From contig OX597824.1 in NCBI GenBank assembly GCA_951406725.2, forward strand, positions 92,752,001 through 92,816,000: a DNA stretch of 64,000 bases, given 5' to 3'. This document shows positions 1-64,000 of the stretch, piece after piece. The position numbers and the translations under genes are program-made. The notes below the pieces were generated by a model, which saw only the letters and a program-made list of their open reading frames with translations, did no database searches and was not told the origin of the DNA. This DNA is from Octopus vulgaris. Its lineage: Eukaryota. Numbering within the stretch: position 1 is the stretch's first letter; the number at the start of each line of letters is the position of its first letter.

Positions 1-530
1 CCTGCTCTACCTTTCAAATATATCAATGTGGTATAACTTTACTTTGCAAAAGCCTTTGACAAAATGTATCCTGATATATGTTACAGACTGTGAGACCTTG
101 GTATAGCTGGTAAACTGGGAGGGTGCGTACAAAACGTCTAACTAAAAATCAGAACTCAGTTTTAGCTGATCTTGTCCTCACTAGGGAAACATAAAATTTG
201 TGTCCTTCAGGGGTCTCACCTGGGACCATTAACTTTTATTGTATTTCTCGTAAATAAGTAGACAAGTACATGGTCACTCAGACATTTGCCATCTCTATAG
301 TTGATAAGGTGTTGTTGTAAACCTGCTGCCGGAACAAAAATGCAATATGCAACTACGATGAACAAATCACCATGCAGTTTAATGCAGGAGAATTTCAAGC
401 ACCACGCAAACATCTTATAAATGCATTTATAGGACGTGAAGGAGCTGTATTTCTAGAGTCAGGTGAGTGACCTGTTTGAGCATTAGTGTTTGCAATGATG
501 CATAATTTCATGTGCATATTACCAAGATGG
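1..530 (+). mobile_element. Decayed CR1/L2-type LINE reverse transcriptase fragment
   Basis: Frame 1 reads NVV*LYFAKAFDKMYPD..L*DLGIAGKLG..VLQGSHLGPLTFIV, matching the RT motifs DFAKAFDKV and GVPQGSVLGP. MQFNAGEFQA follows later. Multiple stops. Confidence 0.8.
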
Positions 531-584
531 TATATGTTATAATTAAGCATGGGTCATAATTTAAATACGGAAAATTCAAGACGA

Positions 585-734
585 TCTAGACAGACGGACA
601 GACAGATAGATAGATAGGTAGACGAACAGACAAATGATAAATAGATACATAGATAAAGAGAGAGAGGGAGAGAGAGACAGAGAGAGAAAGAGTGAGGGAG
701 ACAGAAAGAGACAGAGACAGACAGGCAGACAGTC

Positions 735-789
<55 letters not shown>

Positions 790-893
790 CAGGCAGACAG
801 ACAGACAAAGAGACAGGCAGACAGATGGATAGATAGACAGAGAGACATGCTGGTAGACAGACAGAGAGACAGACAGATAGACAGACAGACAGG

Positions 894-925
<32 letters not shown>

Positions 926-1075
926 CGAACAGACATGACAAATAGATAGATAGATAAAGAGAGAGAGAGAGAGAGAGAGAGACGGACAGACAGACAGACA
1001 GACATGCATGTGTACATGTGTGTCTAGGTGTATATCAATATGGATTGGTTTACTCGTGTGCATGCGTATAATATA

Positions 1076-1120
<45 letters not shown>
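585..1120. repeat. Compound (GATA/GACA/GA/TA)n microsatellite
   Basis: Direct reading. Confidence 0.95.
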
Positions 1121-1550
1121 GTCTTTATATATCTATGTATCTTTGTAAGTATGCATTATTGCTTGGAGGCCTATATATATGTGTGCCTAAGCATGTAATA
1201 CTGTAAACCGTATCCTATGCCATAAAACCCTAAATCAGACACTTTAATGATCTCTTGTGATACGTTTAATCTTCTCATAATAGTGTTGCATACTTTTTTA
1301 TCTTCTTATACCTTGTCTCTGGTATATTACTCTTGTTGTTGTATGTTTTCTTGCTTATTTTGTTATTATTGATGTTGTAGACTATTTCTCTTTGAAATGT
1401 TCTTTTTTTTTTCAGGTTTTAAGAAATTTGTTATTTTTTTTATTTTGCTGCTATTTTTATCTGGACTTAAACAACACATTTGGGCAATTCATTTTTTTCT
1501 TTTTAATAATTTTTACTTATTTTATTTGTGTGGATCTTTAGTGTTTATTT

Positions 1551-1568
1551 TTATTATTATTATTATTA

Positions 1569-1642
<74 letters not shown>

Positions 1643-1662
1643 GTTACTATTATTATTATTAT

Positions 1663-1710
<48 letters not shown>

Positions 1711-1733
1711 CATCATTATTATTATTAGTATTA

Positions 1734-1771
<38 letters not shown>

Positions 1772-1800
1772 ATTATTATCATTATTATTATTATTATTAT
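1551..1800. repeat. (TTA)n/(TAG)n microsatellite
   Basis: Direct reading. Confidence 0.95.
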
Positions 1801-1802
1801 CA

Positions 1803-1892
1803 AGGCGGCGTGCTGGCAGAATCCTTAACGAAGCCAGGCGCGATGCTTAGCCGTATTTCGCCAGTCGGTACTTTCAAATTCTGTCGGAGTGA
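1803..1892 (+). mobile_element. SINE family C, 5' fragment
   Basis: GGCGGCGTGCTGGCAGAATC..AGCCGTATTTCG matches the head of the copy at 20531-20948. Confidence 0.7.
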
Positions 1893-1898
1893 AAAATT

Positions 1899-2040
1899 CT
1901 TTAGCGTTTCGAGCCTACGCTCTTCCACAGAAAGGAACACAGAAAGAAACAAGGAGAGAAAATAAAGAATGCGTAGTGGCTAACGATCTATCATGGCGAA
2001 TGCCGGACAGAAGGGTTACACAAGAGAGCTAGGGTGAAGG
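1899..2040 (-). mobile_element. PLE pLTR-like fragment with decayed minimal hammerhead (1899-1934)
   Basis: Minus strand CTTT CTGTGGA A GAGC-GTAG-GCTC GAAAC GCT AAAG; closely similar to 38730-38930. Confidence 0.65.
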
Positions 2041-2075
2041 GGATATATATATATATACATATGTATATATATATA

Positions 2076-2229
2076 GTTAATCCAAACAAGAAAACACAGA
2101 AAAAAAGGGGAAAAAAAAACAAAAAAAACACAGCAACGCAGGACGTGGAACAATTAAAGTATTATTGACGCTCAGGAAAGAAGGGAAGGAGGGTTTAACG
2201 TTTCGAGCGGAGCTCTTCGTCGGAAACAA
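2076..2229 (-). mobile_element. PLE pLTR-like fragment with minimal hammerhead-like motif (2193-2227), TA-flanked
   Basis: Minus strand GTTT CCGACGA A GAGC-TCC-GCTC GAAAC GTT AAAC; second copy at 24324-24447. Confidence 0.65.
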
Positions 2230-2308
<79 letters not shown>

Positions 2309-2623
2309 TGGGACAAGAACGCAAACCATCCAGACAGATGATATAAAAAAAGGAGAATAAAACATTTACGAAAAAACCTGAGAATCGACAATTATCAGCA
2401 GAAATTTTAGGAGTAGACAAAAGAAGAATGGTGCGAGCATTTCTCTTCTTTATATCAATTTATGAGTCTCTCATTCAAAGTCTCTCTGATGGATATTGTA
2501 ATAACAAAAATATCAAATATATATGCAACAATACCTTGCCATGATGTCGTACTTATCGAATTATATACATAATTTACTTGCACTAGTTACATCAGTTATG
2601 AATACTTTATACCCATATTCGTG

Positions 2624-2787
2624 GTGGCGTGGCGGCGTGGTAAGAAGCTTCCTTCTCAACTGCATGGTTGCGGGTTCAGTCTCATTGTGTTGCACATTGG
2701 GCAAATGTATTTTACTATAGGCTCCTGCCGACCAAACCCTACAAGTGGAATTGGTAGACGGAAATTGGTAGACGTCGTATATAAATG

Positions 2788-2844
<57 letters not shown>

Positions 2845-3039
2845 CTTTGTGTGTGCGTGTGTGTGTGTGTAATATGTGCGTCTATGTTTGTCACCCGCAC
2901 CATCACTTGACAAGTAATTTTGGTGTGTTTATGTCTCCATAAGTTAGTGGTTCGGCAAAAGAGACCGATAGAACAAGTGATAGGCTTACAAAGAATAAGT
3001 CTTGGTCCAGCATTGTCGAACACAAATGACTGAAACAAG
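2624..3039 (+). mobile_element. SINE family A (tRNA-like head, internal TA/TG microsatellite), diverged full-length copy
   Basis: TGGTAAG..GGGTTCAGTC head (A/B-box-like), GGTAGACGGAAA, 3' part ending GACTGAAACAAG; homologous to 21881-22266. Confidence 0.85.
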
Positions 3040-3486
3040 CAAAATAATACCAGAATATAGCATTGTTACGAACAGTGCCATCCAGATTCTATCCGGCATT
3101 TAAAAAAATTATAAATTTTATACACAACCAATCATTTCTGAAGTTTTAAAAAGCGTTTAAATATTCAACATCAAACATTAGTCAACAAATACAGAATTCT
3201 AAAAAACTCACCAGAAGTCAACAAATGCAAGACACTAATTTGTATTGTCAGAACAATGCAAATAATTGAGTGAGTTCGAAAATGGCGACTTGAAAATTAT
3301 ATAGCACAGCATTATTAATTACTTTGCAACACTCATTTTTAGGAAGCCTAGTTAAAGTTTGTGTAGTCATATTTAACGCAGAAAGCATTAATTAACTATC
3401 TGGAAATAATTATGTAGTACAAAAAAATCGATAATAGTGAATGATTAACATTCTTTTAGTATTTTACAATGTGAGGCGAGAAAGTA

Positions 3487-3524
3487 TCGAGCATGTTTCA
3501 GCCTTGTTTTGATTTCATCAGCGA
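3487..3524 (-). ncRNA. Degenerate type I hammerhead
   Basis: TCG CTGATGA AATC..GGCT GAAAC AT GCT CGA; stem II mismatch and U16.1 mutated. Confidence 0.5.
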
Positions 3525-3635
3525 AATAACGGTTTTGAGATTCATGACAATGTATGAATTGAATTAACAATCCAAAAACTTAAAAGATTATATAGTCTTT
3601 AATACAGAAAAGAGTAACTTTTGTTTTTTATAATT

Positions 3636-3914
3636 TACTTGTTTCAATAATTGGACGAGAAAACGCTGCGGCAGCACATTGGAGGATTTAGTCGAAAACA
3701 TTGTCTCCAATAAATACGCTCCTTATTTCAAACATCATATTTATTTTCTCTTACCTTTTACCGATATTCTACGTTATGGGATCGCAAACACAATTGTGAA
3801 GCGGTAGTGGCTGACATCCACTGACACGAATACAGACACCCTCATGCATTATAAATATATGTATTTATAATAGGTTTCCACGCAGTTTCCCTCTGTCAAA
3901 TTTGCTCACAAAGG
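3636..3914 (-). mobile_element. SINE family A, old 3' part
   Basis: TTACTTGTTTCA..TTTAGTCGA..CAGTTTCC.TCTGTCAAATTTGCTCACAAAGG. Confidence 0.65.
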
Positions 3915-4497
3915 ACCGAATATAAAACCGCATATTTACAAAACAAAATTCTCCAGATTCTTCAGAAAACCATCTACGCGTAATGATGCATTGTTGCAAG
4001 TTAGCGTCCTTTATTTTGAATGAGAAACGTCACTTAATTTAGAGTAAAGATCTACTTATTTTGAGTGAATAGGTTTTCTTTGGAAGGAGACTATAAGCGA
4101 AATTTTGTCCATATGGGGTACCACACATCAGTGAACTTTTTCTTTGGGTATGAAGTGATTAGTGAAAGAATAAAATGTGGCAGTGTTGTGTGGAGTGTCA
4201 CTGAAAGTGGGGTAGGTTTTACCTTGTTAAATTTCCGAGTCTTGCAGTTGTTTTGATATCTCTCAGAAAAATTTAAAAAAAAGGAAATCACATAGCGTGA
4301 GGATGTGATAGAAAAATAATTAAATACAATTATAGATATGTAATTATCATAAACATAGTTGTTTAAAAAAGTGCGTCTAGTATGTATGTACACTTGTGTC
4401 TATTAAAACATTGGTGTATGTAGATAGACAAATACACATTAACTCCGAATACGCACCAATGCCAAGACATACATACATCCACACATATACACATGGA

Positions 4498-4543
<46 letters not shown>

Positions 4544-5008
4544 GTGTGTATGTGTGTATAAATATGTATGCAGGTGTGCTTGAGTGAATATATGTGTATG
4601 TGTATGTGAGAGTATTTGTGCCTGCGTATATATATAGTGAACAAATTATTCAATAGTGTATTGACTTATATAATCAATGTTGTCTTTAAGAGTCTGAGAA
4701 TTAAATACAAAATCAATAACAACCATATACAATGAAGCAGAAAAGAATATGAACAACATCAGAAAGTTAATAATGTCAACAACGGAAACAACATCAAGAA
4801 CAAGAGGTAAAACGCAGACAAAAAACAACATCAACCACAAAAATAAAATAGAGACGAGAGAGAGCAAAGAAAATGGAAACTAGTAAATAAGTAGATAGGC
4901 GAAATAACTACATAAATACCAAAGTAAGATAAATTTTAAATTCTTACATACGTATGTATACCTGAATTTTAAAGTGTATATACATATGTGTGCGCATCTG
5001 TGTGTATA

Positions 5009-5066
<58 letters not shown>

Positions 5067-5195
5067 TCTATATACATTCATCTATAGATATATATAAATA
5101 TATATATATATATATGTATGTATATACATGGACATAAATGTGAATACGTATATAATATATGTGCATATCAAAAGTATATGCATGTGGGTAGTGGG

Positions 5196-5249
<54 letters not shown>

Positions 5250-5250
5250 C

Positions 5251-5305
<55 letters not shown>

Positions 5306-5312
5306 AATTCTA

Positions 5313-5696
5313 TTTCTTACAGTCATTTGACTGCAGCCATACTGCATCACGGCCTTTAGTCGAGCAAATCTACCCACGAGGGATTTACTAAGACTAATAC
5401 ATATTCCATCGGTATCTTTTATCGAACCGCTGACATAGGGAGACGTAAACACACCAGCATCGGTTGTCATGCGATGTTGGGGAGAAACAGATAGACAAAC
5501 ATTTATACACCACACACACACATACAGACATATCTATAGATATTTATATATATATATATATATATACATATACGACACGTTTTTTCAGTCGACACGAGCC
5601 TATAAGTAGAAGACACATGACCAGGGTGCCACGCAGTGGGACTAAACCCGGGTACATGTGATTGGTAATGAAGCTACTTACCACAGAACCACTTCT
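5313..5696 (-). mobile_element. SINE family A
   Basis: CAGTCATTTGACTGC..GACGTAAACACACCAGCATCGGTTGTC..GTGCCACGCAGTGGGACT..AGCTACTTACCACA. Confidence 0.85.
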
Positions 5697-5699
5697 CTA

Positions 5700-5739
<40 letters not shown>

Positions 5740-5809
5740 AATATTGAATGGCGGTGCCCCAGAATTGCCAGAGCTCGTGAGCTGAAACTAGATAAAATGA
5801 AAAATAAAA

Positions 5810-5874
<65 letters not shown>

Positions 5875-5878
5875 TATA

Positions 5879-5916
<38 letters not shown>

Positions 5917-5983
5917 TATCATATATAAATGTATGTATATATTTATTTATTTATATAAATAAATGAATAAAGAAATAAATATA

Positions 5984-6037
<54 letters not shown>

Positions 6038-6513
6038 GCTATGTGTGTGGGGAAACACACAGATGATTTTTATAAAGTTTTATCTATACACGAAGACAAT
6101 GAAGGCGTATAGAAAAAAAAATCTATAGCTATTTGTCTGCAAGTTGTGAAACTTCCATGTGCTAATATTTGCAGACTAAACAAGATATAAAATTTTGGCA
6201 CAGAATTTGATGGAATGGTGATAATGGAATTGTGTGTTATTTAGTGGGATAAAAAGATACGCCATACATGAAATGTATGCGTAAACATACAGCGTTGTAT
6301 ATTGAATGTATTTATATTTACACGACACTTTAAGATGTGCGAGAATATATCCGCTCGTGTTTATGTATGGATATATATACAACGATGAATTCATTGACAT
6401 ATGCATGCATATAAGTATATTCGAGTATTTATCAGTGATTGTGTGTATAAGTATATATATATATATATATATGTATAAATATACATCCATGCAGATATCT
6501 AAATATACGTGAT

Positions 6514-6544
<31 letters not shown>

Positions 6545-7080
6545 GTGTGTATGTGTGTGTGTGTGTGTGTAAGCGTAATTGTTTGGATGTATATAAAATA
6601 TAAAATAAAAGATGCATAGGCGATTCAAAGGGAACTTTTAAACAAAGAAAATGACGAACGGAAAAATGTAAACAAATATCGCTGATGCTAATGGCTGCAA
6701 TTTTATGCTTTCTTGATACATCTTTAGAAAGAAAATTAAAAATTATCTTTCGAAGCGCTAAGCAAAGTAAGTTAAACGGTTAACCACAAATTGAGAGGTA
6801 CAAATATACACACACACTCAAGCACGCACGTATACACACACGCGCGCACACAAACAGGCGCGCATGAACACAAATACTGACACACAAACAGATACATGTA
6901 CACACACACAAACACACCCACATAAACACAAACACACGCACCCACACACAAACACATATACTGACACATATACACGCACTCACAAATACACACACAAACA
7001 CGCACGTATACACTATATGTACGTATCTATATGTATATGAACGCGTGTCTCTATGTGCATATATATATATATATATGTAT

Positions 7081-7287
7081 ACTCTTGTGTCTGGGGAGAA
7101 TCATTCTCTTTTAGGGCCTTATACCTTAACATACTGGCCGGTAATATGCTTCAACACACAGGAAATGAACAACGAAAACCAAGGCAGGACAAGTAGGTCA
7201 AGTTATTTATTATAGTACATTAAAGGTAAGGTGAATTTCAAGTCTTACAGCTCTTTCTTCCGTGGAACCAGTATTTTCCACAATATA
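7081..7287 (-). mobile_element. PLE pLTR-like fragment with the 3' half of a hammerhead
   Basis: Minus strand GAAA GAGCT GTA AGA (near-palindromic stem III), truncated at a TA tract. Its start resembles 7965-7990 in inverted orientation. Confidence 0.45.
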
Positions 7288-7288
7288 A

Positions 7289-7367
<79 letters not shown>

Positions 7368-7374
<7 letters not shown>

Positions 7375-7928
7375 TGAGGGAGATAAATTAATATTAATTT
7401 TAATATCAATTTAAAAACCAGTAGTCTAGCATACAAAAAATCTGTGAAGTCAGAGAAAATTCTAATATATGTGTATATTGGCAGGGCCAGACTGCTAGGT
7501 AGTCGGCCGTATGCTAGAAATAGATCATCAACGATCAAACTACAAAGAAAGTTCTCTAGGGGAAAAATTCAGCGAACACCAGAACCAAATTTGGCGGGCA
7601 GGACAGATGAAAATTTATATAAAAAACAGAATTAATTGCATACCTCGGTTTCAGCCTTTAACAAAAGAATTACTTACATAATTCAAATGTCCGTGGCTTC
7701 ATCAGTGCGATCGTTCAGTGTAAATGCAATTTGAAAAAAACTAACCCCAGCTTTCTGTGCCAAAACAGACACGTGTTTAGTTTTACCGATTACATTAGGG
7801 ATAACATTTCAAACGTCTTAGTTCCGGTTCTGGTGTTCGCTGAATTTCCTCTAGAGAACTTTCTTTGTAGTTTGATCGTTGATGATCTATTTCTAGCATA
7901 CGGCCGACTACCTAGCAGTCTTGCCCTG

Positions 7929-7936
<8 letters not shown>
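7368..7936 (-). mobile_element. TA-flanked PLE-derived module with ~112-bp inverted repeats (7474-7586 / 7826-7936) and an internal hammerhead
   Basis: Arms are near-perfect reverse complements; the hammerhead lies between them. Confidence 0.8.
7634..7712 (-). ncRNA. Type I hammerhead ribozyme with intact core
   Basis: GATCGCA CTGATGA AGCC-long loop-GGCT GAAAC CGAG GTA TGCAATT. Confidence 0.8.
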
Positions 7937-7964
<28 letters not shown>

Positions 7965-7970
<6 letters not shown>

Positions 7971-8310
7971 AGAAAATCCTGGTTCCACGACAGTAAACTC
8001 TTATATGGATGTGACGCAGACTAAATTATGATCGAAATAATAAGAAAACAAAGAAATCCTTCAGCATACCTTTAATTATTCGTTACAATTGTTTCTGCAC
8101 CAACGACGACAGATTACGTAACGACTGTTTACGCAAGAATCTGAAGCTAAAATATAGGTAATATTTGCATTTTCAGACATCAAGGTTACCTTCCACTCAA
8201 ATGTCTAAAACTATAAGTAGGATTGGTGCCGAAATAATTGCAACGAATCATTAAGGACGTTTTAAAGGATTTCTTTGTCTCCTTATTATTTGGATTACAT
8301 ACTTAAATAT
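7965..8310. mobile_element. Older PLE-like module with diverged ~73-bp inverted repeats (8031-8103 / 8223-8295)
   Basis: Arms align as reverse complements with many mismatches. Minus-strand hammerhead remnant at 8081-8179. Confidence 0.65.
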
Positions 8311-9289
8311 GTGTGTGTGTGTTTGTATACTAGTAAAGACAGGGTATATCTGTGTGCGTAGGTATGTGTATTTGTAGGCGACTATGTGTGTCTGTGCGTG
8401 TGAGTGCGTATACATGTGTGTGTCTCTGTCTATATGTACACTAGCTTTACGGAATTTTCAGTATTTTATTCATTTGTCAAAGTTATACGAAGAAAAAGTG
8501 AAAAAAAATAAACAGAAGTACATTTCCATTTTCCCTGCTAAATATATTGGAAAATAAAATTAACGAAGCATGGTGCCATATATTATTGTTTCAATGGTTA
8601 TACGACATATGATTTGCTAACATAATGACTTCAACTAACTAGAGAGCTAAAGAGAAAGTGTCATATGTATCCGTGATTATCGTAATGTATGTATGTTTTG
8701 ATTTCTCTGAGGAGATAGATGTGCAGTGCGTATATAATGCGGAGTATATCTAAGATCCAGACAAACAGCACGCTCTTTTATGCAATATATTTAGGCAAAA
8801 ATGGAAAAGCGTTCATAGGTTTTTGCTCAAACATTTAATGTTCCTTTTCTCCTAATATTTATTATCGACATATATTAAGTAGTAACGTTTTAAAGGGATT
8901 TGTCAATTCTAAAATATATTTTGAATAGTTTAAGTGTTTGCGCTATTTCGTTATGGATATATATTTGAACTTAGGCTCAGAATGTTTTAGAATCCATTAA
9001 CATAAAAGCTCAGATGTAACTTGTTTAAAATTCAGATGCGACGTATTTGGCGAGGCACAACACTAGCATGTCCAGCCCACTGCTTTCAGTGTTTCAAACT
9101 CTGTGTCTAAATGTCAAACATAGTTTGTGCCAACAGCAACGAAACAAAAAAAAAAGAAAGATATATAACGATACACAGAGTTCGATATACTAATAAATAA
9201 ATTAGGTTCGATCTATTAATAATAAATAGATATATAAATTCCCTCTGTGAAAAATAGGTGAGACTCAATTAGTATAAATAAGAAAGATT

Positions 9290-9700
9290 TATGGAGCAAG
9301 CAGAATCGTTTTGCACGCCTGGGTAATTACTTAGCGGCATTTCGTACGTTTTTACATACTGAGTTGAAACTCAAACGATGAAAGGCAAAATAGGTTTTTC
9401 CTCCTTTCAGGGGTCGATATAATAAATACGAGCAGAGCGCTTGGGTTGATGTAATCAACTTACTCCTCCAGGAAATTGATGACTTTGTGCCAAAACTCGA
9501 AACCATTTTTATCAGAATGACGGAAGACCGCGAAACAGTAGAACATTTGGCACGCCGGCAAAATTCTTAGCGGCACTGCATCCGCTTTTATTCTTAGAGA
9601 ACATTCCGCCTATGTCAATTTTGCATTTTATCAGTTCGGAGTCGATTTAAAAAATGTACCATTTTACTCCTTAAAATTGCTGGTCATGCGCTACGAAAAG
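9290..9700 (+). mobile_element. Two degenerate SINE family C copies in tandem
   Basis: CTTAGCGGCATTTCG..CCTTTCAGGGGTCGATA; second copy CATTTTATCAGTTCGGAGTCGAT. Confidence 0.6.
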
Positions 9701-9987
9701 CAAAACTTGTTTTACCATGTGGAATCTGGATTGAATCCCAAAATAATACATACGATACGATAACACTTGTACACAATTCAAACATGCATTAACAAATATT
9801 ACAAATATTTGTAAATCAAAATTTGCATTTTTGCTTTATATCAGTGACGGATATGATTTAGAAAGATTCTTGTTATTTTGTTGAATAAAAATCCAACAAA
9901 AAAATGAAACATGTCTAATGCTATATTGTGTAAGTAATAATGCTTATTTAGTCTAAAACACAAAATACGAAATCACAGTTTGTAGTA

Positions 9988-10110
9988 ATTAGCTGATGAG
10001 TAGCTTTAAATGATACGAAATAATTTACGTTTTATTTTTCTTTCTCTTAGACTCTATACCATTAGAAGAACAATATCTTGACATTTCGGATAAAGCTATT
10101 TCTCAGAGGG
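9988..10110 (+). mobile_element. Decayed PLE pLTR with hammerhead core
   Basis: CTGATGA GTA..TAC GAAA at 9993-10020; GCTATTTCT motif at 10095; stems I and III poor. Confidence 0.45.
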
Positions 10111-10348
10111 GGTGACAGATTTATTGTCTTCTTCATGATGAAATGCTTCCCCCTTCGGCGTATGAACTTTTAAAAAGACTATACTTTAGCTATTAAAAAA
10201 ATATTTACCAACGCAGACAGCTACGAGGTGTTTCCGTTTTACTTTTTTTTTTAAACTTTTATTTAACAAAAATTACGAAAATATGATCACGTCACGAAGA
10301 ATATATCAGAGTTCGTATATTCAGAAACGCAAAAATGATATATAAAGA

Positions 10349-10720
10349 TCTTCTTCTTCTTCTTCTTCTTCTTCTTCTTCTTCTTCTTCTTCTTCTTCTT
10401 CTTCTTCTTCTTCTTCTTCTTCTTCTTCTTCTTCTTCTTCTTCTTCTTCTTCTTCTTCTTCTTCTTCTTCTTCTTCTTCTTCTTCTTCTTCTTCTTCTTC
10501 TCCTTCTTCTTCTTCTTCTTCTACCTCTTCTTCTTCTTCTTCTTCTTCTTCTACCTCTTCTTCTTCTTCTTCTTCTTCTACCTCTTCTTCTACCTCTTCT
10601 TCTCCACCACCTCCTCCTCCTCCTCCTCCCCCTCCTTCTTCTTCTTCTTCTTCTTCTTTCTTCTTCTTCTTCTTTTTCTTCTTCTTCTAATATTATCATT
10701 ATTATTATTATTATTATTAT
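10349..10720. repeat. (CTT)n then (ATT)n microsatellite
   Basis: Direct reading. Confidence 0.95.
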
Positions 10721-10985
10721 CTTTGCCTTCACACAGCTTCTAACGCTGGAGATGTACTACAGTGTCAGCTGTTCACTACCAGTGAACTAAGGTAACACCT
10801 CTTATTTTTCGAGCACCTTCCGGAGTATTCGGTCTATTCCAAGCAGTACTGTTTTCTGCAAGTGTTCCACCCTTATTGCAGCCCGTATTTGTTCCACGTA
10901 CCTCTCGAGAATTTTGCTCAAATTTTCCCAGGGCTCCGACAATTATTAGTACAACCGCTACCTTTTTCATCGACCACAACTGCAT
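10721..10985 (-). mobile_element. R4/Dong-type LINE 3' end (end of RLE domain plus 3' UTR), ending in (TAA)n
   Basis: WSMKKVAVVLIIVGALG (frameshift) YVEQIRAAIRVEHLQKTVLLGIDRILRKVLEK*; same family as 26871-27420. Confidence 0.8.
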
Positions 10986-11258
10986 AGCAGAGATAACGAT
11001 GAAAATACAGTTCTTACTAATAAAAGTAATCTCATAGCACAATAAAGGATGAGTTGTAGTTTACTTGATGAGAGACATATAGATGATCTAAAAGAAGGCG
11101 ATAAATCAAACGGAGACATGACAGATGAACAAAAGGCAATCTACGGCAGAATAAAGGCAAGACTACTGGAGAACGATAGCGACATTATTTGCAACCTTAA
11201 AAACGTTTATCGATGGAAATTTAACCAAATAACGGGAAAAGTATTATCATTATTACTA

Positions 11259-11352
<94 letters not shown>

Positions 11353-11394
11353 CATTATTACTATTATCATCATTATTATTATTATTATTATTTT

Positions 11395-11915
11395 TCTATG
11401 TTTGACTTTTGCTTTTCATTTTTACAAGTTGGCTCCAAGTCTCACCCAGACACCTCAAGAGACAACAAGTTGGAAGTTCATGTTGGTGTTATGCCTTGGG
11501 TGCCATATATTTGGCTTTGTTATAAGAAATCATAACAAAATTATGTTTGTTTTATAACTTGAGATTACATAGAAAGTATTTTGCGTAGGATATGGGCAGT
11601 TCCCATGAGCACTATCTTTTGAATTTCTGCCATATTGGGGTTTCTTGGTTTCTGGGCTAGGAAACAATCAGCCTCTTTTGCTTTCATTCCCAGGACACCT
11701 ATGACAACATGTATTATTTTAGTCTTCAGTTTCACATTATTTCAAGATATTTATACTTGCTCAGTTTTTGGTAGGTCTTGACAGATACCTTTATATCGAT
11801 TGGGACATTCATATTAATGAGAAGGCATGATTTTTGTCTGAAGTCTTTCAATATGGGGTCTGGCCTATTTGCATCTATCTTTCTGTCAGTTTGAATGGTG
11901 AAATTCCAGACAAGT
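11395..11915 (-). mobile_element. R4/Dong-type LINE 3' end (RLE endonuclease), second subfamily
   Basis: WNFTIQTDRKIDANRPD..KSCLLINMNVP..KLSKYKYLEI..IQKIVLMGTAHILRKILSM*; abuts (TAA)n. Confidence 0.85.
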
Positions 11916-12089
11916 TTTGAGACAAGTTTTAACATTCAGTCCTTAGAGTTTTCAGGTATAGGTGTCTGGGCCAATTGTGGCAACCTTCATTTTTAATGCC
12001 AGTTGTAAAAGTCCACGGCCTCACACATGTACATACATACATGCATGCATACATACATACATGTATACATATACATATATGATGAGCTT

Positions 12090-12225
12090 CTTTTATTTAC
12101 CCTTTACCATATCCACTCACATGTTTTTTGTGTGCCCAAGAATATAACAGAAGACACTTGCCCAAGATGCCACGGCAGGAGATTGAAACCGGAGACTTGT
12201 AGTTGGAAAGCAAGTTTGTTAACAC
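12090..12225 (-). mobile_element. SINE family A, 5' fragment
   Basis: ATCCACTCAC..AGAAGACACTTGCCCAAGATGCCACG. Confidence 0.7.
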
Positions 12226-12357
12226 GCGCACGCACACGCGTACGCACGCACACACACAGACACATACACACATAAACAAAAACACACAGATGCACAAACG
12301 TACAAAAACACAATCATGCACTCAGATATACAAACGTTTAAGATTATCCCCAATTAC

Positions 12358-12454
<97 letters not shown>

Positions 12455-12653
12455 CAGAAATACAGACAGACAGTTAGAAGTAAAGCAAAGAGCAACATAC
12501 TTAAATAGGCAAAACATTGTATAGGTAGATCTACTTGGAACATTAATGTAATGCTAGAGAGGAAATCTAGAGACATAGAAACATAATAGCAGTCCAAATG
12601 GTAATATATTAGAAACAGAGCTGAACATGTGTATATATATATATATACGTATA

Positions 12654-12728
<75 letters not shown>

Positions 12729-12758
12729 TGTATGTATGTATGTATGTATGTATGTATG

Positions 12759-12791
<33 letters not shown>

Positions 12792-13311
12792 ATATGCATG
12801 TATGTATAGGAAATGAAGTACCTGTAAGAGACATGTTATGTAGATTATTTTTCGCTAATGTGCGTGGGATGTAATAATGTATGTTAACTTCCCTGTTTGG
12901 CATTACTCTCTGTTTAAAGAGCCCGTTGCGATCGCCGTTAGATTAGGTAAAATCAGACAAACGCGAGTTTAAGTCATGCTAGAGTGTGTGACAGAGAGAT
13001 AGAGCGAGAGAGAGAGAGAGATTGAGTTAGTGAATGAGGGAGATTGGGTGAACGAGAGAAAGAGAGAAGCCAAATATTTGAAACTGTTGACACAAATAGA
13101 TTATAAAGAAGGAAAATATGCAGTAAAAATATTGTAACTGCGAGATTGCTTCCCCTTCTTTAAATCACTCTCGTCTCTCTCTCTCCCTCTCTCCCTCTCT
13201 CTCTCTCTCTCTCTCACTCTCTCCCTTTCGTTGTCTGACTCTGCTTCTCTTTTGACATCTACATATACGTACATTCATACATGTATATATATATATATAG
13301 CTGTATATATG

Positions 13312-13347
<36 letters not shown>

Positions 13348-13379
13348 GATAGATAGAGAGAAAGACATACAGACAGACC

Positions 13380-13425
<46 letters not shown>

Positions 13426-13528
13426 CATACACATATCCATATAATGTATGCGTGTGTTTATGTTTATATATGCACACTCACAAACATATGCATATGTATA
13501 CACGCACTGCCATTCATATATATGTATG

Positions 13529-13579
<51 letters not shown>

Positions 13580-13599
13580 TTATATATATATATATATAT

Positions 13600-13701
<102 letters not shown>

Positions 13702-14794
13702 ATATATATATATATATATATGAGCACGTGCATATTTTATTCACTGGCGAAATATGTACACATGTCCATAGGAGACAAATAAGCCGGAAATTTCCCTATT
13801 GGCAGCGCATAATCGCTTCTAGATATTACGACAGAAACGAAATCATTTATAACCATGCAAATCTGATTTCACCAGGGATAAGAACGGATGGTCATGTTAT
13901 AATTCAATACGAGATAAGTTGTTTTGAAATTAAATAAAACCAACATTCCCAGGAACGGCATCAAATTATTAAGTAATTTCCATTCACTAGCAATATTATA
14001 ACTGCACTACTTTCGAAAATTCCTGAGACAGGTAGAGAAGCGAATAACACTCTCTAACGCCGTGTCTTTCTTCCTATCTAGTTGCTCGTCTGCAACGTTA
14101 CTAAATAACTTCTAACAAGCTGGCAATATTCCTGTTTGCTAAAATATTTGGCTGTTCATTCTTCAGAGACGGAGAGGGTAGCATTTAGACAATCTGCAGA
14201 ATGAACGAATAAATGAATAAATAATAAGATTTATAGATCACTGTAACAGCTACGAAATCCCCCGCGGTTTAAAGTACAGCACCGATGAGGAAGCATTTGA
14301 AATGGTGTATCATGGGTGCTAGCATAAATAACGGAGATGGAGCAACGCTTTAATTAATTAAACCTATACATTAGTAAGGAGAAAACAAAACAAATACGTT
14401 TTATGATTCATAGATGGAGAATCAGTTGAGCGGTAGCAACATCGGCTTAGTTGTTTTAATTCGATTCTGCACACTAAGATCCAATCGTGACGAAGTCAAC
14501 TTCTCCGCTTTTCCACTACTCTTTTCGCGTTCACTGAAAAAACAGAAAAACAGTATCGATCTAAAGATGTACCGATAGAGTAGACCAATAAAAACGTGGT
14601 AGAGGATTCAATATTTTATCAGTTCACCTCCACATATGATCGAGTAACGAGCAATTTGGTTGCATTTAGCAGATTCTAATTGATTGCTACATTTTATAGA
14701 TACAGATCGCCTCCATTGTACGTTCAAATGTCCAAAAGTCCAAATAACGGGTCGTGAGCGGTACTCAGTCTCTAAAAGCTACCAATGAAATTGT

Positions 14795-15112
14795 GCATGG
14801 CTTAACAGCTAGGCTGTTTGGATTTCGATTGTAATGGTGTGAGTTCAGTTCTCGGCGGTGCGATGATAACTCGAGCGAAACACTTTATTTCATGTTTTTC
14901 ACCATATAATCACCTGGGAAAGTAGAGTTTCACCTGTATTTTTCAAACGACCATTTGGTCACACCCTGCATTATGCTGAATCTTACTTGAGAACTACGTG
15001 AAGGATACGGGTCTTTCTGGAGTACTCTGCTGCAGGCGCGTTAATTTCACGAGCATAAAAAAATCCATTGATTGGATCAATTGGACACCTGATTGTCGTT
15101 ACCGATGGAATG
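14795..15112 (+). mobile_element. SINE family B, degenerate
   Basis: GAGCGAAACAC..GCTGAATC..GAGAACTACGTGAAGG..GTTAATTTCACGAGCA..ACCGATGGAATGC. Confidence 0.7.
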
Positions 15113-15590
15113 CTAATTTAAGAATGACAGCTTTGCTCCTTAAAGCCAAAGAAACAATTTTAAATTAAATGTTATAAGACATTAAAAAAACTACTGCACA
15201 GAGAAAAATACATTGACAAATTCAAATACCTTGTGCTCTAACAACTCATTTTCAGGGAAGCAAATGTTAACATTGCGTGACAGATACCTGATATCCTCAT
15301 ATTATAAAGACTGTAAAACATCTCTGGCAATGTTTTGTAGTGTGGATTTTTGTTTCTTTATTATGATACACAGAGCGTAACATGTTGCAATTATGTCATT
15401 GATAGTAAAATATATTTACAGACTTCCAAGGATCGTAATACAAATGTTTAACTTCGCAATGTCTGCTATGTTGGCCAGTTAAATGATTAGGGATATTTAT
15501 GTATTTTTCCGAATAACCGTGATTCTCTGATATAAGCGGAGAGGCCGTAAAGTTAATGGAAATACATGCATGCATATACACACACACGCG

Positions 15591-15654
<64 letters not shown>

Positions 15655-16580
15655 TGCATATACATACATTGACATATGTGTATATATATGGATGTATATG
15701 TATTTATGTGTCTATTTATGTCTGCGTAGAGAATGTAGTGAATAAAAATGCACAGAAAGTTTATGCAAGATAATATATATATATGGATACCAGCATAGCG
15801 ATCATGAGTTCAATTCCTAAGCCTAGTGTGCATTGCTTTGTTGTGGAAAGCGCTTCCTCCGACGGTGTTTTGGGATCCCTTCGACATCTAAAGCGTGGTA
15901 CACAGTGCCCCTATTCGATCACATCGAGGTGATGGAAGGAGTGACCTAATATGTGGTACAATAATTTGATCATTATAAACAAATCATTCGACAAAAGCTG
16001 AATGCTCATACGTCTTCTTCGATGGGAGAGTCCATTACATGCGGAAAAAATATTTACGAAGTCAACCGGTTTCGATCGACTTAATTATGACCAAGAAGTT
16101 ACTAATAATGTTATAATTTCATGTTATCATTGGAAATTTTCATTTTAAATATGCCTAAAGTTGTGATGGACAGCAAACTTAAGACCAGAAGTGTTTGAGA
16201 GCTATTTGCATATGTTCACATTCTACATTACCGTTTGCCGTAGACAAAATTTCCCGCTTATAAAAAACGTCATAGAACACGATGATAAGATAGCGCTTCT
16301 AGTGGACTGATCGATGCATTTGGAATTCCTTTGTTTTCCTCAATACTAAATACTATGCGGGGTAACAATAAACTGAATAAAACCGTGGGCGGATCCATGA
16401 TCCCTCGGGACTGATGGATGTCTGTTATATATACACAAATGCGCAAAGAATTGCACTGGTTAACGTTTTGCTTTAGCGTATTTCAATCAAACGAAATTTA
16501 ATTTTTATAGAATTATATAGAATGGAATTTAATATCCATTAGAATGATACAACAAATACAACGAAAATGAAGATACATAC

Positions 16581-16708
<128 letters not shown>

Positions 16709-17009
16709 AAGTGGCATTTATAGGATGGGAATTGATCAATAATTGTACAGGTAGAAATAGTGACGAATTTTTATGTAAGAATTAAGAATAGCATAAGAGA
16801 ACGGGAAATGAAGAATATCATAAAGAATGAATGATTGGGATAAATGAATAAGGAACTTTTGGTAAAGAATCGGAAATATGGGATTATGGGATTAAAGTAT
16901 GAAAGGGTCTTATGAATTTGTTTGAAAGAAAATTCATAAAAGATTCATAAGGAGGAGAAGTTTGCTTCGTCAAAACAGAAACAAAATACGAAAAAGGATA
17001 GGAGCGGCG

Positions 17010-17031
17010 GACAGAGATAGAAAGTGATAGG

Positions 17032-17067
<36 letters not shown>

Positions 17068-17147
17068 GAGAGAGAGAGAGAGAGAGAAGGACAGAAAGGA
17101 AGGAAGGAAGGAAGGAAGAAAGAAAGAAAGAAAGAAGGAAGGAAGGA

Positions 17148-17206
<59 letters not shown>

Positions 17207-17240
17207 GAAGAAAGAAAGAAAAAAAAAGAAAGGAAGAATG
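17010..17240. repeat. (GA)n/(GAAA)n/(GAAG)n purine tract
   Basis: Direct reading. Confidence 0.9.
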
Positions 17241-17503
17241 TGTATAAGGCTGAGGTGAGGAGATTGAAGATTGGAAAGAAATCTGATACAGCAAACAGGA
17301 GATATACAAAGTCGAACCAAATCATGAATTTACAGGAAATTTACTTATAAGTATCAGTGCGTATGTGTGTGTGTATGTGTGTGTATGTGTGTCTATGCGT
17401 GTGTGCCTGCGTCTGTAAATTTGTAAGGGTGTATATGAGCATATACGTTACAGAGATAGATAGGAAGATAGGTAGAAAGGTAGAAAGATAGAAATAATTA
17501 TAC

Positions 17504-17568
<65 letters not shown>

Positions 17569-17642
17569 CATACAAATACGCATAATAAATATATACACAT
17601 AATGAGAGAAAAATACCAAGTGATTTTGAGATATAGAAATAT

Positions 17643-18052
17643 AGGCGAAGCAGTGTGGTACGGAGCTTGCTTCCCAACGACGTGGTTCTGGGTTCAGTCC
17701 CACTGCGTGGCACGGTGGTCAAGTGCCTTCTGCTATAGCCTCGAGCTGACCAGTGCCTTTTGCGTGGAGATGTTAAACGGCAACTAAAAGTAGCTCGTCG
17801 TATATATATATATATATATATAGTCGTTTGCTTTTTAAGTCCTTTGGTTTTACTGGGATCTCCCTTTTAAGTAGAAAGAATAGCCAAAACTTTTTGACTG
17901 CTATTTCTAAATTCGGTGTGTGGTAAGGCAAATCGTTGCTAAACCCTTAATTACTTAGTATTACTTAAACCTTCCTTGACATGCCGAACTCTACTTGGTG
18001 AAATTAATGATTATTTCTAAATTAATTAATTTCACCCTTTATTATTGATAAT

Positions 18053-18127
<75 letters not shown>

Positions 18128-18300
18128 GTTTACGTGTGTGTATGTGCGTGTTTGTCCCCATCACCGCTTAGCAGCAAAAGAAACCGACAAAATAAGTATT
18201 ATGCTTAAAAAATAGGTCTTGTGGTCAATTTGATCGACTATATTTCCTCAAAGAAGTGCGTCAGCATGGCCGCAGTCAAATGACTGATACAAGATAAAGA
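17643..18300 (+). mobile_element. SINE family A split at its internal TA tract by an insertion
   Basis: 5' half at 17643-17800, 3' half at 18127-18300. Confidence 0.8.
17822..18056 (+). mobile_element. PLE pLTR-like 3' fragment nested in the SINE TA tract
   Basis: CTGCTATTTCTA motif, 10-bp stem, TACTTGGTGAAATT..CACCCT tail; homologous to 55275-55619. Confidence 0.65.
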
Positions 18301-18542
18301 ATAACCATTTTGTAGATATTTAAGAAAACCCACAATGAAGGAGAGAACAGCGAAGGAAGGAAAATGGGAGAAAGACATCATTGAATGATAATAAAATGTA
18401 GCAAAAAAAAAAAAAAAATTCAGAAATGGAATGAAAAAAAATACTCACAAGAATAAATTAGAATAAATGAAATCTCGAAGAATGAATGTGGAAGAAAATA
18501 CTTTCAGGTGATTAAACAATGTAGAAAATGTATTTGTGTGGA

Positions 18543-18927
18543 TGGAAGCACTCCGTCGCTAATGACGATGAGGGTTCCGGTTGATCCGAATCAACGGAAC
18601 AGCCTGCTCGTGAAATTAACGTGTAAGTGGCTGAGCACTCCACAGACACGTGCACCCTTAACGTAGTTCTCGGGGATATTCAGCGTGACACAGAGAGTGA
18701 CAAGGCCGGCCCCTTGAAATACAGGTACAACAGAAACAGGAAGTAAGAGTGAGAGAAAGCTGTGGTGAAAGAGTACAGCAGGGATCACCACCATCCCCTG
18801 CCGGAGCCTCGTGGAGCTTTTAGGTTTTTTCGCTCAATAAACACTCACAACGCCTGGTCTGGGAATCGAAACCGCGATCCTATGACCGCGAGTCCGCTGC
18901 CCTATCCACTGGGCCATTGCGCCTCCA
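18543..18927 (-). mobile_element. SINE family B (tRNA-derived, Octopus OR-like), full length with 12-bp TSD
   Basis: Head GGAGGCGCAATGGCCCAGTGG..GGTTTCGATTCCC; TSD ATGTATTTGTGT at 18528-18539 and 18929-18940. Confidence 0.92.
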
Positions 18928-19277
18928 CATGTATTTGTGTATATTGCGCAGAAAGGAATAGGTCGAAAGAGAGAATGAGAAAACTATGCGACGGAATGAT
19001 TATGACGAAAGCAATGAATATGCAAATGAGATATATGCAGAGATGGAGAGAGCGAAAGGGAATGAGAACTGTGAAAGGAAATTATTATGTATGGGAAAAA
19101 CATGCCCAAAAGCACAACGTATGTACGCAAGTATGTACGTACGTACGTTCGTGCGTACGTATGTACGTATGTATGTATGTATGAATGTATGAATGCATGC
19201 AGGTAGCTCTCTCTCTCTCACTATATATATTATACTATATAATATATATGTGTGTGTCTGTGTCTCGGTATGTACAT

Positions 19278-19342
<65 letters not shown>

Positions 19343-19392
19343 ATGTGTGTGATTGTCTGCACATGGAGATATATATATATATATATTGTATG

Positions 19393-19448
<56 letters not shown>

Positions 19449-19478
19449 GTGCAGACACTCACACACATACACACACAC

Positions 19479-19529
<51 letters not shown>

Positions 19530-20174
19530 ATATATATATATATTGAGGATACTTTTATGTAGATATGGTTATATATGCGTATATTAGTGAGAGTAAGTGG
19601 AGTGCTTATAAACATGTACGATTGCATTGCAGGGGAAGGGGGATGCAGAGAGGGACACAGGGAAAAGTGCCTTCGAAAATAGGAATAAACGAAGAGGAAA
19701 TGGAAATGGAATTGAAGAATATTAAATTTGGAACATCTGGTACTAAATGCGCTAACTTTAAATGGAAAAGCTGGTAAGGACTATAACGCCAACTTTATCG
19801 ACTATAAATGCTACAAAATGAACAACTTTATAAACTAGAAAAGTAACAATCTGTGCACAAAGATAATAAAAGGAACGTTAAAATCGAATCATCCTTAATT
19901 TTTGTAACCAACAAAAATTGGTACAACAACACGAACTGCAGCAATAAATAGGGACTAAGAATAATAACAAATGCGAAACTGGAATTGCTTCTGACTGCAA
20001 CAACAGCAGTAGAAACCAGAAAAGCAAAAGGAAGAGGAATTTCCACATGCAGGTTTGACCTTCCGGGTAATTTGAAATGTACTTTTATTATTTTAAATAT
20101 ATATTTATGTAAATGAGGTAGGAGGTATGGCTAATCCAGGAGCGCATTATAATAAACATTTTAAAGTTCTCCAA

Positions 20175-20340
20175 GGCGCAGGAGTGCCTGTGTGGTAAGT
20201 AGCTTGCTTACCAGCCACATGGTTCCGGGTTCAGTCCCACTGTGTGGTATTTTGGTCAAGCGTCTTCTACTATAGACACGGGCACACCAAAGCCTTGTGA
20301 GTGAATTTGGTACACGGCATCTGAAAGAAGCACGTCGTAT
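20175..20340 (+). mobile_element. SINE family A, 5' half
   Basis: GGCGCAGGAGTG..GGTAAGTAGCTTGCTTACC..GGGTTCAGTCCCACTG..CTGAAAGAAGC. Confidence 0.85.
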
Positions 20341-20530
20341 ATATGCATTCTGTTCCATTACCGCGAGCGCTAACTTCAGTACGCCAGCAGCACCATCGCT
20401 GCTATCAACTACCTTGTACAACCACCACGACTAACACCAATTTTACACCAGTACCACCGTGTCGACCACCATCAAGTAGCTAGCAATATTACCAGTCTAC
20501 CTTCAACAAAATCACAGTTCTCACAACCAT

Positions 20531-20948
20531 CTATTTCTTTATTACCCACAAGGGGCTAAACATAGAGGGGACAAACAAAGACAGACATAAGTACTAAGTC
20601 GATTACATCGACTCCAGTGCGTAACTGGTACTCGTTTTATCGACTCCGAACGAATGAAAGGCAAAGTCGACCTCGGCGGAATTTGAACTCAGAACGTAAC
20701 GACAGACAAAATACCTATTTCTTTACTACCCACAAGTGGCTAAACACAGAGAGGATAAACAAGGACAGACAAACGGATTAAGGCGATTACATCGACCCCG
20801 GTGCGTAACTGGTACTTAATTTATCGATCCCGAAAGAATGAAAGGCAAAGTCGACCTCGGCGGATTTTGAACTCGCAAGGTAACGACAGACGAAATACGG
20901 CTACGCATTTCGCCCGGCGCGCTAACGTTTCTGCCAGCTCGCCACCTT
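20531..20948 (-). mobile_element. SINE family C (Meta-domain-like core) with tandem 184-bp 3' unit
   Basis: Minus strand GGCGAGCTGGCAGAAACGTTAGC head; GTCGACTTTGCCTTTCAT core occurs twice; imperfect TSD TTCTCAC(AA/CC)CCATC. Confidence 0.88.
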
Positions 20949-21880
20949 AAATTCTCACCCCCATCATCACCAACTCCACCATTCCCAATAGCACACCATT
21001 ATTATCACAAGAAGGACAATTGTAAAAAAAATATCAACTGAGAACAGCACGAATTGCTCTAACAGTTCATACACCACAACGACGACGACCACCACCACCA
21101 ACATAGCCACCTCCACAGTAACCAATTTTGCAACCACTACAATCTGTCCGACTACCACCACGACTACTACCAACATTGCAAATCCAATGCCGCCACACAA
21201 TTAATTTCTTCATGTCCTCGTAAGTGAATCTACTTTCCAAAGACTATACAGAATTCCCAATTGAAGCAACAAGTGATCCTAAAGTTCTATATGAACAGAT
21301 ATCCATTTATTTTTATTTCTATTTCGATATTTGTTTAATTTCCATCTCATTTTACACTTCCATTTATTGTATACATTTTTTTCCCCTGAAATAGTTTTCT
21401 ATATATCATTTATTTCATAATAGACCCACCGAGATGTCATTCTGTTAATATATCAATAACTACCTTCAGGGAAAACAATATATATATGTTCACACCGGAG
21501 ACATAGAAATCTCTATTGAAACTAAAATCCTTTTTTACAATGATATCGTATTTATTTTCCAGTTTCCGTTTTCTATTTTCGTATCTATAGAATGAGCACT
21601 TCAGGAGGAAATGTCGTTAAATTGCACTGACCTCCATTGGTGCACAGATATATTCAAAATATGAAGCCACTCGTCAAAGTTGACACATAAATATATGCAC
21701 ACACGTTGGCTTGGTTAGGAAAGAATCACGAGGACCGGTCTAACTACAGAGTAATCCCAGTATAATACTAAATAATTATAGTCTGCCGTGGTAGAGGGAA
21801 ATTTCGGCCTCGTTCATTTACGCACTCATGTGCATAAACATACAGACATATATATATATATATACTCTCTCTATTACTCT

Positions 21881-22078
21881 ATTACTTGTTTCAGTCATTT
21901 TGTCTGCGGCCATGCTGGAGCACCGCCTTTAGTCGATCAAATCGACCCCGGGACTTATTCTTTGTAAGCCCAGTACTTATTCTGTCGGTCTCTTTTGCCG
22001 AACCGCTAGGTGACGGGGACGTAAACACACAAGCATCGGTTGTCAAGCAATGCTAGGGGGACAAACACAGACACACAA

Positions 22079-22111
<33 letters not shown>

Positions 22112-22266
22112 CATATATACGACAGGCTTCTTTCAGTTTCCGTCTACCAAATCCACTCACAAGGCATTGGTCGGCCCGGGGCTATAGCAGAAGACATTTT
22201 CCCAACATGCCACGCAGTGGGACTGAACCCACAACCATGTGGCTGGTTAGCAAGCTACTTACCACA
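21881..22266 (-). mobile_element. SINE family A, near full length
   Basis: Head, internal TA/TG tract and tail AAAGGCGGTGCTCCAGCATGGCCGCAG..GACTGAAACAAGTAA. Confidence 0.92.
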
Positions 22267-22534
22267 AGGCAACTATATATGTTAGCCATGGATGTGTACA
22301 TATATATTTGTTGGTGTAGGTGTGTATTTGTGTGTGTGACATTTTTGGACAAATGGGTATATGTCATTTGGTGTGCCGATATATTGAGTAAAGTACTGGC
22401 ACGATTTGTGCCACCTTGTGCCATCCGCAGTTATAGTATATTCCCGTTGGATATACTTCAGGAAATCCGCAGTGTTAGTTGAGATAATAATCGATTAAGG
22501 GAACAGAAGACGGATTTGGTATTAGTCGTAATGT

Positions 22535-22735
<201 letters not shown>

Positions 22736-22764
22736 TATGTGTGAGTGTTAGTGTGTGATTCTGC

Positions 22765-23012
22765 GTTCTCTAAGGAAGAGGGAAAATTCGTGCGATTAAT
22801 CCCGAAATCGATTCAATATAGGATAACGAAATTTTTAAAAACTCCTGTTAGCTTGCCTTCTGCGATTTCAGCGCGACGTGTATTCGTCATGAATATATAT
22901 TGTAATGTGGTGATTGACAATTTAAAGTCTATTCTCAGCATATAGGCATAGAAATCATTTTTTTCTTTTGCCCTTGGTTATAATTATTTATAATTTAATT
23001 TTCACCTTTTAA
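22765..23012 (+). mobile_element. Decayed PLE pLTR
   Basis: GAAGA GGGA..TCCC GAAA TCGATT (palindromic stem III), TCTATTCTCAGCATA motif, stem followed by CTTGG..AATTTTCACC tail. Confidence 0.5.
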
Positions 23013-23252
23013 GGTATTTTAATATCCTGGCCATTTTTGATAGAATTTCTTTGGAAAACAACTTCATCCTACTTTAGAAATACATATATATGGGTGCATA
23101 ATAGCACCTACAACTGTCAGAAATGAGAACCAAAATTTTACTCCAACATCCATACAAAAGCATTGGCCTCATGGAGTATTCGGCGCTGCGTGCATCAAAC
23201 TGAAAGATCTGTCTTTGGCGAGATGCACCAACAGAATGACGTCGTTCGATAA

Positions 23253-23312
23253 AACCTTATGACGTGATTTCGAAACTCGATCAACAGGATCTTGCTCCTT
23301 ATCAGAGGTTCC
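23253..23312 (-). ncRNA. Type I hammerhead with G8A core change
   Basis: AACCT CTGATAA GGAGC-AA-GATC-CTGTT-GATC-GA-GTTTC GAAA TCACGTC ATA AGGTT. Confidence 0.65.
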
Positions 23313-24055
23313 ACAATTGCTCCGGTTTAAAACAGAAAGTCCCCCTCTGCAGTGATACACATGTGATCCACCCTTCTATATTACTATAACTCTTCTATTG
23401 TACATAATGATGTGGTGTGAATTTCGCGAGATTTGGCTGCTGTTTCTCTCATATACAGTGTCCTTGGCGCATTTCCCTTGACGGCTGACATGATAGTTCT
23501 CCCGTTCCTGTAGACTTTTAAAGCCTTGCGCTGACATATATGCACCGAATGGCTTTGCAATGTTGATCTTGTTAGAGTTTCTTTTTAAATTTAAGGTCAT
23601 ATTTTTTTGGTAGATATACACCATTCCTACATTATATATATTCACACACGCGTATGTGTCTTTGTGTGTGTGTATGTGTGTGTATGCAAGTAGGTATGTA
23701 TATACATTGTTTTTCTTGATTCGCCATTGTGACTGACAGCATATTGCTTTGTCTATTTTTCTGGTTGTGTTTTAGAGTTTATACTTTTTCGTCTCTGCGT
23801 TTAACTTATTTAATCTTCTATAAAATCTTTTATGGCTTCTCTCAAACAGTTTATTATTATATAAAGAAACGTTCACAGTTTTCAAAGAGCTTAATACACT
23901 GTCATTATTAATATTTCTAGTCTTAATCCCTCTAATAATAACTTTGTTTTCCAACCGTATTCTTGTTATATCTCGCATAAAACTCATATACACACAGAGA
24001 TACACACAAATAAACACACACATAGATACATACACACACAGATACACACACATAG

Positions 24056-24140
<85 letters not shown>

Positions 24141-24323
24141 TGTGCATATATATATATACATATATGTATATATATATATATATGCATATGTACATATGTA
24201 TATATGTATATACCTGTATATACATATATACATGCATGCACATATATATATATACATATATAAAACACATATATATATATATAATATATATATATAATAT
24301 ATAAAAAATATATATATGTATAA

Positions 24324-24447
24324 GGTTAATCCAAACAAGAAAACACCAAAAAACAAAAAAAACACAACAACGAAAGGACGTGGAACAAATAAAGTATTAT
24401 TGGATGCTCAGGAAAGAAGGGAAGAAGGAGGGTTTAACGTTTCGAGC
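24324..24447 (-). mobile_element. Second copy of the 2076-2229 pLTR-like family, truncated within the hammerhead
   Basis: GTTAATCCAAACAAGAAAACAC..GGGTTTAACGTTTCGAGC then (TA)n. Confidence 0.75.
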
Positions 24448-24577
<130 letters not shown>

Positions 24578-25440
24578 GTATGTATATATATATTTGTATG
24601 CACACGTATGCTTCCTATTTTTATTCGATTCTCAATTTTTGTCTATTTTATTCCGTTTTGATCGTTCTTTTTTTTCCTTTCTCTATGGCTTCATTCACAT
24701 CAGTTTTCTTTTCCGATGTTTCTGTGTTATTGACGATCTTATTTATTCTTTATTACCATTGTCACTGAGTGAGAGAGCATCGCATGCCGTCAGAGTGACA
24801 TAGGGCACAAAAATACGAAGTCCCATATGACCCATTATGACATCATATGTGATAAGAGTACACCAGGCGAAATGATGAACTGACCTCAAGACAAAATAAA
24901 CGGCGTATGTATATTTTGACTTTTAGATATGTCCCAGTTTGAAGTTTCTTCAGGGCGGATAGCCTATCCCGTTATGCCGCTCAAAATGTCCCTGGATAAA
25001 CGTTTTGAAGAATGATGAATGAAACCACCGTGTTTCCAGGGGTCAATTGTTCAAATGCCAAAAAATTCATCTCACCACATGGCTATGATGTTCCCCATTA
25101 CTCCTGTTTGTAATCAGACAAGAACATAACGCTGGGCACAGATGGACATGCTCAACTAGTTTAGACTAAGCCACTAACAAAACTATCTTTCACCTTATCG
25201 CGGTTCAAATATCACGGTTTATTATTTAAGCTTTCGATGATTCCTCCGTAGTGTTGTTTTGCATTTATAATAAAATAAATATATGCAAATTATGAAAATA
25301 ATAAAAATAAATATTCAGTACCGTACTGTTCCTACATCGCGGATTTTCACGTAACAGACAATATTCGTGGGATTTATTGCGCACAGTATTTCCTGTAAAA
25401 CATCACTTACCCCAACACAAAAGCATAGATGTTAACACTT

Positions 25441-25465
25441 CTATATACCTGGCCTAGTGGCCTCA

Positions 25466-25520
<55 letters not shown>

Positions 25521-25830
25521 GGCATATGCCAGAGTATGGTTGCATTCTCGTTTTCTGTGAACTTTTCTGGCGTGTGCTTATACCATTTTTTTCTGTTGTT
25601 ATCCCACAGTGTTGGCATAGCTTCCAGTGTATGTAGGCCCCAACTCTGTCGTTTCGCTGAATATATACCTTTTTAGCCAGGACTAGGCATCCAGAGATAA
25701 TATGATTTATTGTTTCTTGTCCATCTCCACATATTCTACAGTTACTTGTTATATTTCTTTTCATATGTTTTTGGTAAATCCTGGCTTTGGCCTTTTGCTG
25801 CAATTAAAAATCCTCCAGTCTCTGCTTTGA
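25441..25830 (-). mobile_element. R4/Dong-type LINE fragment (CCHC knuckle region)
   Basis: CRICGDGQETINHIISGC..DRVGAYIHWKLC; a (GA)n tract interrupts just before IEATRPGI. Confidence 0.85.
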
Positions 25831-25919
25831 GTTCTGAGCTTCTTCTTTTTCTTCTTCTTCTTTTTCTTCTTCTTCTTTTTCTTCTTCTTCTTCTTCTTCT
25901 TCTTCTTCTTCTTCTTCTT

Positions 25920-26027
<108 letters not shown>

Positions 26028-26028
26028 T

Positions 26029-26533
26029 TCTTCTTCTTTCAAATTTGCTTCCATTTCTTGCCGAGTGTCTTCCCGACTCCTAGGGCAAAGAAACACATAG
26101 TATACATTGGTAGGCCATTAAACTAAACTCAATAGTTCGTTCATTTTTTTTAAAGTTAAATTAAAATACATGGGTAGTAATAATTCTCACATCGACAATG
26201 CTCTTCTCAATACGTGTGATGTACCAGTTAAGACAATCTTTTGCACTTCTTGCAGGGGTGGTAAGCCAGGGATCATTCTTATATAATTTTCGGTTCCCTT
26301 CTTGATCATTCCTAGTGCTCCTACGATCACTGGTATTGTAACCGCCTTGAGATGCCACATTTTCTCAATTTCAATGAGTAGGTCTTTATATTTTCTGAGC
26401 TTGTCAAACTCTTTCGCCGAGATATTATGATCACAGGGGATGTTCATGTCAATCAATAAGCAAACTTTATTGTTTTTGTCTTTCACAACAATATCTGGTT
26501 TATTGGCTTTGATGGAAAGTCCCACAGAATCGT
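26029..26533 (-). mobile_element. R4/Dong-type LINE 3' end (RLE PD..D..K domain), TAA-flanked on both sides
   Basis: IKANKPDIVVKDKNNKVCLLIDMNIP..KLRKYKDL..PVIVGALG..VLRRALSM*; frame is uninterrupted. Confidence 0.9.
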
Positions 26534-26538
26534 TACGC

Positions 26539-26595
<57 letters not shown>

Positions 26596-26650
26596 ATTAT
26601 TATTATTATTATCATCATCATCATTATTATTATTATTATCATCATCATCA

Positions 26651-26726
<76 letters not shown>

Positions 26727-26813
26727 CATTATTATTATTATTACAATTATTATTATTATTATTATCATAATTCTTGTTATACTTCTTCTTCACTTCTTCT
26801 TCTTCTTCTTCTA

Positions 26814-26870
<57 letters not shown>

Positions 26871-27420
26871 GCATTTCTGCACCTTCTAACTCACTGCAGT
26901 GTCAGCTGTTCACTACCAGTGAACTAAGCTAGCAACTCTTACTGTTCGAGCACCTTTTGGAGGGTTCGAACGGTTGCAAGCAGTGCTGTTTTCTGCAAGT
27001 GCTCCACCCTTATTGCTGCCCCTATTTGTTGCACGTACTTCTCGAGATTCTTGTTCACTGTTACCAGGGCTACGACAATTATTGCTACTACTAACACCTT
27101 TTTCATCGACCGCATCTGCTTAACTTCCCAAGCTAACCTGTCATATCTCTCGATCTGTCTTCCTTCCTTATCGCATAACTTGTTGTCAGCTGGTCATGCT
27201 ATATCTATGATCCAGCATTGTTTGCTTTCATTCTTAATTAAGACTACGTCTGGCTTCCTATTCTCTATCTCATGATCGCATTGAATCATAAAATCCCATA
27301 CGATATTTGCATTTCTATTTTCGACGATGCCTTCAGGTTTCTGGTCGTACCAACTTTTTGCTCAGTCAAATCCAAACTTGTTACAAAGTGTCCAATGGAC
27401 AAAATTCCGTGCAGCATGGA
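26871..27420 (-). mobile_element. R4/Dong-type LINE 3' end
   Basis: VHWTLCNKFGFD*AKSWYDQKPEGIVEN..IVWDFMIQCDHEIENRKPDVVLI..WIIDIA*P..RTLQKVLEQ*. Confidence 0.88.
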
Positions 27421-27719
27421 ATTTTATTAGTGAACAGGTCGGGGTCACAAAACGACTGAAATATTTTGGCAAATTGAAATTAAATGTTGAAGTGAATCTA
27501 TCAGTTTTTGTGTGTTTCTTAAGAGGCTTATAAACACCTTCCACGCTGCAATTGTTTTCATTCTAGCACACGATCGCAGATCAAGTTACTTGCTATGCAA
27601 GTACATCTCCGTAATTAGTTAATTTTTTTTTCCTTTTTTTCTACCTAATCAAATATGTTCTCGCAATTGAGGTTTCTTGTTCATGTCAGATGTCATTAAT
27701 ATTAGTAATAGGATCAATA

Positions 27720-28965
27720 GGAATCATCATCATCATCATCATCACTCTCATCATCGTTGTCCTCGTCCTCGCTTCCACCTCATCATATTCACCATCACCA
27801 TCATTCATTTTTACTTAGTCTTTTACTCTAGTACTTGTTCCAGTCATTTGACTGTGGCCATGATGGAGCACCGCATTCTTCTTCTTCTTCTTCTTCTTCT
27901 TCTTCTTCTTCTTCTTCTTCTCCTCCTCCTCCTCCTTTTTCTTTCTCTCCTCCTCCTCCTTCTTCTTCCTCTTCCTCTTCTTCTCCTATATATTCTCGAC
28001 CTCCACTACATGCTTCTCCACCACCACCACCGCCTCCTTCAGCTCCTCTTCTTCATGAACACCATCATCCTCATCCTAATCAGCATCCTCATCGTCATCA
28101 GCGTCATCATCAACATCGGGATCATCACCATCTGCATCATCATCATTATCGTCATCACAAACATCATGACCATTGCCATCACCATCAACCTTATAATCAT
28201 CAACATCATCATCTATCATCGCAACCATCATCATCATTGTCATCATCAGTATCATCATCATCACCAACATCAACATTATAACCATCCTTATCATCATCAC
28301 CGTCGTCATCATCATCACCATTATCATCATCGTTGTCGTCGTCATCATCATCAGCATCCCCCCACCATCATCATCATCATAATCACAACCACCACCATCA
28401 TCATCATCATCATCACCACCACAAACATCATCATCAACGTCATCAGCAGTATCATCATCATCATCATCACCACAACTATCATCATCATCATCATCACCAC
28501 CACCACCACCACCATCATCATCACCACCACAACCATCATCATCATCGTCATCAGCAGTATCATCATCATCACCAACATCATCATTATCACCATCCTCATC
28601 ATCATCACCGTCGTCATCACCATCGCCATTATCATCATCATCATCCTTGTCGTCGTCATCATCATCAGCATCCCCACTATCATCATCATCATCATCACAA
28701 CCACCATCATCATCATCATTATCACCACAACTATCATCATCATCATCATCATCACCACCACCATCATCATCATCAGCATCACCACAACTGTCATCATCAT
28801 CATCATCACAACCACCACCACCATCATCATCACCACCACAACCACCATCATCATCGTCATCAGCAGTATCATCATCACCAACACCATCATTACCACCATC
28901 CTCCTCATCATCACCACTAACACCATCATCATCACCACCACAATCATCATCATCATCATCATCTG
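27720..28965. repeat. Degenerate (CAT/CAC/CTT)n tract with ~308-bp higher-order repeat
   Basis: Unit starts recur near 28240, 28548 and 28856. Confidence 0.85.
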
Positions 28966-29687
28966 TACTAATCTAATCAATACGATCTAACATTAACACC
29001 ACCATTTTTATTGGGTACACTTTCTTTTTCTGTCTGTTGGCGTTTTCTCTCTTTCTCAGCTGCATTTCCATTTCTTTAAAAATTTTCTCAGTTTTTTTTT
29101 TTTCCCCCTTCTTTCCTAGTTCTGGTCGTCTTTTGCAATGATGATAACACAGCATCTTCTAGTAGTGTTCTTTAAAACAAAAACAACCAAAAACAACCTT
29201 CCCGTCGTCTGCTGAAGCAAGCATTCCTCTTCTCTGTCTTTCAATCGAACAAAACTCAACGAGATGATGATAACTACAAATAAGATTATTAGTATGGTCA
29301 AATTTAAATCGTTTTATTGTCTTGGGCTTTTTTCTGTTCTTTCTAATTTTTAAACATTTTTTTCATATAATTTTCACTCTTTAATTTTTGAGAATATTTG
29401 TCTTTTCTTTCCCAACATTTATTATTAAAATAATTTCATTATTAGAAATATTTGACCAAAATCTAATCTAATTTTAAGAACTTTGTGCCTCTTTCACTTT
29501 CTTTAACTTTCTTATTGTTTAGTTTTGCTGGGGTTTTTTTTGTTCTATTTACAAAATTTCTACATTTTTTTTTATTAATTTTATCAATTTACAGATGTCT
29601 CCGTGTCTATTTCTACTAATTCGTATGTGTGTCTGTGATTTCATTGTCTATATATATATGGAAGTATGAGTGTACATAAATATGTAA

Positions 29688-29728
<41 letters not shown>

Positions 29729-29731
29729 TAT

Positions 29732-29790
<59 letters not shown>

Positions 29791-30945
29791 TACATATGTA
29801 TATATATGTGTGTGTGTATATATGTGTGCGTGTATATATATATATATTATGTACGTTTATATGTATATGTACATAAACAGAGAGAATGAGAGATAATCAC
29901 AGACGAAGATAGGCAAGAGGGAGGGAGAGAGATGTACAGTGTAAATAATACAAATATATTGGCGGAAGAATGGGAAAAGTGACGTTGAGATTTTGGACAG
30001 AAATTCTAAAATCGTATACTCTTCTACAGATAGTGAGATATTAAAATCAACTTGTCCTAATTCATATATAGTTACGTAGAGGGAAACGTCTATATATTTT
30101 GTATATATACATTTCTTCATTAATTTATGATTTCCTAAGAGATTTCTGATGTAAATCCTCGCGTGATGTCGACTCCTATCTGTCCGTTCTATTTTCAAGA
30201 CGCATCTGATTTCCATGTCGTGAGGCGTCGTTCTGACTGTACGAATTCATTAGATAAAATAATTTCAATTAAAAATATTTTGTGGTATTTTGGCCATGTG
30301 TCATAAATATGAATTTAATATATATATTATGGCAAGAATTATTACAACTTCCTTGTAAATGTGTTGCGCTCTTACATTGAAAATCTGTCTACAAGTCTCT
30401 CTTTCATATCTCTGTAATTCATTAGTTACACCTTAACATATATTACTCTCAATTACACTGGAGATATACTCCGACATTTTGATGGTAGTTTGCCAAAGTA
30501 AGGAATCTTTATTAAGAAAAAAATTGGCGAAATTACAAAACTATGAGACACTAAGATTGTTTCCGTAATTATGAAGATACGATTCTATTCGTATGCTATC
30601 GTCGTGTGTAATTTTAATTTTGACTTCTGTAAAATCGAGAAATATTCGGTTAATTAAATGAAACATCTTAATCTGAACGACGCAACTAATTTTGTGAGTA
30701 ATATATTGCTGTTTAAGCAACACATTTGCAAATGCTGGGCGTTGACTGATTTTGAACTGCACTCCGTCACTATGCAGCTAATTGTGTGGAATTTTGGGGA
30801 CCACTTTTTAATTGTTTTCGTCGCTTTGAGACCGCGATTTGCTGACTGACAAAATTCAGTGCAACACGGAATTTTGTCAGTGATCAGCAATTGACATTTG
30901 GTTCATGAGAGAGTTTGATGCAGCTGCACTCATCTGCACCTCCTG

Positions 30946-30994
<49 letters not shown>

Positions 30995-30997
30995 TAT

Positions 30998-31151
30998 GAT
31001 GGGGTTCTTCCAGTTCACGTCTACCAAATCTACTCACAAGGGTTTGGTAGGCCAGAGGCTATAGTAGAAGATATATCTGTACCAGGTGCCACGCAGTGGG
31101 ACTGAACACAGAATCATATGGTTGGTAAGCAAATTACTTACCACACAGCCA
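30998..31151 (-). mobile_element. SINE family A, 5' half
   Basis: GTCTACCAAATC..GGTGCCACGCAGTGGGACTGAAC..CTTACCACACAGCCA. Confidence 0.8.
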
Positions 31152-31288
31152 ATGTATACATATATTATATATATATATATATCTCAAGATTGATCAGCCG
31201 AAATTGCTACGATGATCCGGTTCTTGACTGAAGATTGAAGGCTTCGAATGTCCGTGTTTCTTGTCCCAGTTTGTATTTTTCTACATAT

Positions 31289-31357
<69 letters not shown>

Positions 31358-31378
31358 TGTGATGTGTGTGTATAGAGC

Positions 31379-31443
<65 letters not shown>

Positions 31444-32203
31444 GATAGATGGATGGATAGAAAGATTGATAGATAAGTAGGTGGATAGTTAGATAGATAG
31501 ATAAATAGATAGATAGATAGATTGATTGATAGATAGTTAGATAGATGGATAGATAGATAATAGACATATATATAAGAATATATGGCATCAGAAGGGCAAA
31601 TAAATGAAAAATGTAGAATGAGAATGATTTAAAGTTGAGAGAGGTATCTAGAGACTAGCAGAACATATACTGCAGTTCCTTTAAAACACAGGAGCTCCCC
31701 AAACCTCGAAAATCTATACACATGGCCATGGAACAATTTCAGTGATTTCTACACCTGAACGTGTTTGATTTATTGAGCCGTCGGGCTTAATAAACAATAA
31801 GACTATCATGTAAATCAAATTCATTGTCTGCAGTGATAGATGTGTAAGTATTAGTTGTATTATTATTATTATTATTATTATTATTGCTATTTCTGTCCCG
31901 TGTCTGGCTGTCTGCACGTCTCGCGCTTTCTGCGTTTCCGTCTAACTCATGCTATCTCTTTTTCATCGCATAAAGATATATATGTATCTATAAACACACA
32001 CACAAATACGTGCATGTATATATGCGAATACACACTCACATATATACATACACACAAACACACGCATATATATAATTATATATATGTATATATATATATG
32101 TATATATACACCTACAATTATTATTTATATGCATGTAATAATAAGATATATATATGAATATTTATACACCTATACATATATACATGTCTATATATATATA
32201 TAA

Positions 32204-32249
<46 letters not shown>

Positions 32250-32606
32250 CTACGCATACATATAATAATATGTATGTATATATATATATATCAGTATATA
32301 TATGAGTGTGTGTGTGAGTGTGTGTGTAAATACAAATAAAGTTGGTGTGGAAGTGAGAGAGTGTGAAGGAGATATATGGGGAGGAATAAATGTCTCTGAG
32401 TGCAGTAATGTTAAGATGTATGGATCTACACCTGTATATATCATTAGCTTCTATCGTTAATCTTAAATTTGCATTGTGATATACGCAGCCTATCGGCAGA
32501 CACACACGGCCATCTTTATTCAGAAAAGTTTCCACACACTTTAATATGTAGACATGCGTACTGGCTTACACACACATGAAGACATGTATATAAGAATACA
32601 TATATA

Positions 32607-32649
<43 letters not shown>

Positions 32650-32778
32650 ATATATGTTCTGTGTGTGAGAGAGTGTGTGTGTATGTGTGTTTGTGTATAG
32701 ATGAACATAGGTGTGCCTGCGTGTGCGTCTCTATTTTCGTCTCCCTAGATATAACAATATGTATATAATATATCTATC

Positions 32779-32829
<51 letters not shown>

Positions 32830-33951
32830 GTATATATATATATATATATATATGCATGTGCATATGTGTGTGTGTGTGTGTGTATGAATGTGGTTATGTA
32901 TATATGAAATCTTATGTATTCGTTCGTGATTTTTGTCTAATAATATTCAGGTTAACTTTCGTAGCAGCGAGTGGTCGTCTATACATCACATCTCTCAGAA
33001 ATTCCATCAGGTTACAAACTGATTTATTATTCTTTGTTAGCAAATCAACGCACCTTCTACTTCTGTTGTGTGAAATCTATCTTAACAGCCTCATTTTTTT
33101 TCTACCAGTTATGATTTCGCTTAGCACGGGATCTGCTACCACGAATTTGGCAATTCTCATTTGTATACTGTTATTTATATCGTGTATTTCTCTGTAGAAT
33201 TCTTATAGTGCAAACTTTTCCCATTTGTAACATTTTGAGACATAGACTTGTGTCATTGAATTTTCGGACAGGGATTTCAATATCGTCTCGACTAGCATTT
33301 AAGTGTGTTAGTATTTTTATGGTGACTGTTCAACTATGTACAGCATTACCTTGAGCAGGGCTATAAATCTTCCACTGTGCTGAGAATGGTAACTTTAAAA
33401 AGTAACTAAGTGCATTACTTTCCGAATTTATTCTTTTAGTAAGGGTACATGGACATAAAATTCTTTGCAGTTTAACTAAACGTTCAAATAGATCGTTATA
33501 CTGACAGAACACTCCAGTGAAATTCAAGTAGGAAAAACATTTTCAGGGTCATATTTACTTTTTATATTAGCATTAGAATAAGCTTTATAAGAAAATTGTA
33601 TTTACTATAAAATGTTCCAATGTAATATGCATATTTGTGTATATTTATATGCACAGATTGGGTGTTCATGTATGTATATATGTTTGTATGCTTAAAATTA
33701 TTGAGATGTGCTCAAATGCGTTCTTTTTCAGAGAGATATTTGTGGTTATTTTAAATCACCCATCATACTATTTGCTCATTCCATCAAGCAATCATACATA
33801 TCTTCATATTCTTCTTAAGTGAAGAAACGCATCAGGCAATTCCATATAGAGTTTTTAAATGGACAAACCTTGTTACTCTTATTTTATAGCACGCCATTAC
33901 TCCGATAAAGACGTGTTCTACTTTATGCAGATCCAGCTTTATACCGTATAG

Positions 33952-34318
33952 TGGAGGCGCAATGTTTCAGTGGTTGTGGCAGCGGACTCGCGGCCCTGAG
34001 ATCGCGATTTCAATTCCCAGACATGGCGTTGTGAGTGTTTATTGAGCAAAATCATATAAAGCTCCACGAGGCTCCGGCAGGAGACGGTGGTGAAACTTGC
34101 TGTACTCTTTCACCACAACTTTCACAATTTCTTCCTGATTCTACTGTACCTGTATTTGAAATGGACCAACCCTGTCACACTCTGAATCTCGCCAAGAACT
34201 ACATTATGGGTATACGTGTCTGTAGAGCGCTTAGCCACTTGCACGTTAATTTCACGAGCAGGCTGTTCCATTGATCGGTTCAAATGGAGCCTTCCTCGTC
34301 GTAACCGACAGAATACCA
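33952..34318 (+). mobile_element. SINE family B, diverged
   Basis: TGGAGGCGCAATG..GCAGCGGACTCGCGG..GTTAATTTCACGAGCAGGCTGTTCC. Confidence 0.88.
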
Positions 34319-34499
34319 CCGTTTAAATTTGAAATTTGTCGTGATTTCTGCCCCAAATACAATTTGATACATTTGGCTCCCGGTGAAGACAAAACCAGAC
34401 AGAAATCTCACCGATGCAAGCAATCTTGCCGTTTAAACATGACGTCAGATTTCATGTTTGATTTCTTTCGTACTAGGTTATCTGTCTCACGATTCTTGC

Positions 34500-35165
34500 C
34501 ATAAAAGAAAACCAAAACGGATATTGGTCGCCGGTTTCCATATAGAATAAGTAGTTCAATTAGTGATAAACATTTCCATATAATTCTAACTTTCGAACGT
34601 AACCGAATATTACTATTTTTTGACAACCTAGAGAAGGTGTGCGTAAAATATTTGAATAAATTCTAAGCATGCCAAAAGATGGCTGAGTGACATGTTGTTC
34701 TTTTATGGAAGGCTCTGACAACAAAAGAATAATGTATCATAAATTCCGTGCATACTGTTGCGATTATACATATCGCAAATAATGATTTGAGGTGTCTGTT
34801 ATTTTATCGGTGGTGACACATCGAAAGAGGTACAATCGAATGCAACAGTAATCATATTTTCTGATAAAGTCTTGCAACAGCAGGCTTTACTGTTACGATT
34901 TTACCGTGCTCGGGGTACGCCTTTCTTCTCTACTTTCTCACCACTGTGCCTTAGAATACAGTCTCCTTTAGAGTTATGCTGATGTTCATTTTCCCTTCGC
35001 TTTGTTATAATGGGATCCAATAATAAGGCTTCTGTTTATTTGCATTAATTTACTTTTTATCCTGAAGTTCTTGTACAAGTTTAATTTCTTTGGCGATCCC
35101 CAAGCCGTCTATACATTTTAGCTATTGTGAAGACTTCTATCTATTGAAGAATTTTTGTAGAGGAT
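34500..35165 (-). mobile_element. Possible heavily decayed PLE reverse transcriptase
   Basis: Across frameshifts: SIDRSLHNS, ITLKETVF/RHSGEKVEKKGVP, VKPAVARLY, YLRYV*, IWKPATN, in RT motif order. Confidence 0.4.
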
Positions 35166-35201
35166 AAAATAATTGCCTATACACGCAAGCATACGTTTCT
35201 A

Positions 35202-35323
<122 letters not shown>

Positions 35324-35331
35324 TATATATA

Positions 35332-35369
<38 letters not shown>

Positions 35370-35380
35370 TATATATATAT

Positions 35381-35538
35381 ACGGGCTTCTTTCAGTTTCC
35401 GTCTGCCAAATTCACTCACAATGCTTTGGTCGGCCCGAGGCTATAGTATGAGATACTTTCCCAAGGTGCCACACGGTGGGATTGAACCCGGAACCATGTG
35501 GTTGGTAAGCAAGTTACCACACAGCCACTCCTGAGCCT
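35381..35538 (-). mobile_element. SINE family A, 5' half
   Basis: GGGCTTCTTTCAGTTTCCGTC..ACCACACAGCCACTCCTG. Confidence 0.85.
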
Positions 35539-36247
35539 ACATATATATAAAATTCGTCAAACCCTACTCCGTTTCAACGCACTCCAGCAATTAAGTAAAC
35601 GCTGTAAAAAAGCATTTGAATTGAAACAGAACCTAATTGAAATCTACAAAGTTCCCTCAAATTATAGGCCTTAAAATTGCGTTGGGTTGTCCTGTATGAA
35701 CTTGCACTTTTGGAGTGCCTTTGCTCTTCCTACTGTTTGATCATCACTGATATAAAAGTAAGCTTCAGTAACGCCATGTTTCCAGCAATGTAACGAGATG
35801 AAAGTGAATGAATTGTTCATATTTCAGCGTGTATATGTGTGTAGAATTTAGAGTAAATGTAATTAGTTCCATGCACACATCTCTCACAGCCGTTCAGTCA
35901 GGACTGTGCATTGTTTGTATCAGGTTCTATACTTACATATTCATTGACTTTTTTCTGTTTTTGTGTTTGTTCTCTCTTCATATGAAATACATCAGATGCA
36001 CTTGGCAGTGAGTCACTTTAAATAAATAGGCTTCATGCGAACTTCCTTGATATCCCGCATGAAACATGTTATATCATACACACGCACGCACACACACACA
36101 TATATATATATATATATGTATGTATGTGTGCGTTTGTGCTTGTGAGTATGTGTGTGTGCGTGCGTGGGTATGCATGTATATATGAGATATATATATATAT
36201 ACATGCGTATTCATATATATGTGTGTGTGTATATATATATGAATATA

Positions 36248-36460
36248 TATATAATATAATTCGAGACAAAACCACTATTTTAAAACCAAACAAGAAAAGA
36301 CTTAATCAATACATAAAATTTTAATATAAATTAAATAAACCGCCACAACAATTGTTTTGTCTCGAATTATATTATATAATATTTTACTATAAAATTGGAT
36401 TTAACCCTAAATCTGATTTTTCCCTGTAATTTTGGATTCATTCCCTAATATTTATTATTA
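36248..36460. mobile_element. TA-flanked module with 25-bp perfect inverted repeat (36248-36272 / 36354-36378)
   Basis: TATATAATATAATTCGAGACAAAAC and its reverse complement; ends TTCCCTAATATTTATTATT. Confidence 0.55.
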
Positions 36461-37064
36461 TGAATATATATATATATTTATATATATACAACATATATGT
36501 ATATGTGTGTGTGCGTGTGTGTATCTCTGTATGTGTGTGTGTAGGTATATATATGTATGTATGTATGTATGTATTAGATTTTTCATATTAGAAATATGAA
36601 TAATCTTTACTAGCTGCGCACAATAAACTATGGCATATGAATCTTCTAGACATATGTGTAATTTTTTCTATCTTTATGATTCATCAAAATATTTACAATG
36701 TTTAACTAGTTGAAACGTGCTTCGCCTCTAATCCCTAGAAATGAAATCCCGTGCTACTGTTATATCTATGTTGCTTATGCTTATGTCACGTTGTTACAAT
36801 AACTCATAATCTCTTTCACACGTGTAACCATTTGTTAATATGTACGTATATATACATCCATACTGAAACACGCACAAATCCAAACACACTGTCACACATA
36901 TATGCACAAACAGTCACACATCCAGACACATTCAGCCACATGTACATATATACACACATGCGCATGCACATACACAAGGTATTCTATATATTTCTAGTGA
37001 GAAAGTTACACTTGAAACCTTTTTCATTGTAACTCCACTTAACGGTCTTGCTTAAGCCGAATTG

Positions 37065-37375
37065 CCAATGTTTTTTTTACAGAGAAAGTGGGGCGTGCGT
37101 TATGGTGGGTGGTGAAGTGAGTGAGTGGTTTGATATGAAAGTGGAGATCAGACAGGGTTGTGTGATATCTCTGCGGTTGTTTAATTTATATAAGGATGAT
37201 GTGGTGAGAGAGGTAAATATTGGAACCCTTGTTAGGGGAGCCCAAATCGTGGGAGAAGATGGAGAGAAATGGCAGGTGAGTCAGTTGTTGTTTGCTGATG
37301 ATCGAGCAAGCGCGGCGGATTCGGAAGAGCAATTGAGGAGAATAGTGGTAGAGTTTGGAAGAGTGTGTGAGAGAC
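37065..37375 (+). mobile_element. RTE-clade LINE reverse transcriptase fragment
   Basis: SEWFDMKVEIRQGCVISLRLFNLYKDDVVREVN..VSQLLFADD..DSEEQLRRIVVEFGRVCER. Confidence 0.88.
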
Positions 37376-37575
37376 ATCCTATAAACTGCAGGAAGCAGGG
37401 TCCCAAGGTTTACGCTAAGTCAGCCTTCAGATTGAACCACAGTAATGACTCTTTGAAATTCAGGCAGTCCCAAGGAAATCTTTTGTATGTGGCATGATCA
37501 AGCAGGTAAATATAGAACTTGAAACCTTTTCAAGTTAAAATAAACATACAATGATGTTTTATGTGGTGTTATAAG

Positions 37576-37947
37576 TGGAGGCGCAATGGCCCAGTGGTTA
37601 GGGCAGCGGACTCGCGGTCGTAGGATCGCGGTTTCGATTCCCAGACTGGGCGTTGTGAGTGTTTATTGAGCGAAAACACCTAAAGCTCCACGGGGATAGT
37701 GGTGATCCCTGCTGTACTCTTTCACCACAACTTTCTCTCACTCTTACTTCCTGTTTCTGTTTTACCTGTATTTCAAAGGGCCGGCCTTGTCACTCTCTGT
37801 GTCACGCTGAATATCCCCGAGAACTACGTTAAGGGTACACGTGTCTGTGGAGTGCTCAACCACTTACACGTTAATTTCACGAGCAGGCTGTTCCGTTGAT
37901 TCGGATCAACCGGAACCCTCGTCGTCGTAACCGACGGAGTGCTTCCA
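37576..37947 (+). mobile_element. SINE family B with 12-bp TSD
   Basis: Closely similar to 18543-18927; TSD ATGTGGTGTTAT at 37561-37572 and 37947-37958. Confidence 0.92.
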
Positions 37948-38643
37948 TGTGGTGTTATGTCATGTGTATATATATATACATATATATACATATATATATG
38001 CGCCAAAGTCACTGACTGCATTTTAATTGTGGACCATTGCTTAAATAATATATTCTATAATTATATAAAAGCAGTGTTTCGTAACATCCTATACATAGGC
38101 ATATGTGTGTATATGTGCTAGTGTGTTTGTATATGTACGAATATAACTGTGCGTGTATGTGTGCGTGCGCATGTGTATCTGTGTGTATTCTCGAAAAAAT
38201 ACAATTGCTTTTTTTTTTTCTTTCATTCATCATCAACTTATAATGATCGAATCTAAATATAGTCCCCAAACAGGAAACACTCTTCAAATGTTTTGAAAAA
38301 GCCAAATATCGATATTCAAAATTAAAATCTGCAGGAAATCATTGAAGTACCTCCAGGGAGTATTGGAGGAACCATTTGCCAAACAAATGAATGTCTGAGG
38401 AGATTGAGAATATGTTATTACCTGAAATTTAGAATAAGTGAATAGCAATAATTCATTGGAGACATGACCATGTCTAGCTCTCTGACCTCGGGTTACGTTA
38501 CAAGACCAAAACACCATTGCAGTTTTTCGTTCGTCTATTTATAACGATTACCTGTGCAGTACTTGCTCATGGTTTCTACCATTCTTTATAATTATCCAAT
38601 ACAAAATTGGTTGATTTGCTTATTTACTAATATATATATATAT

Positions 38644-38729
<86 letters not shown>

Positions 38730-38733
<4 letters not shown>

Positions 38734-38930
38734 AAAGTTTAAGAAAAGGACAAGAGACGAAGACAGGTAGTGTACAAAACAAACAGATGTATTAGTATAA
38801 CGCTCAGGAATAGAAAAAAGTCTTTTACGTTTCGAGCCTACGCTCTTCTACAGAAAGGTACACAGAAAAAACAAGGAGAGAAAGAAGGAGAGGAAAAATG
38901 TGTGTAGTGGCTAACGATCTATCATGGTGT
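38730..38930 (-). mobile_element. TA-flanked PLE pLTR-like module with minimal hammerhead-like motif (38822-38857)
   Basis: CTTT CTGTAGA A GAGC-GTAG-GCTC GAAAC GTA AAAG. Confidence 0.7.
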
Positions 38931-38989
38931 CTATATATATATATATATATATACGTGTGTGTGTCTATCTGTCTGTCTGTCTGTGTATA

Positions 38990-39077
38990 CTGCTACTTAG
39001 AGTTTCGCGTTTCCGTTCGTCGGACGATAGTGATCATGTCTTGGCCAACAGCGGGAATGTGAAACTCTGAGTAACAG
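38990..39077. ncRNA. Inverted pair of hammerhead-like sequences
   Basis: Minus: GT CCGACGA ACG-GAAA-CGC GAAAC TCTAA GTA GC. Plus: GCG-GGAA-TGT GAAAC TCTGA GTA ACAG. Confidence 0.55.
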
Positions 39078-39210
39078 TTTTATCGTGTTTTTACAGCTTT
39101 AATTAAAAAGCCATGTTACTCTACCTTTGCTATTCGAGTGCTATTTTTCCTACCTTGTTTTGCATGCATGTGCTTATTTGTGTATATATATATATATAAA
39201 TATATATGTC

Positions 39211-39269
<59 letters not shown>

Positions 39270-39336
39270 ATGCATGTATTTATTTATGTATGTATGTATG
39301 TATGGATGGATGGATCGATGGATCGATGCATATATA

Positions 39337-39820
39337 AAGGCACGGTGGTAAGTGCGATGGTTAGATGCTTGCTCCCCAAACACATGCGTCTGTGTTCAGT
39401 CCCACTGCGTGGCACCTTGAGCAGGTGTCATCTACAATAGCCTCGGGCCGACCAAAGAATTGTGACTGGATTTGTAAAGACGGGAAATTGGAAGAAGCCC
39501 TTCGTATATATGTGAGTGTGTGTATGTATATGTGAGTGTGTGTGTGTGTGTGTATATGTGAGTGTGTGTGTGTATGTATGTGTGAGTGTGTGTGTGTGAG
39601 CATGTGTGTTTACATATATACGTATTTGTATGTCTATGTCCCACCCACTATCACTTGACAACCGATGTTAGTGTGTGTACATCCCCGAAACGTAGCGGTT
39701 CGGAAAATGAGCCCAACGGAATAAGTACTAGGCTTACAAAGAATAAGTTGCCTAGTTCAATTTTTTCGACTAAAGGCGGTACTGCAGCATGGTCACAGTC
39801 ATATGACTGAAAAAAGTACA
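39337..39820 (+). mobile_element. SINE family A, full length
   Basis: Head, TG tract, tail CGACTAAAGGCGGTACTGCAGCATGG. Confidence 0.88.
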
Positions 39821-39850
39821 AAAATAAAAGAATATATATATATATATATA

Positions 39851-40021
39851 GGCGCAGGAGTGGCTGTGTGGTAAGTAGCTTGTTTACCAACCACATGCTT
39901 CCGGGTTCAGTCCCACTGCGTGGCACCTTGGGCAAGTGTCTTCTACTATAGCCTCGGGCCGACCAAAGCCTTGTGAGTGGATTTGGTAGACGGAAACTGA
40001 AAGAAGCCCGCCGTATATATG

Positions 40022-40064
<43 letters not shown>

Positions 40065-40142
40065 CTGTGTATGTGTTTGTGTGTCTGTGTTTGTCCTCCT
40101 AGCATTGCTTAACAATCAATGCTGGTGTGTTTATGTCCCCGT
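39851..40142 (+). mobile_element. SINE family A, well-preserved, 3' truncated
   Basis: GGCGCAGGAGTGGCTGTGTGGTAAGTAGC..CCTTGGGCAAGTG..GGTAGACGGAAACTGAAAGAAGCCCG. Confidence 0.92.
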
Positions 40143-41624
40143 CGCAGAAGAGTAAAGAGAGAGTATATATATAAAGAACGCAACAGATGTCAACAAGATA
40201 TACGGACAGATAAACATACAAGGAAAGGCCCACATGGACGTATATCTATCTCTCGGCACAGACAGACATACACAACATAGAAAAAAGCAATACTTGTGTA
40301 ACATTGGTATGAAAGCATCTATTAGCTGTAAACAGAACGGGTAGGATGTCGCTGAGAAAGGCATGAAAATGTATGTTCCGTCATGGAAGCCAGTTATACA
40401 GTTGATGTAAATATGTCTTTGAAAATCAAGAAACATCCAGATTATAAATTCACATTTATACCGATAATAATTAGTTTAAGTCAATTTAATGAGCAAACTA
40501 AACTACCGGTCACCCGTTGGATTACTGACGGTTCAGGTTGTAAAACATTGAAGCTAATTCCAACATTGCTTTGAAATGGAGATTAATTTCATGATGATTC
40601 AGTTAAATATTTCCATTCATTCATGTCATCATAGATTTGGTTTAAAGTTTTATTGATTATTTCAGGATCTGATGGAGATAGAACTTCCGGGATAAACTTG
40701 AACTCCACTAACAGTACTTATTTACAAAAATACAAGAGGAATTGTTATATAGCGGAAATATAAAATTAATGGAAACAATTTTCACAGTATCATATATTCC
40801 CATTTCAGGATTATGTTATTTTTCTGGTATTTCCCATTCAGCGCCATTTTGGCTATATATAAAAGTATCCCCAAAATCTGAGTATCTCAGGAATCCGTGG
40901 TCTGATTTACGCGAAACTTGATTTATTCCGTTTGTATTCACATTTCAGGGGTTTCTAACTTTTCAGTGTCTTTTCTCATCATGCACAGATTTGACTGTAT
41001 TAAATTACAGGCAAGCTAGCAAGAACTCAAGGAGGCAAGCAATCACGCACTTTTTGTAGTATGTAGATGTCTAACGGCAGTCTGGTTAAGCTTGTATTTT
41101 CAGAAAAAGAAATCAAACAATTGACTTGATCACTATAAAAATAGTCTGTAAGTGGAACACTAAAGTATGCAAAATGTTTTCTAAATGCCTAAAATGTGAC
41201 ATTGCTTTTGTTATCTACATTCCAATAATAGATTTTTTACCTTCGTTGGAAACCAGCTCACTCCTCAGAGGAAAAATTAAAAAATTAAAGCTAAAAGGGA
41301 ATATACATACTACATGCAAACATACATACATACATACACAAGCACACATACAGATATATATCTATTTACATAAATGTGTAATGGTGTGTGTGTGTGTGTG
41401 TTAAGTTACGGGGACGTAAACGCACCAGCATCGGTTGTCAAGCGATGTTGGGCGACAATCACAGACACACAAATACACGCACACATACACCAACACACGC
41501 ACACACACATACATATACATACATATATATATATGTATGTATATATATATATATACATATATATACATATATATACATATATATAAATATATATACATAT
41601 ATATACTGTGACTATATATATACA

Positions 41625-41656
<32 letters not shown>

Positions 41657-42134
41657 CATATATACATATATATATACATATATATATATATATACATGCA
41701 TATATATCTTTATACATACACTATTCATCAACTATGTCTTCCGTATTTCTTCATTCTTAAAAGAAGCACTTAGAAGGAGAAACAATTCGCAGAATCTGAC
41801 GTTCCCTTCTGCAGACAGTCCAGCTGCGTCCACCGTACATCCAAAACACTGCACCACAAACTACAAAAACTATTAAAACGATCATCTCTAGAATACCGTA
41901 TTTTAATTTGCCTTCAGCTCTTTTTAATCGTAAATTGGCGATTATATGCTCTGCCGCACACGGGATTACTCTTAACTATTACTGCCTAATACTCAAACAA
42001 CACAATCACCAACGGCTAACAAATAGACAATACAAACAACGCATGCACCGTTTTTCTCTGGCCGCCATTTTCTTCTTGAATGCCACTGGCTTCCCCGGCA
42101 TCTCTGTGTGTATATATATATATGAATATATATA

Positions 42135-42180
<46 letters not shown>

Positions 42181-42195
42181 TACATACTTATATAT

Positions 42196-42253
<58 letters not shown>

Positions 42254-42337
42254 GTAGAAATGTACATATATATAGATTTATATATATACATGTATATACA
42301 TATATATATACAGGTATATACATATATATATATATAT

Positions 42338-42392
<55 letters not shown>

Positions 42393-43791
42393 TACATACA
42401 ATAGCATTACTTTCAATAATCAATACCATTACTATCGGTGTATGATTTGAGTCGTTCACATTTCATCCACGTGACATCTATACCCTTCCAGTTTCATTCC
42501 CACTGACCGGCAATCTTCACCGGTCTTTAGCTGCTGGGGTTGACCATATACTCGTGCGTTAAATTTACTGGATATAAATTATATATAAGTTGGTTGTTTA
42601 TACTTATATATATGTACATAACACTAAATATCTTTTAAATGTTTGAGCTTCAAAGCTGCGGTCATGCTGGAGCACTGCCGTTGACTGAGCTTCGTCATTA
42701 TTTGAAACTTCCTCTGATATGTGGCATAAAATATATGTATTTTTTCCTACTAAATGCCTTCACCATCAACCGGCCTTCACCAGGCAAAATGTATATACGG
42801 CTTTACATTTTAGTGTCCGCTTCTTAAGGACTTATGTTTTTTTCTAAATACGATAATATATATATGTATATATATATATTTATATATAAACGATAACAGA
42901 CCACATTTACTTCATCCATAGGTATTCTTTACTGGTAGATATCACAAATCTCCCGGCTTTGATCTACTTTCTGGAATGTAATGTGTCTATAGTGTAATGC
43001 ACTGGGTTGAAAGCATTCGGGATACATCTCTGGTTTCAGAAGTATGAGTCCCTTCAATTTCTGTTAGTTTGTATCAAAGCACAGAGGCTCTGCCTTTCCA
43101 TGTGACTGAAAATTGAACGATATATTCTACCATCAATCCTTACATAAGTTTCGTCACCAATAAATACTAGAGCATTTCACGTGCGACCAGAGTTAATACT
43201 ACCAAATAATACCAAAGCAAGCACCACCACGATGAACCATATAGCTTCTACCAATCAACATACATCAAAAATAAATAATAACGAGAATATAATTTGTACT
43301 ACCTCAAACCACATCCGATACAGTGAAATCTTAACCAAAAACAAAACTGAAAGCAAAGAGTTCCATTTGCATCAACATCACAAAATATAATAATAAAACT
43401 CTTTCCATCGCCAAAGGCAGTAGAAAAATTTACCAACTCAAACTAGAACCAACACGAGCACAATAACTACCAACAGGGCAATGGCCCATACTACAATCAG
43501 GAATTCCACTACAATAACAACCAGAGGCAATTGGGTTCCATTAATTCAACATCGAGAGGGGTTATTTAACCTATAAACCCGACGACTACGACATTGAAAT
43601 CGAATTGAATGCGTCTCAATCCGCGGTCTGTTCGCTTCATTGAATACGATTTAAAATCGAACGAAGCAATAAAACGGAGGCGATGCCTTAGATTAAAGTG
43701 AATCCGAGAAATAATCACAGTGTTTTGCCATTTAGATTCCAAGAAATACGTATTGGAAGTTTATACATGTATACATATACATATATGTGTG

Positions 43792-43828
<37 letters not shown>

Positions 43829-44036
43829 CTATGTTTGTATAAATATATATATACATTTATATACATATATATTTATACGTATATATATACATATATATAA
43901 ATATATATAAATATATATGCATACGAAGATGTATATATCTATATGAATGTGTATATGTGTAGGTGAGTGTGTATGCACATATATGTATATATACATAAAT
44001 ATTTATGGACATACCTATATATGTATATTATGTGTA

Positions 44037-44072
<36 letters not shown>

Positions 44073-44178
44073 AACACATATATATCTATATATACATATG
44101 TATGTATTTATATGCATGTATATATATATATATATTTATGTATTTATATGCAGGAATAAATATGCATATATATATGTG

Positions 44179-44210
<32 letters not shown>

Positions 44211-44541
44211 CATATGTATATACATGCCAATAGGTCTACGTACGTCCTTGTATATATATCTTTATATACAAACGCGCACATATCAACGCACACACATACG
44301 CACATTCAATTCAGACCGATATGAATAGAAGGCATACACACGAACCCATGAGTATGTGTGTTGTATATGTTAAGGAACAAGTGCGTGTAAGAGTGTGTCG
44401 GTCTCGCTACCACGATACGATGCTTTCCATTCTGTACCTTTGCGGCTTTGTGCGTTTTCTCTCCTTTCACGTGAAACTTGTATAGAGATACACAACCACA
44501 CAGGTACACACGCGCAAACACACACAAACATACAAATACAA

Positions 44542-44583
<42 letters not shown>

Positions 44584-45087
44584 GTACAAAAACTTATATA
44601 TCTTTGTACATATGTGTACCCATATGCATATATTTGTGTGTGATTGCATCCGTATATCTGTCGAATTCTGTATATGTTCATGTATGATTTAATTCCCTCC
44701 AAAACTATTTTTAGACTATTAATTTCTAAGACTATACTCAAATGCTATTTACCCAGCTTTTGTAAGTAAAATATCAAAGCATCATCTACCTTAAGAAATT
44801 CTCAAATTGCCCATCAAACTTCGAGAGATTTTTGGCATTAAACAAACAGACTGTGTTGATCAATTACAAAGAAATAATCGAGCAATTCCTTTGTAGTTCA
44901 AAAATTGTAAACTGACAGACGCACACTCACACACACAGATATGTGTGTTTGTGTGTTTGTGTGTATGTAGATAGGTACAAATATATCTGTCAATGTTCGT
45001 ATGAGGCTCGTATAATGCGTACAGTTGTATGTGTGAACCGGTAAATATGTATAGACATTCATATACATACGTAAATATTCATATGTA

Positions 45088-45147
<60 letters not shown>

Positions 45148-45170
45148 TGTGTAAGTGCGTAGGTCTATCT

Positions 45171-45217
<47 letters not shown>

Positions 45218-45220
45218 ATG

Positions 45221-45276
<56 letters not shown>

Positions 45277-45499
45277 ACTAAAAATGCAAATAAACAAAAT
45301 TAGGCGTAAGTTTGTTTATCCAAATAAATAAATGGTTGCTGTGACTATATCCTACACTACAAGTGTTTCGCATAAAAGATTGCCATTACCATAATGTTTA
45401 TCTTCCTCTCTTTCTTCCTCTCTGCCTTATTCCAAAGCCTTTTATGCTACAGGTAGGAGTTGGATTTAAACTTTCAGATATACCTGTGAGCTAGAAACA

Positions 45500-45760
<261 letters not shown>

Positions 45761-46054
45761 GTGACCATAGACCTCAGATACATAGAGTTAGCAAAAAGTG
45801 AGTTTGTTCGAAAAAATGTCCGTTGCTTTGAATTTCTTAACCATTATCCCCACTGTAGGAAACGGAACAATGGCTGCACTTCTGTCCCGACCTGTCTTGA
45901 AACCATCTGCTATCTGTCGCTATGACCAACCCAAGCGTTTATTGTGTAGTATCAATTAAATATCCTCTTCTTTAGGCAAACATATAATAAACTTGCGGAA
46001 GAAATGAGAACATAACTTAGAGTTAGTTTTCTTATATTTAGACTTTATGCCCAC

Positions 46055-46091
<37 letters not shown>

Positions 46092-46109
46092 CGTACATAC
46101 ATACATTCA

Positions 46110-46159
<50 letters not shown>

Positions 46160-46185
46160 TGAATGTATGTATGTGTGTACGTATG

Positions 46186-46275
<90 letters not shown>

Positions 46276-46391
46276 TGAATGTATGTATGTACGTATGTAT
46301 ATATATATATATATATATATATACATCTGGACATAAAATTTAAATATAAGGAAAATATCGCGTGTGCGCCTTTGTGTGTGCGTGTGTGTGT

Positions 46392-46435
<44 letters not shown>

Positions 46436-47544
46436 AACCAAAGGGTGTAACCATGCCGTAACACCGCCACAACACCAAGCTTTTAAAATAAATATATTGG
46501 AGAAAGAACTCTGGCGGAGAGAAAGCGCAAGAAAATCTGGCGTTCAAAATATATTGCATTTCTTCCTTGTTACGCTAGATCAGGGTTAAACTACTCTTAA
46601 GTAACACTCACAACAAAATATCGATGCCGTGACTGGGCTATTAAGAAATACGTCCTCCCTTTATTGGCCATGACGTAAATGCTATTAAATTATATAAATA
46701 TCAGCATTATTTGTTTGATTAAAAATCGTAGGTATGCTGCACTTAGAGTTTACCGGGAATCTAAAATATTGCGAGCGAATTTGGGCAGAGGATATGCATC
46801 GTAGAATAATTTGCACTTCATACACAATGTCCCATTGAGCTTCTACGTCAATCACACACGTCTCTCATTAGTGATTCTGTCCCTAATTTGTGCTTTACAA
46901 TCGTCAGACTGTTATCACACGAGACACTAGCGTAACAATTTTCTGCATTGTATATTAATTATAATGTAATCGAACTTATCCAGATTTTAAACCGTTTTCA
47001 ATTTCATTTATTCTTTGATAATAATTTTCTTATCTACACAGTTCACTCTCTGCAATTAATATTTTAAAATGAGATGTATTAATTAAGAATCTAAGACATG
47101 GAAAATTTCGCATAAATAGATTTTGTGTTTCTGATATGCTTAAACTCAAATTAGGACCAGAAGCCCTAGAAATTGGATATCATTTTATACACCACAGCCA
47201 GTAATATAGACGAAAGTTGGATTTAATTAAGACTTTGAATCGTTACATTATGCCATTTTAGGGAAACTTCATGTGATGTACAGGGAAAAGTGTGTGAACT
47301 TCAAATGTAATCATATCGTTTTAGCTAAAAAGGGGGTTATCTAAAAATGTCAAGATCAGCGCAACTTTTGAAATTATATTGCTTGCAAAGAGGCTCAAAG
47401 TTGAGCGCTTAAAGTCATGAACGTACAAAAATCTTGTCTTTGCTGTAATAGTAATTACAGAACAACTTTCAAAGATAAAGTGACTCCACAAATACAAATA
47501 ACGTTTTACAGAAATATATATTAGATGTGACAGTGTAATATGCA

Positions 47545-47577
<33 letters not shown>

Positions 47578-48309
47578 CATAAATATATCTAATGGGTATA
47601 TGTATATATATAAGTATGTATATATGTGGGTGTATTTATATGTGTATATGTTTGTGTGTGTGTGTGTTTGTGTTTGTACGCAAACCGAAATTTCTATATA
47701 CGTTAGTCTTCATTTATAACCATCGAATCCAACCAAATACTTTTAGTTTCTGTGTTATAAGTCATTGTTTGATAGAAATGTCGTAATTGAAAATGCAAGC
47801 AAATATGTACAAATATTGTTTGGCCACAAGGCATATCTTTTATATTATGTTTCTTCCATTATATCAGATTTTGCTAAAGTTTCAGTAATTGCATGAAATA
47901 CTGATGTATATCTTAAAGTATATTTAATTTTAAACACGTAACCGAACGTTCCCTTCAATTGCTAAATGTCAAAACTCTGATGTAGTTTCGAAGGAGATGT
48001 ACACGGTTTACGACTTAACGGCGTTCTTTTTCCTATCGTACACATACAATAAAGCTGGACATTTAGAGATATCATTCTGCATGGTTTTCTCATATACAAA
48101 TGCAGTAAATTCACCAGGGGTCCTTTTATATTCATTGTGAATCAATGCTCAATCCAATATTCTTATATTCCCGTGTGCACATATACAACATATATTCCAA
48201 TGAAAATTAAACATGACATCGATTTATATCTCCATACTGGCATACATGTAGGTGTATGTGTGTATTTATTGATTCAGATATCTATCTGTCTGTCTCCCTT
48301 TCTACCTAT

Positions 48310-48343
<34 letters not shown>

Positions 48344-48453
48344 CTACTTATCTATCTTTGTATATGTAGGTGTGTGATGAGTGTGTGCGTGTGTGTATGT
48401 TTGTGTATGTATCTTTGTGTGTATTTGTGGATGTGTCTATATGAGTAAATCTG

Positions 48454-48532
<79 letters not shown>

Positions 48533-48598
48533 ATAATATATAAGTATATCTCAGTCACTCTCTAATTCCTCTTCCTCTCTCTTGTTTTATATATGTAT

Positions 48599-48629
<31 letters not shown>

Positions 48630-48709
48630 ATATATGTATGTATATGTGTGTGTGTGTGTGAGTGTAGTTATATATAGGAAGTTAGATAGATATGCATATA
48701 TACACACAG

Positions 48710-48745
<36 letters not shown>

Positions 48746-48823
48746 ATGCAACACACGCTCACAACCACTTAAGTATAGATATACAGACACGTGTGTCTGT
48801 GTGTGTATGTGTGTCAATCTCTT

Positions 48824-48860
<37 letters not shown>

Positions 48861-49429
48861 TGTTTATCTTTCCTACACCATTTTGCATTTCACTTCAAGC
48901 TGGCATTTATCTCCTATTCTTTGACAGTATAAATTTCGTAAATGCAGGAAGAGTTTAATAATAAACAAACCTCTTTCCTGGTGCACTGACAGAAAAAATA
49001 CAAAATAAAAAGCGTTATCGGAGGCATAAGCAGTTATGGAGTTCCTTGATGTAGTCGGTTCGTCTGTGATATACCAACGACAACGTCGGCGTAAACCACC
49101 GACTTGCTTTTGCTATTTTTTCTTTAAGTTTTTTCTTCATAACAAAAGACAAGATGAAGAGAAGAATCAACACCTAAAACACACCAACACCACCACCATC
49201 ACAGCCACCACAACCAGCAACAACAATATCAGCAATGATAGTAAAACAAGGAAACTTGATTTAATAAATGATAGAATCGTGTTGGCTCTGGTCATCATGG
49301 CTCTCCATTTACGCTGCTAGGGGTCCTAGCATATTCTTCGTTTGCATTTTCTTCACCACCCTTTTCTAGGTTCTCTCCGCCTTCAAATTTTCCTTTTTAC
49401 TTCCTGATCTTTTTACCTTTTTCTTCATT

Positions 49430-50430
<1,001 letters not shown>

Positions 50431-50709
50431 CCGTTGTCCTTACTCTCATCAGTTCTTACCTTTGCCGTTGCCTATCGCCATACATCGTATGTTACTGAAC
50501 ACCTGACTAAAGGTCATATTTTGCTAATAAAACCATTGTCTTTCCTTTTGCTATTCAATTGACAACTGTTCCTCTCCACACGCCTCAAAGGCGTCATTCG
50601 CCCATATTGTCTCTTAACTTCGGAACAGCCAAATGGAATTCCATGAACCACATACATGTAGACACACACGCAAGCCCGTATACATGCATATATGCATGTA
50701 TGTGTGTGT

Positions 50710-50746
<37 letters not shown>

Positions 50747-50833
50747 ATGTGTGTAAGTGGACTGATCTTCACCTTGATGAAATCTTAAATATATTATAAC
50801 TGAATATCATGAAAAGTAACACACACACACATA

Positions 50834-50841
50834 TAATAATA

Positions 50842-50879
<38 letters not shown>

Positions 50880-50880
50880 C

Positions 50881-50919
<39 letters not shown>

Positions 50920-50939
50920 TAATAATAATAATAATAATG

Positions 50940-50988
<49 letters not shown>

Positions 50989-51023
50989 TAATAATAATAA
51001 TAGTAATAATAATAATAATAATG

Positions 51024-51087
<64 letters not shown>

Positions 51088-51091
51088 TAAT
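50834..51091. repeat. (TAA)n microsatellite
   Basis: Direct reading. Confidence 0.95.
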
Positions 51092-51914
51092 AAATGCCCT
51101 GATGCAGTATCAGGCGCAGTGGTTCTCGTGGCTTCTGAAATTAATCTTCTCTCTTCCTTCCTTTACGCCACGGGAATTCAACTCCTCTCTTCTCTTCATT
51201 TGACTCCCTTCATCTCCTCTCTTCATTGATACCCCCACTCCCGACCCCCACACGACACCCCCGCACTACAACCCCCCACCACTCCGCCTCACTCTCCACC
51301 CACACCTCATCCCCAAACCACACAACACCTCGAACAATACCACACATAACATCCCACACAACACCCCCGCAAAACACCCATACACAACACCCACACACAA
51401 CACGCCCACACAACACCCACTTACCACAACCCCACCCCACCACATCACTTCACACCTCGTCACAAGCACCAGCACTGACCACTTTGCAGCACCCACTCCA
51501 CACATCATCACCCACACCATCACACATTTCAGATGTACACAGTTACACACGCACACTTCCCCACGTCATAGCCACTAGCCCCTATCCACACATACAAACT
51601 TACACCTTCTCACATAGGCATAAACGCACGCACACCCTCTTTTGGAGAACACCGATACTTTATTATCTCCCCTTCTTTCTACCTTTCCTAGAGAACAATT
51701 CTCTACCCTATCAAAATTACGATAAGTAACACCAACAAACACAACAACCCCATATTTACCGTCACCATTCATAAAATACTTTCTAATAGAAATATTCCAC
51801 CATACACCCCTTCACAGTTAACCTCCCACAAAACGTTATAATCCCAAGTAATCGTTTTATTTAAGAAAAGTATTTTGAAAGTGCTTCATCGAAGTTGATA
51901 TATCCCATTTAGAA

Positions 51915-52056
51915 AGATAGATAGATAGAGAGAGAGAGCAAGAGCGAGAGAGCGAAATAGATAGATAGATAGATACAGAGAGAGAATGAGAGAGAGCAAG
52001 AGAGAGAGCGAGACAGATAGACCGAGAGAGTGAGAGAGCAAGAGAGAGCGAGACAG

Positions 52057-52109
<53 letters not shown>

Positions 52110-52118
52110 GAGATCAAG

Positions 52119-52181
<63 letters not shown>

Positions 52182-52280
52182 CAGACAGATAGATAGAGAG
52201 AGAGAGATTGAGATAGAGGGGAGAGAGATAGAGAAAAATGCATAAATAGATATAGAGAGAGATCGAGATAGATAGATATG
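51915..52280. repeat. Compound (GATA/GA)n
   Basis: Direct reading. Confidence 0.9.
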
Positions 52281-53139
52281 GAAGCACACACAACAATGGA
52301 TTTAGACTGCATTAAATCTGTTCCTAACTGATCTCTTCCATTTCACATTTAGTTGTGCCCGAAGGCACCGTTCTCAATAGGCTGTAAAATGAGAGGCTCT
52401 ATCACACTGCTTCTCCCTACTATTCCTTGATCTATAATAGGAACACTAAGACTCTGGAAAATATGCCAGAAGCCATCTGTTGTTTACGTGTTCTTTCATT
52501 GCACTTCCGTGAATTTATCCGTTCCTGTTCACTCTCACATACTCACATACAGTTCTATATGTTCCCTTCATAATTGTTGTTTATATTCCTGTATAATTCT
52601 TTCACTTGTATTTAAGTAGGCGAATTTCTCGTTTAGGAAAAAAAAAATACGAAGAATAATTCAATCAGAAAATGCGACACAATAAAGTTGAAGGAACAGC
52701 TTTCAAAAATATCAACTGGAACATCAAACGCGAACATAAAACATTAGACAACGAAAGATAGAGATGTTGGTGTCATTTTGAACGTTTAACATAATTTGTG
52801 TTGTTCGATATACGCACACTCCGTGTGATATTTTGTATGTTTGTCATGCAAGACGTATTTTTTAGGTTTTTATTAAGGTAAATTTCTGCGATAATAACTG
52901 TTACATTCGCACAAACCTCGTCGAGACTGATGCCATTTTGTCTTATCTTTCATCATCTAAATAATTTTACGTAAACTACGGGAAATTAACAGTTCATCTT
53001 GTATTTCTTTGCAATGTTGTCATAGGTACTTTTTGGCAAATTTGTCTGTTGTATTAAAATAAGAAAAGTCGTTTGAATAATGCTGCACTTGTTGAGATTA
53101 GATTTGTAATGGAGTCTTCAGCTGGTCACCTACTTAGTA

Positions 53140-53640
53140 TTGGGTTCAAATTTTGCCTGAAGGGCAGCCATTACGAGAGACGCTAAGTCGATTACATCCA
53201 CCCAGTACTTTACTGACGCCTCTTTTATCTACCCCAGAAGGATAAAAATCCAAGTCGACGTCGGCGGAATTTAAACACAGAATCATGGAGATGAACGAAA
53301 TGATTCTAAGCATAGCGCGGTAAACATATTGCCGGTTCACCACCTTAATATTAATCAATCATGTAATTAGGGGCGGTGAGCTGACAGAATCGTTATGACG
53401 CCGGGCAAAATACGTAACGGATTTTCGTCCAAATTCCGCCGAGATTGACATTGGATTTCCTTTTATCGGGGTCCAGATACTAAATACTATTTGAACATTG
53501 GGACCAATCAATAAACCTAGAGCTGCTCCCACCAGCGAAATTTGAAACCAATATTATTCAAGAGATTATGGTGGTGAGCTGGCAATATAGTGAGAACGCC
53601 GAGGCGAAATGCTTATCGGCTTTTAGTCCGTTCTGCTTTT
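53140..53640. mobile_element. Cluster of three degenerate SINE family C copies (one minus, two plus)
   Basis: GGCGGTGAGCTGACAGAATCG at about 53371, GGTGGTGAGCTGGCA at about 53570; reverse copy with GTCGACGTCGGCGGAATTT. Confidence 0.7.
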
Positions 53641-53654
53641 CGATGCAAGTTGTT

Positions 53655-53922
53655 TGTTTCTTCTCGAACCGTGCCTGCCTAATAAGGGCCGGATTTCCGG
53701 TTTACTTGGCTGGACGTCGCAGGTGAGCTGCAAGATGCAGGAGGAAAGAGTGAGAGAAAGTTGTTGCGAAAGAGGCAGCAGAAGTTTGCCATAACCTTCT
53801 GCCGGAGTCGCGTGGAGCTTAGGTGTTTCGCTTATAAACACACACATCACCGGTCTGAGACTCGAACCCGCGATGCCTCGACCGCGAGTCTGCTGCTCTA
53901 ACTACTATGTCATGTGCCTTCA
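53655..53922 (-). mobile_element. SINE family B variant
   Basis: GTGGAGCTTAGGTGTTTCGCT..GACCGCGAGTCTGCTGCTCTAAC; 3' part differs from the other B copies. Confidence 0.75.
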
Positions 53923-54376
53923 CTTCAATACAAGTTATATCCCAAATAATTAGGTCTATAGATATTCCAGTCGCTGCTGTCATGTCGTATAGGTATCTCT
54001 ACGAGAAATCTATCCAGTAAGTTTTAACTTATCTGAATGCCATTCGAAAATTTGATAACATGTGCACTAAGGTCAATAGAGAAACCCTGCAAATGTAGAG
54101 AATCGATTTTTTTTTCTTTTTGTCTAGTATTATATTAAGAGCAGCGTCTGGCTTTTGAAATGTGTACATTCACACAACTGACAGAACAGTGGGAAAATAA
54201 TTTCACAGTCATTTTAAGGCTACAATTTCTGTATAAAGGTAGCAGAAGTTCTTAAACATGGCGTTTAGTGAAATATATCTACGCTGTATTCGCGAAGAGA
54301 ACTTCGCAGTCTTTTTCAATGTGTTCTATAACACATGAACAAGAAAAGAATCGAACATGAATTTTTCATGCCATAC

Positions 54377-54436
<60 letters not shown>

Positions 54437-54762
54437 CATTAGTGCCCTTATTATTATAATTAAATTAATTATATAATTATTTAACAATATATACTGGTAT
54501 TTATTAGCTATATGATTTATTATATGCTGGCTACTTGATCAAATCTAATAAAGACTTTATCCTTGATTATAAGTAAATAAAATCAAATTGCTCTGACCGG
54601 AATATTCACTGCGGGGTTATTTTCTGCTGTGTATGCACGTGTTTGAGGTGGATAAATTAGATTTAGCTCGTTTATACATAAGAGCATTTGTATATACGCT
54701 TATGGATACTTGTTATTCGTAAGGTTATGTATAAATGCTTATAATTACGTACAATAAGTCAT

Positions 54763-54820
54763 ACCTTACTGATGAAGGTAAGAAGATTTTACTTCTCTAA
54801 ACTAGAAATCGATCTATGGT
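54763..54820 (+). ncRNA. Type I hammerhead with palindromic stem III
   Basis: ACCTTA CTGATGA AGGT-AAGAAG..CTTCT..AACT-A GAAA TCG ATC TATGGT. Confidence 0.65.
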
Positions 54821-55103
54821 TAAACTTTTTAAAGAATCTTATTTATTCACTTTCGGCTTTTTCAATCCATGCTAATGGAGTATATAATTGTAGCTCTTAG
54901 AGTCATTTGGCGTCTGTTTCTAGCACTTTCAACACTCTAAAATTTGATATGCTACCCTTTCAACACACGAAAATTATTTTGATGTATGGCTGTGGTGAAT
55001 GAAGGAATTCTTGTTTCCTATCGCGATGAAGGGTTAACCTGAAACTGTTCAAAAATTTGGATGTAGTTTTGTTATGACGACACCCACATCCACACCACAT
55101 CTA

Positions 55104-55152
<49 letters not shown>

Positions 55153-55274
55153 ACATATATACATATATATATATATTCCTATGTTATAAATATATATATA
55201 TATATATATATAAACATATACATATACATACGTGTGAGTATAGGCCCGCATATATATATATATATATATATATA

Positions 55275-55609
55275 ATATCAACAATTGAGGGTAAAATTAA
55301 TTAGTTATTAATCAATTTCACCAAGTATTCAGTATGTAAAAGGACCATTTAAGGCGAATTCAAAATATTACATTATATAATTAGGGCTTAGTAAAATAAA
55401 TTACTTTGCCACATACTGAATTTGCTAGAAATAGCAGCCAGTACTTGTGATATTTTTCTGTTTTTACCTCCATACCCTCGTGAGTTGTTTTGAGTAAACA
55501 TTATCTGAGAGAAATTTTCTTTAAGTAGTGGAAATGGCAAGAAAAACTTTTTTGGCTGCTATTTCTAGCAAATTCAGTATGTGGCAAAGTAATTTATTTT
55601 ACTAAGCCC

Positions 55610-55619
<10 letters not shown>
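55275..55619. mobile_element. TA-flanked PLE-like module with perfect 67-bp inverted repeat (55374-55440 / 55553-55619)
   Basis: Arms are exact reverse complements and contain GGCTGCTATTTCTAGC. Confidence 0.8.
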
Positions 55620-55670
<51 letters not shown>

Positions 55671-56053
55671 TTGTGTGTGCTTGTGAGTGCTCGCGCGCAT
55701 AAGTGTGTCCGTGTGTGGGCTTGTATGAAGGGTAAATGTATGAATGTATGTAATGCAGCTACTATTGTCAGAAGTGACAATAATTATTACCGCCACAACA
55801 ATTAATTTTATTCTACAATTTTACTGCCGTGCTGAAAGTATCCCAATTCATATTCATTTAATTGCTCAATCATTACAAGAATATTATATTTCTTTTAAAC
55901 GCTATGCCCCAAGAATTCATGGCCGTCGCCGAAGTTGATTGCAATTCATTTTCTTCCTTCATTTTTTTTTTTTGCAACCACAAATAATCAAATATGCTGT
56001 AAATCTGTTTGATATCAATGATATCAAATATAAGCAAATATATCCGTTATACG

Positions 56054-56084
<31 letters not shown>

Positions 56085-56257
56085 TACACACACAACAATA
56101 TACAGATAGATACATAGATAGATAGATGGATAGATAGAGAGTAAGGTAGAATAATATGTAGATAGTTGGACAGAGGTATAGATAAACTTACGCATGTATG
56201 TATATATATATATGTGTGTGTGTGTATGTTATTACGCAATAAAAAATATTATATATT

Positions 56258-56300
<43 letters not shown>

Positions 56301-56307
56301 ATGATGA

Positions 56308-56356
<49 letters not shown>

Positions 56357-56505
56357 AAACGATCTCGACCTCGCACCCACAAGGGTAACAAGAGAGACAG
56401 AAACAGACAGAAACAAAGAAAATGCCACTTGTATTTGAACACTATGCAAATATTCTTTAAAAAAAACTTTGCTTTTAATTTTTCCAAAATTAAATTGCTC
56501 TCTAT

Positions 56506-56550
56506 ATTTACAGTTGAAAAAGTTTCAATGACTGAAACCGGTACTGAAAT
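56506..56550 (+). ncRNA. Type I hammerhead with compensatory U3-A8 core
   Basis: ATTTACAG TTGAAAA AGT-TTCAATG-ACT GAAAC CG GTA CTGAAAT. Confidence 0.7.
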
Positions 56551-57009
56551 GATTTTTATAAAAATATATTAGCATTTTCTACCTTGAGGTTTTTCCCCAT
56601 ACATATATATGCAGACAGAGACAGAGAGTGAGAGAGAGCGAGAGAGTGTGAGAGAGAGAGAACACAAAGTTATTTTACTGTACACGGGTAGAAATGTAGG
56701 AAAAATAGAAGTTGAAAATGAACTGAAAATAGAATACTTTTTATTAATATATTTGAAGCTTTAACACGTTTCACATATAGACTGAAATATAAATTTCATA
56801 TATAAACTAAGCATGTGTTTAATCTCTAGAAACACTTGAGAGGAAAATATTCAGAGCATTGATTGTTTGGTTTTTGTTAGTCAACCGTGCCAACCTTTAC
56901 TTACAGCGCTAAACATTGTCACTTGATACTAACACAGGGACATAGCGGGGAATCTACAAACAATTCTAAGACTAGTCATGTGACTATCCACTACCAATCA
57001 AAACCTATT

Positions 57010-57683
57010 CAAAACATATGCTAACTTGTGGGATCGCAAGCTCACGGCTAGCTCGATTTGTGAACTTCTTCCGTGGGCTCCCCTCAAAAGCAGCACTGGC
57101 TCTCCGAACTTGTATCACCGAAGCAAGTGGTCATCCTAGACTTTTTTCCTGTACAAAGATATCCACTCACTTTTGAAACTGTTCAAACCACCGTCGAATG
57201 TTCTTAGGCGAGGGCAGATTAATGTAGAATCGCCTTCAAAAAGCACGGTACACCGTGACAACCGAATTTACTTTCGCGAATTCGAGAACGACGAACGACT
57301 TTTGCTGAGGACTCGCCATTCTGAGTGCCAAGAAGCAGCTGAAAGTTGCCGGGTAGAATGACGCGACTACAGTGCTCCTGTAGCAGCCATTCAAATCTTA
57401 GAAATCTCAAACGCTACTCACTAACTTCAATGACATTAAACATAGAATACGAACAACGATCAAGTCAGTGGATTGTGATATGCTGATACACGTCTGGGAG
57501 GAATTCTCTTATCGCATTGATGTTGCCCGTGCTGCAGGTGGTAGCCACATTGAGCACTTGTAAGACAGGAAATAAAAGTTGATTGTGTTTAAATACTTGG
57601 GAATTAGCTGGAGTTTTCTATTGCTTTTCTTTATTAAAATATCACGTAATGAAATCGGTTAATTCTTTTCGAATAACCCTGTA
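57010..57683. mobile_element. Rearranged Tc1/mariner-superfamily transposon remnant
   Basis: Minus strand from ATG at 57319: MASPQQKSFVVLEFAKVNSVVTVYRA..PSPKNIRRWFEQF..RASRELAIPQ. Plus strand 57414-57563: LLTNFNDIKHRIRTTIKSVDCDMLIHVWEEFSYRIDVARAAGGSHIEHL*. Ends ACCCTG followed by TA. Confidence 0.85.
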
Positions 57684-58312
57684 TGTATGTGTATATATAT
57701 ATATTTATATATAGGCACATTAAGCACATAGTAAGATATATGTACGTTTATATGTATTTATATATGTATCTGTTTATGTATGTATGTATGTATGTATGTG
57801 CATAAATATATGCATACGGGGTGACAAATAGAACGTTTAATATGAAGCGTAAACATGGAGCAAAAAGATGATAAGTCTGATCAAGTAGACATAATGACAA
57901 CCACCTCAGTTATCTCTATATATTCTTCACGCATGATTAATCCCCCCAGCGTAATGCCTGTGTATTTTATTAATATCGGACATGTCATATATGTATTCTA
58001 TTAACATCCGTTTTACAGCGTAATGCCGTATAGATATTAATTGCTATTTTTATAGGTGAAGGAAAACTAATTTCCTTTGTTCTATATTTCTGTCTAACTC
58101 CCAGAATTTGAATTAATTTTGCTGTTTCTCTTGTATTCAAACAATTAAATTTCGTATTGTAAGGAATATATTGCTTTGTTAATTCGATTATGCTGACCTA
58201 AATATGACATTGATAAATGTAGAGCTAAAGCAATTCGAGGAACCTATGTATAACATCCACTGGTAATCTGATCGCTACACTGGCGGAGAGAAATATAGGT
58301 ATGTGTGTATGT

Positions 58313-58369
<57 letters not shown>

Positions 58370-58438
58370 TGTGTGCGTGTGTGTACAGATACGTTTATAT
58401 GTATATATATGTCGCCATATTTCCTTCCATATCGACTA

Positions 58439-58519
58439 TCTCTGATGAGTGTAGAATTATATAATAGGATTTTTACCTGTCGCTCCATTGTATTCTTTAG
58501 GCGAAACCGAATGGTAAGA
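58439..58519 (+). ncRNA. Type I hammerhead ribozyme with intact core
   Basis: TCT CTGATGA GTGTAGAAT..ATTCTTTAGGC GAAAC CGAATG GTA AGA. Confidence 0.72.
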
Positions 58520-58575
58520 CCAGCCGTTGTGGATATTTAAAGCTACAAAATTCGGATGACACACACACACACACT

Positions 58576-58629
<54 letters not shown>

Positions 58630-58762
58630 GATATAGATATATATATAGATATAGATATAGATATAGATATATATATATGTACATATATATATGTGCATAT
58701 ATTGCATATATATATATACATATATATACATAGGTATATATATATATAATATATATATATAT

Positions 58763-58847
<85 letters not shown>

Positions 58848-58950
58848 ATACATATATATGAGTTATAAGGAAAGGCTGGTACAGATCTAATATCGCTTTG
58901 AAATATTTCGGTCCTCACCTCTTTTATAGGTGTGTGTGTGTATGTCTGAG

Positions 58951-58985
<35 letters not shown>

Positions 58986-60387
58986 ATGTGTGTATGTGTT
59001 TGTGTGTGTGAGTGTGTGTGTGTGTGTGTATGTGTGTGTGTGTATGTGTGTGTGTATTTAGGTATATATATACTTTGGAATTGACGATACATTGGGTTTT
59101 CTTTCAGTTTTTAATCGCCAAATCCTCGATTGGCTATAATTCGCGGAAGGAAATTGTCTCCAATGGAATGCATATTCGTCCTTTTTTTCGGTAAGATGCT
59201 TTTCGTCCATAATCGACAATTGCTATAATCATTTTTTCTTGTTTTGTTTTTCTACCTGTAAAAGATTTTGAAGGAAGGAAAGAAATGTTTACAAAAAGTG
59301 AAGGTGTATTAAGGAGAATCAACACAATATGTGCGCGTATGCCTGTGCCTGTGTGTGCTTGTGTGTGTGTGTGCATATGCCTCTCTGTGTGTCGGTGTGC
59401 GCGTGTGCTTCTGTGCGCGTGTGCTTCTGTGCTCATGCGCTTGTGTGAGAGTGTGCTTCTTTTATGTGTATGTCTGCGTGTGTGTTTTCCTGTGTGTGCG
59501 TGTACTTGTCTGCTCGTGTGCCTGTGGGTTCGTGTGGATCTTTGAATGTGCTTGTGTGTGCGTATGATTGTGTGCCTGTGTGCGTGTGTGTCTGTTCGTC
59601 CGTGTACCTTTTTGTGGGTGTGCCTTTGTATGCTGTGTCTGTGTATGCGTGTGCATGTTTGCTTGTGTTATTATGTATGCGTGTCTCTGTGTGTGCCTCT
59701 GCGTGTGTCCGTGTGTGCGTAGGGCACTGTGCCCTAGTGCGTTGACCTTTCGTTTTCTCATATTCGCAACATCTATTTCCACTTCCTACCCCTATCATTT
59801 CTCACCATTCCACATACAATCCCAGACTCTTTACATTCGATGCATTGACTAAATCTGAGTTCTCGTACACTAAAACCATTCTTCAGAGATGCCCAAACAT
59901 TGGTGCATTAGAACCCTTTCTGTTCTTTCTTCATTCTCTTCATTCATGATATAGCCACGAATTATTTCCACATAGTGTGCTGTTAAGCTAGGTAGATAAA
60001 TATTTGCTCATCTTATAATTGAGTTTATTCTCTCTTAAATAAATATTTGTTAAGCAATCTTATAAGGAATTTTAATTTTCAGTATGAAATAATTTGGTTA
60101 TATAGTATATGAAGAAACGTCTTAAGATGATGCGAAATATAATCAAAGATCCTCGAAGTGTTTCGTTATTTCCGTTCATTTTGGTGTTTGTTATCATCCA
60201 AATAATTAGTAATTTATAATTTCATTATTATCATATATGATTTATAATTAGTAAATTGTATTATTATATTGTGTTTTGCGTCTCAGAGTCAGGAACACTG
60301 CAAAAGTTGTTATATAATTCCGATAGTTATTCCATATCATATATGTATGAATTTATGTATGAATTTGTATTAGCCATACATGAAGAG

Positions 60388-60578
60388 TGTGGAGGCTCAT
60401 GGCCAAGTGGTTAGAGCAGTGGACTCGCAGTCGAGAGATCGTGAGTTCGAATCTCAGACTGGATGATGTGTATGTGAATGAGCGAAACACTTAAACTCCA
60501 CGCGTCTCCGGCAGAAGGTAATGGCGGACTTCTGCTGACTCTTTAGCCACAACGTTCTCTCGGTCGTTCCTCATGCAT
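60388..60578 (+). mobile_element. SINE family B variant, 5' part
   Basis: GTGGAGGCTCATGGCCAAGTGGTTAGAGCAG..GAGCGAAACAC. Confidence 0.75.
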
Positions 60579-60709
60579 CATATATATATATATATATATA
60601 CATTTATATAAGTATATATATATATAATAATATACATACACATAAGGTTACAGATAATCCAATATGTATACTGGAGTATACAAAAACATCCATATCAATG
60701 GGTACATAT

Positions 60710-60746
<37 letters not shown>

Positions 60747-60779
60747 TATATGTGTGTGTGTGTGTGTCTGTGTGTCTTT

Positions 60780-61000
60780 ACATCTGCGGTAGTACCTTGC
60801 TCCCTCCCCCCACCTCAATGCTTGACGACTGAGGCTGGTTAGTTAACGTCACCGTAAATTAGCGATTCGACAAACCTGAAACAAGAATAAGTAACAGAGC
60901 TGGAAAATAAACTCCGGTGACGACCTTTCCGACGGAAACTTTTTCCCGGTGGAACCCTAGCATAGCTGTGTTCCAATGACAAAAAAAGAATCGAAATACA
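60780..61000 (+). mobile_element. SINE family A, old 3' half
   Basis: GCTTGACGACTGAGGCTGG..TAGCGATTCGACAAA..AGAATAAGTA. Confidence 0.55.
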
Positions 61001-61586
61001 TAACATAAAAGATTCGTGTATCAAAAGTAATATTTTATAAGGAATATATGTTTGGCACTAACGCTCTGGAATATTTATTTCATTCGCAATATTAATGTTC
61101 TAGAGCACGAAAATGGCATGTGGCAGATACGTGTAGCTCGTTAATTGTCTTTAGGGCAATAGGTCTTTATATTGCACTCAGTAACTGTGTGTGTCAGAGA
61201 GAACTGCTACTGCCTTTGTTATTCACACAATGGCGAAAATTAATTACTTTTCAATTCCACTATCAATTTCAATTAGTACGCTTGTCTTCCAATGGAAAAA
61301 CCTTTTTTTTTTTTCCTCCTCAAGTCTAAGCAATCTGCGGCGATATATCCGCACGCATCGGTAACGTTCTGTTCGCTCTCATCGCTTCCTCCATTCTGAC
61401 TCAGTCTTCCTTCGGTTACAACCACTAGCAAATTAACTCACGTTCACACACACACACACACACATACAGACACACACACACACACATATATATATACACA
61501 CACTCATACATACACACACACACATACACACACATGTATATATGTATATGGATGTATATATACAATATATATATATACATATAGAA

Positions 61587-61621
<35 letters not shown>

Positions 61622-62019
61622 TGTGTGTGTGTGTGCGTATCTGTGATTGTGTGTGCGCTTAAGTGTGTGCACGCATTTGTACGTGTTTGTGAGTGTATAT
61701 ATATATGCAAAGAGTTCAGTTTCTCAAACATAGCTGATTAATTATCTTCTAATATATTCATTTTTGCTACACGTGACAGCTTTTCTTCTCGCTATCTATC
61801 TACTCTTCCCCCTTTCGCATATACACGTCCATAGATATAAGCCTATACAGAAAGACAGAACACTGTATACTTATATATAAATATTTACACATATATGACT
61901 GCATATTAATTCCAAATACACCGACCATACCATCTGTATATATTGGGACGATGCTTTGCACATCTGTGATTGCCATGCTATGATTCCTTTAAAAATCACT
62001 TAATCTAAACCTTCAACTC

Positions 62020-62960
62020 TTTTAGGACATAAAATCGCTATTGCTACTAACCTATCTAGGACGAAGTGTTTATGTTTCGTCAGACCTCAGAACTATTTCC
62101 TATTTTACCGTCAAACGACTAATGCGAACTTTAAATATATTGATAAAATCTCCTCTCACCCGTCTAGTGTATTTAAAAACTTAATTCCAATCAAAAGCCT
62201 TAGAACCACATAGCCTACTTCCAAAGAAGTATTTGAAAACGCTGCTCCATATTTTTAGGTGCCATAGGATAGCAGCTTTACTGATGCAATATTTTATAAC
62301 CTACACCTCCTCTCTCAACTCGTCGTAAGAATATATTTCGAAAAATTGTATGGTTCGCCCAACGTCCACCTCCCTCTGTTTTTCCTTTAAAGCTAAGGCA
62401 AATATAGGTAGAAGATTCTTGCAACAAATAGATATTCATTTAGTAGATATTTCTGGAAACCGTAGACACAGTAAGATCTTTAACAGACACTCGATTAAAA
62501 TTAACATTTCTTCCACTAATGCTAAAAGATATATCATGAAGCAACCAGCGCGAACTCAAGCCTACCCTGGATGTACATGTAGAGACAAATTGAAATGTCC
62601 TTTAGGGATAAATGCGATATATCCTCGTAGATTATGAAGCACAAGTAACTGTAACCCATGACGACAGTCGAATAGAAGTCAAGTGTGTTAACGGAGCAGT
62701 GGAAGGAAGAATTTAAATTCAGATATAACATCCACCTAATCCGGGCAAGGCGGTGCTCTAGCATGATCGTAGTCCTATGACTGAAATACGATTCGTTATT
62801 CGAATCATATTTCAAGAATTTGTAGAAATTTTCCTTCACGTAATATTATATAAGGCTTCGAACAGATCTTACAAAATCCAATTCCTTACACTTTCTGACA
62901 GCGGAATGTCTCTCTATTAAACATTTATATAAATTTTTAAGAACTGCGAAAGATCACATG
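62020..62960 (+). mobile_element. Decayed Penelope-like element (end of RT, linker, GIY-YIG region)
   Basis: KYIDKISSHPSSVFKNLI; RKIVWF; KANIGRRFLQQIDIH; SKIFNRHSIKINIS; CTCRDKLKCPLG; YEAQVTV. A SINE A tail is inserted at about 62748-62787. Confidence 0.75.
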
Positions 62961-63829
62961 TTTTTATTATGAATGGGCTTTGACAGTTAAACCTTCCGTT
63001 CTTTGACAGTACCTCCTAATATATATAGAGAGAGAACAGACCTTGGCTCGGTTTCAACTCATAAAGGAAATTGATATAATTCAGACCTGCAAGGCATTTT
63101 CCAAAATTCTACCGACATAACAATCTACCAAGCTTGCATTAAATAGAGATAATCACCCAAATGTTAATATTGAAGATAATAATACGAATCCGCCGCAGCT
63201 GCGCTATGAGAATATGTAGGTGTATATGTATGACATTCTTCAGTTTTATTTCAAGATTTCTTGCCAATAGGAAAAGTTTCCTTCATTCATTAGAATTCTA
63301 ACGTCAACAACAGATAATTTTTTTTATATATCAGTATGTATGTATGTATGTATCTATGTATGTATTTTTGTATGAATGTATGTATGTATGCAAGTATATA
63401 TGTATGTATGTTTGTAAGATTTTTCTTTGGGTTTTATTTAGCTTTTTCTTAAGCGTGTTCAAGCCGGTTACTAACAGAGCAACAAGAATTTGGGGCTTAA
63501 GACAATTGCCGGTGATTGTAAATATGTGGTTGAGATGGTGAGTAGTTTGAGCTGTCGAGGCACACAACCAAGTCTGTGCATTTATTTACATAAGAATCTT
63601 AGATAGAAAATATTTGGAATGTCTTACAAATCATCACAATGCCACTAATAGCAAGGACTTAAAGAATTTAGATCAGTTCTGTTCTACTTTCTTCAAGAAA
63701 TCTAGTACTTATATGTATATCTGTAATTTTTCAGTTTTCATTCAAGATTTCTTGACAATAGAGAAAGCGTCAATTTCTAATCTAGATCCAAGGCTCTTTC
63801 ATTGGCAGTTCAACACCAACAACATCAAA

Positions 63830-63998
63830 ATTTAGAACAAGACCAGTAATTTCCGGGAAGAGGTAAATCGATCACCTCAACTTCAATTCTCCACTGTTTT
63901 TTTTTAATTTTATTTTATCGGTCTTTAATTAAAGAAAAAAACTGACACGGCGCCGTCCCTGCTCAAAAGGTAAACATGGATGAAATGCCGCTAAGCAT
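63830..63998 (-). mobile_element. SINE family C, degenerate
   Basis: GAAATGCCGCTAAGCA and TTTATCG remnants. Confidence 0.5.
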
Positions 63999-64000
63999 TT

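What the first reader, a model, noticed from the sequence alone, without database searches (positions are those of the whole stretch)
56506..56550. Natural U3-A8 compensatory hammerhead
The core reads UUGAAAA instead of CUGANGA. Both partners of the tertiary C3-G8 Watson-Crick pair are changed to U-A. Stems I and II, GAAAC, the palindromic ACCGGT and the GUA site are intact. Compensatory 3-8 swaps are known to retain activity. A double change implies selection for catalysis, and standard CUGANGA searches would miss it.
Basis: partly seen in the sequence, partly recalled or inferred. Interest (0 to 1): 0.8.

Follow-up and report, generated by a model that had tools for sequence, protein, structure and literature searches.

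The report
Penelope-element hammerhead with U3-A8 core
This is a real copy of the small hammerhead self-cutting RNA motif carried in the tail of a common Penelope-type jumping gene; its swapped U-A core pair is the norm for the whole family and is already in print, and this particular copy is a truncated relic that is predicted to misfold and is likely inactive.

Summary
Observation confirmed: 56511-56546 reads CAG|UUGAAAA|AGUU-loop-GACU|GAAA|CCGG|UA|CUG, the only hammerhead-shaped hit in the window. It lies in a ~240-base 3' stub of a Penelope-like retrotransposon whose longer copies encode RT and GIY-YIG. The double change is old: this genome's U3-A8 families form one clade among mostly C3-G8 relatives, and 19 of 20 hammerheads beside related elements keep a Watson-Crick 3-8 pair. 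It is not new: natural U3-A8 cores, even UUGAAAA in a Penelope element, are published (PMC4209133, PMC3088659), and this scan noted the variant in other genomes. Cutting is untested. This copy has no nearby partner, is predicted to misfold, and U3 can pair with A17. Beyond the finding: U3-A8 outnumbers C3-G8 8,904 to 168 among ACCGGT-type motifs here, and a tandem hammerhead family keeps amplified C·A and U·G intermediates.

The parts
56366..56606 (+). 5'-truncated 3' stub (pseudo-LTR part) of a Penelope-like retrotransposon; no ORF, no 30-40 base tail
   Evidence: Matches 19 other loci, mostly at 80-90% over about 180-245 bases; 86% to the 3' end of ORF-bearing copy L053; no ORF remnant in the window or 10 kb either side
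56511..56513 (+). Stem I, 5' strand (CAG)
   Evidence: Sequence; stem I covaries across motif types
56514..56520 (+). Core box 3-9, UUGAAAA: U3 (56514) and A8 (56519) in place of C3 and G8
   Evidence: the same heptamer is in S. mansoni motif 4 of PMC4209133 supplement
56521..56533 (+). Stem II and loop (AGUU-UCAAU-GACU); 56524 is U here but C in most copies
   Evidence: predicted to be displaced by a misfold in this copy
56534..56537 (+). Core box G12-A13-A14-A15.1
   Evidence: Sequence
56537..56542 (+). Palindrome ACCGGU: would form helix III only between two copies
   Evidence: Monomer with the closing pair scores +3.9 kcal/mol, the ACCGGU duplex -8.3
56543..56543 (+). A17; predicted cut 3' of this base; complementary to U3
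   Evidence: Numbering from sequence; P(U3-A17) 0.68
56544..56550 (+). Stem I, 3' strand (CUG), plus a possible extension AAAU with 56506-56509 that relies on a minority U at 56507
56313..56355 (.). (TA)n then (CA)n microsatellite at the 5' junction, the likely insertion target
   Evidence: Sequence; many other copies also abut (TA)n

Best explanation
The 45 bases are a minimal type I hammerhead motif with a U3-A8 core inside a 240-base 3' stub of a Penelope-like retrotransposon; the family form likely cuts the element's RNA slowly after GUA when two copies pair through ACCGGU, but this copy is predicted to misfold and is likely inert. Shown: the anatomy, the host element (one ORF with RT, zinc-finger-like linker and C-terminal GIY-YIG), U3-A8 as family consensus, covariation of stem I and of the 3-8 pair across families. 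Inferred: C3-G8 became U3-A8 once, on the branch leading to this genome's group of element families, because the 3-8 tertiary pair that positions the 2'-OH of nucleotide 8 had to be kept; helix III forms between two RNAs, probably in trans or with help from the element's protein, since neighbouring copies are mostly inverted; cutting is weak, further damped by U3 pairing with A17. The window copy was inserted by target-primed reverse transcription into a (TA)n tract and has decayed since.
For: Family state: 660 of 721 exact-pattern copies U3-A8, 1 C3-G8; in copies found through the ORF end, U3 in 19 of 19 and A8 in 18 of 19; no other letter at 3% or more at 56514 or 56519 in four runs with four organism labels. 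Host element: RT and GIY-YIG upstream in longer copies; intact 784-aa ORF with inverted upstream repeat and one-sided tail in L129, about 90% identical over the RT region. Fold: stem I was not in the search pattern, yet 13 of 16 hand-picked U3-A8 motif types have 3 or more pairs (mean 4.1 against 0.72 for arms swapped between types). Pair 3-8: 19 of 20 distinct hammerheads beside related elements from other hosts are Watson-Crick, all four types, shuffle mean 11.7, 0 of 200,000. History: 7 own-genome rows form one clade, 99/99, among relatives whose detected motifs are mostly C3-G8. Precedent: PMC4209133; a Penelope hammerhead that cuts only with its protein, PMC11167929. This copy: 15 of 164 columns off the majority, misfold, no partner in the window.
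Against: No cleavage data. U3-A8 was not rescued in a complete double-mutant scan of a type III hammerhead (PMC9901934). The minimal Penelope hammerheads tested cut poorly even as dimers, and cutting was dispensable for insertion in vitro with no RNA-seq ends at the site. Unpaired or wobble 3-8 states amplified in a tandem family here, and a young sister family has a fixed extra A in the GAAA box. The lowest-energy dimer of the window copy is not the double hammerhead (-20.2 against -12.5 kcal/mol). The sister group of the U3-A8 clade is unresolved. Several of the 16 motif types are related, so they are not 16 independent cases.
Confidence: 0.75

Rival explanations
1. The family motif keeps the hammerhead shape but is no longer a working ribozyme; it survives as a structural, dimerisation or protein-binding signal of the element, and U3-A8 reflects relaxed constraint plus AT-biased mutation.
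For: C3·A8 and U3·G8 lineages amplified in the tandem family; fixed extra A in a young sister family; U3-A17 pairing 0.4-0.7 in this family, like the C3-G17 trap of PMC3884650; hammerhead cutting not needed for insertion in vitro; U-A not rescued in one scan; the window is about 33% GC.
Against: U4, G5, A6, A9 and GAAA stay fixed at hammerhead spacing while stem I changes between types (the core was in the search pattern, stem I was not); 3-8 stays paired in 19 of 20 outside motifs, including A-U and G-C forms; the tandem family regained C3-G8 in a young, near-identical lineage.
Confidence: 0.2
2. The window copy itself is an active ribozyme kept by selection at this locus.
For: All 11 core positions match the family in this copy (one search lists no core difference).
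Against: It is one of at least 721 dispersed copies; about 9% diverged; mutated in stem II towards a misfold; no second copy in the window; at the core rate (3.6% a site) most copies keep an intact core anyway; mismatched single changes accumulate among copies with no covariation (C3-G8 1 observed, 0.43 expected, p=0.35).
Confidence: 0.04
3. Chance resemblance in AT-rich DNA.
For: Fold z-score only -0.9; no Rfam hit.
Against: 8,904 genome matches against 42 for the reversed patterns; position just 3' of a Penelope ORF; stem I covariation.
Confidence: 0.01

Closest known systems
Minimal hammerheads (min-HHRs) in the pseudo-LTRs of metazoan Penelope-like elements, U3-A8 variant of Schistosoma mansoni Cercyon (Cervera and De la Pena 2014, PMC4209133; parts 1-2 of 4 and supplement passages read)
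   Same: Type I, short stem I, palindromic helix III needing a dimer, place in the pseudo-LTR, mostly single dispersed copies and inverted pairs; U3-A8 (about 1,300 hits there); S. mansoni motif 4 has the same UUGAAAA core.
   Different: Other host and probably other clade (Neptune-like linker here); stem II is 4 pairs opened by A-U instead of 7-8 pairs opened by an unpaired base and G-C; palindrome is 6 bases; U3-A8 is the large majority among ACCGGT-type motifs here (8,904 to 168), while it was the smaller set in the schistosome (1,300 to 2,000).
Natural U3-A8 hammerheads of Perreault et al. 2011 (PMC3088659; passages read)
   Same: Natural covariation C3-G8 to U3-A8 in several examples.
   Different: That survey is not about Penelope minimal motifs in the passages I saw.
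Protein-assisted hammerhead of the Anolis Poseidon element PAc (PMC11167929; passages read)
   Same: Penelope pseudo-LTR hammerhead whose cutting depends on the 3-8 pair; tail at one end.
   Different: C3-G8 core; there the ORF starts inside the ribozyme; activity measured.
Neptune-type EN+ Penelope-like elements (Craig et al. 2021, PMC8557442; passages read)
   Same: RT then CX2-5CxxC linker then GIY-YIG with CCHH; inverted 5'-truncated copies, 30-40 base tail, (TA)n targets.
   Different: Not placed against named Neptune or Nematis references here.

Membership tests
min-HHR of metazoan Penelope-like elements | Core boxes NUGANNA and GAAA..UH with a Watson-Crick 3-8 pair | tested here: met
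   UUGAAAA, GAAA, UA; U3-A8 accepted variant
min-HHR of metazoan Penelope-like elements | Stems I and II in type I order, supported by covariation | tested here: met
   13 of 16 motif types with stem I of 3 or more pairs, all four pair types next to the core; typical copy folds stem II at P 0.97, the window copy at 0.02
min-HHR of metazoan Penelope-like elements | Absent or palindromic helix III (dimer needed) | tested here: met
   ACCGGT; related motifs use ACATGT, ACTAGT, ACTATAGT, ACTGCAGT, ACCGCGGT
min-HHR of metazoan Penelope-like elements | Extra base between 9 and 10.1 and G10.1-C11.1 pair | tested here: inconclusive
   Read plainly the pair is A-U; reading A56521 as the extra base gives G-C but leaves U56533 over. 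Sister subfamily has G-C with no extra base
min-HHR of metazoan Penelope-like elements | Lies in the pseudo-LTR of a Penelope-like element, sense strand | tested here: met
min-HHR of metazoan Penelope-like elements | Self-cleavage after N17 | not testable with these tools
   No assay; contigs cannot show RNA ends
EN+ Penelope-like element, Neptune type (host family, not the window stub) | Single ORF, RT followed by C-terminal GIY-YIG | tested here: met
   784-aa ORF in L129 with GLKF, DKG, YLDD, YIGQT; Pfam RVT_1 E 3.5e-6 and GIY-YIG E 2.8e-4 on broken L032 pieces, both just under cut-off
EN+ Penelope-like element, Neptune type (host family, not the window stub) | CX2-5CxxC linker and CCHH motif | tested here: met
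   CGRPNCGIC at 650; CSGC at 694-697 with H716 and H733
EN+ Penelope-like element, Neptune type (host family, not the window stub) | Pseudo-LTR, inverted 5'-truncated partner, one-sided tail, microsatellite target | tested here: met
   L127-L130
EN+ Penelope-like element, Neptune type (host family, not the window stub) | Groups with named Neptune rather than Nematis references in an RT tree | not tested
   The tree holds no named references
Non-LTR retrozyme (short tandem repeats with type I hammerheads) | Head-to-tail units of about 170-400 bases, each with a hammerhead | tested here: not met
   Single stub; close pairs among the first 100 rows are inverted (12 of 12 within 4 kb, my count). 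A separate family in this genome does meet it

The most novel reading that the evidence does not exclude
This genome preserves a living record of a catalytic tertiary base pair being swapped: U3-A8 has become the ruling core of thousands of Penelope hammerheads, and a tandem hammerhead family has walked from U3-A8 back to C3-G8 through an amplifying C·A lineage, with U·G side branches. If all four natural states cut at graded rates in dimers, the family gives a ready-made compensatory path across a ribozyme fitness valley, and U3-A17 pairing may be a built-in brake on the Penelope form.
Probability: 0.3. Interest if true: 0.5.

Novelty: new member of a known kind. Interest (0 to 1): 0.2.

Why it matters
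The finding itself adds one more host to a published variant, so it matters little. What is useful: searches keyed on CUGANGA would miss over 90% of the ACCGGT-type hammerhead motifs of this genome (8,904 of 9,507 pattern hits), so counts of genomic hammerheads are likely too low in such lineages; and the tandem family with natural U-A, C·A, U·G and C-G cores offers a direct test of how strictly the 3-8 pair is needed and whether retroelement hammerheads must cut to spread, which is an open question (PMC8557442, PMC11167929).

Tried and rejected
Rfam at gathering score on the whole window and at E<=10 on 56300-56750: no hammerhead family; hits were AT-repeat noise. Expression: no RNA holder listed for the stretch; one run guessed to be RNA holds family sequence but is contigs only and cannot show strand or ends, so nothing is concluded. 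Selection on genomic copies: core 6 of 165 against flank 141 of 1,841 differences in 15 ORF-anchored copies, p=0.06 (7 of 22 aligned rows dropped as duplicate, non-homologous, inverted partner or already in the motif-anchored set): inconclusive. Within-family covariation: none. A direct tandem that would give a dimer in cis: one same-strand pair 7 kb apart proved to be an ORF end plus a separate stub; two 13-kb neighbours likewise. The second GAAACCGGT at window 16065 (minus) has no core box upstream. No tRNA in the window. First tree of the tandem family was distorted by partial rows and was redone. Przybilski and Hammann 2007 and Nelson and Uhlenbeck 2008 are not in the library, so measured U3-A8 rates in tertiary-stabilised hammerheads rest on the summary in PMC3088659. 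Literature searches for a cephalopod report and for U3-A8 found none specific to this host; one supplement file of PMC4209133 could not be searched, figures are not held, and Repbase/Dfam entries could not be checked.

Full report
Observation. A scan for type I hammerheads with positions 3 and 8 left free gives one hit on both strands of the 64 kb: CAG|UUGAAAA|AGUU-UCAAU-GACU|GAAA|CCGG|UA|CUG, with U3 at 56514, A8 at 56519 and A17 at 56543. Rfam has no hammerhead hit here. The fold energy is ordinary (z -0.9), so the case rests on comparison.

Setting. The window lies in a 2.8-Gb, microsatellite-rich eukaryote genome; it looks like an octopus-type cephalopod, which is my recollection and was not tested. 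The motif sits in a piece of about 240 bases (56366-56606) of a dispersed repeat: 589 candidates, 40 scored, at 85-92% identity apart from the self match. Copies share the 3' end, 60-100 bases past the motif, and differ in how far they reach 5'. Longer copies carry, upstream on the same strand, an RT with YLDD, a CxxxxCxxC linker and a GIY-YIG endonuclease. A close subfamily, about 90% identical over the RT region, has an intact 784-residue ORF, an inverted repeat copy at its 5' side and a short tail at one end only (L129). This is the layout that Craig et al. give for endonuclease-bearing Penelope-like elements, and the linker points to the Neptune or Nematis type (PMC8557442, passages). No ORF remnant lies in the window or 10 kb on either side: the window holds a solo stub beside a (TA)n tract.

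Is U3-A8 the family state? Yes. A 29-base pattern with 3 and 8 free has 721 exact matches and 0 for the reversed control. Listing the exceptions gives U-A 660, U-G 20, A-A 14, C-A 13, G-A 5, U-U 5, U-C 2, C-G 1, G-G 1. The one C3-G8 is what independence predicts (0.43, p=0.35), so the copies simply decay. In 25 loci found through the ORF end rather than the motif, 18 held the motif (19 copies): U3 in 19, A8 in 18. In four public runs with four organism labels no other letter reached 3% at 56514 or 56519 (likeness filter 82%).

Is it a hammerhead fold? Looser patterns ending in GAAACCGGTH give U3-A8 5,200 plus 3,704 hits (controls 15 and 27), C3-G8 168 (24), C3-A8 266 (36) and U3-G8 169 (20). 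U3-A8 is thus 94% of 9,507 hits; this holds only for the ACCGGT palindrome. From the first 100 rows of these lists I picked 16 U3-A8 motif types by eye. Stem I was not in the pattern, yet 13 of 16 have three or more pairs next to the core, mean 4.1 against 0.72 when arms are swapped between types, with all four pair types at the first position (some types are related). Several lie just 3' of Penelope ORFs.

Is the change compensatory? At lineage level, likely. In 86 loci of related elements from other hosts the same free scan gave 24 hits in 22 loci and 1 in reversed sequence. Of 20 distinct motifs 15 are C-G, 2 U-A, 1 A-U, 1 G-C and 1 A-A: 19 of 20 Watson-Crick, shuffle mean 11.7, 0 of 200,000 (kin share states, so this is not a probability of independent events). 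In an RT tree of 33 rows the seven rows from this genome form one clade (99/99). The three nearest outside rows with a strict hit are C3-G8; by eye four more near loci are C3-G8 and one is U3-A8. U-A needs three origins on the tree, and the immediate sister group is unresolved. So both letters changed on one old branch, long before this copy was made.

A qualifier from the same genome. A separate family of about 360-base tandem units with hammerheads, retrozyme-like, has 841 pattern hits; among the first 100 rows I count 64 U-A, 23 C-G, 10 U-G and 3 C-A. With 3 and 8 masked, a tree of 50 of 64 units puts a C3·A8 lineage (11 rows at 7 loci, one a three-unit array) sister to the C3-G8 lineage (18 rows), support 91/99, nested among U3-A8 rows; U3·G8 needs three changes and also occurs in several dispersed and tandem copies (root by midpoint; one search gave the same order). 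Helix III stays palindromic while its letters change. So the pair can be swapped one step at a time through states that still amplify, which softens 'a double change implies selection for catalysis'. A young sister Penelope family also carries a fixed extra A in the GAAA box.

How it likely works. By established hammerhead chemistry (recalled, and stated in PMC9901934 and PMC11167929) G12 and the sugar of nucleotide 8 catalyse the cut, and the 3-8 pair positions nucleotide 8. A single copy cannot close helix III (+3.9 kcal/mol), while two ACCGGU tracts pair at -8.3. Close pairs of these motifs are inverted (12 of 12 within 4 kb among the first 100 rows, my count), so a partner in cis is rare and pairing would be in trans or in uncommon tandems, perhaps helped by the element's protein, as shown for the Anolis element, whose hammerhead cuts only with protein and is dispensable for insertion in vitro. 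Activity is likely low: schistosome minimal motifs cut weakly as dimers; only the G-C swap rescued in one complete scan, though PMC3088659 cites covarying 3-8 forms as active in vitro; and with U3 the A17 of GUA can pair with position 3 (P 0.68-0.72), by analogy with the C3-G17 trap (PMC3884650, passages). The window copy is worse than its family: 15 of 164 columns off the majority, and U at 56524, where about 97-99% of laid depth has C, lets GUUUCA capture UGAAAC, so stem II falls to P 0.02 and G12-A14 are 80% paired. It is most likely inert.

Comparison with what is known. Cervera and De la Pena 2014 describe minimal hammerheads in Penelope pseudo-LTRs and a U3-A8 variant with about 1,300 hits in Schistosoma mansoni that their first descriptor missed; their supplement shows the same UUGAAAA core. 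Perreault et al. 2011 reported natural U3-A8 covariation. Earlier notes of this scan found the variant in at least four other genomes; they are unchecked and agree with what I tested. I found no paper on these motifs in this host group, with the gaps named above.

Verdict. Real, well supported as a Penelope minimal hammerhead motif, and a new member of a known kind; catalysis untested; this copy probably dead. Interest 0.2. The genome-wide dominance of U3-A8 and the four-state tandem family are the parts worth a follow-up.

Noticed in passing
G000:C1:20002278-20004542 (L064-L070), C4:80857199-80857949 (L112), C1:67409518-67409906 (L120), C1:120051356-120051739 (L261): Retrozyme-like family of about 360-base tandem units with type I hammerheads, 841 pattern hits; amplified lineages with C3-G8, C3·A8, U3-A8 and U3·G8 cores, and palindromes of several sequences in helix III.
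   Followed up: yes
L059:1-2700 and L082-L106: Young sister Penelope family (96-98% identity among copies) whose U3-A8 motif has a fixed extra A in the GAAA box; an older copy (L166) lacks it.
   Followed up: partly
L016:12, L126:4353 (minus), L153, L155, L156: A second small hammerhead family with 5-6 pair stem I that also shows U3-A8, C3·A8 and C3-G8 states and switches palindrome between ACATGT and ACCGGT; relatedness of the three states not tested.
   Followed up: partly
L122:1796-6100: Another Penelope family with a 736-residue open frame and about 2 kb between ORF end and hammerhead; stem II is flanked by U on both sides in this and several related motifs.
   Followed up: partly
L129:1261-3612: Intact 784-residue Penelope ORF with no upstream ATG in frame before residue 68; the subfamily looks young and very abundant.
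   Followed up: partly
L252-L257: Animal-type Penelope elements inside bacterial metagenome-assembled genomes, probably host DNA mis-binned.
   Followed up: no
L218:1969 and L225:117: Natural-looking A3-U8 and G3-C8 minimal hammerheads beside distant Penelope-like ORFs from other hosts.
   Followed up: no
G000:C29:14829744-16145946: Six copies sharing A3·A8 within 1.3 Mb, probably a segmental amplification of one mutated copy.
   Followed up: no
G000:C1:22056242 (L165), C4:95424311 (L164): A dispersed repeat with CUGAUAA/CUGAUGA and GAAACCGGUC but no adjacent stem I; it supplies many of the C3-A8 pattern hits and may not be a hammerhead.
   Followed up: partly
window 20531-20898: Two tandem copies of a 184-base unit, likely a short interspersed repeat.
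   Followed up: no
window 16055-16085 (minus): Second GAAACCGGT inside a small inverted repeat, without an upstream core box.
   Followed up: partly
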